From positions 182,838,001 to 182,902,000 of the forward strand of contig OX597815.1 in NCBI GenBank assembly GCA_951406725.2: a DNA stretch of 64,000 bases, written 5' to 3'. Origin of the DNA: Octopus vulgaris. Its lineage: Eukaryota. Below are positions 1 to 64,000 of the stretch, piece by piece. Every line of letters starts with the position of its first letter. Within the stretch, counting starts at the first letter, position 1. The notes under the pieces are model-generated. The model was not told the DNA's origin and searched no databases. It worked only from the letters and a program-made list of their open reading frames with translations. Made by a program: the position numbers and the translations under genes.

Positions 1-52
1 GTGTCACTTGCTCTGTTCCGTCGTAATCCGAAGACAGTGGGAGTGACCATTC

Positions 53-1348
53 ATGCTGAATCACGCAGGAGCCTACAATGATACAGGAAACACGTCATTG
101 CTCGAGTATTATGATGTTGCATTCAATGACACATCCTTTACAAAACAGGGTTTCACCTACGAACTAAAACACCCTAGTATTGGCATACTGCTTTCCGTTT
201 TTTCTTTAATTACTATTGTGGGAAACATTCTAGTTATTGTGGCAGTTACTCGGGAAATATATTTAAGGACCGTGACAAATTATTTCATTGTGTCTCTGGC
301 TGTAGCTGATCTTATGGTAGGAGGTATTGTAATGCCCTTCAGTATTAGTCACGAAATGACCAACAATGTTTGGCTGTATGGACCTATTTGGTGTGATTTG
401 TGGCATTCGTTTGACGTACTGGCAAGTACTGCTTCCATCATGAATTTATGTGTAATTTCACTCGACCGATACTGGGCGATTAATGATCCAATTTCTTATC
501 CAATTAGAATGTCTTCGAGTAAGGTAAGCCTTCTTATAACTGGAGTTTGGTTATGCTCGGCAACGATATCCTTCCCAGCTATTGCTTGGTGGCGAGCTGT
601 AACACCCCCAGACTTGCCGAGTAACCAGTGTATATTCACTGAAGACACGGGGTATTTAATATTTTCATCGTGTGTATCGTTTTACTGTCCCCTCATTATC
701 ATGCTATTCGTTTATTATAAAATCTACAAAGCTGCAGTGGCTCAAACGCGAAGTATCAAAATGGGATGCAAAGTAATGATGTCAAGTAGCATGGATGGAG
801 AGGCAATGACACTTCGGATGCACAGAGGAGGTCGGAAGCGGACAACACATGAAAATGACACAAGCGCTGAACGAAATGCAAGTGACAGTGATAGTGGCAG
901 TCCTGCTCACTTAGTTCGTGCTCAAGCAGGAGAACGGCCAACAAAATTTATCACAAAGCGCCTTAGACATTTTGCAATTAGTAAAAAACTAAGTAAGATT
1001 GCCAAAGAACAGAAGGCAGCAAAAACACTTGGCATTGTTGTAGGCGTTTTCATTCTCTGTTGGCTCCCTTTCTTTATAACTAATCTCCTATTAGCACTGT
1101 GCAAAACGTGCGTCGTTTATCCAGAAGTACTCTTTCCAGTTTTCACTTGGTTCGGATATATTAATTCAGGAATGAATCCAATCATATATGCTCTATCGAT
1201 GCGAGATTTCAGACGTGCATTTTCAAAGATTATTTTTATCTGTTGTCCTAAATATGGTGTCATTCGTCGCCAAACGGCTAATGATAACAATACTAGTACA
1301 AGCTTTACAGTGAGCACTGTTGACCGTACCGTTCCATATAAACTGTAA
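53..1348 (+). CDS. Dop1R2: Class A aminergic GPCR, invertebrate-type D1-like dopamine receptor (Dop1R2/DAMB/INDR-like), single exon, 431 aa
   Basis: Seven hydrophobic segments with GN (TM1), LAVAD (TM2), WHSFDVLASTASIMNLCVISLDRY (TM3 Asp plus DRY), FPAIAWWRA (typical of Dop1R2), TM5 FSSCVSFY serines, KEQKAAKTLG, CWLPFF and NPIIY. N-terminal N-glycosylation sequons and a C-tail Cys-Cys are present. An in-frame TGA at 44-46 fixes the ATG at 53. The orthology call is from remembered motifs, not a phylogeny. Confidence 0.9.
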   Translation: MLNHAGAYNDTGNTSLLEYYDVAFNDTSFTKQGFTYELKHPSIGILLSVFSLITIVGNILVIVAVTREIYLRTVTNYFIVSLAVADLMVGGIVMPFSISHEMTNNVWLYGPIWCDLWHSFDVLASTASIMNLCVISLDRYWAINDPISYPIRMSSSKVSLLITGVWLCSATISFPAIAWWRAVTPPDLPSNQCIFTEDTGYLIFSSCVSFYCPLIIMLFVYYKIYKAAVAQTRSIKMGCKVMMSSSMDGEAMTLRMHRGGRKRTTHENDTSAERNASDSDSGSPAHLVRAQAGERPTKFITKRLRHFAISKKLSKIAKEQKAAKTLGIVVGVFILCWLPFFITNLLLALCKTCVVYPEVLFPVFTWFGYINSGMNPIIYALSMRDFRRAFSKIIFICCPKYGVIRRQTANDNNTSTSFTVSTVDRTVPYKL

Positions 1349-1754
1349 GACGATAAAAGCACGTGGAGATAAGCCAAATGAAAAAAATACCTCTTTGAAA
1401 TAACATTTTCATAAAAAGAAATTGAATTTTGAGTTTGTCCACTAGAGAGGTATCTCCCTATGTGTCGAACTCGTGAATGAGATAATGAAAGGTTCCGTAA
1501 ATATATAAAACAGAATCAAAACAGTGTAAGACAGAAAACTTGAATTTCTACATGAATGATCTGTTAACGACTTTACACATAATTATATATTTACACACAT
1601 TACTGTTAATATAAATATGAATGTACTGTTAGGTATGTAATCATTGCATATTTATATAAATTGGTTATGAACTCATAAGCGCATGTATATATGTATATCA
1701 TTTATAAACTGTGTTCACATGTTTACAATCACATTTACACGATGCATACACATC

Positions 1755-1820
<66 letters not shown>

Positions 1821-2038
1821 CATGTATACATACACATATATGTGTGTAAAAATCTATATATATGCATGTATACATATATATATATATATGCAAGTACATA
1901 GTATACATACAAATATATATGCATATATATATGTATGTATATATATATATATATATATATATTCATAAGTGTATATACATATATGTATATATAAGCATAC
2001 ATACCTATACACATATGTATATATATACATATTCATAA

Positions 2039-2075
<37 letters not shown>

Positions 2076-2790
2076 TACATACATACATTAATGTATACAT
2101 ATTCCAAAACAGAAAAAAAATGTTCACGTGACAGACTACAAACTATTCCATCAAAAGACATGATTAAAATGTATAAAGACAGAGTTGCTTCCAGTCGTAT
2201 TATTTGCAAAAATACAAAAAATATATAATAAAATTGTAAATTAACATTGCAATGATAATTGACGTTCAATAGTTTATAAATGTACTTATATGAACAAATT
2301 ATATTATTTTGCTTATTGATTTCTCCGATCGACAGGTATGAATATACCGTAACTGAAAATTATACATTTTCTATAAAAGCCTGACCGTCATCAAGGAAAA
2401 TGTATTTCCTGAATATCAGTCATTATTCAATTAAACATGTAAATCAATGATTACATTGTACTCTTAATTATTTTGCGCGTTAAATATTAGCAGGATGTAC
2501 CTATATGTACATGTACACATATATATTCACTCACATATACACACTTAGATATACGTATACATATACAGACGCATACACTCACGCACAGTCATCCCACTTT
2601 CATATGTAGATATATGTGCATATGTATATATGTTTGTATGTGTTTGCATATATATGTGTTTGTATATATGTATGTATGTGTTTTTTTTAATTTTATTTGA
2701 TACATACCGTCTCACCTCTGCCACTAGCTGACGTATACAAGTGCTTACACTTATCAAGTATTCACCCTAAATTTACAGTATGTGTATATA

Positions 2791-4079
2791 CGAGGGGCGT
2801 TCAATAAGTAATGCCCCTGACCCACTTCCCATTGCAGTAGAGCAACGAAACTTGGCACAGTTATTAGTCTTTTTCTACATATGAACCACCCAGAGTTACG
2901 CATTTCTCCCATTGTTTGATGCAGCTCTGGAGACCGTTTTTGTAGAAGACCCCAGCTTGGTCCTCCAACCTGAACGTGACTTCAGAAATCAAGGCTGCAT
3001 CATCTGAGAAACGCTTTCCTTTCAAAAACAACTTCATGACTGGGAAGAGGTGAAAATCAGAGGGTGCAAGGTCAGGAAAGTAGGGGGATGGGGGAGGAGT
3101 TCATAGCCATACGCCTGTGCTTCTGATATGGCGACAAGCGAGTTGTGGACCGGAGCGTTGTCCTGCAGGAGGAGGATGTCTTTGCTGATCTTGCCCCGCC
3201 TCTTGATTTTGATAACTTCTCTTAATTTCCTCAAAAGTGAAGCATAATAGGCTCCTGCAATTGTGGTACCCTTTGCCAGGAAATCTGTCATCACTACTCC
3301 GTCCTGGTCCCAGAAGACTGTGAGCATGACCTTGCCAGCGGAGGGCTGCTCCCTTGCCTTCTTTGGAGGGGATGAGTCACGGTGCTTCCACTGCATTGAC
3401 TGGGCTTTGGTCTCTGGATCATTGTGATGGACCCAGGATTCATTCCTGTGTAATCAGTCTTTTGAAAAATTTTGACTCATCTTCTTGGCACATCTCCAAA
3501 TTCACCCTCGAGCACTCGACGCGTTCTTGCTTCTGGAAAGGCGTGGGCAACCTGGGAATCCATCTGGCAGACACCTTTTGCATATGCAAATGGTCATGAA
3601 TGATAGTCCACAGACCCGGTACTAATCTTGACCTCATGGGCTATTTGGCGAATAATTATGCGTCGATCTTCCAAAATGGCAGCCTCAACTTGACGGACAG
3701 ATGCCTCATCAATGGCAGAAGGGGCGACCAGATCTGGGAGCTGTTTCCACAGAGTTCCGACCATGTTTGAATTCACGATGCCAGCGTTTTACAAGGTCAT
3801 ATGATGGGGCATCATCACCATAAGTTACTTTCATTTCATCAAAAGTCTCCCGTGGTGTGCGTCCTTTTAAATACAAAAACCGGATCACTGCTCGACACTC
3901 AACAGGCTCCATTTCACACTTGACTCGGTTCAAACACCTGTAAATCAGAGACCACATTTAATTCAGAGCTGTAATTTGCCACTTACTCTATAGAGATATA
4001 AATAATTGCACATGCAAAATTTCAGCTAGATCCAACAACTGCAAGTGGGTCAGAGGCATTACTTATTGAACGGCCCTCG
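2791..4079 (-). mobile_element. Full-length mariner transposon (irritans subfamily, Bytmar1/Himar1-like), 1289 bp
   Basis: Imperfect ~37-bp TIRs (cgaggggcgttcaataagtaatgcccctgacccactt ... aagtgggtcagaggcattacttattgaacggccctcg). TA target duplications at 2789-2790 and 4080-4081. Confidence 0.95.
2864..3912 (-). pseudogene. Mariner D,D34D transposase, broken by several frameshifts
   Basis: Track ORFs 3709-3957, 3594-3776, 3440-3637 and 3034-3396 join into MEPVECRAVIRFL...PRSGRP...KVSARWIPRL...GKVMLTVFWD...LLQDNAPVH...PDLAPSDF...GGSYVEKD*. Confidence 0.93.
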
Positions 4080-4222
4080 TATATGTATATCTGTATATAT
4101 CTATAAATGTGCGTGTGCGTATATATATTTATATATATATATGTATTATGTTTTATGTATGTATATATACATACATACATACATATACATATATATATAT
4201 ATATATACATGTATATATATAT

Positions 4223-4282
<60 letters not shown>

Positions 4283-4546
4283 TTCAGGATTCAAGCGAAT
4301 CAGGTATTTAAATAGTAAAGCGCCAAGGTTGGATCGGTGATTTCGCTTACTAAAGTAAAAACGGCTTTATACTCCCTTTTTGCAGACAATCAAAAATTGC
4401 CGGCTGAACTTACAACGCGTCCTCAAGGTGGCACATCGGTACAAACACTGCACCCATTGTACTACACTCAATAGACTCCAGATCCAATCGAATTGCAGGT
4501 TCCTAGTTTGGTGAATGACATGTAAATAACATCAGATGGATTGTGG

Positions 4547-4632
4547 TCCTTTACAGCTGTTTCAGACGTGTTTTTCTTTAGTCATGAATTGATGTGTTAC
4601 ACCATGCAAGAAATACGTTTTCATCAGGTGAA
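4547..4632 (-). ncRNA. Hammerhead-like motif with long stem II and palindromic stem III
   Basis: Minus strand reads CUGAUGA-aaacguauuucuu...aagaaaaacacgucu-GAAA-CAGCUG-UA. ACAGCUGU is a perfect palindrome. Stem I pairing is poor. Confidence 0.5.
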
Positions 4633-4780
4633 TGCATGTAAGAATTAAACCTTTGGGGCTTCTCAATAACAAGTAAAAGGTGGCATTTTTTACTCTACCG
4701 ACCAAAATTCTGAGCGCGGTATAACACTTGTATTCATGAGTAAAAAAAGCACCTTTGAAACAGCTATAGTGAACCACAAT

Positions 4781-4834
<54 letters not shown>

Positions 4835-5334
4835 GTATGTATTACACAGAACCAAAGCATACTGGTGGTTGTTTGTGTGGGCCAGACTTACATTGTTGTA
4901 GAAATCGAGAGAAAGAATACAGTGATTCTACTGTAAGATGACGGTAGGGAAACAATGTGCTTCGAATGTATTCACGAACGCAATCGCCAAGGTAACCGCC
5001 TTTTTCTTCAGTGTAAAGTGCAGCGGAAAAGTTTGAAGAACTACTACATGGAGTAGAATATATGCAGTAGGAGCTTTGGAAAACTTTGTACGGTGAATAG
5101 GCCCAGTGATGGCTCTAGTATTGTTATTGTAAAAGACATATATCGTCGTTGAGTGTATTTAAAAGTCTCTGGTTGAGTATGGATCATCGCTTTGAAACCT
5201 TTTACTACGAGGTTCTTGAGATTGACATCTTTTAATGCAATGAGTGGTAAAATTCAAAGTGGTTGTGATATCAAAGGGTAGAAAATGGAAGTTGCGAATG
5301 AGTGCGCGTTATATTTGGAAGACGAACGGCTGAT

Positions 5335-5590
5335 TGGTTTTAAAGAGAGGAACAGGCCTACGCTTTGCTAATCGCTTTTGAGAATACATACAAGGCCTAC
5401 TTCTACTTTTACTTGACCAACTTGTTGCTGCCCTCCATTAATACAAGTAGTCACTCATTTACCCATCTATAATCGTGTGGTATCCCTACACATCATGGAT
5501 CCGGACACTCAATGAAACGGAACAAACATCGTTTCCTATTCAAACTCAGAACCATAGCACCGACGGGTTTAAATGAATGTTCTTCGCTAA
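5335..5590 (+). mobile_element. Penelope-like element GIY-YIG endonuclease C-terminal relic
   Basis: Degenerate translation TGLRFANRF*EYI ... LVA ... NTSSHSFTHL ... RFLFKLRTIAPTGLNE resembles the GxTGRxLxxRFxEH ... HFN ... KLxTLxPxGLN ending of PLE ORFs. Confidence 0.6.
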
Positions 5591-5937
5591 TCCCTCCTTC
5601 TTTCTTTAGTCCAGTAATCTGATTTTTATTATTCAGCTCTCCTCTCGTCTTCATGTTTTACTCCTCTCTAATCTTCACTCGCTTCTCTTCCTATTTTAAA
5701 TTCTGTTCCCTTTTCTTCTCTCTTCCACTGGGTTTCTCCTTCCTAGTTTTTCCTGTCCACGTATACAAGCTCACGTTGTCTTGAACTCCCCGTTAGTTGC
5801 AGCCAATTACTCAAGCAGATTAAGTGAATTCTGATATCTTTAAACTTTTCCCGTTTCTTAACCCAGAATAAAAATTGTCCGCAACTTTGCATAACTCGCT
5901 TCATTGCAATTTTTCTACTGTGCAATGTGTGTGCGTG

Positions 5938-6005
<68 letters not shown>

Positions 6006-6711
6006 GTGTGTGTGTGCGTGTGTGTACGTTGCCATTTCATTCAGAATCAACGGGCAATGACACTGATATTCAAATATCAGAAATCAACAAAATGTAAATG
6101 ATTTAAGGTAACTGAATACTTAATTTAACAACATAATACATAAAGATACTGCATTAACTGAGTAAGTATCTTTAAAGTTACTACACTTTCATTTTATCCA
6201 CTGTATACAAATGAAAACCTGTATATTTATATTTCCGTTGTCATTTGTAATATACGATTCGACTTTACGAATGTATAGGTTTATAAATTTGTAACATTTA
6301 CCGCCTAAATTTTCAGTTAAAGAAGATTCATGGATTTGTATGTATTTTTTGTCTTATTTGTTTTCAGTTTATTTGTAAGAAGAGCATCAGGATTCCTTTC
6401 CCTTATTCCTTCTACGTTTTATTATTTCTTTTTCTTTTTGTTTCTAAACATTTTTATTGCCTTTAATTATTTGGGGCTGTTTTTACATCCTCTCATTTCT
6501 TTCAGTCATTTGACTGCGCCCATGCCGGAATGCAGCCATGAAAGATTTTAGTCAAAGAAATCGATCCGATGACATATTTTTTAAGCCTAATACTTAATTC
6601 TATCGTTTCTCTTGCAGAAGCTTTGATGTCTTTACGGGACGTAAAGACATCAACACCGGTTGTCAAGCGGTGATGGGGGCAACTACAGACTCACACAAAT
6701 ACACACATAAT

Positions 6712-6830
<119 letters not shown>

Positions 6831-6894
6831 TGCATACATACATGCATACATGCAAACATGCATACATACATGCATACATGCATACATTGAAGCT

Positions 6895-7165
6895 CAGATG
6901 TCTGTCAACTGATTTGGTAGACACCCACAATATTATCCACCATCTTTCCAACATTAAACTTGAGCAACGTTTTGAATTTCATGTGACAAACACTCGTGGG
7001 CATGCTTTCAAAATCAGAAAGAAAACACCACACCGCCCATGACTCTCGTAAACATTCACGCTCAGAATTGTTGAAGCAAGGAATAAACTGCCCGCATCAG
7101 TCGTTAGCTGTCGGGACACTAAAACCTTCAAAACTTCCATGCTTTATGAAATCCGCCGTCAGTTC
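6895..7165 (+). mobile_element. 3' fragment of a CR1/L2-type LINE ORF2
   Basis: DLVDTHNIIHH...FEFHVTNTRGHAFKIRK followed by a degenerate RxV..WNKLP...FK, matching the conserved CR1-group ORF2 C-terminus. Confidence 0.65.
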
Positions 7166-7299
7166 ACCTGAAGGCTTTTTTCTTCATTGTAGTATAGTTG
7201 AGCACGGTATATAACAAATTCTTTCATAACTTTTTATACATACGTTCGTGTCAGCGAAAAGAAAATGCCTACGCTGAACTATGGTAGTAACATTGATCA

Positions 7300-8225
7300 T
7301 CAAATCATTCTATCATGGAGCAACAACCGGATTATTACCCCTCACTTTGAAGGATATGCGTTTGCAATCCTTATTAATAACCAAATACCTGATACACAAA
7401 AGGGATAGAGATGCAGGAAGAGCAGCAAAATGTGACAACCGATGCAGACTTTGTGGAGTTAACACCGAAGATATCACCCACATCATAAGATGTTGTCCGA
7501 AAATGCCATCATGATAATATCTACAGATGAAACATGATGTTGTAGCTAGGATACCATATAACGAGATCCGTCGGAAGGATAATCCGGAGGACAAGGGAAT
7601 AAGAACCCCCAGAATAGTGGAAAACATAGCCACTCATAATAAAAAGGAGTACTGGTGGAATGTCCCAGTGAAGACCTCTATAAAATGTTAACACAATAGA
7701 CTTGATATAATGGTTTGAGATGAAGAAGAGAAAGTGTACAGTTGTGGAAACTGGATGTTAATATAAAGCTGAAGATCAGTGAGAAAGAGAACACCTACGC
7801 TGAACTACTGAGAAATCTAGAGTTACTCTATGCAGATTACAAGTTCAGGTTTATACCTGTAATTATTGGGGCCCTGGAATATGTAACACACAGTCTAAAT
7901 ACCAAAATTGAGAAATTAGGCTTCTGAAAACCAGAAAGGAGAATGCTAATTCAAAGACTACATATCTAATCCATCACTGGAACTGTAAACATCTGTAAAA
8001 CTTTCCAGAAGTTTGTCATTTAAATATATATGAGCATGTCTAGATATGCAACTATATGCATGAGAATACATACATAAAACAAAACATACAAATCTGCTCG
8101 TACACATACATACAAACAAAAATACTCTGTTGATGTTGAAATTCCAATGAAAGGGCCTTGGATCTAGATTAGAAACCGGCTGTTTCTGTATTGGCAAGAA
8201 ATCTTGAAGTAAAACTGAATAATGA
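7300..8225 (+). mobile_element. R4/Dong-like (RLE-type) non-LTR retrotransposon, 3' relic
   Basis: CRLCGVNTEDITHIIRCC zinc knuckle, (R/K)HDVVAR, YWWNVPVKTSIKC*HNRLDI (PD-D/ExK region) and KENTYAELL..IPVIIGAL. The 3' UTR ends in (TACA)n at 8226-8308. Confidence 0.85.
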
Positions 8226-8279
8226 CATACATATATACATACATACATGCATACATACATACATACATACATACATACA

Positions 8280-8310
<31 letters not shown>

Positions 8311-8726
8311 CAGAGGTAAGAAAGTAAGAGTTTCGAAAAGCATGCTTGATGATTAAAGGAATTAGATGGAGAAAGACGCAATGTTACACTTCACGTGCAG
8401 GCTGCAATAACAAAAGAAAAATACAGGCTGCAATGATAACACAGGCCTAAAATTTAATCAAAATTAAACGGGCGAAAGTAGATTTCTAAAAGTTGAAACG
8501 ACATGGAAAAAACGCAGGAACAATAATTTTAAGCAGGTGTAATGAGATAAAACTCTCTTAAAAGTAAAAAGCGTAGGTATAACCTTATATGACCAGCGGA
8601 GAAAGCAAAAGGTGTTGCGAAAACATTATGAATATGTTATGTAAAGGAAAGAACTGTGTAAGAATGAAATGCGATGATCTTTAGGAATCCATGATAGGAC
8701 AAGGAGATAAGCAGCACATCTGAAAC

Positions 8727-8896
<170 letters not shown>

Positions 8897-10380
8897 TGCT
8901 TATAATTCAAAGTGGCAAAGTAGTGTCATCTGATGGTGTAGAGGTACTCAACGGTGAGGAAATCAAGGATTTATAAGACTAATGGATATAAATATCTGGG
9001 GATTTCAGAATACGACAAAATCAAGGAAAGTGATATGAAGGAAAACTTTAGGCGAGAATATCTCAGAAGAACCAAGTCAATTATGGGAAGTAGACTCAAT
9101 GGAAAAATCAAGATCAGGGCAATGGACATCAGGGTTGTTTGCTTAATGCAATATGGTGCATGTGTGTTTAAGTGGAGAAAGAATGCGCTTGAGGAATTGA
9201 ACAAGAAAACAATAAACGTGGTGACAATTAACAAGGAACTATTCCCTAAAAGCGATAATGACAGACTGTATGTGCCAAGAAGCAGGGATAGAAGAAGTTT
9301 CATAAAATGCAAGTTCTGTGTTGTCAACGGGAACATTCTGGAAATGTACATCACACGGCTGAGTGATTCTTTGCTTGCCGCTGTTAGAATTAACAATATA
9401 ATACATATCGAAAATTTCCTGAACCTACAAGCATTTAAGAAGCAAGATGAAGAAGAAGGAGCATACAACTGGAAAAGGAAACAACTGTATATGCAATACC
9501 TCAGAGAAATCGAAGGAAAAGGCTAGATCAACACTTGAAGATGGCTACGAAAAACTGATGTGAAAGGATGCAGTGAGGAGTTGACATGCAGCGCCCAGGA
9601 ACAAGTTCTAAGAACTATTTACACCAATTTCCAAATAGATAGAGTAGCCAATCGCCCCTTTGTAGGATGTGTGGCAGCAGAAAGGAAACAATCTCACATA
9701 TTGTGAGTGAGTGTAGCAAGCTGGCCCAAAAGTACTACAAAACGAGGCGCGATAATGTGGCTAAGTCCGTCCTCTGGAGGCCATGTAAAAAGTACGGAAA
9801 TGGTACGAACATGAAATACAAGAAGTCACCGAGAACAAGGAACATAAGATACTGTGGGATTTTACAGTCTAATGTGACTCCCTAATTTAGGCTCGGAGAC
9901 CAGATATTGTTGTGGTAGATAGAAGAAAAAAGGAAGCCAAGATTATAGATATTGCAATACCCGGAGATGCACGCGTGACAGAGAACTAGAAGAGATTGAA
10001 AAGTACAGACTTCTAAAAGATGAAATCGCAAGAATGTGGACTATGAGGAGAGTGTCTGTCATTCCAGGGGTATTCGAAGCACTAACAACTAAATCTGAGA
10101 AATATGTCATTGAAATCGGAATTGCCATGAGAGCAGAGCAAGCCAAAAAATCTGTTCTGCTGAGGACAGCTAGGATTTTCAGATTAGTACTTGGATGTTG
10201 AATGTCTCCCACGATAATTAAAAATCAAATATCAAAGCTTATAATGTGCGGAAAGAGACCCTGGGAGACCTCTGAGCCGAAAGCAACCTGCTGTCCGCTC
10301 TCACAGAATCTACCAGATCAAACAAGACCGAACGTTCTGAGAAGTAAAACAAAACTAACAACAACAACAACAACAACAAT
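8897..10380 (+). mobile_element. Second R4/Dong-like retrotransposon, 5'-truncated and decayed (RT C-half, CCHC, RLE)
   Basis: YKYLGI, EYLRRTKSIMGSRLNG, RLYVPRSR, AQEQVL, CRMCGSRKETISHIVSEC..RRDNVAK and RPDIVVVD..KIIDIAIP. Contains stops and frameshifts; ends in (CAA)n. Confidence 0.88.
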
Positions 10381-10442
10381 TGTAACAATATGCGAGAGAT
10401 TAAAATCGTTATATGCATTAGTCATGCAGCTGAAGGAGCCTC

Positions 10443-11745
10443 GAAACTCAAAATTTCGTTGTTTCTTTGCAACAGTTCAGTATATCACATTTTTGTTCTA
10501 AAAATAATTTACCCCGAATCAGGATACAATACTTCTCACACAAAAATTACGGGCACTCCATACAATGGTGTTAGAACCTATGTCTGTATGGGATTTATTA
10601 GTAAGATAGCCACCTGATTTTGGGGGGGTTTGAACCGGCTTCTTTTAATTGCTGTACATTTTGCATAGATTTCTTGAGAACAAATTCTCAAAGGATTTTG
10701 GTGCTCGTTCTGAATCTGTTTTCTGTTGTTCCTATGTAAGTTCATGTAAGGCTTTCTTTTTCCACAGCGCTGGTATCGACTTGAACATTATGTTTATATA
10801 TTACTGCTTTGATCGGAAAATTACCATGAAGGAGGCGGTTACTAGAGTTTATACAGTTACACTTAGTTCCCTTTTTGATTTGGCTTCAGCGAGTCCTCTC
10901 ACAATATGTTGCTTAATCAACTTGTTGCTAACAGCTAACTGCTTTAAATTCCATAATAGTTATACCCACCTGGGAAAACAACCTTGATACTAAATTTGAG
11001 AATTCCCTAGCTATATTAGTTTTGAAATTCGTAGTATATATTGGATTGAACTATAAATTCTTCCTGGAAATAATCCTGCGTGTTATCCTGTGGCTATTTT
11101 CATTGCTAGCATAACAGGTTTGACACTTACAAACAGGAGATTCGCTTATCTATATTGCAAAATATATTCTTAAGGATACAAGGTGTGTGGATAGAATTAT
11201 TATTAATATAGTCTTGCGGATTTTCTTTGCATACCGTACGAAATTACAATTATCGTTAAAGGTTCTTTGTAAGTTATCATATGCTTAAGGGGATTTCATT
11301 TTCCTTATCAAACTAAACAGTTCTCTCCAAATGTTTCTTGATCTTTAATAGCTGGTGGGACATTCTTTGATTTAAATCCGTATTTATTTTCCGTGCTATT
11401 ATGCAGCCATTCTCTTCGTCAATGAAAACTTACTCTTTCAGCACCTGATTCTGCATATGAAATCTTCGGTTTTCTCAGACATGTTCTTTAAATATTGATT
11501 AGTCGGCAGTATAGAAATATTCTTAATTGAAAATTCAGTGAGTATAATTCTATTTTCCATTTGCTCTTTCTTCTTCCTGTAAATAGTGCTCTAACATAAA
11601 GAGGAAACTCATGAACACTTGTGAGTACATTGATTCAAAAAAGTGGAGAAAATAGTCTTCTGACACTATATAGCCTTCTGCTGGAGCTGAAAAACTTCAC
11701 AAATTCGTACTCTCAGGTTCATGTAACCGCTCATCAGATTGACAT
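10443..11745 (-). mobile_element. Internally deleted Penelope-like element with a hammerhead relic at each end
   Basis: Minus-strand relics KYGFKSKNVPP (~11360-11385), RKNL*FNPIYTTNFKTNIAREF (~11000-11065) and GIY-YIG LHGNF..KAVIYK...TYIGTTENRFRT (~10705-10835). Hammerhead-like relics at 11703-11742 and 10443-10483. Confidence 0.7.
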
Positions 11746-12412
11746 GAACATTTATAAATCATTTGACTTCAACTTTTTCTCATTCTAAAGTTATATAATT
11801 TTCATCAAAGATCAATTGTGTTGTCTTACGGATTCATCGAATTTGCAAAATTTACAATTCTGTCCAATTAGCTCTAAATTCGATGACTTAACATTTTACG
11901 TTCGTACGGTTTCTTTCAGAACATTTGAATTAATACTTTTATCTGTGACAATAAATATTTAGTTGGAGAGAGTTATTTGTGTAGATGACTTTGCACGGAT
12001 AATAAGTTATATATATATATATTATCAGCAGTCTCGTACTTACGTTCGGTATATTTAAACCCAACAACTGTTTGAGATTTAGTAAATTTTCCTTTTGACA
12101 TATTCCACTTTACAACACTCCATAAAGAATTAAAACTTTACAACAACTAACATAAAAGAAGCTCATCATACCGACATCACTCTATCCAGATATTAGGATG
12201 TCTTCCTTTTCTTCGCCACCTCTTTCCTTACTTTACTACTACTACTGTTTAGAATAACACCTACGCAAATATTATATACAATAAAGCCAAAAGAGATGTC
12301 TCATAAATTCAATCACTACTACCATCCACAACGGATCACATTCAGGGCACTTGACTATTTAACATCCTACTACTATCATAGCATTCCCGCATTATTATTC
12401 TCCTTCTCTTCC

Positions 12413-12490
12413 TTCTTCTTCTTCTTCTTCTTCTTCTTCTTCTTCTTCTTCTTCTTCTTCTTCTTCTTCTTCTTCTTCTTCTTCTTCTTC
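12413..12490 (+). repeat. (TTC)n microsatellite
   Basis: Directly visible. Confidence 0.98.
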
Positions 12491-12654
12491 TCTGCCAAGA
12501 ATTCACAACGAGTTCGAACCAACAAGAGTAAACAAGAGAGACAGAGACAGGCAGAAACAAGTAACATACCCATTGCATTTGAATACTATGCAAATATTCT
12601 TTTAAAAAACTTTTCTTTTAATTTTTCCAAAATTTAATTGTTCTTCTATGCTTA

Positions 12655-12690
12655 CAGTTGAAAAAGTGTCAATGACTGAAACTGGTACTG
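12655..12690 (+). ncRNA. Degenerate minimal hammerhead relic
   Basis: cag-UUGAAAA-agu gucaaug acu-GAAA-CUGG-UA-cug. Stems I and II pair; the CUGANGA core has two substitutions. Confidence 0.4.
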
Positions 12691-12789
12691 AAATGTTTTT
12701 TAAAAAATAATTTTAGCATTTTCTACCTTGAGTTTTTTTCCATATACATATCAACCCGTGTGTTCCTTTTCAACCATATATATATATAG

Positions 12790-12985
12790 TTAATCCAAAC
12801 ATGAAAACACAAAGAGAAAACACAACAACGCGAGGACGTGGAACAAATATAGTATTATTAGACACTCAAGAAGGAAGGGATGAAGGAGGGTTTAACGTTT
12901 CGAGCGGAGCTCTTCGTCAGAAACATAGGAAAAGGAAAGATCCAGAGAAGGGAAGACGGAGGAATAAAAATCACCAACGGTGGAG
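12790..12985 (-). mobile_element. Short non-coding element with a minimal type-I hammerhead (12890-12924); second copy at 36352-36558
   Basis: Minus strand guuu-CUGACGA-a-GAGC ucc GCUC-GAAAC-GUU-aaac. The near-identical copy at 36.35 kb has the core decayed to CCAACGA. Both abut (TA)n. Confidence 0.7.
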
Positions 12986-13026
12986 TTGCCTAATAGTGGT
13001 TTTATCTCTAATTTTATCTCTAATTT

Positions 13027-13074
<48 letters not shown>

Positions 13075-14093
13075 GAGAGAGAGAGAAAGAGAGAGAGAGA
13101 TGTAAGCGTAAAATACGAACGTTACAGAATGATCATTTATGTATGTGTGCGTGTGTGTTTATGCATAACCGTGTGTGTTTATGCATGATTAAAAATGTGT
13201 AACCGGTTTACACGCATGTGAGTAAGCGTTTATAAGTTCAAAGATGATTAGAAAATATGCATAAATTTTGAATAAATTTGCACAGAAACAATCATAAAAC
13301 CATATCACATTACTGTCTTATTATTACAATAAATATATTAGATAATGTTTCTCCTGTAATTACATTAATCAATACAGAGAAATAATTTGAAGCGAAAATA
13401 TTTGGACAGCAATTTTTCATGTATTTTTAGCTACTTTTATTGAACTTTACATATAACACATATATTTGGCGAGCATTATATGCTGTTACCTGTGTGCGTT
13501 TGTTTCGATATTTGTTACTGATTTCAGCTTGTTCGTTTATTTGATTTCGTTATAGTTATTGGCAAATTGTCAAATTTGTAGACAAAATTATAACTTCTGT
13601 CATCTTAGCACAACATGACTTTTCGGTTTTATTCATTTAAATACCTGACAACCAAGCTTTTGGAAACTCAATTTCAACTTCGCCGTAACATGGCTCTCTT
13701 TACGGGATATAGTTCAGCTACCGGAAAATCCAGACATTATTTACAATTCAGGTTTCGTTGATACGTATATAAGTTTAGCTGGTTGACAGCTTGCATTGGA
13801 GATATACTTCCATATTGATACCTGCATTAAATCTGTGTAGTTACGTAAGAATAAAACAAACGAACTCTCAGTGAAAGTTACTAGTAATACAACATGTGAG
13901 ATAAATAGTTCAGAAAAACTAAGCTAACCTATCAACGACTCATGTGGGAGTATAGAAGTATTTAATATTTGAACGTAATTAAAGATTAACATTTTATAGT
14001 GCTTCAATCTCCTTGTATTTCTGTCAGTGACCGATGAAATTACGAATCTAAATATGCAATATATTATGAAAATTTGATATTTGGCATTTGTCT

Positions 14094-14715
14094 AAGGCGG
14101 CGAGCTGGCAGAATCGTTACCACGCCTCGGCGAAATGCTTAGCGGTATTTCGTCTGCCGCTACGTTCTGAGTTCAAATTCCGCCGAGGTCGACTTTGCCG
14201 TTCATCCTTTCGGGGGCGATAAATTAAGTATCTAGTTACGCCCTGGGGTCGATATAATTGACTTAATCCGTTTGTCTGTCCTTCTTTGTCCCCTCTATGT
14301 TTAGTCCCTTGTGGGCAATAAAGAAATAAGAATCGTTACCACGCCTCGGCGAAATGCTTAGCGGTATTTCGTCTGCCAATACGTTCTGTGTTCAAATTCC
14401 GCCGAGGTCGACTCTGCCTTTCATCCTTTCGGGGTCGTTAAATTAAGTACCATTTGCGTACTGAGGTCGATCTAATCGACTGGCGCCCTCCCCGCAAATT
14501 TCGGGCCTTGTGCCTAGAGTAAAAAAGAATCGTTATCATGCGGGACAAATTGTTAAGCTGTATTTCGTCCGTCTTTACATTCTGAATTCAAATTCCGCTG
14601 AGATCGTCCTTACCTTTCATCCATTCGGGGTCGTTAAAATAAGTACCAGTTGAACACTGGGTTCGATGTAATCGACTGACCGCCTCTCCTGAAATTGCTG
14701 GCCTTGTACCAAAAT
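14094..14715 (+). mobile_element. SINE family A, three head-to-tail units
   Basis: aggcggcgagctggcagaa head with B-box-like gagttcaaattcc and central gcctttcatcctttcggggtcgataaattaagtacc. Units restart at agaatcgtta (~14330 and ~14527). Confidence 0.9.
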
Positions 14716-15302
14716 TTAAAACCGATATTTGATATCTGTCTAGCAAATTTGGTCCAATGTTATGCACACTAGTCTGCTTACACCCGGCAGATCGATAGGA
14801 AGCGTTCACATCGCTCTTCTCAACTGTTCCATCTCCACAAAACTTAATATGTGTAGGAATTCATAACCGTTTATAGATTTCTATACATTCATATTCCATA
14901 GGCAAAGTCTGGTATCAGATGATCAAAAAAATCCTACTTGAAGTTTTATAATTGTAATTTGTTTTTGTTTATTCATTTATCGATATGAAATAAAGCCATT
15001 GGCTGCAGACGAGAATTGCATCAAGTAATCTTGTTGTGAAGATTTAAGTTCAAGTAGAAACCCACATAATCCTTGTCGTTTTTACTGACGCTGCGACTCG
15101 CATTTATAAATTTTCGTATGCTGTTTTCTTTCTTTGCTGTTACTTCAAGATGAATGATAGAAGGTTAAATGTTTTAGCTACAGACACAATATACAACTGC
15201 TGGTTAGGCACCAACCGATTACCGACTTCTTACATGGTTTTCTGACTTCTCTTTCTTTCTATATTGCGTCTACACCAATACGCGCGCCCATATATACATA
15301 TA

Positions 15303-15545
15303 CAGTAATCCCCTGACTATCGCGGGTATTACGTTCCAAACCTACCCCCAGCGATAGTTGAAAATCCGCAAAATAGAAGCAGTACTGTACTGTATGTTTT
15401 TTTTTTTACTATTTTTATAGTTTATATGCATTTATTTTATTATAAATGTCAAACAACACTACGGCGGAATCGACGTTAAGCTTAAATAATAAACCGTGAT
15501 AGGTGAACCGTGATAGGTGAACTGTGATATGGCGAGAGGTTACTG
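15303..15545. mobile_element. Tigger/pogo-type MITE
   Basis: TA-CAGTAATCCCC... at the left end and ...GAGAGGTTACTG-TA at the right end. Imperfect TIRs, no coding capacity. Confidence 0.7.
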
Positions 15546-15606
15546 TATGCAGACAGACAGACTGACTGACAGACAGGCAGGCAGACAGTCAGGCAGACAG
15601 ACAGAC

Positions 15607-15692
<86 letters not shown>

Positions 15693-16439
15693 GTAGGTAG
15701 GTAGCAATGTAGGTAGGTAGATGGGTAGGTGGGTAAGTAGATGCATATACTCTTGCCCACATACGTATATACATACATATATATGCCTGCCTGTGTGTGT
15801 GTGTGTGTGTGTGTATGTGAGTTCGTTTCTTTATTAATTTTCTTAAACTTCTTAACAATTATTTAAGAAGTTTCATTGCTTTAAATTTCAATAGTTCCAA
15901 GCCCCTTTTATTCTATTTTAAGTACCATATCATCTATCGCATTTGGCAACACTAAAACGGTCTTATTTTCTTTTTAACTTATACGCAATTCAGTTTCTTA
16001 TCTTGCTGCAAACCTTTCCGAAGATAAACTAAATAAATTAGTCCTATAGAATGGATTTTATCAGAGGAAAGGGAATTAACATTCTATTGAATGGACGTTG
16101 CTATCAGCTGAAAACTTGGCATTATACTGAAGACAAGTGATAAGGTCGCATCAACGTTAACAGAAGTTTATGGGGGAAATGCCTCTAATTTAGTTAATTT
16201 TAACTTCGTCTAAAGTTACAGTAGAATAGTAAAGTAAAATGTATTTAACTTGAAAAGAAAGAAATCTCGTCTTAGAGTTGCTCAATGCGATTAATAAAAT
16301 ATCATATAAACAACGATAAAAAAATATATACATTTAGGTTATTAAGAATTTAAACTACTAAAACGCCTTCAGTTATTCTTAAAAACACAAAAGAAAATAT
16401 ATAAATTTAGATGCCATCGTATGTATATATATATATATG

Positions 16440-16512
<73 letters not shown>

Positions 16513-16779
16513 TTATACAGATGCTGGCTTAAAATTTGTGCATCAGGTATTTACCCTCCATTTGTATACGGTTGTCAATTAGGGCTTGTTCTGCTGCCTC
16601 ACAAAAGTATAAAGGAACAAAAGTGTTCTAAGACAAGTAAACGTACGATCATCGACAGCAAGAAAATTTCCATTCCCCAAAATTGATGTATCATAGTGAG
16701 TTATTCTAACAAATTATAGCAAGCGTAGACGACACTTAGAGAGCAGCTAATAACTTATAGAGTGCCTTCACAAGTTTCC

Positions 16780-17280
16780 CAACAAGAAATAGTGATCAGA
16801 GTGGTGGATTTTAACCTGGATTCTCATTTCATCTACAGAGCAAACCCTCAAGAGAAGCCAAACAGACAATCCAAAAATCAATGGAGAGGAAGGAAACCTG
16901 CAGCAGAGTTCCTCACAACAAACCTCAGATCTCTCGTAAATGTTGGCACCACCGACCGACACCTTGTTAGGCACAAAGACACCAGCAATTTAGTGGCATT
17001 CCCATGGTGTCTACGTTCAACGATTCCTAGATTATCTAATACTGACCTAGAACACATAGCACACAAGTCCGGAAGAAACATCATATTGTATTTGAAATAC
17101 GGAGTTGACTCACTTGTGGTTACTAGTTCCAGAGAAAAAGAGAACAGGTTACATGCACCTTTTAACAGCTTCCACGAAAGTATCAATTTCAACATCGAAA
17201 GTACCACACTGGGTGATTCCTTAAGTTTTCTAAAGTTCATTATGTCCTTTACTACAAAAGCCGTGATTCAGCTCCTCGAG
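16780..17280 (+). mobile_element. Old retroelement relic: Penelope-type RT fragment preceded by a possible APE-like fragment
   Basis: YLKYGVDS...FNSFHESINFNIE...LSFL resembles PLE YxRYVDD..FNS.H..IKFT.E..LxFLD. The upstream VIRVVDFN resembles APE GDFN. Confidence 0.5.
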
Positions 17281-17858
17281 AAGATGACGAAGAAGAAAAG
17301 AGGAAAATCTTTTCCTTGCAGGATGCCCGTTATCCTTAAAGATGAAGACAACGTAACAAAGAAATAATCCATCTGCTGCATGGACAAGTGCGACGCCAGC
17401 AGACACCATGTGGATAACCTAGCTGTTTGCTGAAGCAGTTTGTTTTTCTTTTTACAGTTGTTACTCAAGAAACCCTCAGAATTGGAAATATTCTGAACAT
17501 AAGCCAGGATGATTGAATGACTATCTTGCCTTTTTTTATTTTTACCTCTTCGATTTAATTTCTTAGGATTTCTGTGTTTAGAGCATTGAACATTCTGTAG
17601 AAAATCTGCTTCCAAATTTCAATGTTTACAGTTTTGCGTCACCCCGTTCTCGTTTCGTTTCTGCCACCCAAAGCTATATTTTCTTTTGTTATATATATTT
17701 TTCCTATATTTAGCTTATAGAAATTCCTTCTGCCAAGAACTCGAGATTCCTTTTTTTAAAAACTTTACCTCTTTTCGCAGATAAAGCACAAGATACAAAG
17801 ATTTAAATTTTAGATACACACACATATATATGTATAAATATTTATATGTGTGTGTGTA

Positions 17859-17919
<61 letters not shown>

Positions 17920-17921
<2 letters not shown>

Positions 17922-18110
17922 CGGGAAGCTTTATGAAAATAAACAAAAGACGAAGGCAGGTGGAGTACAAACAAACAATTGTATTAGTATGGCGCTCTGG
18001 AATATAAATAAAACAAGTCTTTTACGTTTCGAGCCTACGCTCTTCAACAGAAAGATACACAGAAAAGAAACACGGAGAGAAAAAAAATGCAGAAGCTAGC
18101 GATTCAACAT
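17920..18110 (-). mobile_element. (TA)n-embedded element with a minimal hammerhead (18018-18055)
   Basis: Minus strand ucuuu-CUGUUGA-a-GAGC guag GCUC-GAAAC-GUA-aaaga, with a 5-bp stem I. Same layout as the 12.9-kb motif but different stem I and loop sequence. Confidence 0.65.
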
Positions 18111-18131
18111 ATATATATATATATATATATA

Positions 18132-18352
18132 CTTTATTAATAAAGCTGCAAAAACATCACAAAGACTGCTACTGAGAGTTTCACGTTCCTGTTCGTCGGA
18201 CCAAAACTGTTCGACAAACGGAAACGAGAAACTTGGCGTAACAGTTTTTTTCTGATGTCTTTGCAGCTTTATTAATAAAGCATATTACTCAACGTCCGAT
18301 ATTCGAGTACTAATTTTTCCCTTGTTTCAAATTTATGTGCTTTCTCTGGTAT
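18132..18352 (+). mobile_element. Hammerhead-relic element with an inverted copy at its 5' side; same family as 32222-32375
   Basis: Arms ctttattaataaagctgcaaa... and ...tttgcagctttattaataaag (18132-18280) each carry a decayed CCGACGA-acg ggaa cgu-GAAA-cucagag-UA motif. Confidence 0.7.
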
Positions 18353-18359
18353 ATATATT

Positions 18360-18425
<66 letters not shown>

Positions 18426-19214
18426 TTTATAGTTATATTTATATAGGCGTGCGCACGCGTGCAAGGCCAATGAACATAAAAAAGAACGCAGAACAAAGTT
18501 TGATGAATAAAGTATTAGGTTAACGCTTGACTGGATTGTTTTAATATTTCGTATGGTAATCCTCCATCAGTAGTAAAAAAAAAAAAATAAGCATAGGATG
18601 AAAAAATAGGGAAGTATCATTTTTATAGAAAAGAAAAAAAAAATGTATAAAATTCTGAACAAAATTTAATTACTGAAGGGGCAAAGGATATAAGAGGAAT
18701 ATGAAGGGTTAGAAAGGAGGCCGAAAGGCGTTCTGTGTGAGCAGTCAGGAAGGCTGGAAGTGGATGGGTAGATTCATGTGTCAGAGTTTACGGGAGCGGG
18801 CATAATTAGGGGTGTGTGCATGCGTATAGACGTCGTCCGCTAGTGTGGAAGAAAGATGTCGTTTGGTAGTGAGGGCTGAAGAGGATGTTTGGTGTGTCTG
18901 TAATTGTTAAGCAGATAGTGTGAATGTGAGCATGAGATGATGTAAGTGGGTGCGAATGAAGGTGTCAGAAAGCATATGTTATAAATAAATGCAAGTGGGG
19001 GAATAGAAAACTTTCTGGGTTTTTTTTTTTTTCAGGTTTGCAGCCGTGAATCATGGGGTGAATGGTTGGAAAGATCACGATGCTAACATCCGAACTTGAA
19101 ACAAAATCTTTTGAGATATTCAAATTACGAAAGGAAAAGAAAAGTCCAAGGTGTTCAAAAGTTGGGGAAGTGGGTTAATTGTCCGAGAAGGTGAGAGTCC
19201 AATGTTAGAAGGTG

Positions 19215-19323
19215 TGACTTCGTGGTTAGGATGTCGGGCTCATAATCATGAGGTAATTAGCTCGATTCCCGGACCGGGCTGAGTGTTTTGTTCTTGAGCA
19301 AGACACTTCGCTCATTGTATGTG

Positions 19324-19393
<70 letters not shown>

Positions 19394-19606
19394 TGTCTTT
19401 GTGTCTTTGTGTTTGTATTTTCCCCCCCTCGCCTCTTGACAACCGGTACTGGTGTGTTTACCTCCCCGTCACTTGGCGGCTCGGCAAAAGAGACCGAAAG
19501 AAATAGTACCAGGTTTTTAAAAAATAAGTACCTAGCTTCATTCATTCGACTATATTTCCTCAACAGTGTGTTCCAGCATGGCCGCAGTCTAATGACTGAA
19601 ACAAAT
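19215..19606 (+). mobile_element. SINE family B-related copy with internal (TG)n
   Basis: tRNA-like head (gtggttagg...ctcgattccc) and a 3' body cttgacaaccg...ccagcatggccgcagtctaatgactgaaac shared with the 30.7-kb copy. Confidence 0.75.
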
Positions 19607-20112
19607 ATACGTTGCTCCAATTCACTCAGCTGTAGAAATGAGTTGTGATGTCACAGGTGCCAAACTGTGTAGGTCACTTTGCCTTTTCCCTTGGATAATG
19701 TCTGTGGTGTGGAGAGGGGAGGCTGGTATGCATGGACGACTGCTGGTCTTCCATAAACAACCTTGCCCAGACTTGTGCCTCGGAGAGGAACTTTCCAGGT
19801 ACTTCGGCACTCCATCTGTTACGATGACGGGGGTTGATCATTCAAATACGAATTTCAAGATTAATATGAGCTTCTTTGAAAAATGGTTCAAAAATATCTT
19901 TGTCATATTGCAGAAAGGTACAGTGATAAATCAGATTCCAATAAAGCATTTCTCCTTTTAGACAGTGAACCAATGCATTCAGAGAATTTTGAACAACGTT
20001 CTGAATAAGTGTTAGTTGAAAATATCTCAAAGAATACAAATTTTTGGCTCAAGGATGTTGCGTCATAAACATCAAACAATTTTGGGTAAGTTCAAAGAAG
20101 TAGATGTTAATA

Positions 20113-20285
20113 TTCCTTTCTACTATAAGCACAAGGCCTGGATTTTGTGAGGAGGGGATTTGTGGATTAGATCGACCACAGTATACAACTGGTACTTAAT
20201 TTACCGACCCCGAAAGGTTGAAATGCAAAGTCGACCTCGCGGAATTTGAGCTCAGAACGTATCCGCAGACGAAATACTGCTTGCT
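20113..20285 (-). mobile_element. SINE family A fragment
   Basis: Reverse-complement core gtacttaatttaccgaccccgaaagg...aaagtcgacctc. Confidence 0.75.
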
Positions 20286-22131
20286 AGGGATTCTGTTAAT
20301 AATGATGACCTATAAAATAGAAGTGTCCCTCATCCTCCCAGTAACTTTCGATCCACCAACGCCACTCACACAATAGTCAACATCTTTTGTGATAAGAAAA
20401 TATACTATTCCAATATCATGGTTCTTATATACTCTCTAACATATTTCCCTTCAAATGTCTCCCTGTATGAATTTTGTACTGTGAATGTTTAGAAACTGGT
20501 ATTTTCAAGCGTAGAATTGGTCGTGCTGCTTGTCTGTGATCGTTTCAAAAGAAATGAAGGTCATTAATTAGAAAATGCATTATTTAACCGATCACTGGTG
20601 CATAATAACATTTGGTGATAAATAAGATAATAAATGAATTCTAGTATTTGTATGCTTTTTATCAGGCTACGAACAATATCTGCCGAATGATTCTCTCTAG
20701 TGAATTCCCAGGTACGTGTTTCTGGCTTTAAAGCCTTCCCCAAAAGGAAATTCTGATGAGAGATAACCCAAAGCATATACCATTATCTAAAACCAATCGA
20801 CATCAACGACTGATCTGCGCTAGTGGACCGTATGGTCGGATAAAAGAGGGAAAAAAGCAGCATCAGCGCCAAGCAGTGACATTGAATAAACGAATTTAAG
20901 TTAGTCGAGATATGTTTGTGACATATTTTAAGTTCTAAAGGCAAATTCACTGCAGTTACCGTAGAGAAAATATATACTCTGCACAAACACCATACCCGCA
21001 TGGTGTTTTCATTTTTGATAGACCAGGAGATAATGTGTATCTTTAATGAAGATGAATTCTATTACATTTCAGTGTTTATATTATAGTTTACATAACGCAT
21101 TCCATATTACCTATGTTATATTTATCCTTTTACCTTATTTAGCTTAAAATTATATAGCTGTCTCTAATACGAACTAAGCAAATATTACACAAACATTTTG
21201 AGTTAAATTCTACATTATTTTTCTCAGTAGTGCAGCACTTTAGAAACGAGAGGATTGAAAGGTTGAAAGGTTATTCACTTTTTACTGACGAAGATCTTTG
21301 TAATCTTGAGCATACATAATAAGGCAAATCATACACGAAGGAGAATAAATCTTTTCTTATGACTGTTCATAAATATTATTGACATACGGTACAGGGATCT
21401 GCTATCAGTATTCTATCGTATATCAGCGAGAATTTTGTTCTCATATACGCATTCGTAAGTTCTCTAGTTTTGTCTTATTACCATTCGCTCTCTGTAAGCT
21501 TCGTTTTATGACTTCTTTTGAAATGGAATCTTGCAATATAATGCGAAAGAATATCTACCTTCAGAAAAATGCTCTGATTCTGTAAAATCCTTCTAATACA
21601 AGAGAACTATAACAATTGTGTTTTAAGAATATATTTCAAACAATGGCTTTCGTTGTGTCTATAATCGCTGTTGATAGTTGCAACGGCTATCTGCGTTGTT
21701 TACTCTCGTAAATGTAAGAAGATCTATTACAAATTATAATAACATAAATGGTACAGCAATAATCTCATTCATCTGTTTCAATCCGCATTCTAAGTTACTT
21801 ATAGCTGATGGACATTTGTATTCAAGTAGCCATTAAAATATGTTATCGGGCGCGCACATATTCCTGTTTACTTGTTTACCATTATGTAGGCGTTTTTATT
21901 TATGTAGGCACGTAAGTGTTGATCAATTATTAAGCAGTAAATTTATGTTTCCTAGTTTATTTCAAATGATAACAAATGGTTTAAATACATCCATGGAAAC
22001 TTTTCCATGCTTTACCTTTCGATTCTATTTATTATTCTAATAGATTGATATCTCTCATTCGTATTTCAGAGAAGGAACTCTATCGTTATACATTGTTGCA
22101 AAAAGTCTTTGTTCTAACACTAAATAAATAC

Positions 22132-22364
22132 TTATTTCTTTACCACCCACAAGGGGCTACACACAGAGAGAACAAACAAGGACAGACAAACGGATTAAGT
22201 CGATTACATCGACCCCAGTGCGTAACTGGTACTTAATTTATCGACCTCGAAAGGATGAAAGGCAAAGTCGACCTCAGCGGAATTTGATCTCAGAACGTAA
22301 CGGCAGACGAAATACGGCTACGCATTTCGCCCGGCGTGCTAACGTTTCTGCCAGCTCGCCGTCT
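22132..22364 (-). mobile_element. SINE family A, full length with ~20-bp TSD
   Basis: TSD ttctaa(c/t)actaaataaatac at 22112-22131 and 22365-22384. Confidence 0.92.
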
Positions 22365-22759
22365 TTCTAATACTAAATAAATACCTTTAATCATAATTCT
22401 CTAATGTTCGTATTCATTTCATGTGAAATGTTTGTTTATTTTTGTTTTTTGTTTTTTTTTTTGTGCAAAAGAGGATCACGGACTACAGGTTTGCCACACC
22501 TGTTTGGTGTCACTGATTTGAGCTGTCTTTTTTTTATATAGGCTGTCTCAGTGTTTCTCTCATTCGTTCCACTCTTCTCCTCTCTCTCTTTTCCTTTCTT
22601 TAACCCTCTCTCCCTCTCTTCATTCTTCTAACCCTCCTCCCTCACTAAATATTTTCAAATTCAAATTCAAAATGGCTGAAGATTAGTATCACACTTGAAA
22701 CTCTCGGAGTACCAATTAATTTGAATCAATCTGTTTTGATTCACACACACACACACACA

Positions 22760-22821
<62 letters not shown>

Positions 22822-23083
22822 GATACATATATACATACATACATACATACATACATACATACATACATACATACATACATACATACATACATACATACAT
22901 AGACAGATAGACAGGTAGCTAACACCTTAAATTTATTTTAAAACCTTTTAATATACTTAGAGAAAAAAAGACTGCAAAGACCAAAGCTTCTGCAAAAGCT
23001 GAGAAATGGCACGCAGCCACCAATACTGTACACAGATGAAAAGTTGTTCTGCATGCATGCGTTCCAACATCCACGCATTGATC

Positions 23084-23136
<53 letters not shown>

Positions 23137-23379
23137 GTAAATATAAAGAGGACATTTCTGTAGATCAAAGATTATCCTTTCGGTGCTAGAAACCTTCATC
23201 CATGATGGTAAGGGCGGGTGTGATCTCAAGTTGTATAAGACACCCTCAAATCTTCATTGAAGAGAGCATAAAAATCAACCAATTTGGACATGTTAGTTAG
23301 TTAGTTAGTTAGTTAATTTGGCTCAAAAGCAAATAGCAAGGCCATGTAGGGGGACATGGAGTTAAGTACAGGGTGGTGT

Positions 23380-26260
23380 TCATGTAAAGAGTTCAGGCCA
23401 CTTGAGGTCCAGGGAGGCTTTGAACAAAGCGGTTGTCGGCATCTTCACCATCTCGTCTGGCAGCTTGTTCCACGGATCCGCAACCCGGACGGAGAAAGCT
23501 CCTCTCCTTCGATTGAGATGAAATCGTCGCAGGTAGAGCTTTTCGGAATGACCCCGCAGCCGACGCTCCGAAGCAGGAGTGAAGAACAGCTCTTTCGAGA
23601 GGTTACACTTCCCGCTTATGATGTTGTGGGCGAGAATGAGATCACCACGGCGGCGGCGTTTTTCAAGAGAACGAAGGTCGAGCGTCCTCAGCCTTTCTTC
23701 GTAGGACAAATTTTTGAGACCATGAACCATGCGGGTAGCCAGCCTCTGGACTCTTTCGAGGTGCTGTATGTCTTTGAGGAGATAAGGAGAAGAGGCTTGA
23801 ATCCCATACTCCAATATGGGTCTCACCAGCGTGACATAGAGTGGCAGGAATATGGCTGCTGTGAGCATTCCGAATGACCGTCGAATCAAAAACAGAATTC
23901 CGCGCGCTTTGTTGGCAGCATGGACGCACTGGGCCGAAGGCGAAAAGGAGGAATCCACCAAGATACCCAGGTCCTTTACCTGATCGGTCCTCTCCAGCAG
24001 CAGACGACCCGGCTCGAAATCAAGTTGAGTTGCAGGAGTAGAGCCGACAGGCAGATGACAGCACTTCGACACGTTCAGACACAGGTCCCAATCGTTAGAC
24101 CACTTCCAAATTTGGTGGAGGCATCGACGAAGATCCTCTATACTACCGCGAGGAGCGACCAGTTTGATATCGTCGGCAAATAGAAGGGTGTGTTGCGTGA
24201 GGTCGTCGGGCAAGTCATTTATGAAGACTAAGAACAACAAGGGCCCAAGCACTGAACCTTGAGGCACGCCACTGGAGACGTCGGACCGCGAACCATTAAC
24301 TTGAACTTGGAAGGAGCGATCTGAGAGGAAGGTACCAACCCATCGTACAATATCCGGATGGAAACTATATGCTTGAAGCTTGACAAGTAGTAGGCGGTGG
24401 TTTACCGAGTCAAAAGCTTTGGCAAAGTCCAATAAAACGATGTTAACAGCATCACTATCATCGAGGATGCGCGTCACCAATTCTTCCATTACTAGTAAGT
24501 TGGTCAAGCATGATCTCTTCGGCACGAAGCCGTGTTGGGAATCAGTGATCGAGGCTGTGTTTAGGAGGTGGAGCATCATACTTTTCTTAAGGATGGTTTC
24601 GAACATCTTGCTGATTATTGATGTAAGGGAAACCGGTCGGTAGTTAAGCGGGTCTTCGCGGCTCCCTTTCTTGAAAATTGGGCATATTATCGCTGTTCTC
24701 CTGTCTGCAGGTATAACACCCGTCGCCAATGACATATTGAATAGTCGTGTTAAGGGCTCGCAGATGACCGGAGCCAACGCTTTGATAACCCGTGGGTGTA
24801 TGCCGTCAGGGCCGTGACCCTTGTTGACATCGAGGCCTTGAATAACACGTTTGACTTGGTCCCGCGTGATGATCAATCGAAGCATTCGAGGTACCGATCT
24901 ATCAAATGGAGGGGGTTCACGACCATCATCTTGTTTGAAAATAGTTGAAAAAGCCTCGGCAAATAATTGACTATGTTGATAAGGGTCCTCAATCGATACG
25001 CCTGTTGAGTCTACCAACGTTGCAATCTGGTTGTTCAAGCGGGAATTCCGCTGGACATGGGCAAAGAAGGTTTTTTGGATTGCTACTGGCATTTGCCGCG
25101 ATTTTGTATTCATAACTGAAGCGTTCTTTCTTTTCAATTTTCACGGCTCGGTCTCGTTGAGTTTTGTACACCTCAAAAGCTGCAGTCGAATCCAGATTTT
25201 TGAATTCAGCCCAAGCAATATCTCTGAGTCGACGTTCTCGTTTAACCTTCTTCGTCACCCAGGGCTTGTGTTTCTTCCTCTTGGGAAGTCCAACGGGAAC
25301 TGCCTGGTCAGTCAAACAGATTACATATGCTTTGAGGGATGACCATAGTTCGTCAACTGAGGACAACGTCATCAGGGAACGCCAGTCCAGAAGCGCGGAA
25401 GCCTCGGTTAGGATTTCAAGATTAATTGCAGAGAAGACTCTACGTGGCAGCGAAGTATTCGTGGGCGTGGAAAAAGTTGTGTGCATGACGAACTTCAGGA
25501 CCGCATGATCACTCTTGGCAAGAGGGGCGCACACAGATACGTCTGACACTGATCTTGGATAGCGGGAGAATACCAGATCTAGCATAGATGGCTGCTGCCC
25601 AGACCGATGCCTTGTCGGATATTCAACATGTTGCGATAGAAAACAATCTTCAGCCACGTCAAGAAGGGCCTGGCCGAACCGGGAAGATGTTGTACAAATT
25701 GATGCGGGCCAATCGATCGTGGGAGCGTTGAAGTTGCCTAGTACCAAGCAGTCATGCGAAGCTGAAACGAATCTTATCGCTTCGAGTAGATGAGCATCGT
25801 CCTGGGGGTCGGCTAGAGGCGGCCTGTAGATAGCCAACACGGGCAGGCAAAACTCAGATAGGCTCAGCTTGCAATAGACGGCATCGAATTTGGTTGTAGG
25901 TTGAGCATTTGTGGGTAGAATACCGCAGGACGGTTTGTGCTCAGACTTAACATACACAGCAACACCTCCACCTCGCCTTTTTCCTCTGTCACATCTGAAA
26001 AGGACGTAGCCCTGCAGGTGGATCTCTGAGTCCTTTACTGCTGGAGTCAGCCAAGTCTCGGTGATAGCTATCACATCAGGGGAGTCGCGTAGGGCCAGAG
26101 TAAATAGTTCACTGAACTTTGGGAATAAGGAGCACGAGTTGGTGTAGACGATGCTGAGCTGTGAAGTCTGAGGGGCGGGAGTTGGGGAACAAGCAGAATA
26201 AAGGGCATCAGAGATAGCATCGTTGACGGGGGTATCAACTTCACTTCGATTTGCCCTCAC
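23380..26260 (-). pseudogene. LINE ORF2 (APE endonuclease plus reverse transcriptase), split by one +1 frameshift at T6 25071-25076
   Basis: APE: IAITETWL, GGGVAVYV, GNFN (normally GDFN), LDLVF, SDH. RT: GPDGI, NYRPVSLTS, QHGF, DFAKAFDSV, GVPQGSVLGP, FADD, KDLG. C-terminal LRGH...WNKLP. Removing one A restores SNPKTFFAHVQ. Confidence 0.92.
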
Positions 26261-27717
26261 ATCACTTTCCCTGTCAGCACTACAGCATGGGACCAGAGGT
26301 AGGACTTGATTATCTGTCCATCTTGGATTCGTAAACCCTTCTCTCCCATTTGTTTCCTCATCTTTAGCTCGGATATCAGGTTCCTCCGGCGAATTCTCTC
26401 TCTTAGTGAGTATTCCTCGCGAAAACCCATATTGGGGTCCTCCCAGGCATGCGTCTGAGCTCTGTTCAGAAAGACTGAAGCCTCCCGATCAGAAGAAAAG
26501 ATTACCCTTATTGGGCGTGGTCTAGAATCTGCGGTTGGGTTCGCTTGGAATCTTCCTAGCCGAGCGACCTTAAGAACACTGACATTTTCGTTCACAGAGA
26601 ACAATTTTCCAACCAAAACGGAAACAAAATTAATGTCATCTTTTAGGCGGTTTATGCCTGTATCACAGGTGGATTCAGCCTTGCCATATATTATTGCCGA
26701 TCTTGAGTGGGCAAAAAGTTCTCTACTATGAGCTGCGGTATTCGATTCTTCATTGGAGGATTTCGAAAGGGTGGTTTCATAGCCATCGGACTTATGTCGG
26801 CCTGTGGGGTCGATCGGAATGGATTTAGTGGTCATAATTTTCCCGCCTGGTTTGGAACTGCACTGCCTCTTCTTCGGTTTGGGGGAGCACCACTCCCCAG
26901 ATGAACCCACATCGAGATCGTTCAGAATTGGTTGAGCAATGGCATTAATGGGAAGGACAAGTGAAGGAGAATCCAAACAGATTTTATCGTGATCAGGTTT
27001 CATAGCCAAATCTGCCCCTCTGGAGTTTTGACTACGTTTCTTCTTTTGGGGAGAACAACGGTCTTCAGGTGGGTTTGAGTCTACGCTCCTCGAACTAGGT
27101 TGGGGAACCTCCGGGACCGAAAAGGCAGATGAGGAAGAATCCGCACAGGAACGATCATGTGCAGGAACGACCGCCGGTTCCTTCGCCTTCTTTGGCCGCT
27201 TCGATTTTGTTCCCTTCGGTTTGGACGTCTCCAGGGAAGAAATCAAGGGTGACCCTGCGTCAACAGGAGACCGTTTATCGTGGTCAGGTTTCATAGCTAA
27301 ATCCGCCCCACTGGAGTTTTGACGACGTTTCTTCTTTTGGGGAGAACAACGGTCTTCAGGTGGGTTTGAGTCTACGCTCCTCAAATTAGGTTGGGGAACC
27401 TCCGGGACCGAAAAGGCAGATGAGGAAGAATCCGCACGGGAACGATCATGTGCAGAAACGACCGCCGGTTCCTTCGCCTTCTTTGGCCGCCTCGATTTTG
27501 GTCCCTTCGGTTTGGACGTCTCCAGGGAAGAAATCAAGGGTGACTCTGCGTCAACAGGAGCCTGTTTATTCAGTAAGAGAGCAACAACAGACTTTAGGTG
27601 CTCAACCCCTTGTTTGAGCAACAGCAACTGTTCGTTGAGCTGACTATTGGTAGGACCATCATCTTGATGAGAAGCCCTACTTGCAGATCTCAGTTTCGAT
27701 GCGTAGGTAGCTGACAT
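26257..27717 (-). CDS. LINE ORF1 protein, 486 aa, with a 97-aa tandem duplication
   Basis: Intact ORF upstream of ORF2. N-terminal heptad-like helix (LNEQLLLLKQGVEHLKSVVALL). The C-terminal IIYG..E...RLG...RPRPIRVIF motif is typical of CR1/L2 ORF1 proteins. Confidence 0.85.
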   Translation of the reverse strand: MSATYASKLRSASRASHQDDGPTNSQLNEQLLLLKQGVEHLKSVVALLLNKQAPVDAESPLISSLETSKPKGPKSRRPKKAKEPAVVSAHDRSRADSSSSAFSVPEVPQPNLRSVDSNPPEDRCSPQKKKRRQNSSGADLAMKPDHDKRSPVDAGSPLISSLETSKPKGTKSKRPKKAKEPAVVPAHDRSCADSSSSAFSVPEVPQPSSRSVDSNPPEDRCSPQKKKRSQNSRGADLAMKPDHDKICLDSPSLVLPINAIAQPILNDLDVGSSGEWCSPKPKKRQCSSKPGGKIMTTKSIPIDPTGRHKSDGYETTLSKSSNEESNTAAHSRELFAHSRSAIIYGKAESTCDTGINRLKDDINFVSVLVGKLFSVNENVSVLKVARLGRFQANPTADSRPRPIRVIFSSDREASVFLNRAQTHAWEDPNMGFREEYSLRERIRRRNLISELKMRKQMGEKGLRIQDGQIIKSYLWSHAVVLTGKVM

Positions 27718-28789
27718 GATGGATGGTTGACTAAAAACAATCTTCTATGGGCTCTAGGACAAATCGGGGTTAAATCAGGAACAAAAAACAGGTGCAATCC
27801 TTGTAGGAGTAGGCAACAGCAGACAAAAACTGAGAGAGTTTGGGCTGAGCCGAATCACAATCCAAGATTGAAAGCAGACGGTGCAACGAGTCGGGAACCC
27901 TTCCTAATTGTCTGAAGCAGCTTTAGGATAAGGGATAGTATGTCCAAACTTTAGAATATTGATATGCATGTAACATGTTCCACACGATTAAATATCATTT
28001 CACGTGCCATTTAGTACTTCAATAATTGCATCTGCGTATGTTTGTATATGTGTGAATACTGTGTTTATGTGCGAGAAGGCACATGTTTTTGTCTATTGTT
28101 AAATTAGATTATTAATTTTTCTTTTTTTTCTCACGTTTTTCCCTTTTAAAGTATTTCTTTTTAAAGTAAATTATACGTTGGAGGGAGGGCTAGGGGTTTG
28201 TTTTTATAGTAAATTCTCTTTTCTCCCAGCACAGAGAAAGAAAGGGATTTTTCGTTGGTGCCACCGGTATAATTCAGACCGGTATAATTCATCGTCAACT
28301 TGAATGTTTCTAATTATAGCGATAGTAGTAACTGCAGTAAATTCTGATAGCAGCAGTAGTAAATAGCTCATAAAGTGAGATGAAGAACGGTTGGTCAAAT
28401 AGAGTTCAAATTGACCGCAACAGTGTTGATGGAACTTGTGAAACAGTGACCTTGACTTTGAGAAAAATCAAAGGAGAGGCCGACTATAAACAGTACTTGT
28501 GAATAGAGTCATGTACGAGCAGAGTGAACTATAAATAGTATTTTTTCTTTTCTTTTTCTTTTTTTTTCTTCTTATTCTCCGCGTGTTTAATAATGCAATT
28601 GCAATAAAAGGTATGTCAAGAAGAAGATAAATGTTAGCTGGTGTTTACGTCCAAACTTTTAGCGTGCATTTAATTGTGGTGTCATACTTTTAGCGTGCAT
28701 TTAATTGTGTTGTTACAATAAAGGCATTTTACATAATCTGATACTCAAGGAAGAGGTGACGGCAAAATGTTCACACAAAAAATGGAGAT

Positions 28790-29520
28790 ATTTATGATTC
28801 TAAAATTTTTGTCCCAAACTGTAGGTTTGGAATTCTTTAACTTATTTTGAGGGAAATTCAAATTACTCACAGAAAGTAGTAGATCTTCCAGTAATTACAG
28901 TTGTTTATCAGTAATCCTGCTGGGTTGTATTTGTTATTCTGTGTCTTCTGTGTCTTCGGCCGCTGACAGGTCAGGAGCGGCGAAAACACGTCAGCCACTG
29001 TGGATTCCTTTACTACATGTTAAAGGATAAAGTAGTCCCTAGTGTTATTGTAACAATAAGGGATGAAGGTGTAACTCTACAACAAGATGACGCATGCGGC
29101 TAAAAAATCCGACTAAAAAATATCCAAGAATGTCGAGTAAGTTTCAAGGCGTTCTGATGGAAAGAATTCTTGCCCCCAACCTTCTTCCAGCGACGTGAAT
29201 CCGACGGACTTTGGCATATAGTCTATTCTTGATAGTAAAGCCCGTGCTAATTCTCACACGTGTCTCAGAGCTCTTGAGCACCATTTATGAAAATGCAGGG
29301 AGGAAATCTCTGAAGAATCTGTTCGTATCTCTTGCTCCCAAGATGTGCCTAGACTCTGGCAGGTAGTCTCTGCCAAGCGTAAATATATTGAAAATTAAAT
29401 ATAGCATCTTAATCTACATTTTCTGGGCTTTATTTGAGCATATTTAAATTTGGTATATCATTTTGAATCGAGATGTTATTTGAATAAATATATGTCTACA
29501 CTTCGTCTGATCACCCTTTA
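28790..29520 (+). mobile_element. Decayed Tc1/mariner (maT/DD37D-like) transposase relic
   Basis: TLQQDDA (cf. FQQDGAP) and PSSSDVNPTDFGI*SILDSK (cf. PPSSPDLNPLDYSIWSIL). Ends in TIR-like ...tctgatcaccctttata. Confidence 0.6.
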
Positions 29521-30739
29521 TATAAGAAAGCTGATCAAGAACATGTGCAGAAATTTTTTGTTATAATATATTCGCTTTTTGCAAGATTGAAGTTCCTACT
29601 TCGATAATATAACTTTATACTTATTTCAACTGCAAAATGTGGGATTGGGGCTCTCGGGACCTGTATATCTATATGGATCGTCTTGTTAGTATTGCGTTCC
29701 AAACATTTAAATCTTGCTACTCCAAAATTTCTTTATACAGTGAACCCATCGGGATTTTCTTCTGTATTTCTTTGTTCGAGAAACTCTACTTAAAATTTTT
29801 TTAGATATTTATAGAAAGTTCGTTTAGTTTATTGAATGCGAAAATCGCAAAAGAAGTATACATACAGCTTTTGTATGTATGGGTATTTATGTATTTATAT
29901 TTAATACCTATATGTATATGGTAGATGAGCGTACATAGTTTGAAATAACGACCAATGTAGCTGACACGGAGAGATAAAGAAATGAACGAATAAGCAAAGA
30001 TTGAAATAAATTCTTAGTCAAAATTATATACATATATATGCATAAAATCAAATTGCTTACTAACTGAATTATATTTCAAATCACATTTTAGTATCACAAA
30101 TATAATTTAGATATTTATATCTTCTTATTTTATTTGCATAGTGAAATATTGATAGCAGTGTGTAGGAGATTGTGCAACGTTCATTGATAGATGAAGGCTT
30201 TTATGTGCAAGAAGGATATTAACCAAACTCAAAGCCAGCCTGCAGCAAGCAGTTTTATCCATGCTGATTACAGCATGTCTAAATAAAGCATAGGAATGGA
30301 TTATGTTCTTTGAACTCATAATAGAGAAACTGGTGGCCAACTCCACACTTGTTTGCAGGGACATTGTTGTCGCAAGTTTCACATAGTGGTTATCCCTGCT
30401 GTTGTATTAAATGATAAAGCCGAAAAGAGTTCGAATATAATAATTATATAGTTAGAAGAGGGAAGGAAGTGGAAGAGAATAGGATTGAAACCAAAGACTA
30501 TGCCGACTCAAGAATAAGGAATTAACGGCTAAATGCAGTGAAAAATGCATGGAGAGCCTTGTAGAGATTTACACATGTATCAAGGGTTAGAAAATGAAAA
30601 ATGTAGAATGCTTTTCTTAATCATAATATTTATTTTGGTAATGACATATATGGATCACGTTGGTCAGTAGGAAACAAGAACAGGGCGGTATAGCATAAAT
30701 GACTTTTAAGCATAGGTTATAATTATATATGTAAATGTC

Positions 30740-31148
30740 TATAGGAGTGGCTGTGTGGTAAGTGGCTTGCTTCCCAACCACATGGTTCCGAGCTCATTCC
30801 CACTGCGTGGCACCTTGGGCAAGTGTCTTCTACTATAGCCTCGGGCCGACCAAAGCCTTGTGAGTGGATTTGGTAGATGGAAACTGAAGGAAGCCCGTCG
30901 TATATATGTATATATATATATGTATGTGTGAATATGTTTGTGTGTCTGTGTTTGTCCCCCTAACATCGCTTGGTGACCGATGGTGGAGTGTTTACATCCC
31001 CGTAACATAGCGGTTCGGCAAAAGAGACCGATAGAATAAGTACTTAGCTTACAAAGAATAAGTCCTGGGGTCGACTTGCTTGACTAAAGGTGGTGCACCA
31101 GCATGGCCTCAGTCAAATGAATGAAACAAGTAAAAGACTAAAAGAGTA
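30740..31148 (+). mobile_element. SINE family B, full length
   Basis: tRNA-like head ggagtggctgtgtggtaag...gttccgagctcattccc, CORE-like ggcaccttgggcaagtgtct, internal (TA)/(TG) tract and tail gaaacaagtaaaaga. Confidence 0.9.
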
Positions 31149-31989
31149 ATTCAGAGAGAGAGAGAGGGGGGGGAGAGACGTGAAAGTATGTTTGCAGAGA
31201 GAAGGTCTCTAATCGTGGGTTAGCGAGAGAGGAAGAATGAGTAAAGGATGAGGGAGAAGTGCCTTTTCTTGGCAGTGCAGTCAGCTATAAAGCTCTATAG
31301 CAATATGGCAATCATTAAAAAAGGTGAGAAAATTAGGTTATTAAGTTTGAAAGAATTTAAAGAAATCACATACGCGCGAGAAGTAGTCATTCGTTTGCAG
31401 TAAATATGGCGGTCCTGACTGCATCCTTAAATGATCCAACGGGGTTTTGATTTGGGGGAAATAACTGTGTCGATGAGTCAATATGTTGTATTATCGTCGT
31501 GTTTTTATTTTCTGTTCTCAACATCATGGCAGTCGCTGGTTGGTTATAAATAATGTCAAGGCTTTTGCGGTGGAGATGTGTTCAACAGTTTTCTACCGGA
31601 GTCTTCTTGCAGATGAGAATCCGGATGGTTGACTATTGAATAGAAGTATTAAAAACATGTAAATATAAACAAATGTTTATGTATAAAAGAGCATGTGTGC
31701 GTGTGCGTCTGTTGAATACAGGTATCTACGAGAGGGAAACAGAAATACAAAATACCTGAAAAAAAAAACCCTTGAGAAGTAAATGAAATGTCAAATCAAT
31801 TTAATTAAAACCACAAAATAAGGTAAGAGAAAAAAAAAAAATGTTTGTGGCAATGTTTATCTGAATATTTTCAGCTGTCGGTGGAATCGTTCAGAGTTAA
31901 GATGATCTGGTTTTTATTGCAAGTTCTGAATGTAAGCCCACTGGAAATGCCTTGTATGTAAACGTTACTGTATTTGTTCTTCAGATGAT

Positions 31990-32146
31990 CGGGTGTGGCT
32001 GTGTGGTAAGGAGCTTGCTTCCTAACCTCATGGTTTTGGGTTCAGTCCCACTACATGGCACTTTTGGCAAGTGTTTTCTACTATAGCCTCAAGCCGACGA
32101 AAGCCTTGTAAGTGGATTTGGTAAATGGAAACTGAAAAAAGCCCAT

Positions 32147-32223
<77 letters not shown>

Positions 32224-32600
32224 TAGCAAAAACTGTCCGACGAACGGGAACGTGAAACTCAGAGTAACAGGTTTTGTTGAATTTTCTGCTGCTTTTAAAT
32301 AAAGCATATTACTCTACCTGGTATTTGAGTGCTCTTTTTTCTACCTTGTTTCACATTTATGTGTTTACTCCGGTATATATATATATATATGTATATGTAT
32401 ATATTTATGTATATATTTATGTATGTGTGTTTGTGTGAGTGTGTGTGTGTTTGTCCCCCACCACCACCACCAACATCACTTAATAACCGATGTTGGTGTG
32501 TTTACGTCCCTGTAACTTAGCATTTCAGCAGAAGAAGCTGATAGAATAAGCACTAGTATTACAAAGAATAAGTCCAGGGGTTTGTTTGCTTGACTAAAGG
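31990..32600 (+). mobile_element. SINE family B copy whose internal (TA)n carries a hammerhead element (32222-32375)
   Basis: The SINE 5' half (31990-32150) and 3' half (~32420-32600) flank the insert. Confidence 0.8.
32228..32275 (+). ncRNA. Minimal type-I hammerhead ribozyme-like motif
   Basis: aaaaacugu-CCGACGA-acg ggaa cgu-GAAA-cuc a gag-UA-acag(g)uuuu. All three stems pair; U4 is replaced by C. Confidence 0.7.
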
Positions 32601-33239
32601 TGAAAAATGGTCATCTGCGTTGTATTTCTTGATATATCGCGAAGATAGATTTTCTGTTTTATAAGAGGCTTACAACTAAGCATTAGTGTTTTCAGTTACT
32701 CTATCTTGAACCAAAAGCTGACACTTCACTGGAAACTGGAAAAACTACATGCTGGTCAAGGAAGCATTGCATTTTGTTGGGGTGAGTTGCACGTACCTTT
32801 TACGATTAGTTGAACGACAGAGAAGCTAATAACATTCCTCACTTTTCATCATCCACACATCGCCGTTTATTTGTTTGTGATATATGTTAGCATTCGGTGT
32901 TAAAACTGGAAAATCGCGTTCTGGTTGCGATGAGATAATTTGAATGTGAATATAACGAGAGAATTATTTGGTAAGGTTATATAAGTAAAACTTGCTGTGC
33001 AGATATTGCGGACAGATTGCAGTTCTGTTCTATCCAGTATAAGTAATTCAGATCTGTATTTATAAAATCAAAGGAGCCCCATATTGTATGGCAATATATA
33101 TAACGTAAATGTGAAGGATAAATATAAGGTTTAGAATGCGTGTTCATCATTGACATATTTATTCAGTTGATAAATAACCGCCTCTAAAAAACACAAAGGC
33201 CACTATGAGTGATTGTTAAACAATGGCTATATTACACAT

Positions 33240-33437
33240 GGCGAAATGCTTATCGGTATTTCGTCTGCCGCTACGTTCTGAGTTCAAATTCCGCCGAGGT
33301 CGACTTTGCCTTTCATCCTTTCAGGGTCGATAAATAAAGTACCAGTTACGCACTGGGGTCGATGTAATCGACTTAATCCCTTTGTCTGTCTTTGTCTGTC
33401 CCCTCTATGTTTAGCCTCTTATGGGAAATAAAGAAAT
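33240..33437 (+). mobile_element. SINE family A, 5'-truncated
   Basis: Same core and tail as the other family A copies. Confidence 0.88.
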
Positions 33438-33968
33438 ATATTACACATGGATGCTCGTGCATATGTATATACTCGTATATTTATATGCGTGTTTATTAAT
33501 TCAAAGAGGGAAAGATACCGAGAGAAAGATTAGAATGATGCATGTCCATATGAGAGAGGAGAAAGGAGACATAAGAGCGAAGGAATTGGTCCACGACATT
33601 GTGATCTAGTATAAAGCCCTGTCACACTTGAGGTTTCTACGAAGGAGAAATCCTAAACTATTTATTAAGCTCGAAATTACTGGAATAACCACGTAGATGA
33701 GTGAAAGGTATTCATTCCAATCGGGGAAAAAGTATTAGTCTCAAAGAAACCCGTATACGTCCAATGAGATACTTTGTATGGTGAAACTGATAAGGTGTTT
33801 TACGAACTCACTTTCCACGAGTTTTCTTTGCTATTTTGTGTAGAATGTCGTGACGGTCACAGATTAGTTACGAATAGTGACAACACTTAACATTCTACAT
33901 GCTTTTAAACAATGGAGTGTAGAACTCTCCCTTACAACCTTGTAAAAGTTTGTATAGGATTACAGTCA

Positions 33969-34062
33969 AGCCATATGCTCGTGGGCATATAGCGTAGTGG
34001 TTAAGAGCGCGAGCTACTAACCCCAAGATTCCGAGTTCGATTCCAGGCAGTGACCTGAATAA

Positions 34063-34110
<48 letters not shown>

Positions 34111-34885
34111 TGGTGATGATGATAAGTACCAGGCAGTGGCTCTCATGGCATCTGATCTTAACTGATTGGAAGTGTTGTCATGTACATTGTTTTGTCTTGG
34201 TATAAAAGATGGGCTACAGCAAATATTCTGCTCAATACCACAGATTTGTTTGTTAGTTGTTTGACTTTAACCAGTTGATCATATCCCTTAGTGTCTGACG
34301 ATATGTGTATCTCTCATCACGAGCAGCAGTAGTGGGAGAGCATCATGGCCATGTGTTGAGAGGGATTCTTTGGGGTTTTAATAATTCACCTCTGGAAACA
34401 TGGGTGTTTCTTTCAACATCCTTAAACAAACCTTATTCAGGGACCTTTTGAGCGGGATGGATTACTCGACCAGAAGAAAATTCTAACTGGGCTCCACCTG
34501 CAAGGTCATGTGCTGTTTATCTTGATATGAGATCACCATGTCACGCACATATGGTTGTGATGCCTGTGTCTGGTGTACCCTTATCAGACGGGTAGTCATG
34601 ATGGGTATACTGGGCTTCGTATATTTTACCCCAGTGTCACTGTGATGATATGTACTGCTCTCTCACTCAATAATAATAATAATAATGATAATAATAATGA
34701 TGATAATAATATCGAAAAATACATTAGGAATAAGAACCCAGGATCGAAATTTCCCCAGGGACACCAGATGAAGGTTGGAAGGTATATCAGCCGAAATGTT
34801 GTGTTAACAACAAACAAGATGAGGACAAATATCCGCCAATTGCAAATAATGTACATAATTCCTCATCTCTTAAATATAGAACTGT
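33969..34885 (+). mobile_element. tRNA-headed SINE with (AAT)n spacer and a 3' hammerhead motif, interrupted by a ~540-bp insert (34126-34668)
   Basis: A-box tagcgtagtggttaagagc and B-box gagttcgattcc (33985-34045). Hammerhead at 34761-34804. Flanking direct repeat attacagtca at 33959-33968 and 34886-34895. Confidence 0.7.
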
Positions 34886-35027
34886 ATTACAGTCAGTTTC
34901 GCCGTAAAATTCGACCGATGCTTCATTTTAGTCAGAAAATTTTGAACTTCATATACAAACGTTGATTTGAAGCGTACAGCCAGTTTGTTTTACATAGTCA
35001 CGATATCTGAATTGAAACATTTTAGCT

Positions 35028-35442
35028 GACTGTATGGTAAGAAGTTTGCTTCTGATTCACACGGTTCCGAGTTCGGTCACACTCCATGGCACCTTGACAA
35101 GTCTCTTCTACTATAACCTCGAACCGATCATAGCGTTGTGAGTGGATTTGTTTGAGAGAAACTAACAAAAGCCCGTCATATATATATGTGTGTGTGTGTG
35201 CGCGTGTGTTTGTGTGTGTGTGTGTGTATGTGTGTGTCTTTGTGTTTGTGTTTGTCCCCCACCACCGCTTGACAACCGATGTTGGTGTGTTTACCTCCTC
35301 GTAACTTACTGGTTCTGTAAAAGAGCGAGATATAATAAGTACTAGGTTTTAAAACAAGTAAGAAGTGCTGGAGTCGATTCGTTCCACTTAAATTATAGAA
35401 GGCGGTACCCCAGCATGACCGCAGTCTAATAACTGAAACAGG
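35028..35442 (+). mobile_element. SINE family B, diverged copy
   Basis: Collinear with 30740-31148. Confidence 0.82.
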
Positions 35443-36304
35443 TAACACAGAAAATATAAAATTACACACAGAGACTCAATCATAAAGTTTTCTTATCCAT
35501 TCGTGGACACATAGGTGTTAAAAGAGATTATCGTCTACATAAACATTTACTTTATTTATACATTTTCAACAATTTCTTGTTGTGCAGTCTTTGAATAAAT
35601 TCCAATATAGAGAAAAGATGGCAGGCAATTAGGCTACTAATGAAAAAATCTATTTGTGATATATTTAATATTTATGTTTCCAAACTTGTTATTAAATTTC
35701 AGGTGTTCAAACGGATAAAATCTTAATTACTTGATTTCACGTCACAGTAAACAGGAATTGATGTTTCAGAACATAGTGAATCTAAAATATTAGATTAGTC
35801 AATTTTGTTATTACTGATTTAACTTTCGATATTTGTTTGTGTTTTTCTTTTGACTAAAATATTTGCAATCGCATGTTAGTCAGGATCTCAATTAGTTAGA
35901 TATATTCGCATGATAAACTTTTGATATTAAAATAAATATCATTGCTTCAAATGTAGAACATAGAAGTATAAGTAATCATAGCTTTATTTCATAGGGAAGA
36001 TAATCAGATTACAATGGATTGGTAGTATTGTTAGGGCACCGGCCAAAATGCTTTGTGCTATTTAGCTACGGACCTCAAGTTCCGTACTCAAACTAAGCCA
36101 ACATAGAATTCCAAGAGTCAAAAACCGAAAATCGATATAATTGAGTGATTACTCACCCAAAATTTTGGCCTTGAGTCTCACCTGTGTAAGAAATCATTAC
36201 AGTGGCTAAAATTATTTCGTGCAAATCAATGCAAATTACAATTTCCTGGTATATTGATACATTCTGAGTTTGTATGTGAACTCTTTCTCTCTTTCTCTCT
36301 CTCC

Positions 36305-36355
<51 letters not shown>

Positions 36356-36789
36356 TAATCCAAACATGAAAGCACAAAATAAACACAACAACGCCAGGAC
36401 GTGGAACAAATATAATATTATTGGGGAAAGAAGGAAAGAAGGAGGGTTTAACGTTTCGAGCGGAGCTCTTCGTTGGAAGCATAGGAGAAGGAAAGATCCA
36501 GAGAAGGGAAGACAGAGGGAAAAAAATCGCCAACGGTACACACGCGGTCACATCTTGAATATATATATATATATATATATAGATAGATAGATGAATAATC
36601 TTGTTGCAGATTAATCAAAAGTTTAACCGATACCTTGGTAGCAAAAATCACAGCAGAAGAAAGCACGGTCGGAGATAAAACCATTTGGTGTTGCAACCGT
36701 GCGTTGGTGCGGATAATTGAATTTTAATATTATTAGTGAATTGAAGAAATGGAGTTGAACGAAGATTGAACAGAATTCCTTTTATTGCA

Positions 36790-36869
36790 TTCTACACATG
36801 TTTCAAAAGCCACAATTTTCCAAATTCTGATTAAATAAGGATACCATATTGTGGCTTTCTCTTCAGGAA
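36790..36869 (-). ncRNA. Type-I hammerhead ribozyme with canonical core (minus-strand arm)
   Basis: Same motif, with a fully paired 12-bp stem II (GAAAGCCACAAU/AUUGUGGCUUUU, terminal G-U). Confidence 0.8.
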
Positions 36870-36969
36870 AAAAATAGGAATTCCGTTGGCAGAACAAAAC
36901 AGAACAGAGGCGCAGCAAAGCAATTTGAACGAAGAGGCTCTTTAAGAGCCCATGGCTGAACTTTTTTTT

Positions 36970-37049
36970 TTCCTGAAGAGAAAGCCACAATATGGTATCC
37001 TTATTTAATCAGAATTTGGAAAATTGTGGCATTTGAAACATGTGTAGAA
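36970..37049 (+). ncRNA. Type-I hammerhead ribozyme with canonical core (plus-strand arm)
   Basis: uuc-CUGAAGA-GAAAGCCACAAU...AUUGUGGCAUUU-GAAA-CAUGUG-UA-gaa. Predicted cleavage is 3' of 37046. Confidence 0.8.
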
Positions 37050-38931
37050 TGCAATAAAAGGAATTCTGTTCAATCTTCGTTCAACTCCATTTCTTCAATT
37101 CACTAATAATATATATATATATATACATATATATATAATGATGATGGTCGCTCCCGTCGATTTCGATTGTGTGGCTGTTTGAAGGAGGGGACTTAATGTT
37201 AAAGAGAGTAATAGAAAGGAAAACAAAGGCACTAAGAAGTTGCATGCCGGGATCTTGTCTCTGCTGTATCCGGTAATTATATGGTAATGCATGTTTTTCA
37301 TACATTTGAAGCTCACTTTTGTACTGCCCTTTGTAAAATCTCTATTCGCACGCGGAGTGATTGACTTGGGTCTCCGGTAACCATTTCCATTGTTTCTCGC
37401 ATGGCTAGTGGTAATATCCAGCGAATTCGTAGCATGCGGATCACTTTGCAAATACAGAGAATATTGTTGAAGCTGTTCCGAGTATCTCACATGACGTTTT
37501 GGAAGGGGATTCAGTTTTCCATGAATGTATACGTTGATGCTTGATTATGCAAATGGTTAACAAATCTTATGATATAAATTTAAGCAAAGTGTAACACCGA
37601 AAAGGTTTACTTATGTCAAGTTTACTTCCACTTCAATCTCAATGCCGAATTCGTTGAAAGCTGTTATATTTCTTTACTTAAGTGTATCAGTTGTAATTCA
37701 TGAGCGACATCTAATCGATAACAGCGTCAAATTCGATAAATCTGCAGAAGTTTTTTTTTTTCGGCGTTAAACATTGTATGACCATAGGGCTGTTCCACAG
37801 GCCTAAGTTTGCAGATGTTTTCTTTACTTCTCCCCTTATTACGAGTAGAGTTCACTGGTAAATGATGTTCTCCTCTCTTGTTGCTAGAGTCAACAATTTA
37901 CATTGGGACGAGTGGTGGAATTTACTTCTATAGTACTTTATTATGATGAACAATTGTAAAGTTTCTTAAATGTAAATTCATCAACTCGTTTCCGTTTCTC
38001 AAATGATTGATAGTGTATTTGAAACTTTATCACACAGACAATACTTATTGGAGAAGTTTCAAGAGAATTGTATGATTTATATTTGGTTATACATAAATGC
38101 ATTAAATTTATGCAATAATATAAGTATATACTTCCATAAATAAACATGTATCAGAATATTCCATGAGAAAATTCTTTTGATGATTTTATGATGAAATTAC
38201 AAAATTGCACAAATAGATGAAGATAAGAACGTGGTATATAAACAGATCTTATAACAGTATTAGTTTACTGTATGAGTGAAAGTTAATAGGCACAACATAC
38301 TTTGAAACCATACAATATTTAGGGAAAAGGCAATTAATGTTGAACACTTAATGCAGACTACGAAGTACAGGCTTTTGGATATTGGGTACAGATTCTTGGA
38401 TATTCAAGAAGTTAGTATATATATATTGTTGTTTGTTGGCTTTAAAGTAGCTTCTTCTGTAGGTATTTAGTCCGACAAAAACTGTTTGCAATTCTAAATG
38501 GATGCTTAATCTAAATGGATCAGTTTGACCAATCCCTTCCTTGGTACAAAGCTACGAAACTACTAATGTGATTTTATGAGATCCATACTTTTCCCCTTCA
38601 TCTGATATTTGATACACTCTTGGGATCTTCGATGCTATATTAATTGAGATAAAGTAGATTCTGGCTCTACTGTTAATGTTCGTGTAGGAATTGACAAGTT
38701 GGGAAAATCTGAACTTCTGGTTAAGTTCATGTAGCTGTATAGGATGATGATTGTTGTGGTATATGAAAAAGAAGATACATTTTTACCTTTGTTTCAGAAG
38801 CTGCGAGACTTGCGCTAGCATTAACTCCAAATGTGGCGGCGTACCATGATATTGTGAGTAGATTTTACTTATAAAATTTTAAGTTATTAGACGAATTTGT
38901 AGTTTATTTTTGATCGTATTATTTTTTATCA

Positions 38932-39270
38932 TAGCAAATCGACCCCAGAGATTATTCTTTTTAAGACTAGTACTTATTCTATCGGTCTGATTTGCTGAAG
39001 CGCTAAGTTACGGTGACGTAAGCACACCAGCATCGGTTGTCAAGCGATGTTGAGAGGACAAACACAGACACACAAACATATACACACACATACATATTTA
39101 TATAAACATATACGACGGGCTTCTTTCAGTTTCCGTCTACCAAATCCCATCACAAGACTTTGGTCGGCCCGACGCTATAGTAGAAGACACTTGCCCAAGG
39201 TGTCACGCAGTAGGACCGAACCCAGGACCATGTGGTCGGTAAACAAGCTACTTACCACACAGCTACTCCT
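38932..39270 (-). mobile_element. SINE family B
   Basis: Reverse complement of the 30.7-kb copy, ending cttaccacacagctactcct. Confidence 0.88.
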
Positions 39271-39924
39271 AGTTAACATTTTTAAAAGCTGTCAATGCAA
39301 TTTTCCTGAAATTATATAGTATATGACTGTCCATCTTCCTCTCTAGAATTATGAACCAATTTTGACAATATCTTAAGATTCTAGATTCTGTGTTTCTTAT
39401 GTCTAATATGTAGAGTTCTATAATTTAATTTCAGCCAAATCATTGTTCTTCGCCGGCATTTGAAGGCTGAGTTTTCTTTTAGCACAATAATTTAGTCCAA
39501 TATACGGCACAAATTTCGCATTCATACGTAATTGGCTTTACTTTCGACTTTACTTTTAACACGGGTGTGTGCTTTTAATAGTAAAATTCTGCGATGTCAA
39601 ATAAGGTAAATGTACGCAGGCCATTAGTGAAGGCCTGTGTGATTGTGTACCATTCTAAATGTTATATGCCAGTAAATTTACGCGTTCTGTTGATTTGGTT
39701 TCAAGCGTTTCGTGTTTTGGTTTGTCGAGTTGAATAAATACTGTTTAGACTTGTTGCTTGTGTTTGTTGTGCGACCGAAGTCTCCTTGAAACCGACAAAC
39801 ACATGTTTGTCGATTTCATTGTGCGATGGCACAAATATACAGAATTTATTTATTTTCATAGTGTCCATGTGTGATAGATAAAAATTGCTGGTATCCATGT
39901 TTAAAGCGTTCTCTCCTTTCCTTT

Positions 39925-40236
39925 TATTCTTTTACTTGTTTTACTCATTTGACTGTGGCCATGCTGGAGCACCACCTTTAGTCGAGCAAATCGACCCCAG
40001 GACTTATTCTTTGTAAGCCTAGTACTTATCCTATCGGCCCGTCTTGCCGAACCGCCGCTTAGTTACGGAGACGTAAACATACAAGCATCGGTTGTCAAGC
40101 GATGTTGGGGGACAAACACATAAACACACACATACATATACATATATATATATTTGTATATATACGATGGGCTTCTTTCAGTTTCCGTCTACCAAATCCA
40201 TTCACAAGGCTTTGGTCAGCCCGAGGTTATAGTAGA
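39925..40236 (-). mobile_element. SINE family B, head missing
   Basis: tcttttacttgtttt...gactgtggccatgctggagcacc...ttccgtctaccaaatcc. Confidence 0.88.
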
Positions 40237-41214
40237 ATACGAAAGCAAATGAGTATTATATGCAAACAACGAAAGAAAAAATAGAAAACAGGATAAGTAG
40301 CATAAAGAATGACTCTTCCTCAGTTGTCGCCTGTCTGTCCACTCCCCATTTCGAGCATTGAACGACAATATGAATCTTCGAAGACAGTTGCTCCCATACG
40401 TACCAAAATAAAATTTGGAACTTACGGAGGGTCAAAGTTGAGAACAAAAACAAGACAGTGGAGACAAACAAGAAAACCGAACGAAAACAAACATGGAAGG
40501 TCGTTAGTCGAGAACGAGGGTAAAATTCCGAACTCTGGAGAAATATTTTCTTTGACAAGAGAAAAGATATAAGAGAAAGATAGGATATTTGCTGTCCTTA
40601 CGACAGTCGTAAAAGAAAAGAAAAACGATCACGTGAGGAAGAGAAAGATGGGTGATCGTTACGTGTGAGCAATGAGTAAGAGAAACGAAGAAGTAGAGCG
40701 AGAGAGAGACACACACATAGAAAACGGTGAAGAACAGGAAAAATGATATATATAAATCTTAGATCTGGGGTCAAGGTGTAGGAAGAAGGTTAGCTTCAAG
40801 CAATCCGTAGAATATATAAAAAGAAACAACTTTCAGAGACAATAGTGGTTTACTGAGACGGACGATTGCGGATTTTTTTGATATCGAAGAACGATAAGCA
40901 GAAAAGCTGAAAAAAATTCACCTTCACTCCCACTATGTGTTAAACCAACAATATTTCTCTCCTTTAATTCCTTGATTATCAGTTGCAAACTTCTCTCCGT
41001 ATCTTTCTTTCCCATCTAAAGAAATGTTTTCTTTCCTTTTATTTCAACACTCTCCTCCTCCTACCCGCTTCATGCGTAAACTTACAAGTACATACGCCTA
41101 CATACACCTCCGCCACTTCATACTCTGCTTTTCTTTTTCTTTTTGCTGTTGTTCTTTTATAATACCACTTCCCAGCTAATTTCAGTGATTCACCAAAGAA
41201 GCCCTTTGAATACC

Positions 41215-41629
41215 CGTTTCTTTACTACCCACAAGGGGCTAAACACAGAGGGGACAAACAAGGACAGACAAACGGATTAAGTCGATTATATCGACCCCAG
41301 TGCGTAACTGGTGCTTATTTAATCGACCCCGAAAGGATGAAAGGCAAAGTCGACCTCGGCGGAATTTGAACTCACAACGTAACGCAGACGAAATACCTAT
41401 TTCTTTATTACCCACAAGGGGCTAAACACAGAGGGGACAAACAAGGACAGACATAGGTATTAAGTCGATTAAATCGACCCCAGTGCGTAACTGGTACTTA
41501 ATTTATCGACCCCGAAAGGATGAAAGGCAAAGTTGACCTCGGCGGAATTTGAACTCACAACGTAACGCAGACGAAATACCGCTAAGCATTTCGCCCGGCG
41601 TGCTAACGTTTCTGCCAGCTCGCCGCCTT
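41215..41629 (-). mobile_element. SINE family A dimer inserted as one unit
   Basis: Two body units share one head. A single 14-bp TSD gccctttgaatacc lies at 41201-41214 and 41630-41643. Confidence 0.92.
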
Positions 41630-42676
41630 GCCCTTTGAATACCAACAGTCAAATAACCGTGCTTAAATTCCTCACTCTACTTTGCTTTATTCATACACAC
41701 TTTCTTTTTCCTTCACGACCAAAGATATTTTCCCATCCTCTCCCCTCCAGATTATCTTTTCTTCAAATACCTACCTCCTTACTAAATTCTGTGATTCAGC
41801 CAAAACAAGTCTATTATTTACTACCAGTCAACTGACCTCCTTTATATTCCTCCTTCCTCTCATTCCCTTATATTTTCTTTTTCCTTCCCTTCTAATACGT
41901 AGTTCTTCCTGCATTAATAAACTCCTCTCATACTCTGCTCTTACACATTCTGATTGAATCTTCTTTGCCTCAGCATGTATCTCCTTGCGACAATGTAACC
42001 TTTAATATAATCAAGATATACTTGGCCTGAAGATTAGCCAGCGGTATACACCTCACTTGGATTTTACCACTTCTGAGGTTGCGCACGATATGAAACATAT
42101 GTAGACCGGATCTTCCGTACTCCATTCCGTAAGTCTTGTGTGTATGTATGTATGTATGTATGTATGTATGTATGTATGTATGTATGTATGTATGTATGTA
42201 TGTATGTATGTATGTATGAATGTATGTATGTATGTATGTATGAATGTATGTATGGATGTATGTATGTATGTATGTATGCATGCATATATGTATATACACA
42301 TACATACAAATGCATATATACAAACATCTATTCATACATACTCACATACATATATACACACATACATAGTTGGAAATGGATGTGTGGCTTTCAATCAAAT
42401 AATAATATAAATAATATATATATATATATATGCATATATGGGTGCAGGACGTCACCAACAGTAAAGAACATGAAATACGAAAACAAATGAGTTTAATACG
42501 CAAACAACGAAACAAATTGAAAACAGGACAGGCAACACATAGAACGACTCTTCACCAATAGTCGGCTGCCTCTGTACTCCTCATTTATATACTTCCATCC
42601 ATACGTACATACATACAGATAAACTGACAGACAGGCAGTCTGCCAAGCAGAACGACAAGAACACAGATAGATAGAT

Positions 42677-42763
<87 letters not shown>

Positions 42764-43144
42764 GAAGCATCATGATTCTGGCGGAATTAAGTACAACCTT
42801 ACGGCTATTCTACCAAAGGAAACAGTCATTTGTGTTACGATTGCAATCAAAGAACTCTAATATAATTTGATCTTTAAGGGTAGACGTATCTTGTAGATAT
42901 TTCAGCAATATTAAATTTCCCTAATGCGCTGTCATAAGTCGTTATGATAAAGTAAATATTCGTATTTAATAAACGTGGATATGAACAGGAAATTGTACAT
43001 GTGTAAAGTTGTGCATCCTTCCATCTTTCAAAGAATTTGTGAAATGTGATTCTCGAAAATATATCTAAACTTAGAATATAATTTTAATATAAGTGAGATC
43101 TCAGTACAAGTAATTTGTTATTTCTAGCAGTTTACTTATTGCAA

Positions 43145-43197
<53 letters not shown>

Positions 43198-43280
43198 CTC
43201 TTGCTGTCATCAATTGTTGTTGTTGAGGATATTGATGTTGCCGAGGTCGTGGTTCTCGTAAAAGTAGTATTGTTGTTGCT

Positions 43281-43516
43281 AAGGCGGCGAGCTGGCAGAA
43301 ACGTTAGCACGCCGGGCGAAATGCGTAGCGGTATTTCGTCTGCCGTTACGTTCTGAGTTCAAATTCCGCCGAGTACGACTTTGCCTTTCATCCTTTCGGG
43401 GGTCGATTAAATAAGTACCAGTAAATCACTGGGGTCGATATAATCGACTTAATCCGTTTCTCTGTCCTTGTTTGTCCTCTCTGTGTTTAGCCCCTTGTGA
43501 GCAATAAAGAAATAAG
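43281..43516 (+). mobile_element. SINE family A, full length
   Basis: Runs from head aggcggcgagctggcagaaacg to tail gcaataaagaaata, within simple trinucleotide repeats. Confidence 0.92.
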
Positions 43517-44829
43517 TATTGATGTTGTTGTTGCTGTTGTTGGTGGTGGTGGTGGTAGTGGTGGTAATGGTGGTCGTCGTCGTCGTGTATGTGCTCCTAT
43601 TGATGATAGTGTCGGTGTTGTTGTTATTGTTGCCATGGTTGCGGTGCTTGTTCGATAGTTCTTGGTATTTTTAATTTTATTTTTGGAGGCAGTATGTGTG
43701 GAGGAGGGTAATGGTGGTGAAAAACTTCCTCCTGAATGGATTATGCCAAATTCTCCAAGAAGCCAGGTGGTGATGTTAGATCGAGTTTCGGATACATTTT
43801 ATTGCATTGTGCCAGATATCCAGTGCTGGAGAGAAAAGCATGGTGACTTTAAGTGGGATGTCTTTGATGGTAATCGGTCCCTCACTCAGATCTAAGCGAG
43901 ACTAAAACGAAGAGCAACCGATTTCAAAATGCTAATCACCCTCGAAGTTTTTCAGAGGAATCATTTAAATGTGCGTTTTGATTTTCATCCTTCATAGTAT
44001 TATGTCTAGTAGGCAGCATTTAATCTCCTGGCAGCTAGTATTTTGGTGTAGCTATTTTTAATATCATTTGCATAGGTGCGGGCGTGGCTGTGTGGTAAGA
44101 AGTTTGCTTACCACACATGGATAAGAGGTTGAAAAGCCTCAGTGTTATTGAAAGTTCTTAGTTTGGAAAAAAAAAAGGTAAGAGGCTTAGTGCCTCATTT
44201 TGTTATTGAATTGTGAACAACGTAAGAGGTTTGTTGCCTCATGAATAATATATAAGAGATCAATGTTCACGAGAAAGAACGATCGGTGGGTGTCGCTTTT
44301 CCCTCCATTAATCATCATTTTCATTTTTCATTTCATATAACATTATGCCTGTGTCCAGCCCGCAGCTTCCTATTTCTGTGTAAGGCCTTTATGGCCAATA
44401 TAATGAAATAAAGAATCTTGCTGCCCAACCGCATGGTTCCGGATTCAGTCCCACGGCGTGACACCTTGGACAAGCGCCTTTTAATGTAGCCTCGGGTCGA
44501 CCAAAGCGTTCTTGTGAGAGGATTTGCTAAACTGAAACTGAAAGAAGCCTGTAATATATACATGAAAGTAGTGTTTATGGCCACATCAACATGGCTGTTT
44601 CGACGTTACTGCCGTTTTCAACCTCAGGAAAACCCTCCTCCAGTTGGTTATCGATGCTATCTTCACCCGGTATATATTGCAAGAAGGGGAGCGAGCCCTC
44701 TCCATCTAGCAGACGACGGGATCATCAGACCCAACAGTTTTAGGCTATTTGTGCCCATCATCAGTGGTGAACACCCGTTCGCTAGAAATAGCAGGAATTC
44801 GCTCCAGCTTGCAATATATAGAAAACCAA

Positions 44830-45155
44830 GCGACAATCAGTCTCTGATCTTGCAACAAGCAAAGTAGCAAAAAAGACTGTCCTGAAATAAACTTTGAAAA
44901 TCCCTCTATTATGGAATACATTCATAAACACTAACTCAAAGAATAATAGTGGAATATTCCCACCAAAACTTCTGTCAAATGTAAGCATAACAGGCCAGAT
45001 ATTGTAGTTTGGGACAGAGGGCAAAGTTATGTACCATCGTAGAGGTTAGTTGCCCTGCAGATATAAATATCTCTTTGAAAATCAAAGGAAAAGAGGATAT
45101 TTATGGACAGCTGCTTCGAAACATCCAGCTTCTATATCCAGACTATGAATTCATA
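44830..45155 (+). mobile_element. R4/Dong-like RLE-domain relic
   Basis: WNIPTKTSVKCKHNRPDIVVWD...VEVSCPADINISLKIKGKEDIYGQLL; related to the 7.3-kb and 50.0-kb copies. Confidence 0.75.
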
Positions 45156-45859
45156 TACTGACTTCTATGAGATTTTGCATTTGAAAGGTTTATAGACCTA
45201 TAACAAAATGTTTCCTCAAGTTTCGTATCATAGATTAAATTAACCTAATATGTGTATTTCTCTTGATATAAGCCAATTATTTCTTACTCCTAAGTTATAC
45301 TGATGTCTTAAGCATGATTCAATTGAGAACATCTAGTTATTATTACAAGCGTTCATAATAAACCGTTATTACTAGTCATTATTAACAATAGTATGGAGGT
45401 TCGTTAACTTTATTCATAAATTCTACTGTTAAATATACTGACTTTCTGTGAGACTTAGTATTTGAAAGGTTTATAAACCTGTAGCAAAATTCTAAATTTC
45501 CTGAAGCATTGCAAATGAAGCCACGCAACAACAATAATTTCCTTCGGCGATTCAACTTTATCCAAGTCGCTATAATGATATTCTTTTATTTGTTTAATGA
45601 CTTAGTTCATATAACCAATACCCGAAGATTAACGTTTAGATTTGACGGAATAAATTAACATCAACCATTGATTTCTTTCGATAAAGGCATAAAGCCAATT
45701 TTGTCAGTGTTACATATAGACGATTAAATCGAGCGAAGTCAATTATAAGCAATTATTTTCACTACATCGTGACGATGGAAGTTGCAAAATAAACCTAAAG
45801 GGTTGTGAATTGTGAAATACGAAAAACGAAACCAGCCCAGTGAAAATACTTAATACTCC

Positions 45860-46108
45860 ACAAGGCTCCGACAGGGGATGGTGGTGAATCATGCCGTACT
45901 CTTTCACCACAACTTTCTCTCACTCTTTCTTCCTGTTTCTGTCACATTCTGTGTCACGCCTTGTCATGCTGAATCTCCCCGAGAACTACGTTAAGGGTAC
46001 GCGTGTCTGTGGAGTGCTCAGCCACCTGCACGTCAATTTCACGAGCAGGCTGTTCCGTTGATCGGATCAACTGGAACCCTTGTCGTCGTAACCGATGGAG
46101 TGCCGTAG
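45860..46108 (+). mobile_element. SINE family C-related fragment
   Basis: ctccacaaggctccgacag...ctctttcaccacaactttctctcactctt matches the middle of the 55.2-kb SINE in the opposite orientation, but with a different 3' end. Confidence 0.6.
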
Positions 46109-48988
46109 TAATAGACAACTAAACGAAAAGAATGGGCGAATATATCGACGGGCCAATCGATATATTTCTGCAATTTCTATTGTAACTGCCCTCTAGCGGT
46201 GGGGATATACAAAGAAATGTAAGTTTTAGGATATGTTTTATTTATCTAAAAATGATAATTGTTTCATCGCTCATCAACACGTAATCGAACATATTTTGAC
46301 GACCTGCAGTTTTCAGTTTTCTCTACATTTATTTATACATGTTCCGTTAGTTAGCTAAATCGGTTTTTTAGATGATATTACACTGTTTTGTGGTTGATTT
46401 CCAAAATAAAGTAATACTAGTTGACGTCTTATTAAGATAATTTATCGCAGTTTTAACTAGAGTATTTCTTACAAAAAAACGAGAATATTGAACAAAAGCT
46501 AGAACTTACTCTACAAAATATATTTGCTCAAAAGTATCGAATTATCTCCTTGGATGTGTCGTTCATATAATTCAATTATTCTTTCGGAGCAATTTACGGA
46601 TCGTAATAATCTCTATTTGATTCATCACGCGAAAAATACTTCTCAAATCCCAGCTTATAAAGTTCTGTTCATATAATTTTATATAAGAGTAATCCCTTTT
46701 GAATCGTGCGTTGCTTATCATGTATTGTTACTCCGTTGTTGTGTTGGAAACATACATATTCAGCTTATTATCCGGTTTTGGTCATTTGGTTTTGCAATTA
46801 TGTGTTTACAAATCAGTTTATAAATTCTCCTGCCGACTGATACGCTGGACAATTTAATTATGTTGTAGACAATGGATAATAACAAATCTGAGATCTTCAT
46901 TCAAACATGTGTGTGCGCGGAATTGTGCGTATTGTGTGTATAAACGTAATTATAAGTATGTGTAACTGTACGTGTGTGTGAGCGTACACATGAGTGAGCA
47001 TGTGTGTGTGTGAGTGCGCAGAGTGTCCGTGACAAAACTAAAGTATAAGTTGCCTGCACAACGGCAATGAAGTGTCTTCTTACATATCAGCTTTGTTAAT
47101 TGCTGAATTTATTGTTTTACGAAGCAGTCACACTGCTGGTACTTATTTTATCGAGATCGTAAGGATGCAAGGCAATGTCGACCTCACCAGAATTTGAACT
47201 CAGAATGTAAAGCCGGAAGAAATTTCGATAGGCTTTTCCCCGACGTGTTAACTGCTCCACCGGCGAGCTGGCAGAAACGGTAGCACGACTTAATCCGTTT
47301 GTCTGTCCTTGTTTGTCCTTTCTTTGTTTAGCCCCTTGCGGGTAGTAAAGAAATAAAGTGTTAACTACTCCACCGGGTCCAAGAGCCACCAAAGTCTATG
47401 TGAAAATCTTATACTTGTCTTGCCTTGGTTTGGGTCCACTACTCTGACATGGAGTCGTAGACGCACTGTGGTAAAATACCGTGGGTTTTAGGCATGTCCC
47501 TCTGCAAAAGCCTCTTCGCATCTGACCGCAGCTGATTTCTCTGTGAAAGTGATGAAGACAGATAGAAATAAAGAATGAGTAAATGTGGGGGCATAATCAA
47601 CTCTAATACAAGACTGGTATTTTATTATTTGATTTATGGACGCCAAAAGGAGGAAAAGCAACATCTAAACACACACTGCAGAGAGCCGGAAAGGTTTCCA
47701 CAAAGCAATCTGTTTGACCCTATAACGCCTCCGCCAACTGACTGTCTTTAAATTATTTTATCAACCCAGGAATTAAAAAACACAAAGTCGTCTCCCGATT
47801 GATTTGAACACAGCATGGAGAGTGATGTAGGTAAAGCCGTGCCGAACCACTCACGTATTTTCTTTCTACATTCTCTTGTCCTACATTACATTCAATAATA
47901 AATATTGATTTCTAATTTTAGTGCAATAGATTATTATCAATGTCAAATATGTCATATACCTAAATGGGTGAATTTCTACACTGACAATTTATATTCATAT
48001 GTATTTTAGCTTTCCCAATTTCTTTTAATGCTAAGATACTAAATGTTACACAATCAGCTCTCACTCTTTCGTTAGTTTATTTTATTATTTCTGGGAAAAC
48101 TGTCTGCTTTAAGAGCGTTGAGAATGGTTGTAGTAACTTTTATGCAGTTATCTTAGAGCATCGGCGGCTGAAATTAAGGATAATGGCTGCAGTTGGTAAT
48201 TGAAGCGGTGTTGTGGTTTCAGCTTACCACAAGCATATCTTTCTTTCTATAGACAGAGCACCAGCTCCAAACTAGGTGAAACGGTTTTACTGGCACATTC
48301 TTTGAAACAGCGTTTGCACATTAGATATTCCGCTTTTAAATGGCACTTCTCTTTCATAGGAAAATATTTATTGTACTTTTATAGAGCATCCGACATCTAA
48401 ACATTAGCAATAAAAAAATGAAGACAAATAACAAGGATAACTAATGTGCTCACGCATATTTTATCAGTTATATCGATCAAAATAGGTATCCAAGTGACAG
48501 CAAACATAACTATAGCAGTAGATTTTTCCTCCTGTCTTTATAGTTTTCCAGTGGAAGGTAAAAGCTATGTATGAGGCTGTAACATCATTGCACACAAATC
48601 GATATATACGCATGCACGTATGATATACATGTGCATATATGTGCACGCGTATGTTTATATATGCATTTGTGCATGCTGTGGTGCTATTATGTTATCTATG
48701 AATAATGTTTTATTCTGAAGATATGAAAAGAAAAAACATTTTCTTTCGGAATTACGCATAATATTCTTGTTAGATGAATTCTATTACTCGGATATAAAGT
48801 TACATTGGTTATAGAAGTTTACGAAGATTTATAAGCCTGGATATTGTTGAAATTTAAAGAAATTGCACCCGATCATCGGTGTGATGTTCAAGAACTCGAA
48901 ATTCGATTAACTAGATGAGAGATGCCGGCTCTCATAGTCATGTATGTATACACAAATAAACATACACGCACACATGCACACAGATATG

Positions 48989-49089
<101 letters not shown>

Positions 49090-49090
49090 T

Positions 49091-49145
<55 letters not shown>

Positions 49146-49146
49146 T

Positions 49147-49191
<45 letters not shown>

Positions 49192-49196
49192 CATAC

Positions 49197-49228
<32 letters not shown>

Positions 49229-49734
49229 GTATGTGTACATACATGCACGCACACACGCACACACACACATACATACATACATACATACATACATACATAC
49301 ATACATACATACATACATACATACATACATACATACATACATGTAGGTGGGTTGTAGTAAGTTTGGAAGAAATTACGAAATCTTTACTAATGAGAGTAAA
49401 ATATAAAATTGTAGTGTCTTCCTTTGCTTTTTCTCCCTATACAATAATTTGGTAGTCATAAATTATTACATATTTTGAAAATAGACTCTACATTCGTATA
49501 TTGCTATACTACGGGGTGGCGGCGCACTTTCAATTGTATGCAACTTTGTATGAGCGGTTGGCAGCAAAATCCCAGCGACAAAACTCTGGGGTCATATGGA
49601 CGCTGGTTGAGAATAGCTAACCGATCTAGGCGAAAGACACCGGTGACCAAGCTAGGTTTCATACGGCTGGGGTATTTCATTTGCAAGTATTTCTGAAACT
49701 TTATTATTCTAGCCCTTTGAAATACAAGTACAAT

Positions 49735-49930
49735 AGAAACTGGGAGAAAGAATGAAAGCTATGGTGAAAGAGTACAGTAGAGTTCGCCACCACCACTCCC
49801 TGCGCGAGCCTCGTGGAGCTTTAGATGTTTTTGCTCGATAAACACTTACAGTGCCCGGTCTGAGAATCAAAACCGCGATCCTACAAACGCGAGTCTGCTG
49901 CCTTAACCAGTGGGCCAGTGCGCCTTCACT
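49735..49930 (-). mobile_element. SINE family C fragment
   Basis: Matches ~55310-55491 (head ...ccttaaccagtgggccagtgcgccttcac). Confidence 0.75.
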
Positions 49931-50009
49931 ATACATATATACATACACATATACATGTATATATAAATATATATACACACACACACACACACACATATGC
50001 ATATTCATA

Positions 50010-50850
50010 CATATCTACCGATGAGACATGATGTTGTATCTAGGACACTCTATAAGGAGATCTGTCAAAAGGGTATCCCCGAAGAAAAAGAAGTCAGAAT
50101 GCACAGAATGGTAGAAGCCATAGCCACTTATAATAAAAAGGAGCAGAGGTGGAAAGTCCCAGTAAAAACCTCAATAAAATGTAAACACAATAGATTTGAT
50201 ATTATGATTTGGCATAGAGAAGAGAAACTGTGTACAGTTCTGGAAAGCAGCGGATATTAACATAAAGCTGAAGATCAGTGAAAAAGAGAATACCTACGCT
50301 GAACGATTGAGTAATTTACTGTCGCACTAGCGAGTTCAGTTATAAACACCATCAAATTCAGATTTATACCTGTAATTATTGGAGCACTGGGATATGTAAC
50401 ACACTGCCTAAAAAGCAGTCTTGGGAAATTAGGCTCCTCAAAACAGAGATGCCTGATTGGAAGACTACAGATCTAATCCATCACAGGAACTAAAAATTTG
50501 TAAAACTTACCAGAAGTTTATTATTTAAATATGCATGAACATGTCTATATATGTAACTATATGCCTGAGAAGGCGGTGAGCTGGCAGAAGCGTTAGCACG
50601 CCGGGCGAAATGCGTAGCCGTATTTCGTCTGCCGTTACGTTCTGAGTTCAAATTCCGCCGAGGTCGACTTTGCCTTTCATCCTTTCGGGGTCGATAAATA
50701 AAGTACCAGTTACGCACTGGAGTCGATCTAATCGACTTAATCCCTTTATCTGTCCTTGTTTGTCCCCTCTATGTTTAGCCCCTTGTGGGCAGTAAAGAAA
50801 TATATATGCCTGAGAATACAACAAAATATGCAAATCTGCTTATATGCATA
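50010..50850 (+). mobile_element. Second copy of the 7.3-kb R4/Dong-like element, more 5'-truncated, with a SINE in its 3' UTR
   Basis: YLPMRHDVVSRTLYKEI...WKVPVKTSIKCKHNRFDIMIW; collinear with ~7520-8110. Confidence 0.85.
50572..50802 (+). mobile_element. SINE family A, full length with 14-bp TSD
   Basis: TSD tatatgcctgagaa at 50558-50571 and 50803-50816. Confidence 0.93.
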
Positions 50851-50893
50851 CATACGTACATACATGCATACAGACAGACAGAGATAGACAGAC

Positions 50894-50965
<72 letters not shown>

Positions 50966-50966
<1 letters not shown>

Positions 50967-51127
50967 TACGATGGGCTTCTTTCTGTTTCCGTCCACCAAA
51001 TACACTCGCAAGTCTTTCGCCGGTCCGAGGCTATAGGAGAAGATACCGGCCCAAGTTACCGTGCACTGGGACTGAACCGGAAGCCATAAAATGCGGAATC
51101 AAACTTCTTACAATACAGCAACGCCCG
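50966..51127 (-). mobile_element. SINE family B 5' half
   Basis: tacgatgggcttctttctgtttccgtccaccaaat...gggactgaacc. Confidence 0.75.
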
Positions 51128-51705
51128 TGTGTGGTGTGTGTGTATGAGTGTGTCTATGTGTGGTGTGTGTGTCTATGAGAATGTTTATGTGTGTGTCTGT
51201 GTGTGTGGGTGTGTGAGTGTGTGAGTGTGTCTGTGTGTCTGTGTGTGCGTGTCTGTGTGTTTATGTCTGTGTGACTGTGTGCGTGTGTAAGGACACTTCA
51301 TCGCAATCGATCGAGTTACACTGAACGACGAAATGGCATAATAGCAAAACAGTTGCCTCAGAAGGTATGTATACATATATACATATTTTGTATTCGATGT
51401 ATTTAGTATATTTAGTATATTTGATGTGTCTAATTTATTTATCCGTATAATTATCCGTTCAACCTGGTCTCTCTTCTAGCCTTTCTTTACTTTGTGGAAG
51501 GATTTCCTGTAGAGGGCGATATATAGAAAACACTTGCTAACGCTATTTCACCAAGGACCAAGCGAGCGGGGCAAAGAGTGGCAACGAGGGGAATGCATGT
51601 GAGCAGACAATAATTGAAATAAACAGATAAAACTCTGAGTTTTAACGTACAAAACATATATATATATACATAGAAAAAGAGAAAAGATACTCAAAATACT
51701 CAAAT

Positions 51706-51817
<112 letters not shown>

Positions 51818-51974
51818 GTATATGTATATGTCTATATACATATATATATATATTCTTGATTATTTATCATCTAAAAATTTTGAGTTTCATCCTCTTTTTA
51901 CATGTATGTATATATATATATTGTGCATTAAAACCCAAGATTTAATTGCCTTTCTTTCTCTCTTTGCCTGTTTG

Positions 51975-52037
<63 letters not shown>

Positions 52038-52050
52038 TTCTCTGTGTGTG

Positions 52051-52109
<59 letters not shown>

Positions 52110-52912
52110 ACTATTAAATGTTGAGAATGATAGATGCTAAAATTAGTAACTTGGCTCAACCTTTTAGAATTATGAATATTTAATTTCAAAAGTTAAAAAA
52201 ATCAACCAATTAGGCAAGAAAATAAACACAATTTTGTAAGATATTACTATCTATAATTGCGGCCTATTAGACCACGTTCAATTAGTTTACTCATAAAAAC
52301 ATCTCTTTAAATATAAAACATTTTGTTTTTACAACTTTTACTTAAATGCTATTTTGTACTTATAAGAATAACGGATGTTTTGTGAAAGATATTAACGTTG
52401 CAGACAATAAATCGTAAATGCTGAAAACTTTAGATGTTAAAACAATTTTTCTGAATAGTTATACTGCATCAGCAGTAACATTAATCGCTTGATCGTAATA
52501 GAATTGGACAACGTAATTTTATTTTAAATAGCGTCAAAGATATTTTAGAAATATTCTCAATGTAAGCAGCCTAAATATAGATACATAATTTTAAAAAGGA
52601 AATAAAATGAAAGGAAATTATAAAACAATTCGTTTTTATATCTCACTTATCCGTTCCAGGGAACTGACTTGAAGATACAATAGAGCAGCCAAGGCGAGAA
52701 ATAATAATAATAATTATTATTATTATTATTAGGTTGTTTGGTTTTTAAAATTCCAAAGAAAAGACTTACACCACACTAAATTCCGCTTTATATTTCAGAC
52801 CTTCGGGTAGGCCACAATAATCATATAATAAATCGAATCGTTTCCAGTACACTGCGCTTTACTCTGTCATTGTTATTGAGTTTGTATGTAAGTATACCTG
52901 CGTGTCAGTCTG

Positions 52913-52959
<47 letters not shown>

Positions 52960-52963
<4 letters not shown>

Positions 52964-53166
52964 AACACATGAGATGGCCATAATAGGACATCTGACTCAC
53001 TAGAAAGAGCAGTTAAACTCCAAACTCTTTCTAGTCAGTCAGATGTCCTATTATGGTCATCTCTTATGTGTTTAAATGTATATTATATAGTCTATTGACT
53101 ATTTTATCCTTCTCGTTAGACCACTGGTAGCGGAGAAGTTTTCTAGAGTTTTTTTGCTACCCTAAA

Positions 53167-53176
<10 letters not shown>
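52960..53176. repeat. (TA)n-embedded element with a ~50-bp-arm inverted duplication; inverse single copy at 57570-57757
   Basis: tttaaacacatgagatggccataataggacatctgactcactagaaagag ... ctctttctagtcagtcagatgtcctattatggtcatctcttatgtgtttaaa. Confidence 0.85.
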
Positions 53177-53204
<28 letters not shown>

Positions 53205-53230
53205 ACAAGTATATACACACACACACACAC

Positions 53231-53287
<57 letters not shown>

Positions 53288-55196
53288 AACGTATTTTCAG
53301 ATTACACACACATACACACATGTATGTCGGATTAAGTATATTCCTTGATAAAAGTCTCTCTGATGCGCTTTCACAGTTTCAATCTCCTGAATTTCACTGA
53401 AACTGTTTTGTTTTATTTCTGGATCCCATCTGTGTTTTGGATTGAGCACCTATAACTGGAAGTGATCTCCAAATATCTACGTTATGTCTTGCAATAAACC
53501 ATTAGCAAAATCATCTTAATTCATGCATTCACCTTTTTCTTCCTAATTTCAGTTTACGTTGTGCGTTGCTTTTTGGTTTATCATTTAGTTAGTTAGTTAG
53601 TTAATTTGGCTCAAAAGCATTTCCTGCAAACTAATGGCAGATTGGATCTTGAGTCAGGACATCCAGAGCAATCCACATGAGTACTGAGTATATAATATTT
53701 ATATTTGTTTAGTACTGTGTTTAATCATCTTCGTGCCTATGACCAAAGACATTCAAGCTGTGACCATTTCATACACTATTTTTGAATGCTGTATGATACG
53801 TAAAATTTCATTATGCAAATATGACGTTACTTTTTAAGATGCAATATTATTTGAAAGAGAATCAGAAGATATTTCTAGCAGGTTTACTGATTCTTTAGAA
53901 GCTATCTAGTTAGCTTTATAATTATGTAGACTATATTAGTGTCATTTTCCATTGTTTTCTCATCTACTATTTCACTGCGTATTTGTAAAAAATAATTTTT
54001 TAATATCTCATCTTGAGGAGTTGCTGCCGTCACTCATCCAAGTCTCATTCAGAACATAACACTGCAGGATGTTATCTGACACAGGAACAGTCGTAGAGCA
54101 AATACACTCACATTCCGCATTGGTTAGCTCTACACATTACTGTTGTATTACAAAAGTAATGCAACAATGAAAAGGAAGTAAATTTTATGCACTCTATGAT
54201 CAATGAAGAATTTCTTAAATGAATACAAAAGTATTCATTGGAAATTTTAAAATATAGATAAATTTTTATAACGTGTAACTTTATATATCAGCAACTTTAA
54301 GTGTCTTCAGTTTCATTTATCACTTCTGAAAGTTAGTTCAGAAATTATGATCTAATCTTTTATCCACGATTTTCAACAATGATACTTTGAAATAGATTTC
54401 TAATGTTCAGGAAAACCACTTAAGTAGTCTTTTTATTTTTATTTTCATTTGTTTCTTCGGCTTCTGTCTTTTTTGCTTCTTTCTGTATCCCAATTCCATC
54501 TCAAGTATCGTGCTGAACAAGTCATTTATTTATTTATTTTTAAATTGTTTCCCTTCAATACCATAATATCGTTTCCTTAAGAAAACTGCTTCTCAATAGA
54601 CTTATTGTTATGAAATGTAGGTTTCTGTAACGCTATCAAATCTCGACCACATAGCTATACAAAATATTTTTTTCTGTGTAAATGTTACAGGTAAATTTGT
54701 TCTGTATTAATAGCAACAGTAAATAAAGTACACACGCAAAGAAAAATCTGACGTGTAAACATTCAGCAGATTCGTTTTTTCTTTTTTTTTTTTTTTTTTC
54801 GAAATCCAGTGATAGATTTGATCTATCATTCTGCTATAGCTCCTTTTTTCTTTTTTTTCTTCTTTTTTTTGTTTCTTTTTAAATGCATAAATCCTCTTCA
54901 AACGGTCTGCAGAGCTCTGAGATTTTTCATCGAGTTAATACAGGCTGGTTTCTTTTATAAATTTGTGTGATTATCAGTAATTGCCAGTATGTCAACGTTA
55001 CGTATTTAGATGTGATTCAAATATAACAAGATTATGATACGAGCAGCATTTGATGCTGGCATGCAATAAAGATATTTGATTTTATTTTCAATCTGAATGC
55101 ATATACATAACTGTCTCAAATATAGTAACAATAAAGAACGAAAATAAAAAAAATATCTTCGAAGATTAATATTTTGTAAAAGTGAAACTGTGGTCT

Positions 55197-55491
55197 GTTT
55201 GTTCCTTCTCGAGCTATGCCTGGCTCATAAGGGCCGGTTTCCCGGTCTCCGTGGCGTATAGGTTCCCCACCTGGATGGGACGCCGGTCCGTCGCAGGTGA
55301 GCTGCAAGAGGAAAGAGTGAGGGAAAGTTGTAGCGAAAGAGTCAGCAGAAGTTCGCCATTACCTTCTGTCGGAGCCGCGTGGAGCTTAGGTGTTTCGCTC
55401 ATAAACACACACATCGCTCGGTCTGAGATTCGAGCCCGCGATCTCCCGACCGCGAGTCCGCTGCTCTAACCGCTAGGCCATGTGCCTCCAC
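55197..55491 (-). mobile_element. SINE family C (tRNA-Arg-like head) with 12-bp TSD
   Basis: Minus-strand head gtggaggcacatggcctagcggttagagcagcggacTCGcggtcgggagatcgcgggctcgaatc. TSD aaactgtggtct at 55185-55196 and 55492-55503. Confidence 0.88.
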
Positions 55492-56025
55492 AAACTGTGG
55501 TCTTAATATATTTAAGAGTATTTTGCCAGTATCAGTTGGTGTCGTTATTATTGATATTATTTTTGTTGTTTTCACCTAAGTGGATTCTTATCGAACACAG
55601 CAACATCCAAAGACTCCGACTATACCGCGCAATCTTTGGTCGCTGGCTATAGATGCGCTTCAATGTGACCAGCACCGAGTATCCAAAATGAGTGTATAGA
55701 TAATTGAACATATCAAATTGCTTTTATTTATCTAAACTGTACTGCATAGAAATGATGGAAAGGAGTTTCATTTATTTATTGTTTTCATTTTGGTTCACCA
55801 TTAAGCACTAGCCAATTGAAAGCAACAAGAAGAACCATGTGCTTTCCGAACAGTAAAATGAAACACTTCGATCATGGCAACATGGAAACTCTATCATTAA
55901 TATTTTCCCTAAGTAGCACAAAAGAAAAGAATTTTGAGCATGGCATGTATAGTTAAAAACGATGAGTAGAATTATGTGACTGATATATAAAATTGCTGGC
56001 CTTAAAATGATATTAAAATGAGACA

Positions 56026-56303
56026 TCTTTATATATAAAAGTGAAGTTGTGTGTCTGTCTTCTACGATTTAGATTCCTAATTACTCCCACATTTTGCGGT
56101 GCAGTTTAACCAAAAGTGGGTATCTTATAGTCGTGATTCATCTCGAGCCCTTCTGAGTCTACGATTTAAAAAAAAAATTACCATCATTTTTGCCCATTTT
56201 TAATGCATTTTTTTTTGCTATTATATAAGGGAAGTAACTCTCTAAAAATGCTTATATAGTTATTTCCCTTACAAACCCGAGCAACGCCGGGCGATACTGC
56301 TAG
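56026..56303 (+). mobile_element. Non-autonomous Helitron
   Basis: A|TC 5' end, subterminal hairpin cccg-agcaacgc-cggg, CTAG|T 3' end, no TSD. Confidence 0.82.
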
Positions 56304-57959
56304 TGAAAGATAAAAGAGTAAATTACTAGCAGTAGGGAACTAATAAATCAAGCTTTTGATTATCAGAAATAAAGTAACACATTAGTTTAGTGTGTCTAAT
56401 CTAAATTTACTAACTAAAATTAATTATCATCTCGTTGCGTCCATTGTTTGATACAATTTCAGAAATACAAGCTAAAAGACCTTCTTAATTATATTTTATT
56501 CATTATGTCTGATTTGATACCCTCCATTCATTGCATCTATCTACGTATTGATCGACTGCATACCCCGTTCATGGGATAGGAACCTTAAATATTTTATCCT
56601 TCATGCCAATAATCTATCGACTAGACTAGCTGCGATTCTTGAAAGATTTAGTAGCAGAAATAAACAAAATAACAAATATCGTCTATGGTTTACTGATTTA
56701 CGATTGTAAATGTCACCTCCACAGTTGCAAAACTCTTCAACGGGTTTCAAATGGCGTCACGAATTTCCTGTTCTTCCAATATACATCAAGACTATTTGTA
56801 ACTGGTTATCTTTGACTCGACAACTTCCCCTGGTAATTGATGCTTGTCATTATATATTCTGAACAAGAAAACTTTCTGCGTTATACATTGCAAATAACTT
56901 ATGTTATCGGCATCTAGTTCATGACCAGTAAACTTTAAAGATTTTCTCTTTCCTCCATTTAACGTTCCTTGTCACTATTTCATACCTAACGCTATCGCCA
57001 AAAGAACATTCGCAATGTATTACGTAGAGACACAACGCACATAAATAGGTATATACACATTAAAATTATTACATTATTACATACACATGTACATAAGTAG
57101 GAATAGCTTCATAACATACGTAATTCACACACATTCTTTTATTCTTATTTTTTATGTTTCAACGGATAGGATGTAACCAAGCTGGGCTGCCATATACATA
57201 AATATGTGTATGTATGTATGTATGTATGTATGTATTTATCTCTCTCTATATATATATATAGATATGTGTGTGTGTGTGAGTGTGTGTGTATGTATGTATA
57301 TATGTATGTATATATGTATATGTATGTATGTATGTATGTATATGTGTATGTATGTATGTATTATATATGTGTGTGTGTGTGTGGTATATTTTAAAGACTG
57401 ATATGCTTTGAACTGTGGCAGAATATATGTAGTAAAAATTGTTGAACTTATCTGAAATTCTCCTTAGCATTTATATATACCTTTGCATCTCGGGTCCTTT
57501 ATCTGACCACTTCTGAGTAGTAGCTATACTATAAACAAACTTTACGATATATATATATATATATATATATAATAAATCTTAGGGTAGCAAAAACATTTAG
57601 AAAACTTCTTTGCTACCAGTGGTCTAGCGAGAAGAAAAAGCTAGTCAATATACTATATATTATTCATATAAAATTACAGTGTACATTTAAACACATAAGA
57701 GATGACCATAACAGAACATCTGACTTGCTAGAAAGAGTAGTTAAACTACAAACCACTAATAGTTGTAATTTTGAAATGGATTGAAAAATTAAAACATTTA
57801 CCCTATATTTCCTGGACTATGCATAGTTTCAAGCAATCTTTTGTAAGTAAAATAATTTACAATTGGCGAAGCTCTCTTCAGCAGGAAGCCAAGGCTAACA
57901 TATAAATACGAGGCAATAAAGAATATGCCTCGTGTTTATATGTTATAATTTTACAAAAA

Positions 57960-58259
57960 CCACCGCGCACGCGCAGATTTTCGGCGGCAAAAATACATAT
58001 CCTTTTGTGAGACTCAGCAGTTTTCTTGCCTGTACGGAAATAAAAAAGCAAAATATGGCGAAAATGTTCATTTCTGCATTCCATGTTAAAATTGACACTG
58101 AACTAGCAGCTGTAAACAAAATTACGCGCAATTTGCTCCTAAAGCTAAAGGTAACAACTATCAAATATCAAAACGAAAAAAAATCATAACATTGACAAAA
58201 GTCATTAAAAAAACCGTAACTCTATTTGCGAAAAACGAAATTACTTTGTTCCCTCTCAA

Positions 58260-58260
<1 letters not shown>
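57960..58260 (-). mobile_element. Mariner 5' relic (mellifera-subfamily-like)
   Basis: MECRNEHFRHILLFYFRTGKK resembles the EHFRHILLFYFRKGKNA start of Famar1/Ammar1 transposases. A TIR-like end is present near 58235-58260. Confidence 0.7.
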
Positions 58261-58319
<59 letters not shown>

Positions 58320-58786
58320 CATACATACATACATACATACATACATACATACATACATACATACATACATACATACATACATACATACACACACAGACAC
58401 ATATGAAAATATATATGTGTGTGCTGTATGTATATATAATACATTGAAAAAAGTGATAATCCAAGAGAAAAAGATAGATGGAGAGGAAGAAATCAAATGG
58501 TAGATGTAAAAAATAATGGGCAAGCAACAAAGTGAGCTGTTCGCCTACAGTGACGCATAGAGTGCGGTGTCCATTCTATTGTCACAACATCTAACAGTCA
58601 AAAGACATACTGTACCAAATTATATAAACTAATATCCACAGCATGAACAATTCACAGCAGCAAACTGTTCACAACTCGGTTCTTATTTATATCCTATAAA
58701 AATATACACATATATGCGGTGCATATGTGAGCGTACGTATATTTATATATGTTATATATATTAAGTATAAATACACACACATACAC

Positions 58787-58876
<90 letters not shown>

Positions 58877-59121
58877 CTCTTTTACTTGTTTCAGTCATTT
58901 GACTGCGGCCATGCTGGAGCACTGCGTTTAGTCGAGCAAATCGACTAACACAGACACATACACACATACATAAACATATATACGACGGGCTTCTTTCAGT
59001 TTCCGTCTACCAAATCCACTCACAAGGCTTTGGTCGGCCCGAGGCTATAGAAGAAAACACTTGCCCAAGGTGCCACGCAGTGGGACTGAACCTAGAACCA
59101 TGTGATTAGTAAGCAAGCTAC
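58877..59121 (-). mobile_element. SINE family B with internal deletion
   Basis: The tail joins the 5' half directly; the middle segment is missing. Confidence 0.85.
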
Positions 59122-59271
59122 ATACAATGAGGCAACATTTCAACGTTGCAGGGGTATTTGAATGCTCTTAAAAGTGTTTCATTATAAGGTACAACCCATT
59201 TGTTGTTTGTTTTTCCATTTTTATGCGTTCCAACTCCTCCCATTGAAACTGATCTTCGTGTATAAAGAGAG

Positions 59272-59327
<56 letters not shown>

Positions 59328-60694
59328 TTTTTCTGCCTTTTGGATTAAGATGATAAAGATTGATATTTTATTTTAAATAGAATAGTAATTTTCTCCTTTA
59401 ACAAAAACAAAAATCAAGTACTCGTGATTCAAAAATATCTCATAAAAATATAGGGAGAATGTCTATCCTTCAAGTCACGGCACTCCGAAAGTTGTATAAA
59501 TGATCAAGGTGAAAAAGAAAATAAGAAAAAAGGACGGATGACGGTAGCTTCCACGACTCTTTGACGTGTCGACATTTTCAACTTGATTTTTTTTTCTGAA
59601 AGGGGGAAATGGCTATTTTATTTGTAATCTGTATCATCTTAATCAAATGGCAGAAAAACAGACAGTCTAATATAGACAGATATGGTGGAGTTCACCACAT
59701 GCTATAACGGAAACAGCTGTAAGCTCATGACGTTCATTATAAAATATTTGGCTTTTCTCCGGTGACATTGATTTGTATTTGTTACCACTCAATACTCATA
59801 CAACATTGTCTTTTGTATCATACGTATATTGATTTCAACTCTAAGTTATTAATCTTGCTATGCCTAAGCGAAATATATATTTACATATATTCTCCCTATA
59901 TATATATACATACATATTTACATTCATACATATGCTACCACATATTTTATACGTGAGTATTTTTGTACAGAGCGCTTGTTTCTCTTCTTCACTGTCTCTG
60001 CACTTATTTCCCTCTGTTACACACTCGGCTTCCTCTCTCTTACTCTCCGTTTATCTCTCCCAATTTCAATAGGTATATAATTTTTCTGTGACATGTAAAC
60101 TGTATTTCTTTTATCGGCATAAGATTATAGGTTATTTCCTTAGCATAGCAAAATTGATTATAACTACCTAAATCTTCTCACATAAAGTGCACTCTATATT
60201 TGTATTTCCAGAATAACAAAATAGCAAACCCCGATGACACGTTCGCTAAGAGAAAGAAAAAACTACGAATCAAGTTATAAGGAAATTAACTGATATGGCA
60301 ATTTAGATTTTCAACATAAAATGATTTTAGATAATATAAGCATCAGTCATGTGCAGAACACAGTAACACGCCCACAAATGTATGTGAAATTTTTTTCAGT
60401 GAGCGATTGAATAAATGACTGAAACAAACTTTAGTGGGTTTTTTTCATATCATTATAACCGATTGTAAATCTTTTTCTTTTTGCTTCTTACCTTAACTAT
60501 ACACTTTCAATATTTTACTTATTTCAATGACTATTCTATGTGTATGAAAGTATGTAATAATTTGATGTCTCTTGAAAATATATAGAAGTGGAGATCATTA
60601 TTATATTACAGTTTGGTAGAGAATCGATGAAGATTCTCTCATGTGGTGTATTTTTACTTCTGTTTTTATAAGTTGCTCTTGAGCGCTACTAGTA

Positions 60695-61235
60695 ATATGT
60701 AACCCAGTACAACCTGTCGCATGGCTGGGTCGTCGGTGACTAAACTGGCAACCCCATTAAGCTTGCTTGGTGAGGAGGGTGAATGTTGGGCACCGTGCGA
60801 GACGAAAAATAAGACCCGTCAATGGGCGGAAGAACTACTGTGCAGTCAACGGCCAATTCAACAAGTACCTTGTCGCGGCGAAGTGCCTGTGTGCTCCATT
60901 GACCCGGAGGGTCAGAGAGAAATCTTCAGGCAGGTCTTACCAGGCCAGACAGGTCGAAATGTAGGAGACAGATAAAACCTTGACAATAAATCGAAGCGTC
61001 GACAGCAGGGCGTGTATTTAGTTATCGGCAGGGCCTAACAGATCCGATTCCTGGCTTTGAACTACCAGAATGTCATGAAGAGAATCTTGAATATAAGACA
61101 ATGGATGAGACCCTAATATTTCTAGTTAGATGGAAACTGTGGAACCACATAGAGCAGCGCTCTGTGACTCCTATAGTATGCGCAACCGAAACCCCTACGG
61201 GCGTCCTATTGGACGCCCTACATGAGATGAGTTCA
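60695..61235 (+). mobile_element. GC-richer non-coding block, possibly a non-autonomous RTE-derived element
   Basis: Composition shift, an aaactggcaacccc motif reminiscent of RTE 5' UTRs, a hairpin gggcgtcc-tatt-ggacgccc and a short tgagatgag end. No convincing ORF. Confidence 0.4.
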
Positions 61236-62123
61236 AATGCTACTGTTACGGTTAGATCGGCGATGAAGAAAAAAGATATAAATTTTAAAATTGAGCAAAT
61301 ATGAGTTTATTATATAGTTAATGAGGACACCGTTTACATGATCTCTCGCATTGTTTTACCGGGAAAATAGAGTAGAATACTAACCCCAATGGATTTCAAG
61401 TCAGAACAAATGAAAAAGTTAATGAAATTATATACTATAACATATTTAGTCGGTTCTTCCTACTTTAATCAACCCAACACACGCTCATTCATTTATTCCA
61501 TAATTTCCCAAAGGCCACAACAGACGTATATCAACAGAAATATTTTGCATAAGAATCAAGATCAAATAGTGATATTAATTTCTAGGAATCTTCTTCGTCT
61601 TCTAACGTTACATCATTTAATATTCGATGAAAGAAAAAAAGCATCTAGTTTACTTCATATTTCAAATGGTGTTGATCATCTTAAATTTAGATTATCGATT
61701 AAATAAATTGCTGACGTCTACATAAATATCAAGAAAGATGATAACATTTAAAGTTATTAGACGCATGTAAAATCTCATTACTTAAATTTGGAAAAGTTTT
61801 CACCGTTTTGTCATTTTTGTTTCTTCTAATATTTGTGGAAAGAATATAACCATTAATTTTATTTTCTATAGATAAAAGTATGTTCATCACAAGCTATTGA
61901 CAAGAATATTAACAATACCACGAAATTTAAAGGCATGTAACAAGTAAAAGCCTTGAGGTGACTGGGTGGGGAAACTATCAGCGCATGGTACTGTAATTCT
62001 AGCAATATCGTTGCCAATCCATACGGATAAAATTTCATTTATTTCCTAAACAAGAGAAATCTACTTACAACACCACTACATAGGTAAGTGAAGGGCAAAT
62101 CAACTATATTTTCGACACACAAG

Positions 62124-62342
62124 AAGGCGGCGAGCTAGCAGAAACGTTAGCACGCCGGGCGAAATGCGTAGCCGTATTTCGTCTGGCGTTACGTTCTGTG
62201 TTCAAATTCCGCCGAGGTCGACTTTGCCTTTCATCCTTTCGGGGTCGATAAATTAAGTGCCAGTTAGGCACTGGGGTCGATGTAATCGACTTAATCCGTT
62301 TGTCCCCTCTGTGTTTAGCCCCTTGTGGGTAGTAAAGAAATA
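62124..62342 (+). mobile_element. SINE family A, full length
   Basis: Head, core and tail as in the other copies. Confidence 0.92.
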
Positions 62343-62744
62343 TATATTTTCATACACACATACATACTCTGTGTGTGTGTGTGTGTGTGTATGTGTGTGT
62401 ATGTGTGTGTATGTGTCTATTATATACATTCATACTCATACAAGTAAAGAAAAAGGGAGATAGATAAGCAAAAATGTAACATACGTGTGTACACTCGTTT
62501 GAATAAACAAACGGGAGGCAGATTACCTAATACATGTGATAGAGCATAACTATTGGAACGCAATGATTCAGCGACAATAAGATAAATGTAACGGCTGTAA
62601 AATGGTAAGCAACACACTGTTAGGTTCTATTAATGAAGTTTGTTTCGATAATGTTTTTCAGAATAGTACGATGAGTACAGCAGCATAATCTTGTAGACGG
62701 TTGGAGAAATGTGTACGCGATAGATATTGTCCGTTTATACTATA

Positions 62745-63115
62745 CTAACGTTGCTCAGGTTTGTTTCGACCCTTTAGAATTGGAATTTTTGAAAAGTAAA
62801 AAATTTGCATTATGTAGCTTGTTATTCTTTTTAAGTGAACATTTTTGTTGTTGAAATACGCAGCAGTCAAAAAATCGTAAAAAATAGGGATTTTCATAGA
62901 AAAAAAGCACTTTTTTTATGTAAATACTTTTTGGTGTTAACATGGTCTGATTTGAATTTTTTCTTCTACGAAATGAAGAGCAGGCCTTCTTCTATCATAC
63001 TCTCAATTTTGGTCAACTTGCGCCGCAGGGTCTCGGAGGAGATAGTGTTAGTTGAAGGCTGCCAAACCTGCCACACACACACACACAGACAACTTCAGCT
63101 TCATATAGAGAGAGA
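62745..63115 (-). mobile_element. Helitron-type element related to 56026-56303, 3' hairpin partly deleted
   Basis: The minus strand starts A|TCtctctatatgaagctgaagttgtctgtgtg (cf. TCtttatatataaaagtgaagttgtgtgt) and ends aaacctgagcaacg-ttag|t. Confidence 0.68.
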
Positions 63116-63354
63116 TTGATATAACTGATTACTGATTATCAGTGGTCAGTAGAACTACTGCTTTGCTTATACCGGTTACATTGCTAAGATGCAAGTATGA
63201 TGTTTTGGCTGATGTTTTTAAGTGTATAAAATAAATAATTACCTCCAGTCCTCAGTTTTCATTATCATTCCAAGATAATCAAACATGGAGGATCTCGGAG
63301 CTACGGCAGAGTGAATCATTAACATCTAACCAATATGCGAGCATACATATATGT

Positions 63355-63417
<63 letters not shown>

Positions 63418-63425
<8 letters not shown>

Positions 63426-63525
63426 ATTTTCCCCCTCCCAAAAAGCCATCTCTATTCATTTTTCCATATATATATATGGAAAAATGAATAGAGATGGCTT
63501 TTTGGGAGAGGGATAATTTTTATTT
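63418..63525. repeat. Palindrome centred on a short (TA)n run
   Basis: ccaaaaagccatctctattcatttttcca-tatatatata-tggaaaaatgaatagagatggctttttgg. Confidence 0.92.
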
Positions 63526-64000
63526 TAATCTTAATAATAATGTTTACTGTGAGTTACTCTGATATGAGTTTCAAATCATTTAAATTCTTCCTCGGGAGAA
63601 GGAGCTGGTTTCTAACAAACATACAAAGCTCCATATTTGGAGTGTCAATAAAGAAAACAATGTCACATTTTAAACCAGGGAATAGTTTTACATAGTTTTA
63701 CTGTTCCGCTTACAGATGCTTTTATAATGTGCGAATCGGTTGATTTCTTTTTCTGAAAGTCCAAGTTAGTCCAGACTAAAAGTTAGGCATTTACTTACAA
63801 TACTAAGTGCTTCAATTATTATTGATATAGATATAAGTTTGTATCCCGAATACAGAAGCTCAAGGTTTAGAAGAAGTTATCGTCTTTCCCTTTGATTTCC
63901 AAACAGATATCCACATCAACAGGGCATTTGACCTCTATGACGGTACATACTTTTTCTAGTCTGCACCAAACAAAAATATCCAGCCTGTTATGTTGAAAGT

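What the first reader, a model, noticed from the sequence alone, without database searches (positions are those of the whole stretch)
36590..37112. Young inverted repeat encoding a canonical hammerhead ribozyme on both strands
Seen: ~148-bp arms differing at about one base. Each arm has CUGAAGA, a 12-bp stem II, GAAA, a near-palindromic short stem III (ACAUGUGU), a GUA site and a 3-bp stem I. The unit lies between TA-rich microsatellites and has no ORF. Known: minimal type-I hammerheads with palindromic stem III mark Penelope-like element pLTRs and non-LTR retrozymes and cleave as dimers, and PLE insertions often carry an inverted pLTR at the 5' end. Inference: this is a recent non-autonomous ribozyme retroelement. 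Transcription from either strand would yield a hammerhead-bearing RNA, although a full read-through could fold back into long dsRNA that masks it. I know of no description of this family in cephalopods.
Basis: partly seen in the sequence, partly recalled or inferred. Interest (0 to 1): 0.85.

Follow-up and report, generated by a model that had tools for sequence, protein, structure and literature searches.

The report
Two-armed Penelope retrotransposon stub with hammerheads
This is a short, recent stub of a Penelope-like jumping gene whose end was inserted twice, back to back, so each strand carries a copy of its predicted self-cutting RNA; every two-armed insertion examined in this genome pairs one long end with one short end, which likely shows the element's enzyme starting at two fixed sites on one RNA.

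Summary
The inverted repeat and both hammerhead motifs are real (147/148 identical; the one mismatch breaks a stem II pair in the + arm). It is not a non-autonomous retrozyme. It is a 5'-truncated insertion of an autonomous Penelope-like element (PLE) related to the Hydra clade: a ~380-nt copy of the element's 3' end with its 'tail' (- strand) joined to a ~146-nt inverted copy without the tail (+ strand), inside (TA)n. Longer copies elsewhere carry a ~905-aa telomerase-like RT plus GIY-YIG ORF under purifying selection. A Hydra PLE with a hammerhead was already listed for Octopus bimaculoides; this is a different family. Two family-level results go beyond what I found in print. (1) All 64 inverted pairs examined combine one tailed and one tail-less arm (19 of 19 in an unrelated second family), and the arms share diagnostic variants (28 of 28), which points to two-site priming on one template. 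(2) The family has lost the linker zinc finger proposed to aim PLEs at microsatellites (44 of 44 homologues keep it), yet 155 of 162 ends abut (TA)n. Cleavage and expression are untested; no copy starts at the cut site.

The parts
36559..36582 (.). Left (TA)n flank (target microsatellite)
   Evidence: sequence; 155 of 162 family 3' ends abut (TA)n
36583..36962 (-). Long arm: 5'-truncated copy of the PLE 3' end, element positions -96 to +283 relative to hammerhead C3, ending at the distal (D, tailed) terminus
   Evidence: 97.4% over 380 nt to L034; end classes
36583..36730 (-). 'Tail' between proximal and distal termini (about 145-155 nt in the family); it is the 5' UTR of the next ORF in tandem copies
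   Evidence: in L034 and L036 this sequence runs on into the ORF start
36790..36869 (-). Type I hammerhead, - strand (C3 36866; predicted cut between 36793 and 36792); intact 12-bp stem II
36875..36962 (-).
36962..36965 (.). Inversion junction in a T tract (10 T here, 7 in the family); the same pair of break points, with the tail on the other arm, occurs in L011 and L028
36963..37112 (+). Short inverted arm: element positions -8 to about +135/138, ending at the proximal (P, tail-less) terminus
36970..37049 (+). Type I hammerhead, + strand (C3 36973; predicted cut 3' of 37046); A.A mismatch in stem II at 36983/37031
37109..37137 (.). Right (TA)n flank

Best explanation
The locus is a 5'-truncated, two-armed insertion of an autonomous Hydra-related Penelope-like retrotransposon in a (TA)n tract, likely made when the element's RT-endonuclease primed cDNA from both nicked target strands at two fixed sites of one RNA. 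Shown: the identity of both arms with the 3' end (pLTR) of an RT + GIY-YIG element; two fixed 3' termini (P at about +135, D at +283 to +294); one P and one D arm in every inverted pair; shared variants between the arms. Inferred (about 0.55): the GIY-YIG domain nicks both strands of (TA)n, one 3'-OH primes at D and the other at P on the same uncut transcript, both cDNAs stop early and are joined by microhomology. The hammerhead is the element's normal pLTR motif, predicted to cut only weakly, as a dimer or with protein help; it is carried along and was not cut in the templates that made these copies.
For: Parent element: ORFs of 885-908 aa in L036/L037, L042, L048, L051, L052 (translations 28-30); the model's best structural matches are telomerase RTs; dN/dS L048 v L042: RT 0.08, EN 0.22, linker 1.15. 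Termini: of 177 arms, 87 P, 75 D, 12 read on into a tandem ORF, 3 other; 155 of 162 P/D ends abut (TA)n against 3.5% of window positions. Pairing: 64 of 64 inverted pairs are P+D (binomial 5e-20 against 0.5); 19 of 19 in a second family with no pLTR similarity. Same source: 28 of 28 diagnostic-site comparisons agree within pairs (21 pairs), shuffled mean 48%, 0 of 2000 shuffles as high. In 34 of 64 pairs neither arm is contained in the other. 26 of 44 junctions overlap by 1-15 nt. PMC11167929 shows in vitro that a PLE protein nicks and extends both strands, starts at two internal RNA sites matching the tail, is predicted to be a dimer, and uses uncut RNA. None of 92 young-arm 5' ends lies at +71..+74, where cleaved RNA would start.
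Against: No biochemical or RNA evidence here. In 49 of 63 pairs the arms overlap, so one-molecule priming needs the D-primed enzyme to displace the other cDNA; two RNAs from the same source locus fit the shared variants equally. PMC11167929 saw no difference in start site between top and bottom strand and did not test pairing. The three long copies closest to the window's subfamily (L032-L034) have broken ORFs, so the source of the youngest copies was not found. One pair is a local duplicate (C5:45588534) and one locus holds two tangled pairs (C2:25190425), so about 62 pairs are independent; 29 of the 129 exact matches were not listed, and break points come from BLAST ends.
Confidence: 0.8

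Rival explanations
1. Same element, but both arms are primed at D (or one priming event is copied), and the endonuclease then trims the tail from one arm at the AT-rich P site while resolving the intermediate.
For: PMC8557442 attributes the tail to EN-mediated resolution. The P site is AT-rich, and PMC11167929 shows cleavage of AT-rich pLTR DNA. It would also give exactly one tail per pair.
Against: PMC11167929 maps both tail ends to RT start sites. In 14 of 63 pairs the D arm stops before P and the arms do not overlap, as expected for twin priming on one RNA. Unpaired copies end at P (21) as well as D (10).
Confidence: 0.25
2. The inverted arm arises by fold-back self-priming and copying of the first cDNA or of an antisense template.
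For: Proposed for Adineta PLEs from palindromes at junctions (PMC3846280). Some junctions here are palindromic (for example L005, L079). It explains shared variants between arms.
Against: In 34 of 64 pairs each arm holds sequence the other lacks, so neither can be a plain copy of the other.
Confidence: 0.1
3. A non-autonomous palindromic ribozyme element (retrozyme-like) that replicates as a unit and uses hammerheads on both strands.
For: Short ORF-less copies are the majority; L011 and L028 share the window's break points; retrozymes are proposed to derive from PLE pLTRs (10.64898/2026.07.22.740005).
Against: Continuous with an RT/EN ORF in longer copies; break points vary widely; in L011 and L028 the tail is on the other arm, so they are not copies of this unit; no tandem short units seen; only 27 of 63 pairs hold two whole hammerheads.
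Confidence: 0.04
4. The (TA)n targeting of this family is supplied in trans by the far larger zinc-finger-bearing Hydra family of the same genome.
For: Such a family exists (150 scored of 20849 candidates; finger intact in the 12 loci read) and also ends in (TA)n. No intact ORF of the youngest subfamily was found.
Against: No pLTR similarity between the families; RT regions only 40% identical; the finger-less ORF is under purifying selection across subfamilies whose own copies abut (TA)n.
Confidence: 0.12
5. Assembly fold-back artefact.
For: Near-perfect inverted repeats can be artefacts; no raw long reads were available.
Against: Arms are asymmetric, differ at one base, and 64 other pairs with different junctions follow one rule.
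Confidence: 0.01

Closest known systems
Hydra clade of C-terminal EN+ Penelope-like elements, incl. Hydra-1_Obim (Craig et al. 2021, PMC8557442)
   Same: Single RT + C-terminal GIY-YIG ORF; DKT; CxxC..E..N..CxH; no CCHH; canonical hammerhead near the 3' end with the same CUGANGAN..NGAA layout; (TA)n insertion; RT motifs match the Fig. S7 alignment by eye.
   Different: CxCX5C linker finger absent, replaced by a ~150-aa disordered linker, plus a ~75-aa insert in the thumb region; RWK reads RWL; ORF ~905 aa and unit 3.62-3.67 kb against generally <3 kb; hammerhead and protein differ from Hydra-1_Obim (12-bp stem II with 31-nt loop against 7 bp and 8 nt).
PLE insertion architecture: inverted 5'-truncated copy and optional tail (PMC3846280; PMC8557442 Fig. 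2; PMC11167929)
   Same: Inverted truncated copy at the 5' end, partial tandems, tail on one end, microhomology junctions; low-complexity inserts between RT and EN also occur in Adineta PLEs.
   Different: The papers call the tail 'optional' or 'often only at one end' and 30-40 bp; here it is ~145-155 nt (about 65-70 nt in family 2) and the one-tail rule is without exception in 64 + 19 inverted pairs.
Metazoan PLE hammerheads (Cervera and de la Pena 2014, PMC4209133)
   Same: Type I, short stem I, long stem II, palindromic short stem III, expected dimer use and low activity.
   Different: Unusually long loop II (31 nt); activity untested here.
Non-LTR retrozymes (10.64898/2026.07.22.740005)
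   Same: Short, ORF-less, type I hammerhead-bearing, PLE-derived sequence.
   Different: Defined there as tandem repeats with a hammerhead in each unit; this locus is inverted, not tandem, and is a plain truncation of an autonomous element.
LINE-1 twin priming (recalled, not from a call)
   Same: Two primers on one RNA giving a 5' inversion with microhomology.
   Different: Both start sites are fixed and internal here, and the arms usually overlap.

Membership tests
EN+ Penelope-like element | Telomerase-like RT | tested here: met
   Best structural matches of the predicted model are TERTs; no Pfam or PDB sequence hit
EN+ Penelope-like element | C-terminal GIY-YIG endonuclease in the same ORF | tested here: met
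   Aligned catalytic Y..Y.G, R/H, E, N positions with homologues and with Fig. S7 of PMC8557442; motif-level only, the domain was not searched by fold on its own
EN+ Penelope-like element | pLTR from partial tandems, inverted 5' copy, tail | tested here: met
EN+ Penelope-like element | Hammerhead in the pLTR | tested here: met
   Core pattern intact in 106 of 111 copies
Hydra clade | DKT motif; C-terminal CxxC and CxH; no CCHH | tested here: met
   (CPH in L031, L032, L036, L051, L052; changed in L048; frameshifted in L042)
Hydra clade | RWK motif | tested here: inconclusive
   RWL in P0001-P0003; RWR, RWA, RWD also occur among homologues
Hydra clade | CxCX5C zinc finger in the RT-EN linker | tested here: not met
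   0 of 31 linker translations have it (0-1 Cys; some rows are the same locus twice, two are chimeric); 44 of 44 homologues do (40 by pattern; 4 by eye)
Hydra clade | Generally <3 kb | tested here: not met
   Unit 3670 bp in L034, 3624 bp in the C1 array
Hydra clade | (TA)n insertion | tested here: met
   155 of 162 3' ends; 15 of 30 unpaired loci also at the 5' junction
Hydra clade | Phylogenetic placement with reference PLE clades | tested here: inconclusive
   Tree of 43 RT cores groups the family with P0005 (support 1.0), which keeps the finger; no named reference or outgroup was in the tree
Hammerhead ribozyme | Conserved core and three stems with covariation | tested here: inconclusive
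   19 copies: stem I 98%, stem II 94%, stem III 100% paired; 3 stem II pairs change on both sides, each in one sequence; copies are close relatives; Rfam no hit
Hammerhead ribozyme | Self-cleavage | not testable with these tools
   needs in vitro assay or raw RNA reads
Non-LTR retrozyme | Tandem short units, each with a hammerhead, no ORF | tested here: not met

The most novel reading that the evidence does not exclude
Inverted PLE insertions are obligatory two-site events: a protein dimer primes once at each of two fixed sites on one uncut RNA, using both strands of a doubly nicked (TA)n target, so the 'optional' tail is the record of which site each strand used. The 5'-end pile-up at -96 marks the RNA's start, making the window's long arm a complete strong-stop-like cDNA of the leader. 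And (TA)n targeting does not need the linker zinc finger.
Probability: 0.4. Interest if true: 0.65.

Novelty: new variant of a known kind. Interest (0 to 1): 0.43.

Why it matters
The locus itself is an ordinary stub. Its family is useful because the PLE integration mechanism is open: the only in vitro study I found (PMC11167929) showed two start sites and both-strand priming but not how they combine. An exceptionless one-tail rule with shared variants gives a sharp prediction for that assay, and a natural finger-less, still (TA)n-inserting family tests the hypothesis that the linker finger aims PLEs at microsatellites (PMC8557442).

Tried and rejected
Rfam scan: no hammerhead family. Free folding does not give the active fold: + arm z -1.0; constrained against free energy -28.8 v -33.1 (- arm) and -29.4 v -40.5 (+ arm) kcal/mol. 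An extended stem I in the - arm (12 more pairs) was considered as a full-length hammerhead; it is only 85% paired and broken in the older subfamily, so not claimed. Cleaved RNA as template: 0 of 92 5' ends at +71..+74; the 16 at +59..+70 (5.4 expected) fit stalling at stem II or the stem III palindrome. The -96 pile-up (10 of 92 at -97..-95, 1.35 expected) sits in an initiator-like word (motif recalled), but that word is not kept in the older subfamily and there is no consistent extra G, so 'transcription start' stays a guess. Expression: no RNA holder listed; the 4 of 24 runs laid were contigs and cannot show ends, strand or level. Pfam and PDB sequence searches gave nothing relevant. A first tree script failed; family 2 was left out of the second tree. 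Target-site duplications cannot be read inside (TA)n. Searches of earlier findings by sequence and by seven words were empty.

Full report
Observation. The repeat is as described: arms 36727-36874 and 36965-37112, 147 of 148 bases identical. Each strand carries CUGAAGA, stem II, GAAA, ACAUGUGU, GUA and a 3-bp stem I; the + cut site is 3' of 37046. The single mismatch (37031) falls in stem II of the + arm. Rfam reports no hammerhead, and neither arm folds freely into the active form; a read-through RNA folds into one long hairpin.

What it belongs to. The arm has many copies: 53 matches among 40 scored of 970 candidates, and 129 exact matches of a 33-mer, control 0. Walking upstream in other copies leads through a 3' UTR into a long ORF. 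Among 22 long loci, ORFs of 885-908 aa stand in L036/L037, L042, L048, L051 and L052; the three closest to the window's subfamily (L032-L034) are broken. The predicted structure (mean pLDDT 71.6, disordered at 489-563 and 632-778) matches telomerase RTs best. DKT, RW, the RT4/5 motifs and the C-terminal CxxC..E..N..CxH agree with the Hydra clade of PMC8557442 (section 11 read whole; supplement parts 2, 57, 58 of 59; passages). That supplement lists Hydra-1_Obim of Octopus bimaculoides with a hammerhead and (TA)n preference; its hammerhead and protein differ from ours by eye. RT and EN are under purifying selection and the linker is not (dN/dS 0.08, 0.22-0.33 and about 1.1 in the more distant pairs). 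So the family is autonomous.

Anatomy of the locus. With C3 of the hammerhead as 0, the cut is at +73/74 and the ORF starts at +330. The window holds a - strand copy from -96 to +283 (36962 to 36583; 97.4% to L034) and a + strand copy from -8 to about +138. The stretch 36583-36730 is the 'tail': in tandem copies it runs on into the next ORF.

Family-wide ends. I mapped 177 arms in 94 insertions from the loci (the 100 listed exact matches; 29 unlisted ones were not fetched). 87 end at P (+115..145), 75 at D (+278..300), 12 read on into a tandem ORF, 3 elsewhere. 155 of 162 P/D ends abut (TA)n (background 3.5%), and 15 of 30 unpaired loci have TA at the 5' junction too, so (TA)n is a target and not only a tail.

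The pairing rule. All 64 inverted pairs have one P and one D arm (38 PD, 26 DP). The search words lie upstream of P and are present in both classes, so P+P pairs would have been seen. About 62 pairs are independent. In a second, unrelated Hydra family found (linker finger intact; RT 40% identical; no pLTR similarity) 19 of 19 inverted pairs among 20 loci follow the same rule. Within pairs the two arms agree at 28 of 28 comparisons at two polymorphic sites (21 of 49 young pairs were informative; shuffled mean 48%, 0 of 2000 as high). In 34 of 64 pairs neither arm is contained in the other; in 14 of 63 they do not overlap, in 49 they do; 26 of 44 measurable junctions overlap by 1-15 nt, 14 have extra bases, 2 are blunt, 2 overlap more. 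[quoted passage not shown] I found no count or obligate rule in searches; the library lacks most subscription papers.

Mechanism. PMC11167929 (parts 1-2 of 4 read) shows that an anole PLE protein nicks and extends both target strands, starts at two internal RNA sites that bound the tail, is predicted to dimerise, and uses uncut RNA; its hammerhead cuts only with protein. The simplest reading of the rule is that one RNA is primed once at each site from the two nicked strands and the truncated cDNAs are joined by microhomology. This step is inferred (about 0.55). Trimming of one tail by the endonuclease remains possible; plain fold-back copying fails for the 34 non-nested pairs.

The hammerhead. 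The core pattern is intact in 106 of 111 copies. Across three subfamilies stems I-III stay paired, with mostly one-sided changes (G-U to G-C at the base of stem II; U-G to C-G making stem III a perfect palindrome) and few double changes; this is weak support, since the copies are close kin. PMC4209133 (passages) reports low activity and dimer dependence for such motifs. No young arm starts at the cut (0 of 92 at +71..+74), so uncut RNA was the template. Two whole motifs occur in only 27 of 63 pairs: the two-strand arrangement is a by-product.

The missing finger. All 44 homologues found (of 7999 candidates scored, lengths 499-1589) keep the linker CxC..C..C motif; none of 31 family translations does, the older subfamily keeping one cysteine and the younger mostly none. 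The nearest homologue keeps it, so the loss is derived. PMC8557442 links this finger to microsatellite targeting; this family inserts in (TA)n without it, unless it is mobilised in trans. Because a defining Hydra feature is not met, I file it as a PLE and as a Hydra-derived variant, not as a plain Hydra member.

Verdict. Real feature, known kind of insertion, new family variant. PMC13282606 (passages) counts recently active Penelope families in an octopus without naming clades or hammerheads. The bioRxiv retrozyme paper was read in part 1 of 5. Interest 0.43, carried by the pairing rule and the finger loss, not by the locus.

Noticed in passing
L103-L113, L114-L133 (for example L110, about 240 nt after the ORF stop): A much larger young Hydra family (717-aa open frames, linker finger intact) whose hammerhead core reads CCGAAGA, a U4-to-C variant, in the 10 of 11 family loci where the motif was in view. 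Whether it can cut is unknown.
   Followed up: partly
window 36352-36558 and 12788-12981: The repeat just left of the finding is another dispersed element (87% to the copy at 12788-12981). The 12920 copy carries a minimal hammerhead-like motif on the - strand; the copy beside the finding has a decayed core.
   Followed up: partly
window 27068 and 27359 (- strand); 42027 (+ strand): Further hammerhead-core pattern matches, the first two in a local duplication; stems not checked.
   Followed up: no
L036/L037 (G000:C1:119.51-119.53 Mb): Head-to-tail array of four 3624-bp units of the older subfamily, two with open 899-aa frames; a transcript would place hammerheads in tandem as a dimer needs.
   Followed up: partly
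L011 1280-1815, L028 1497-2044: Two other insertions use the same break points as the window (-96 and -7/-8) with the tail on the opposite arm.
   Followed up: yes
L034:1500-5950, run X12: Differences in this run's contigs are skewed to A>G (30 of 67, T>C 5), unlike the other three runs. Could be A-to-I editing of element RNA, but the run is only guessed to be RNA and has no matched DNA.
   Followed up: no
family position -97..-95 (window 36961-36963): 5' ends pile up here (10 of 92); possible RNA start or RT stop.
   Followed up: partly
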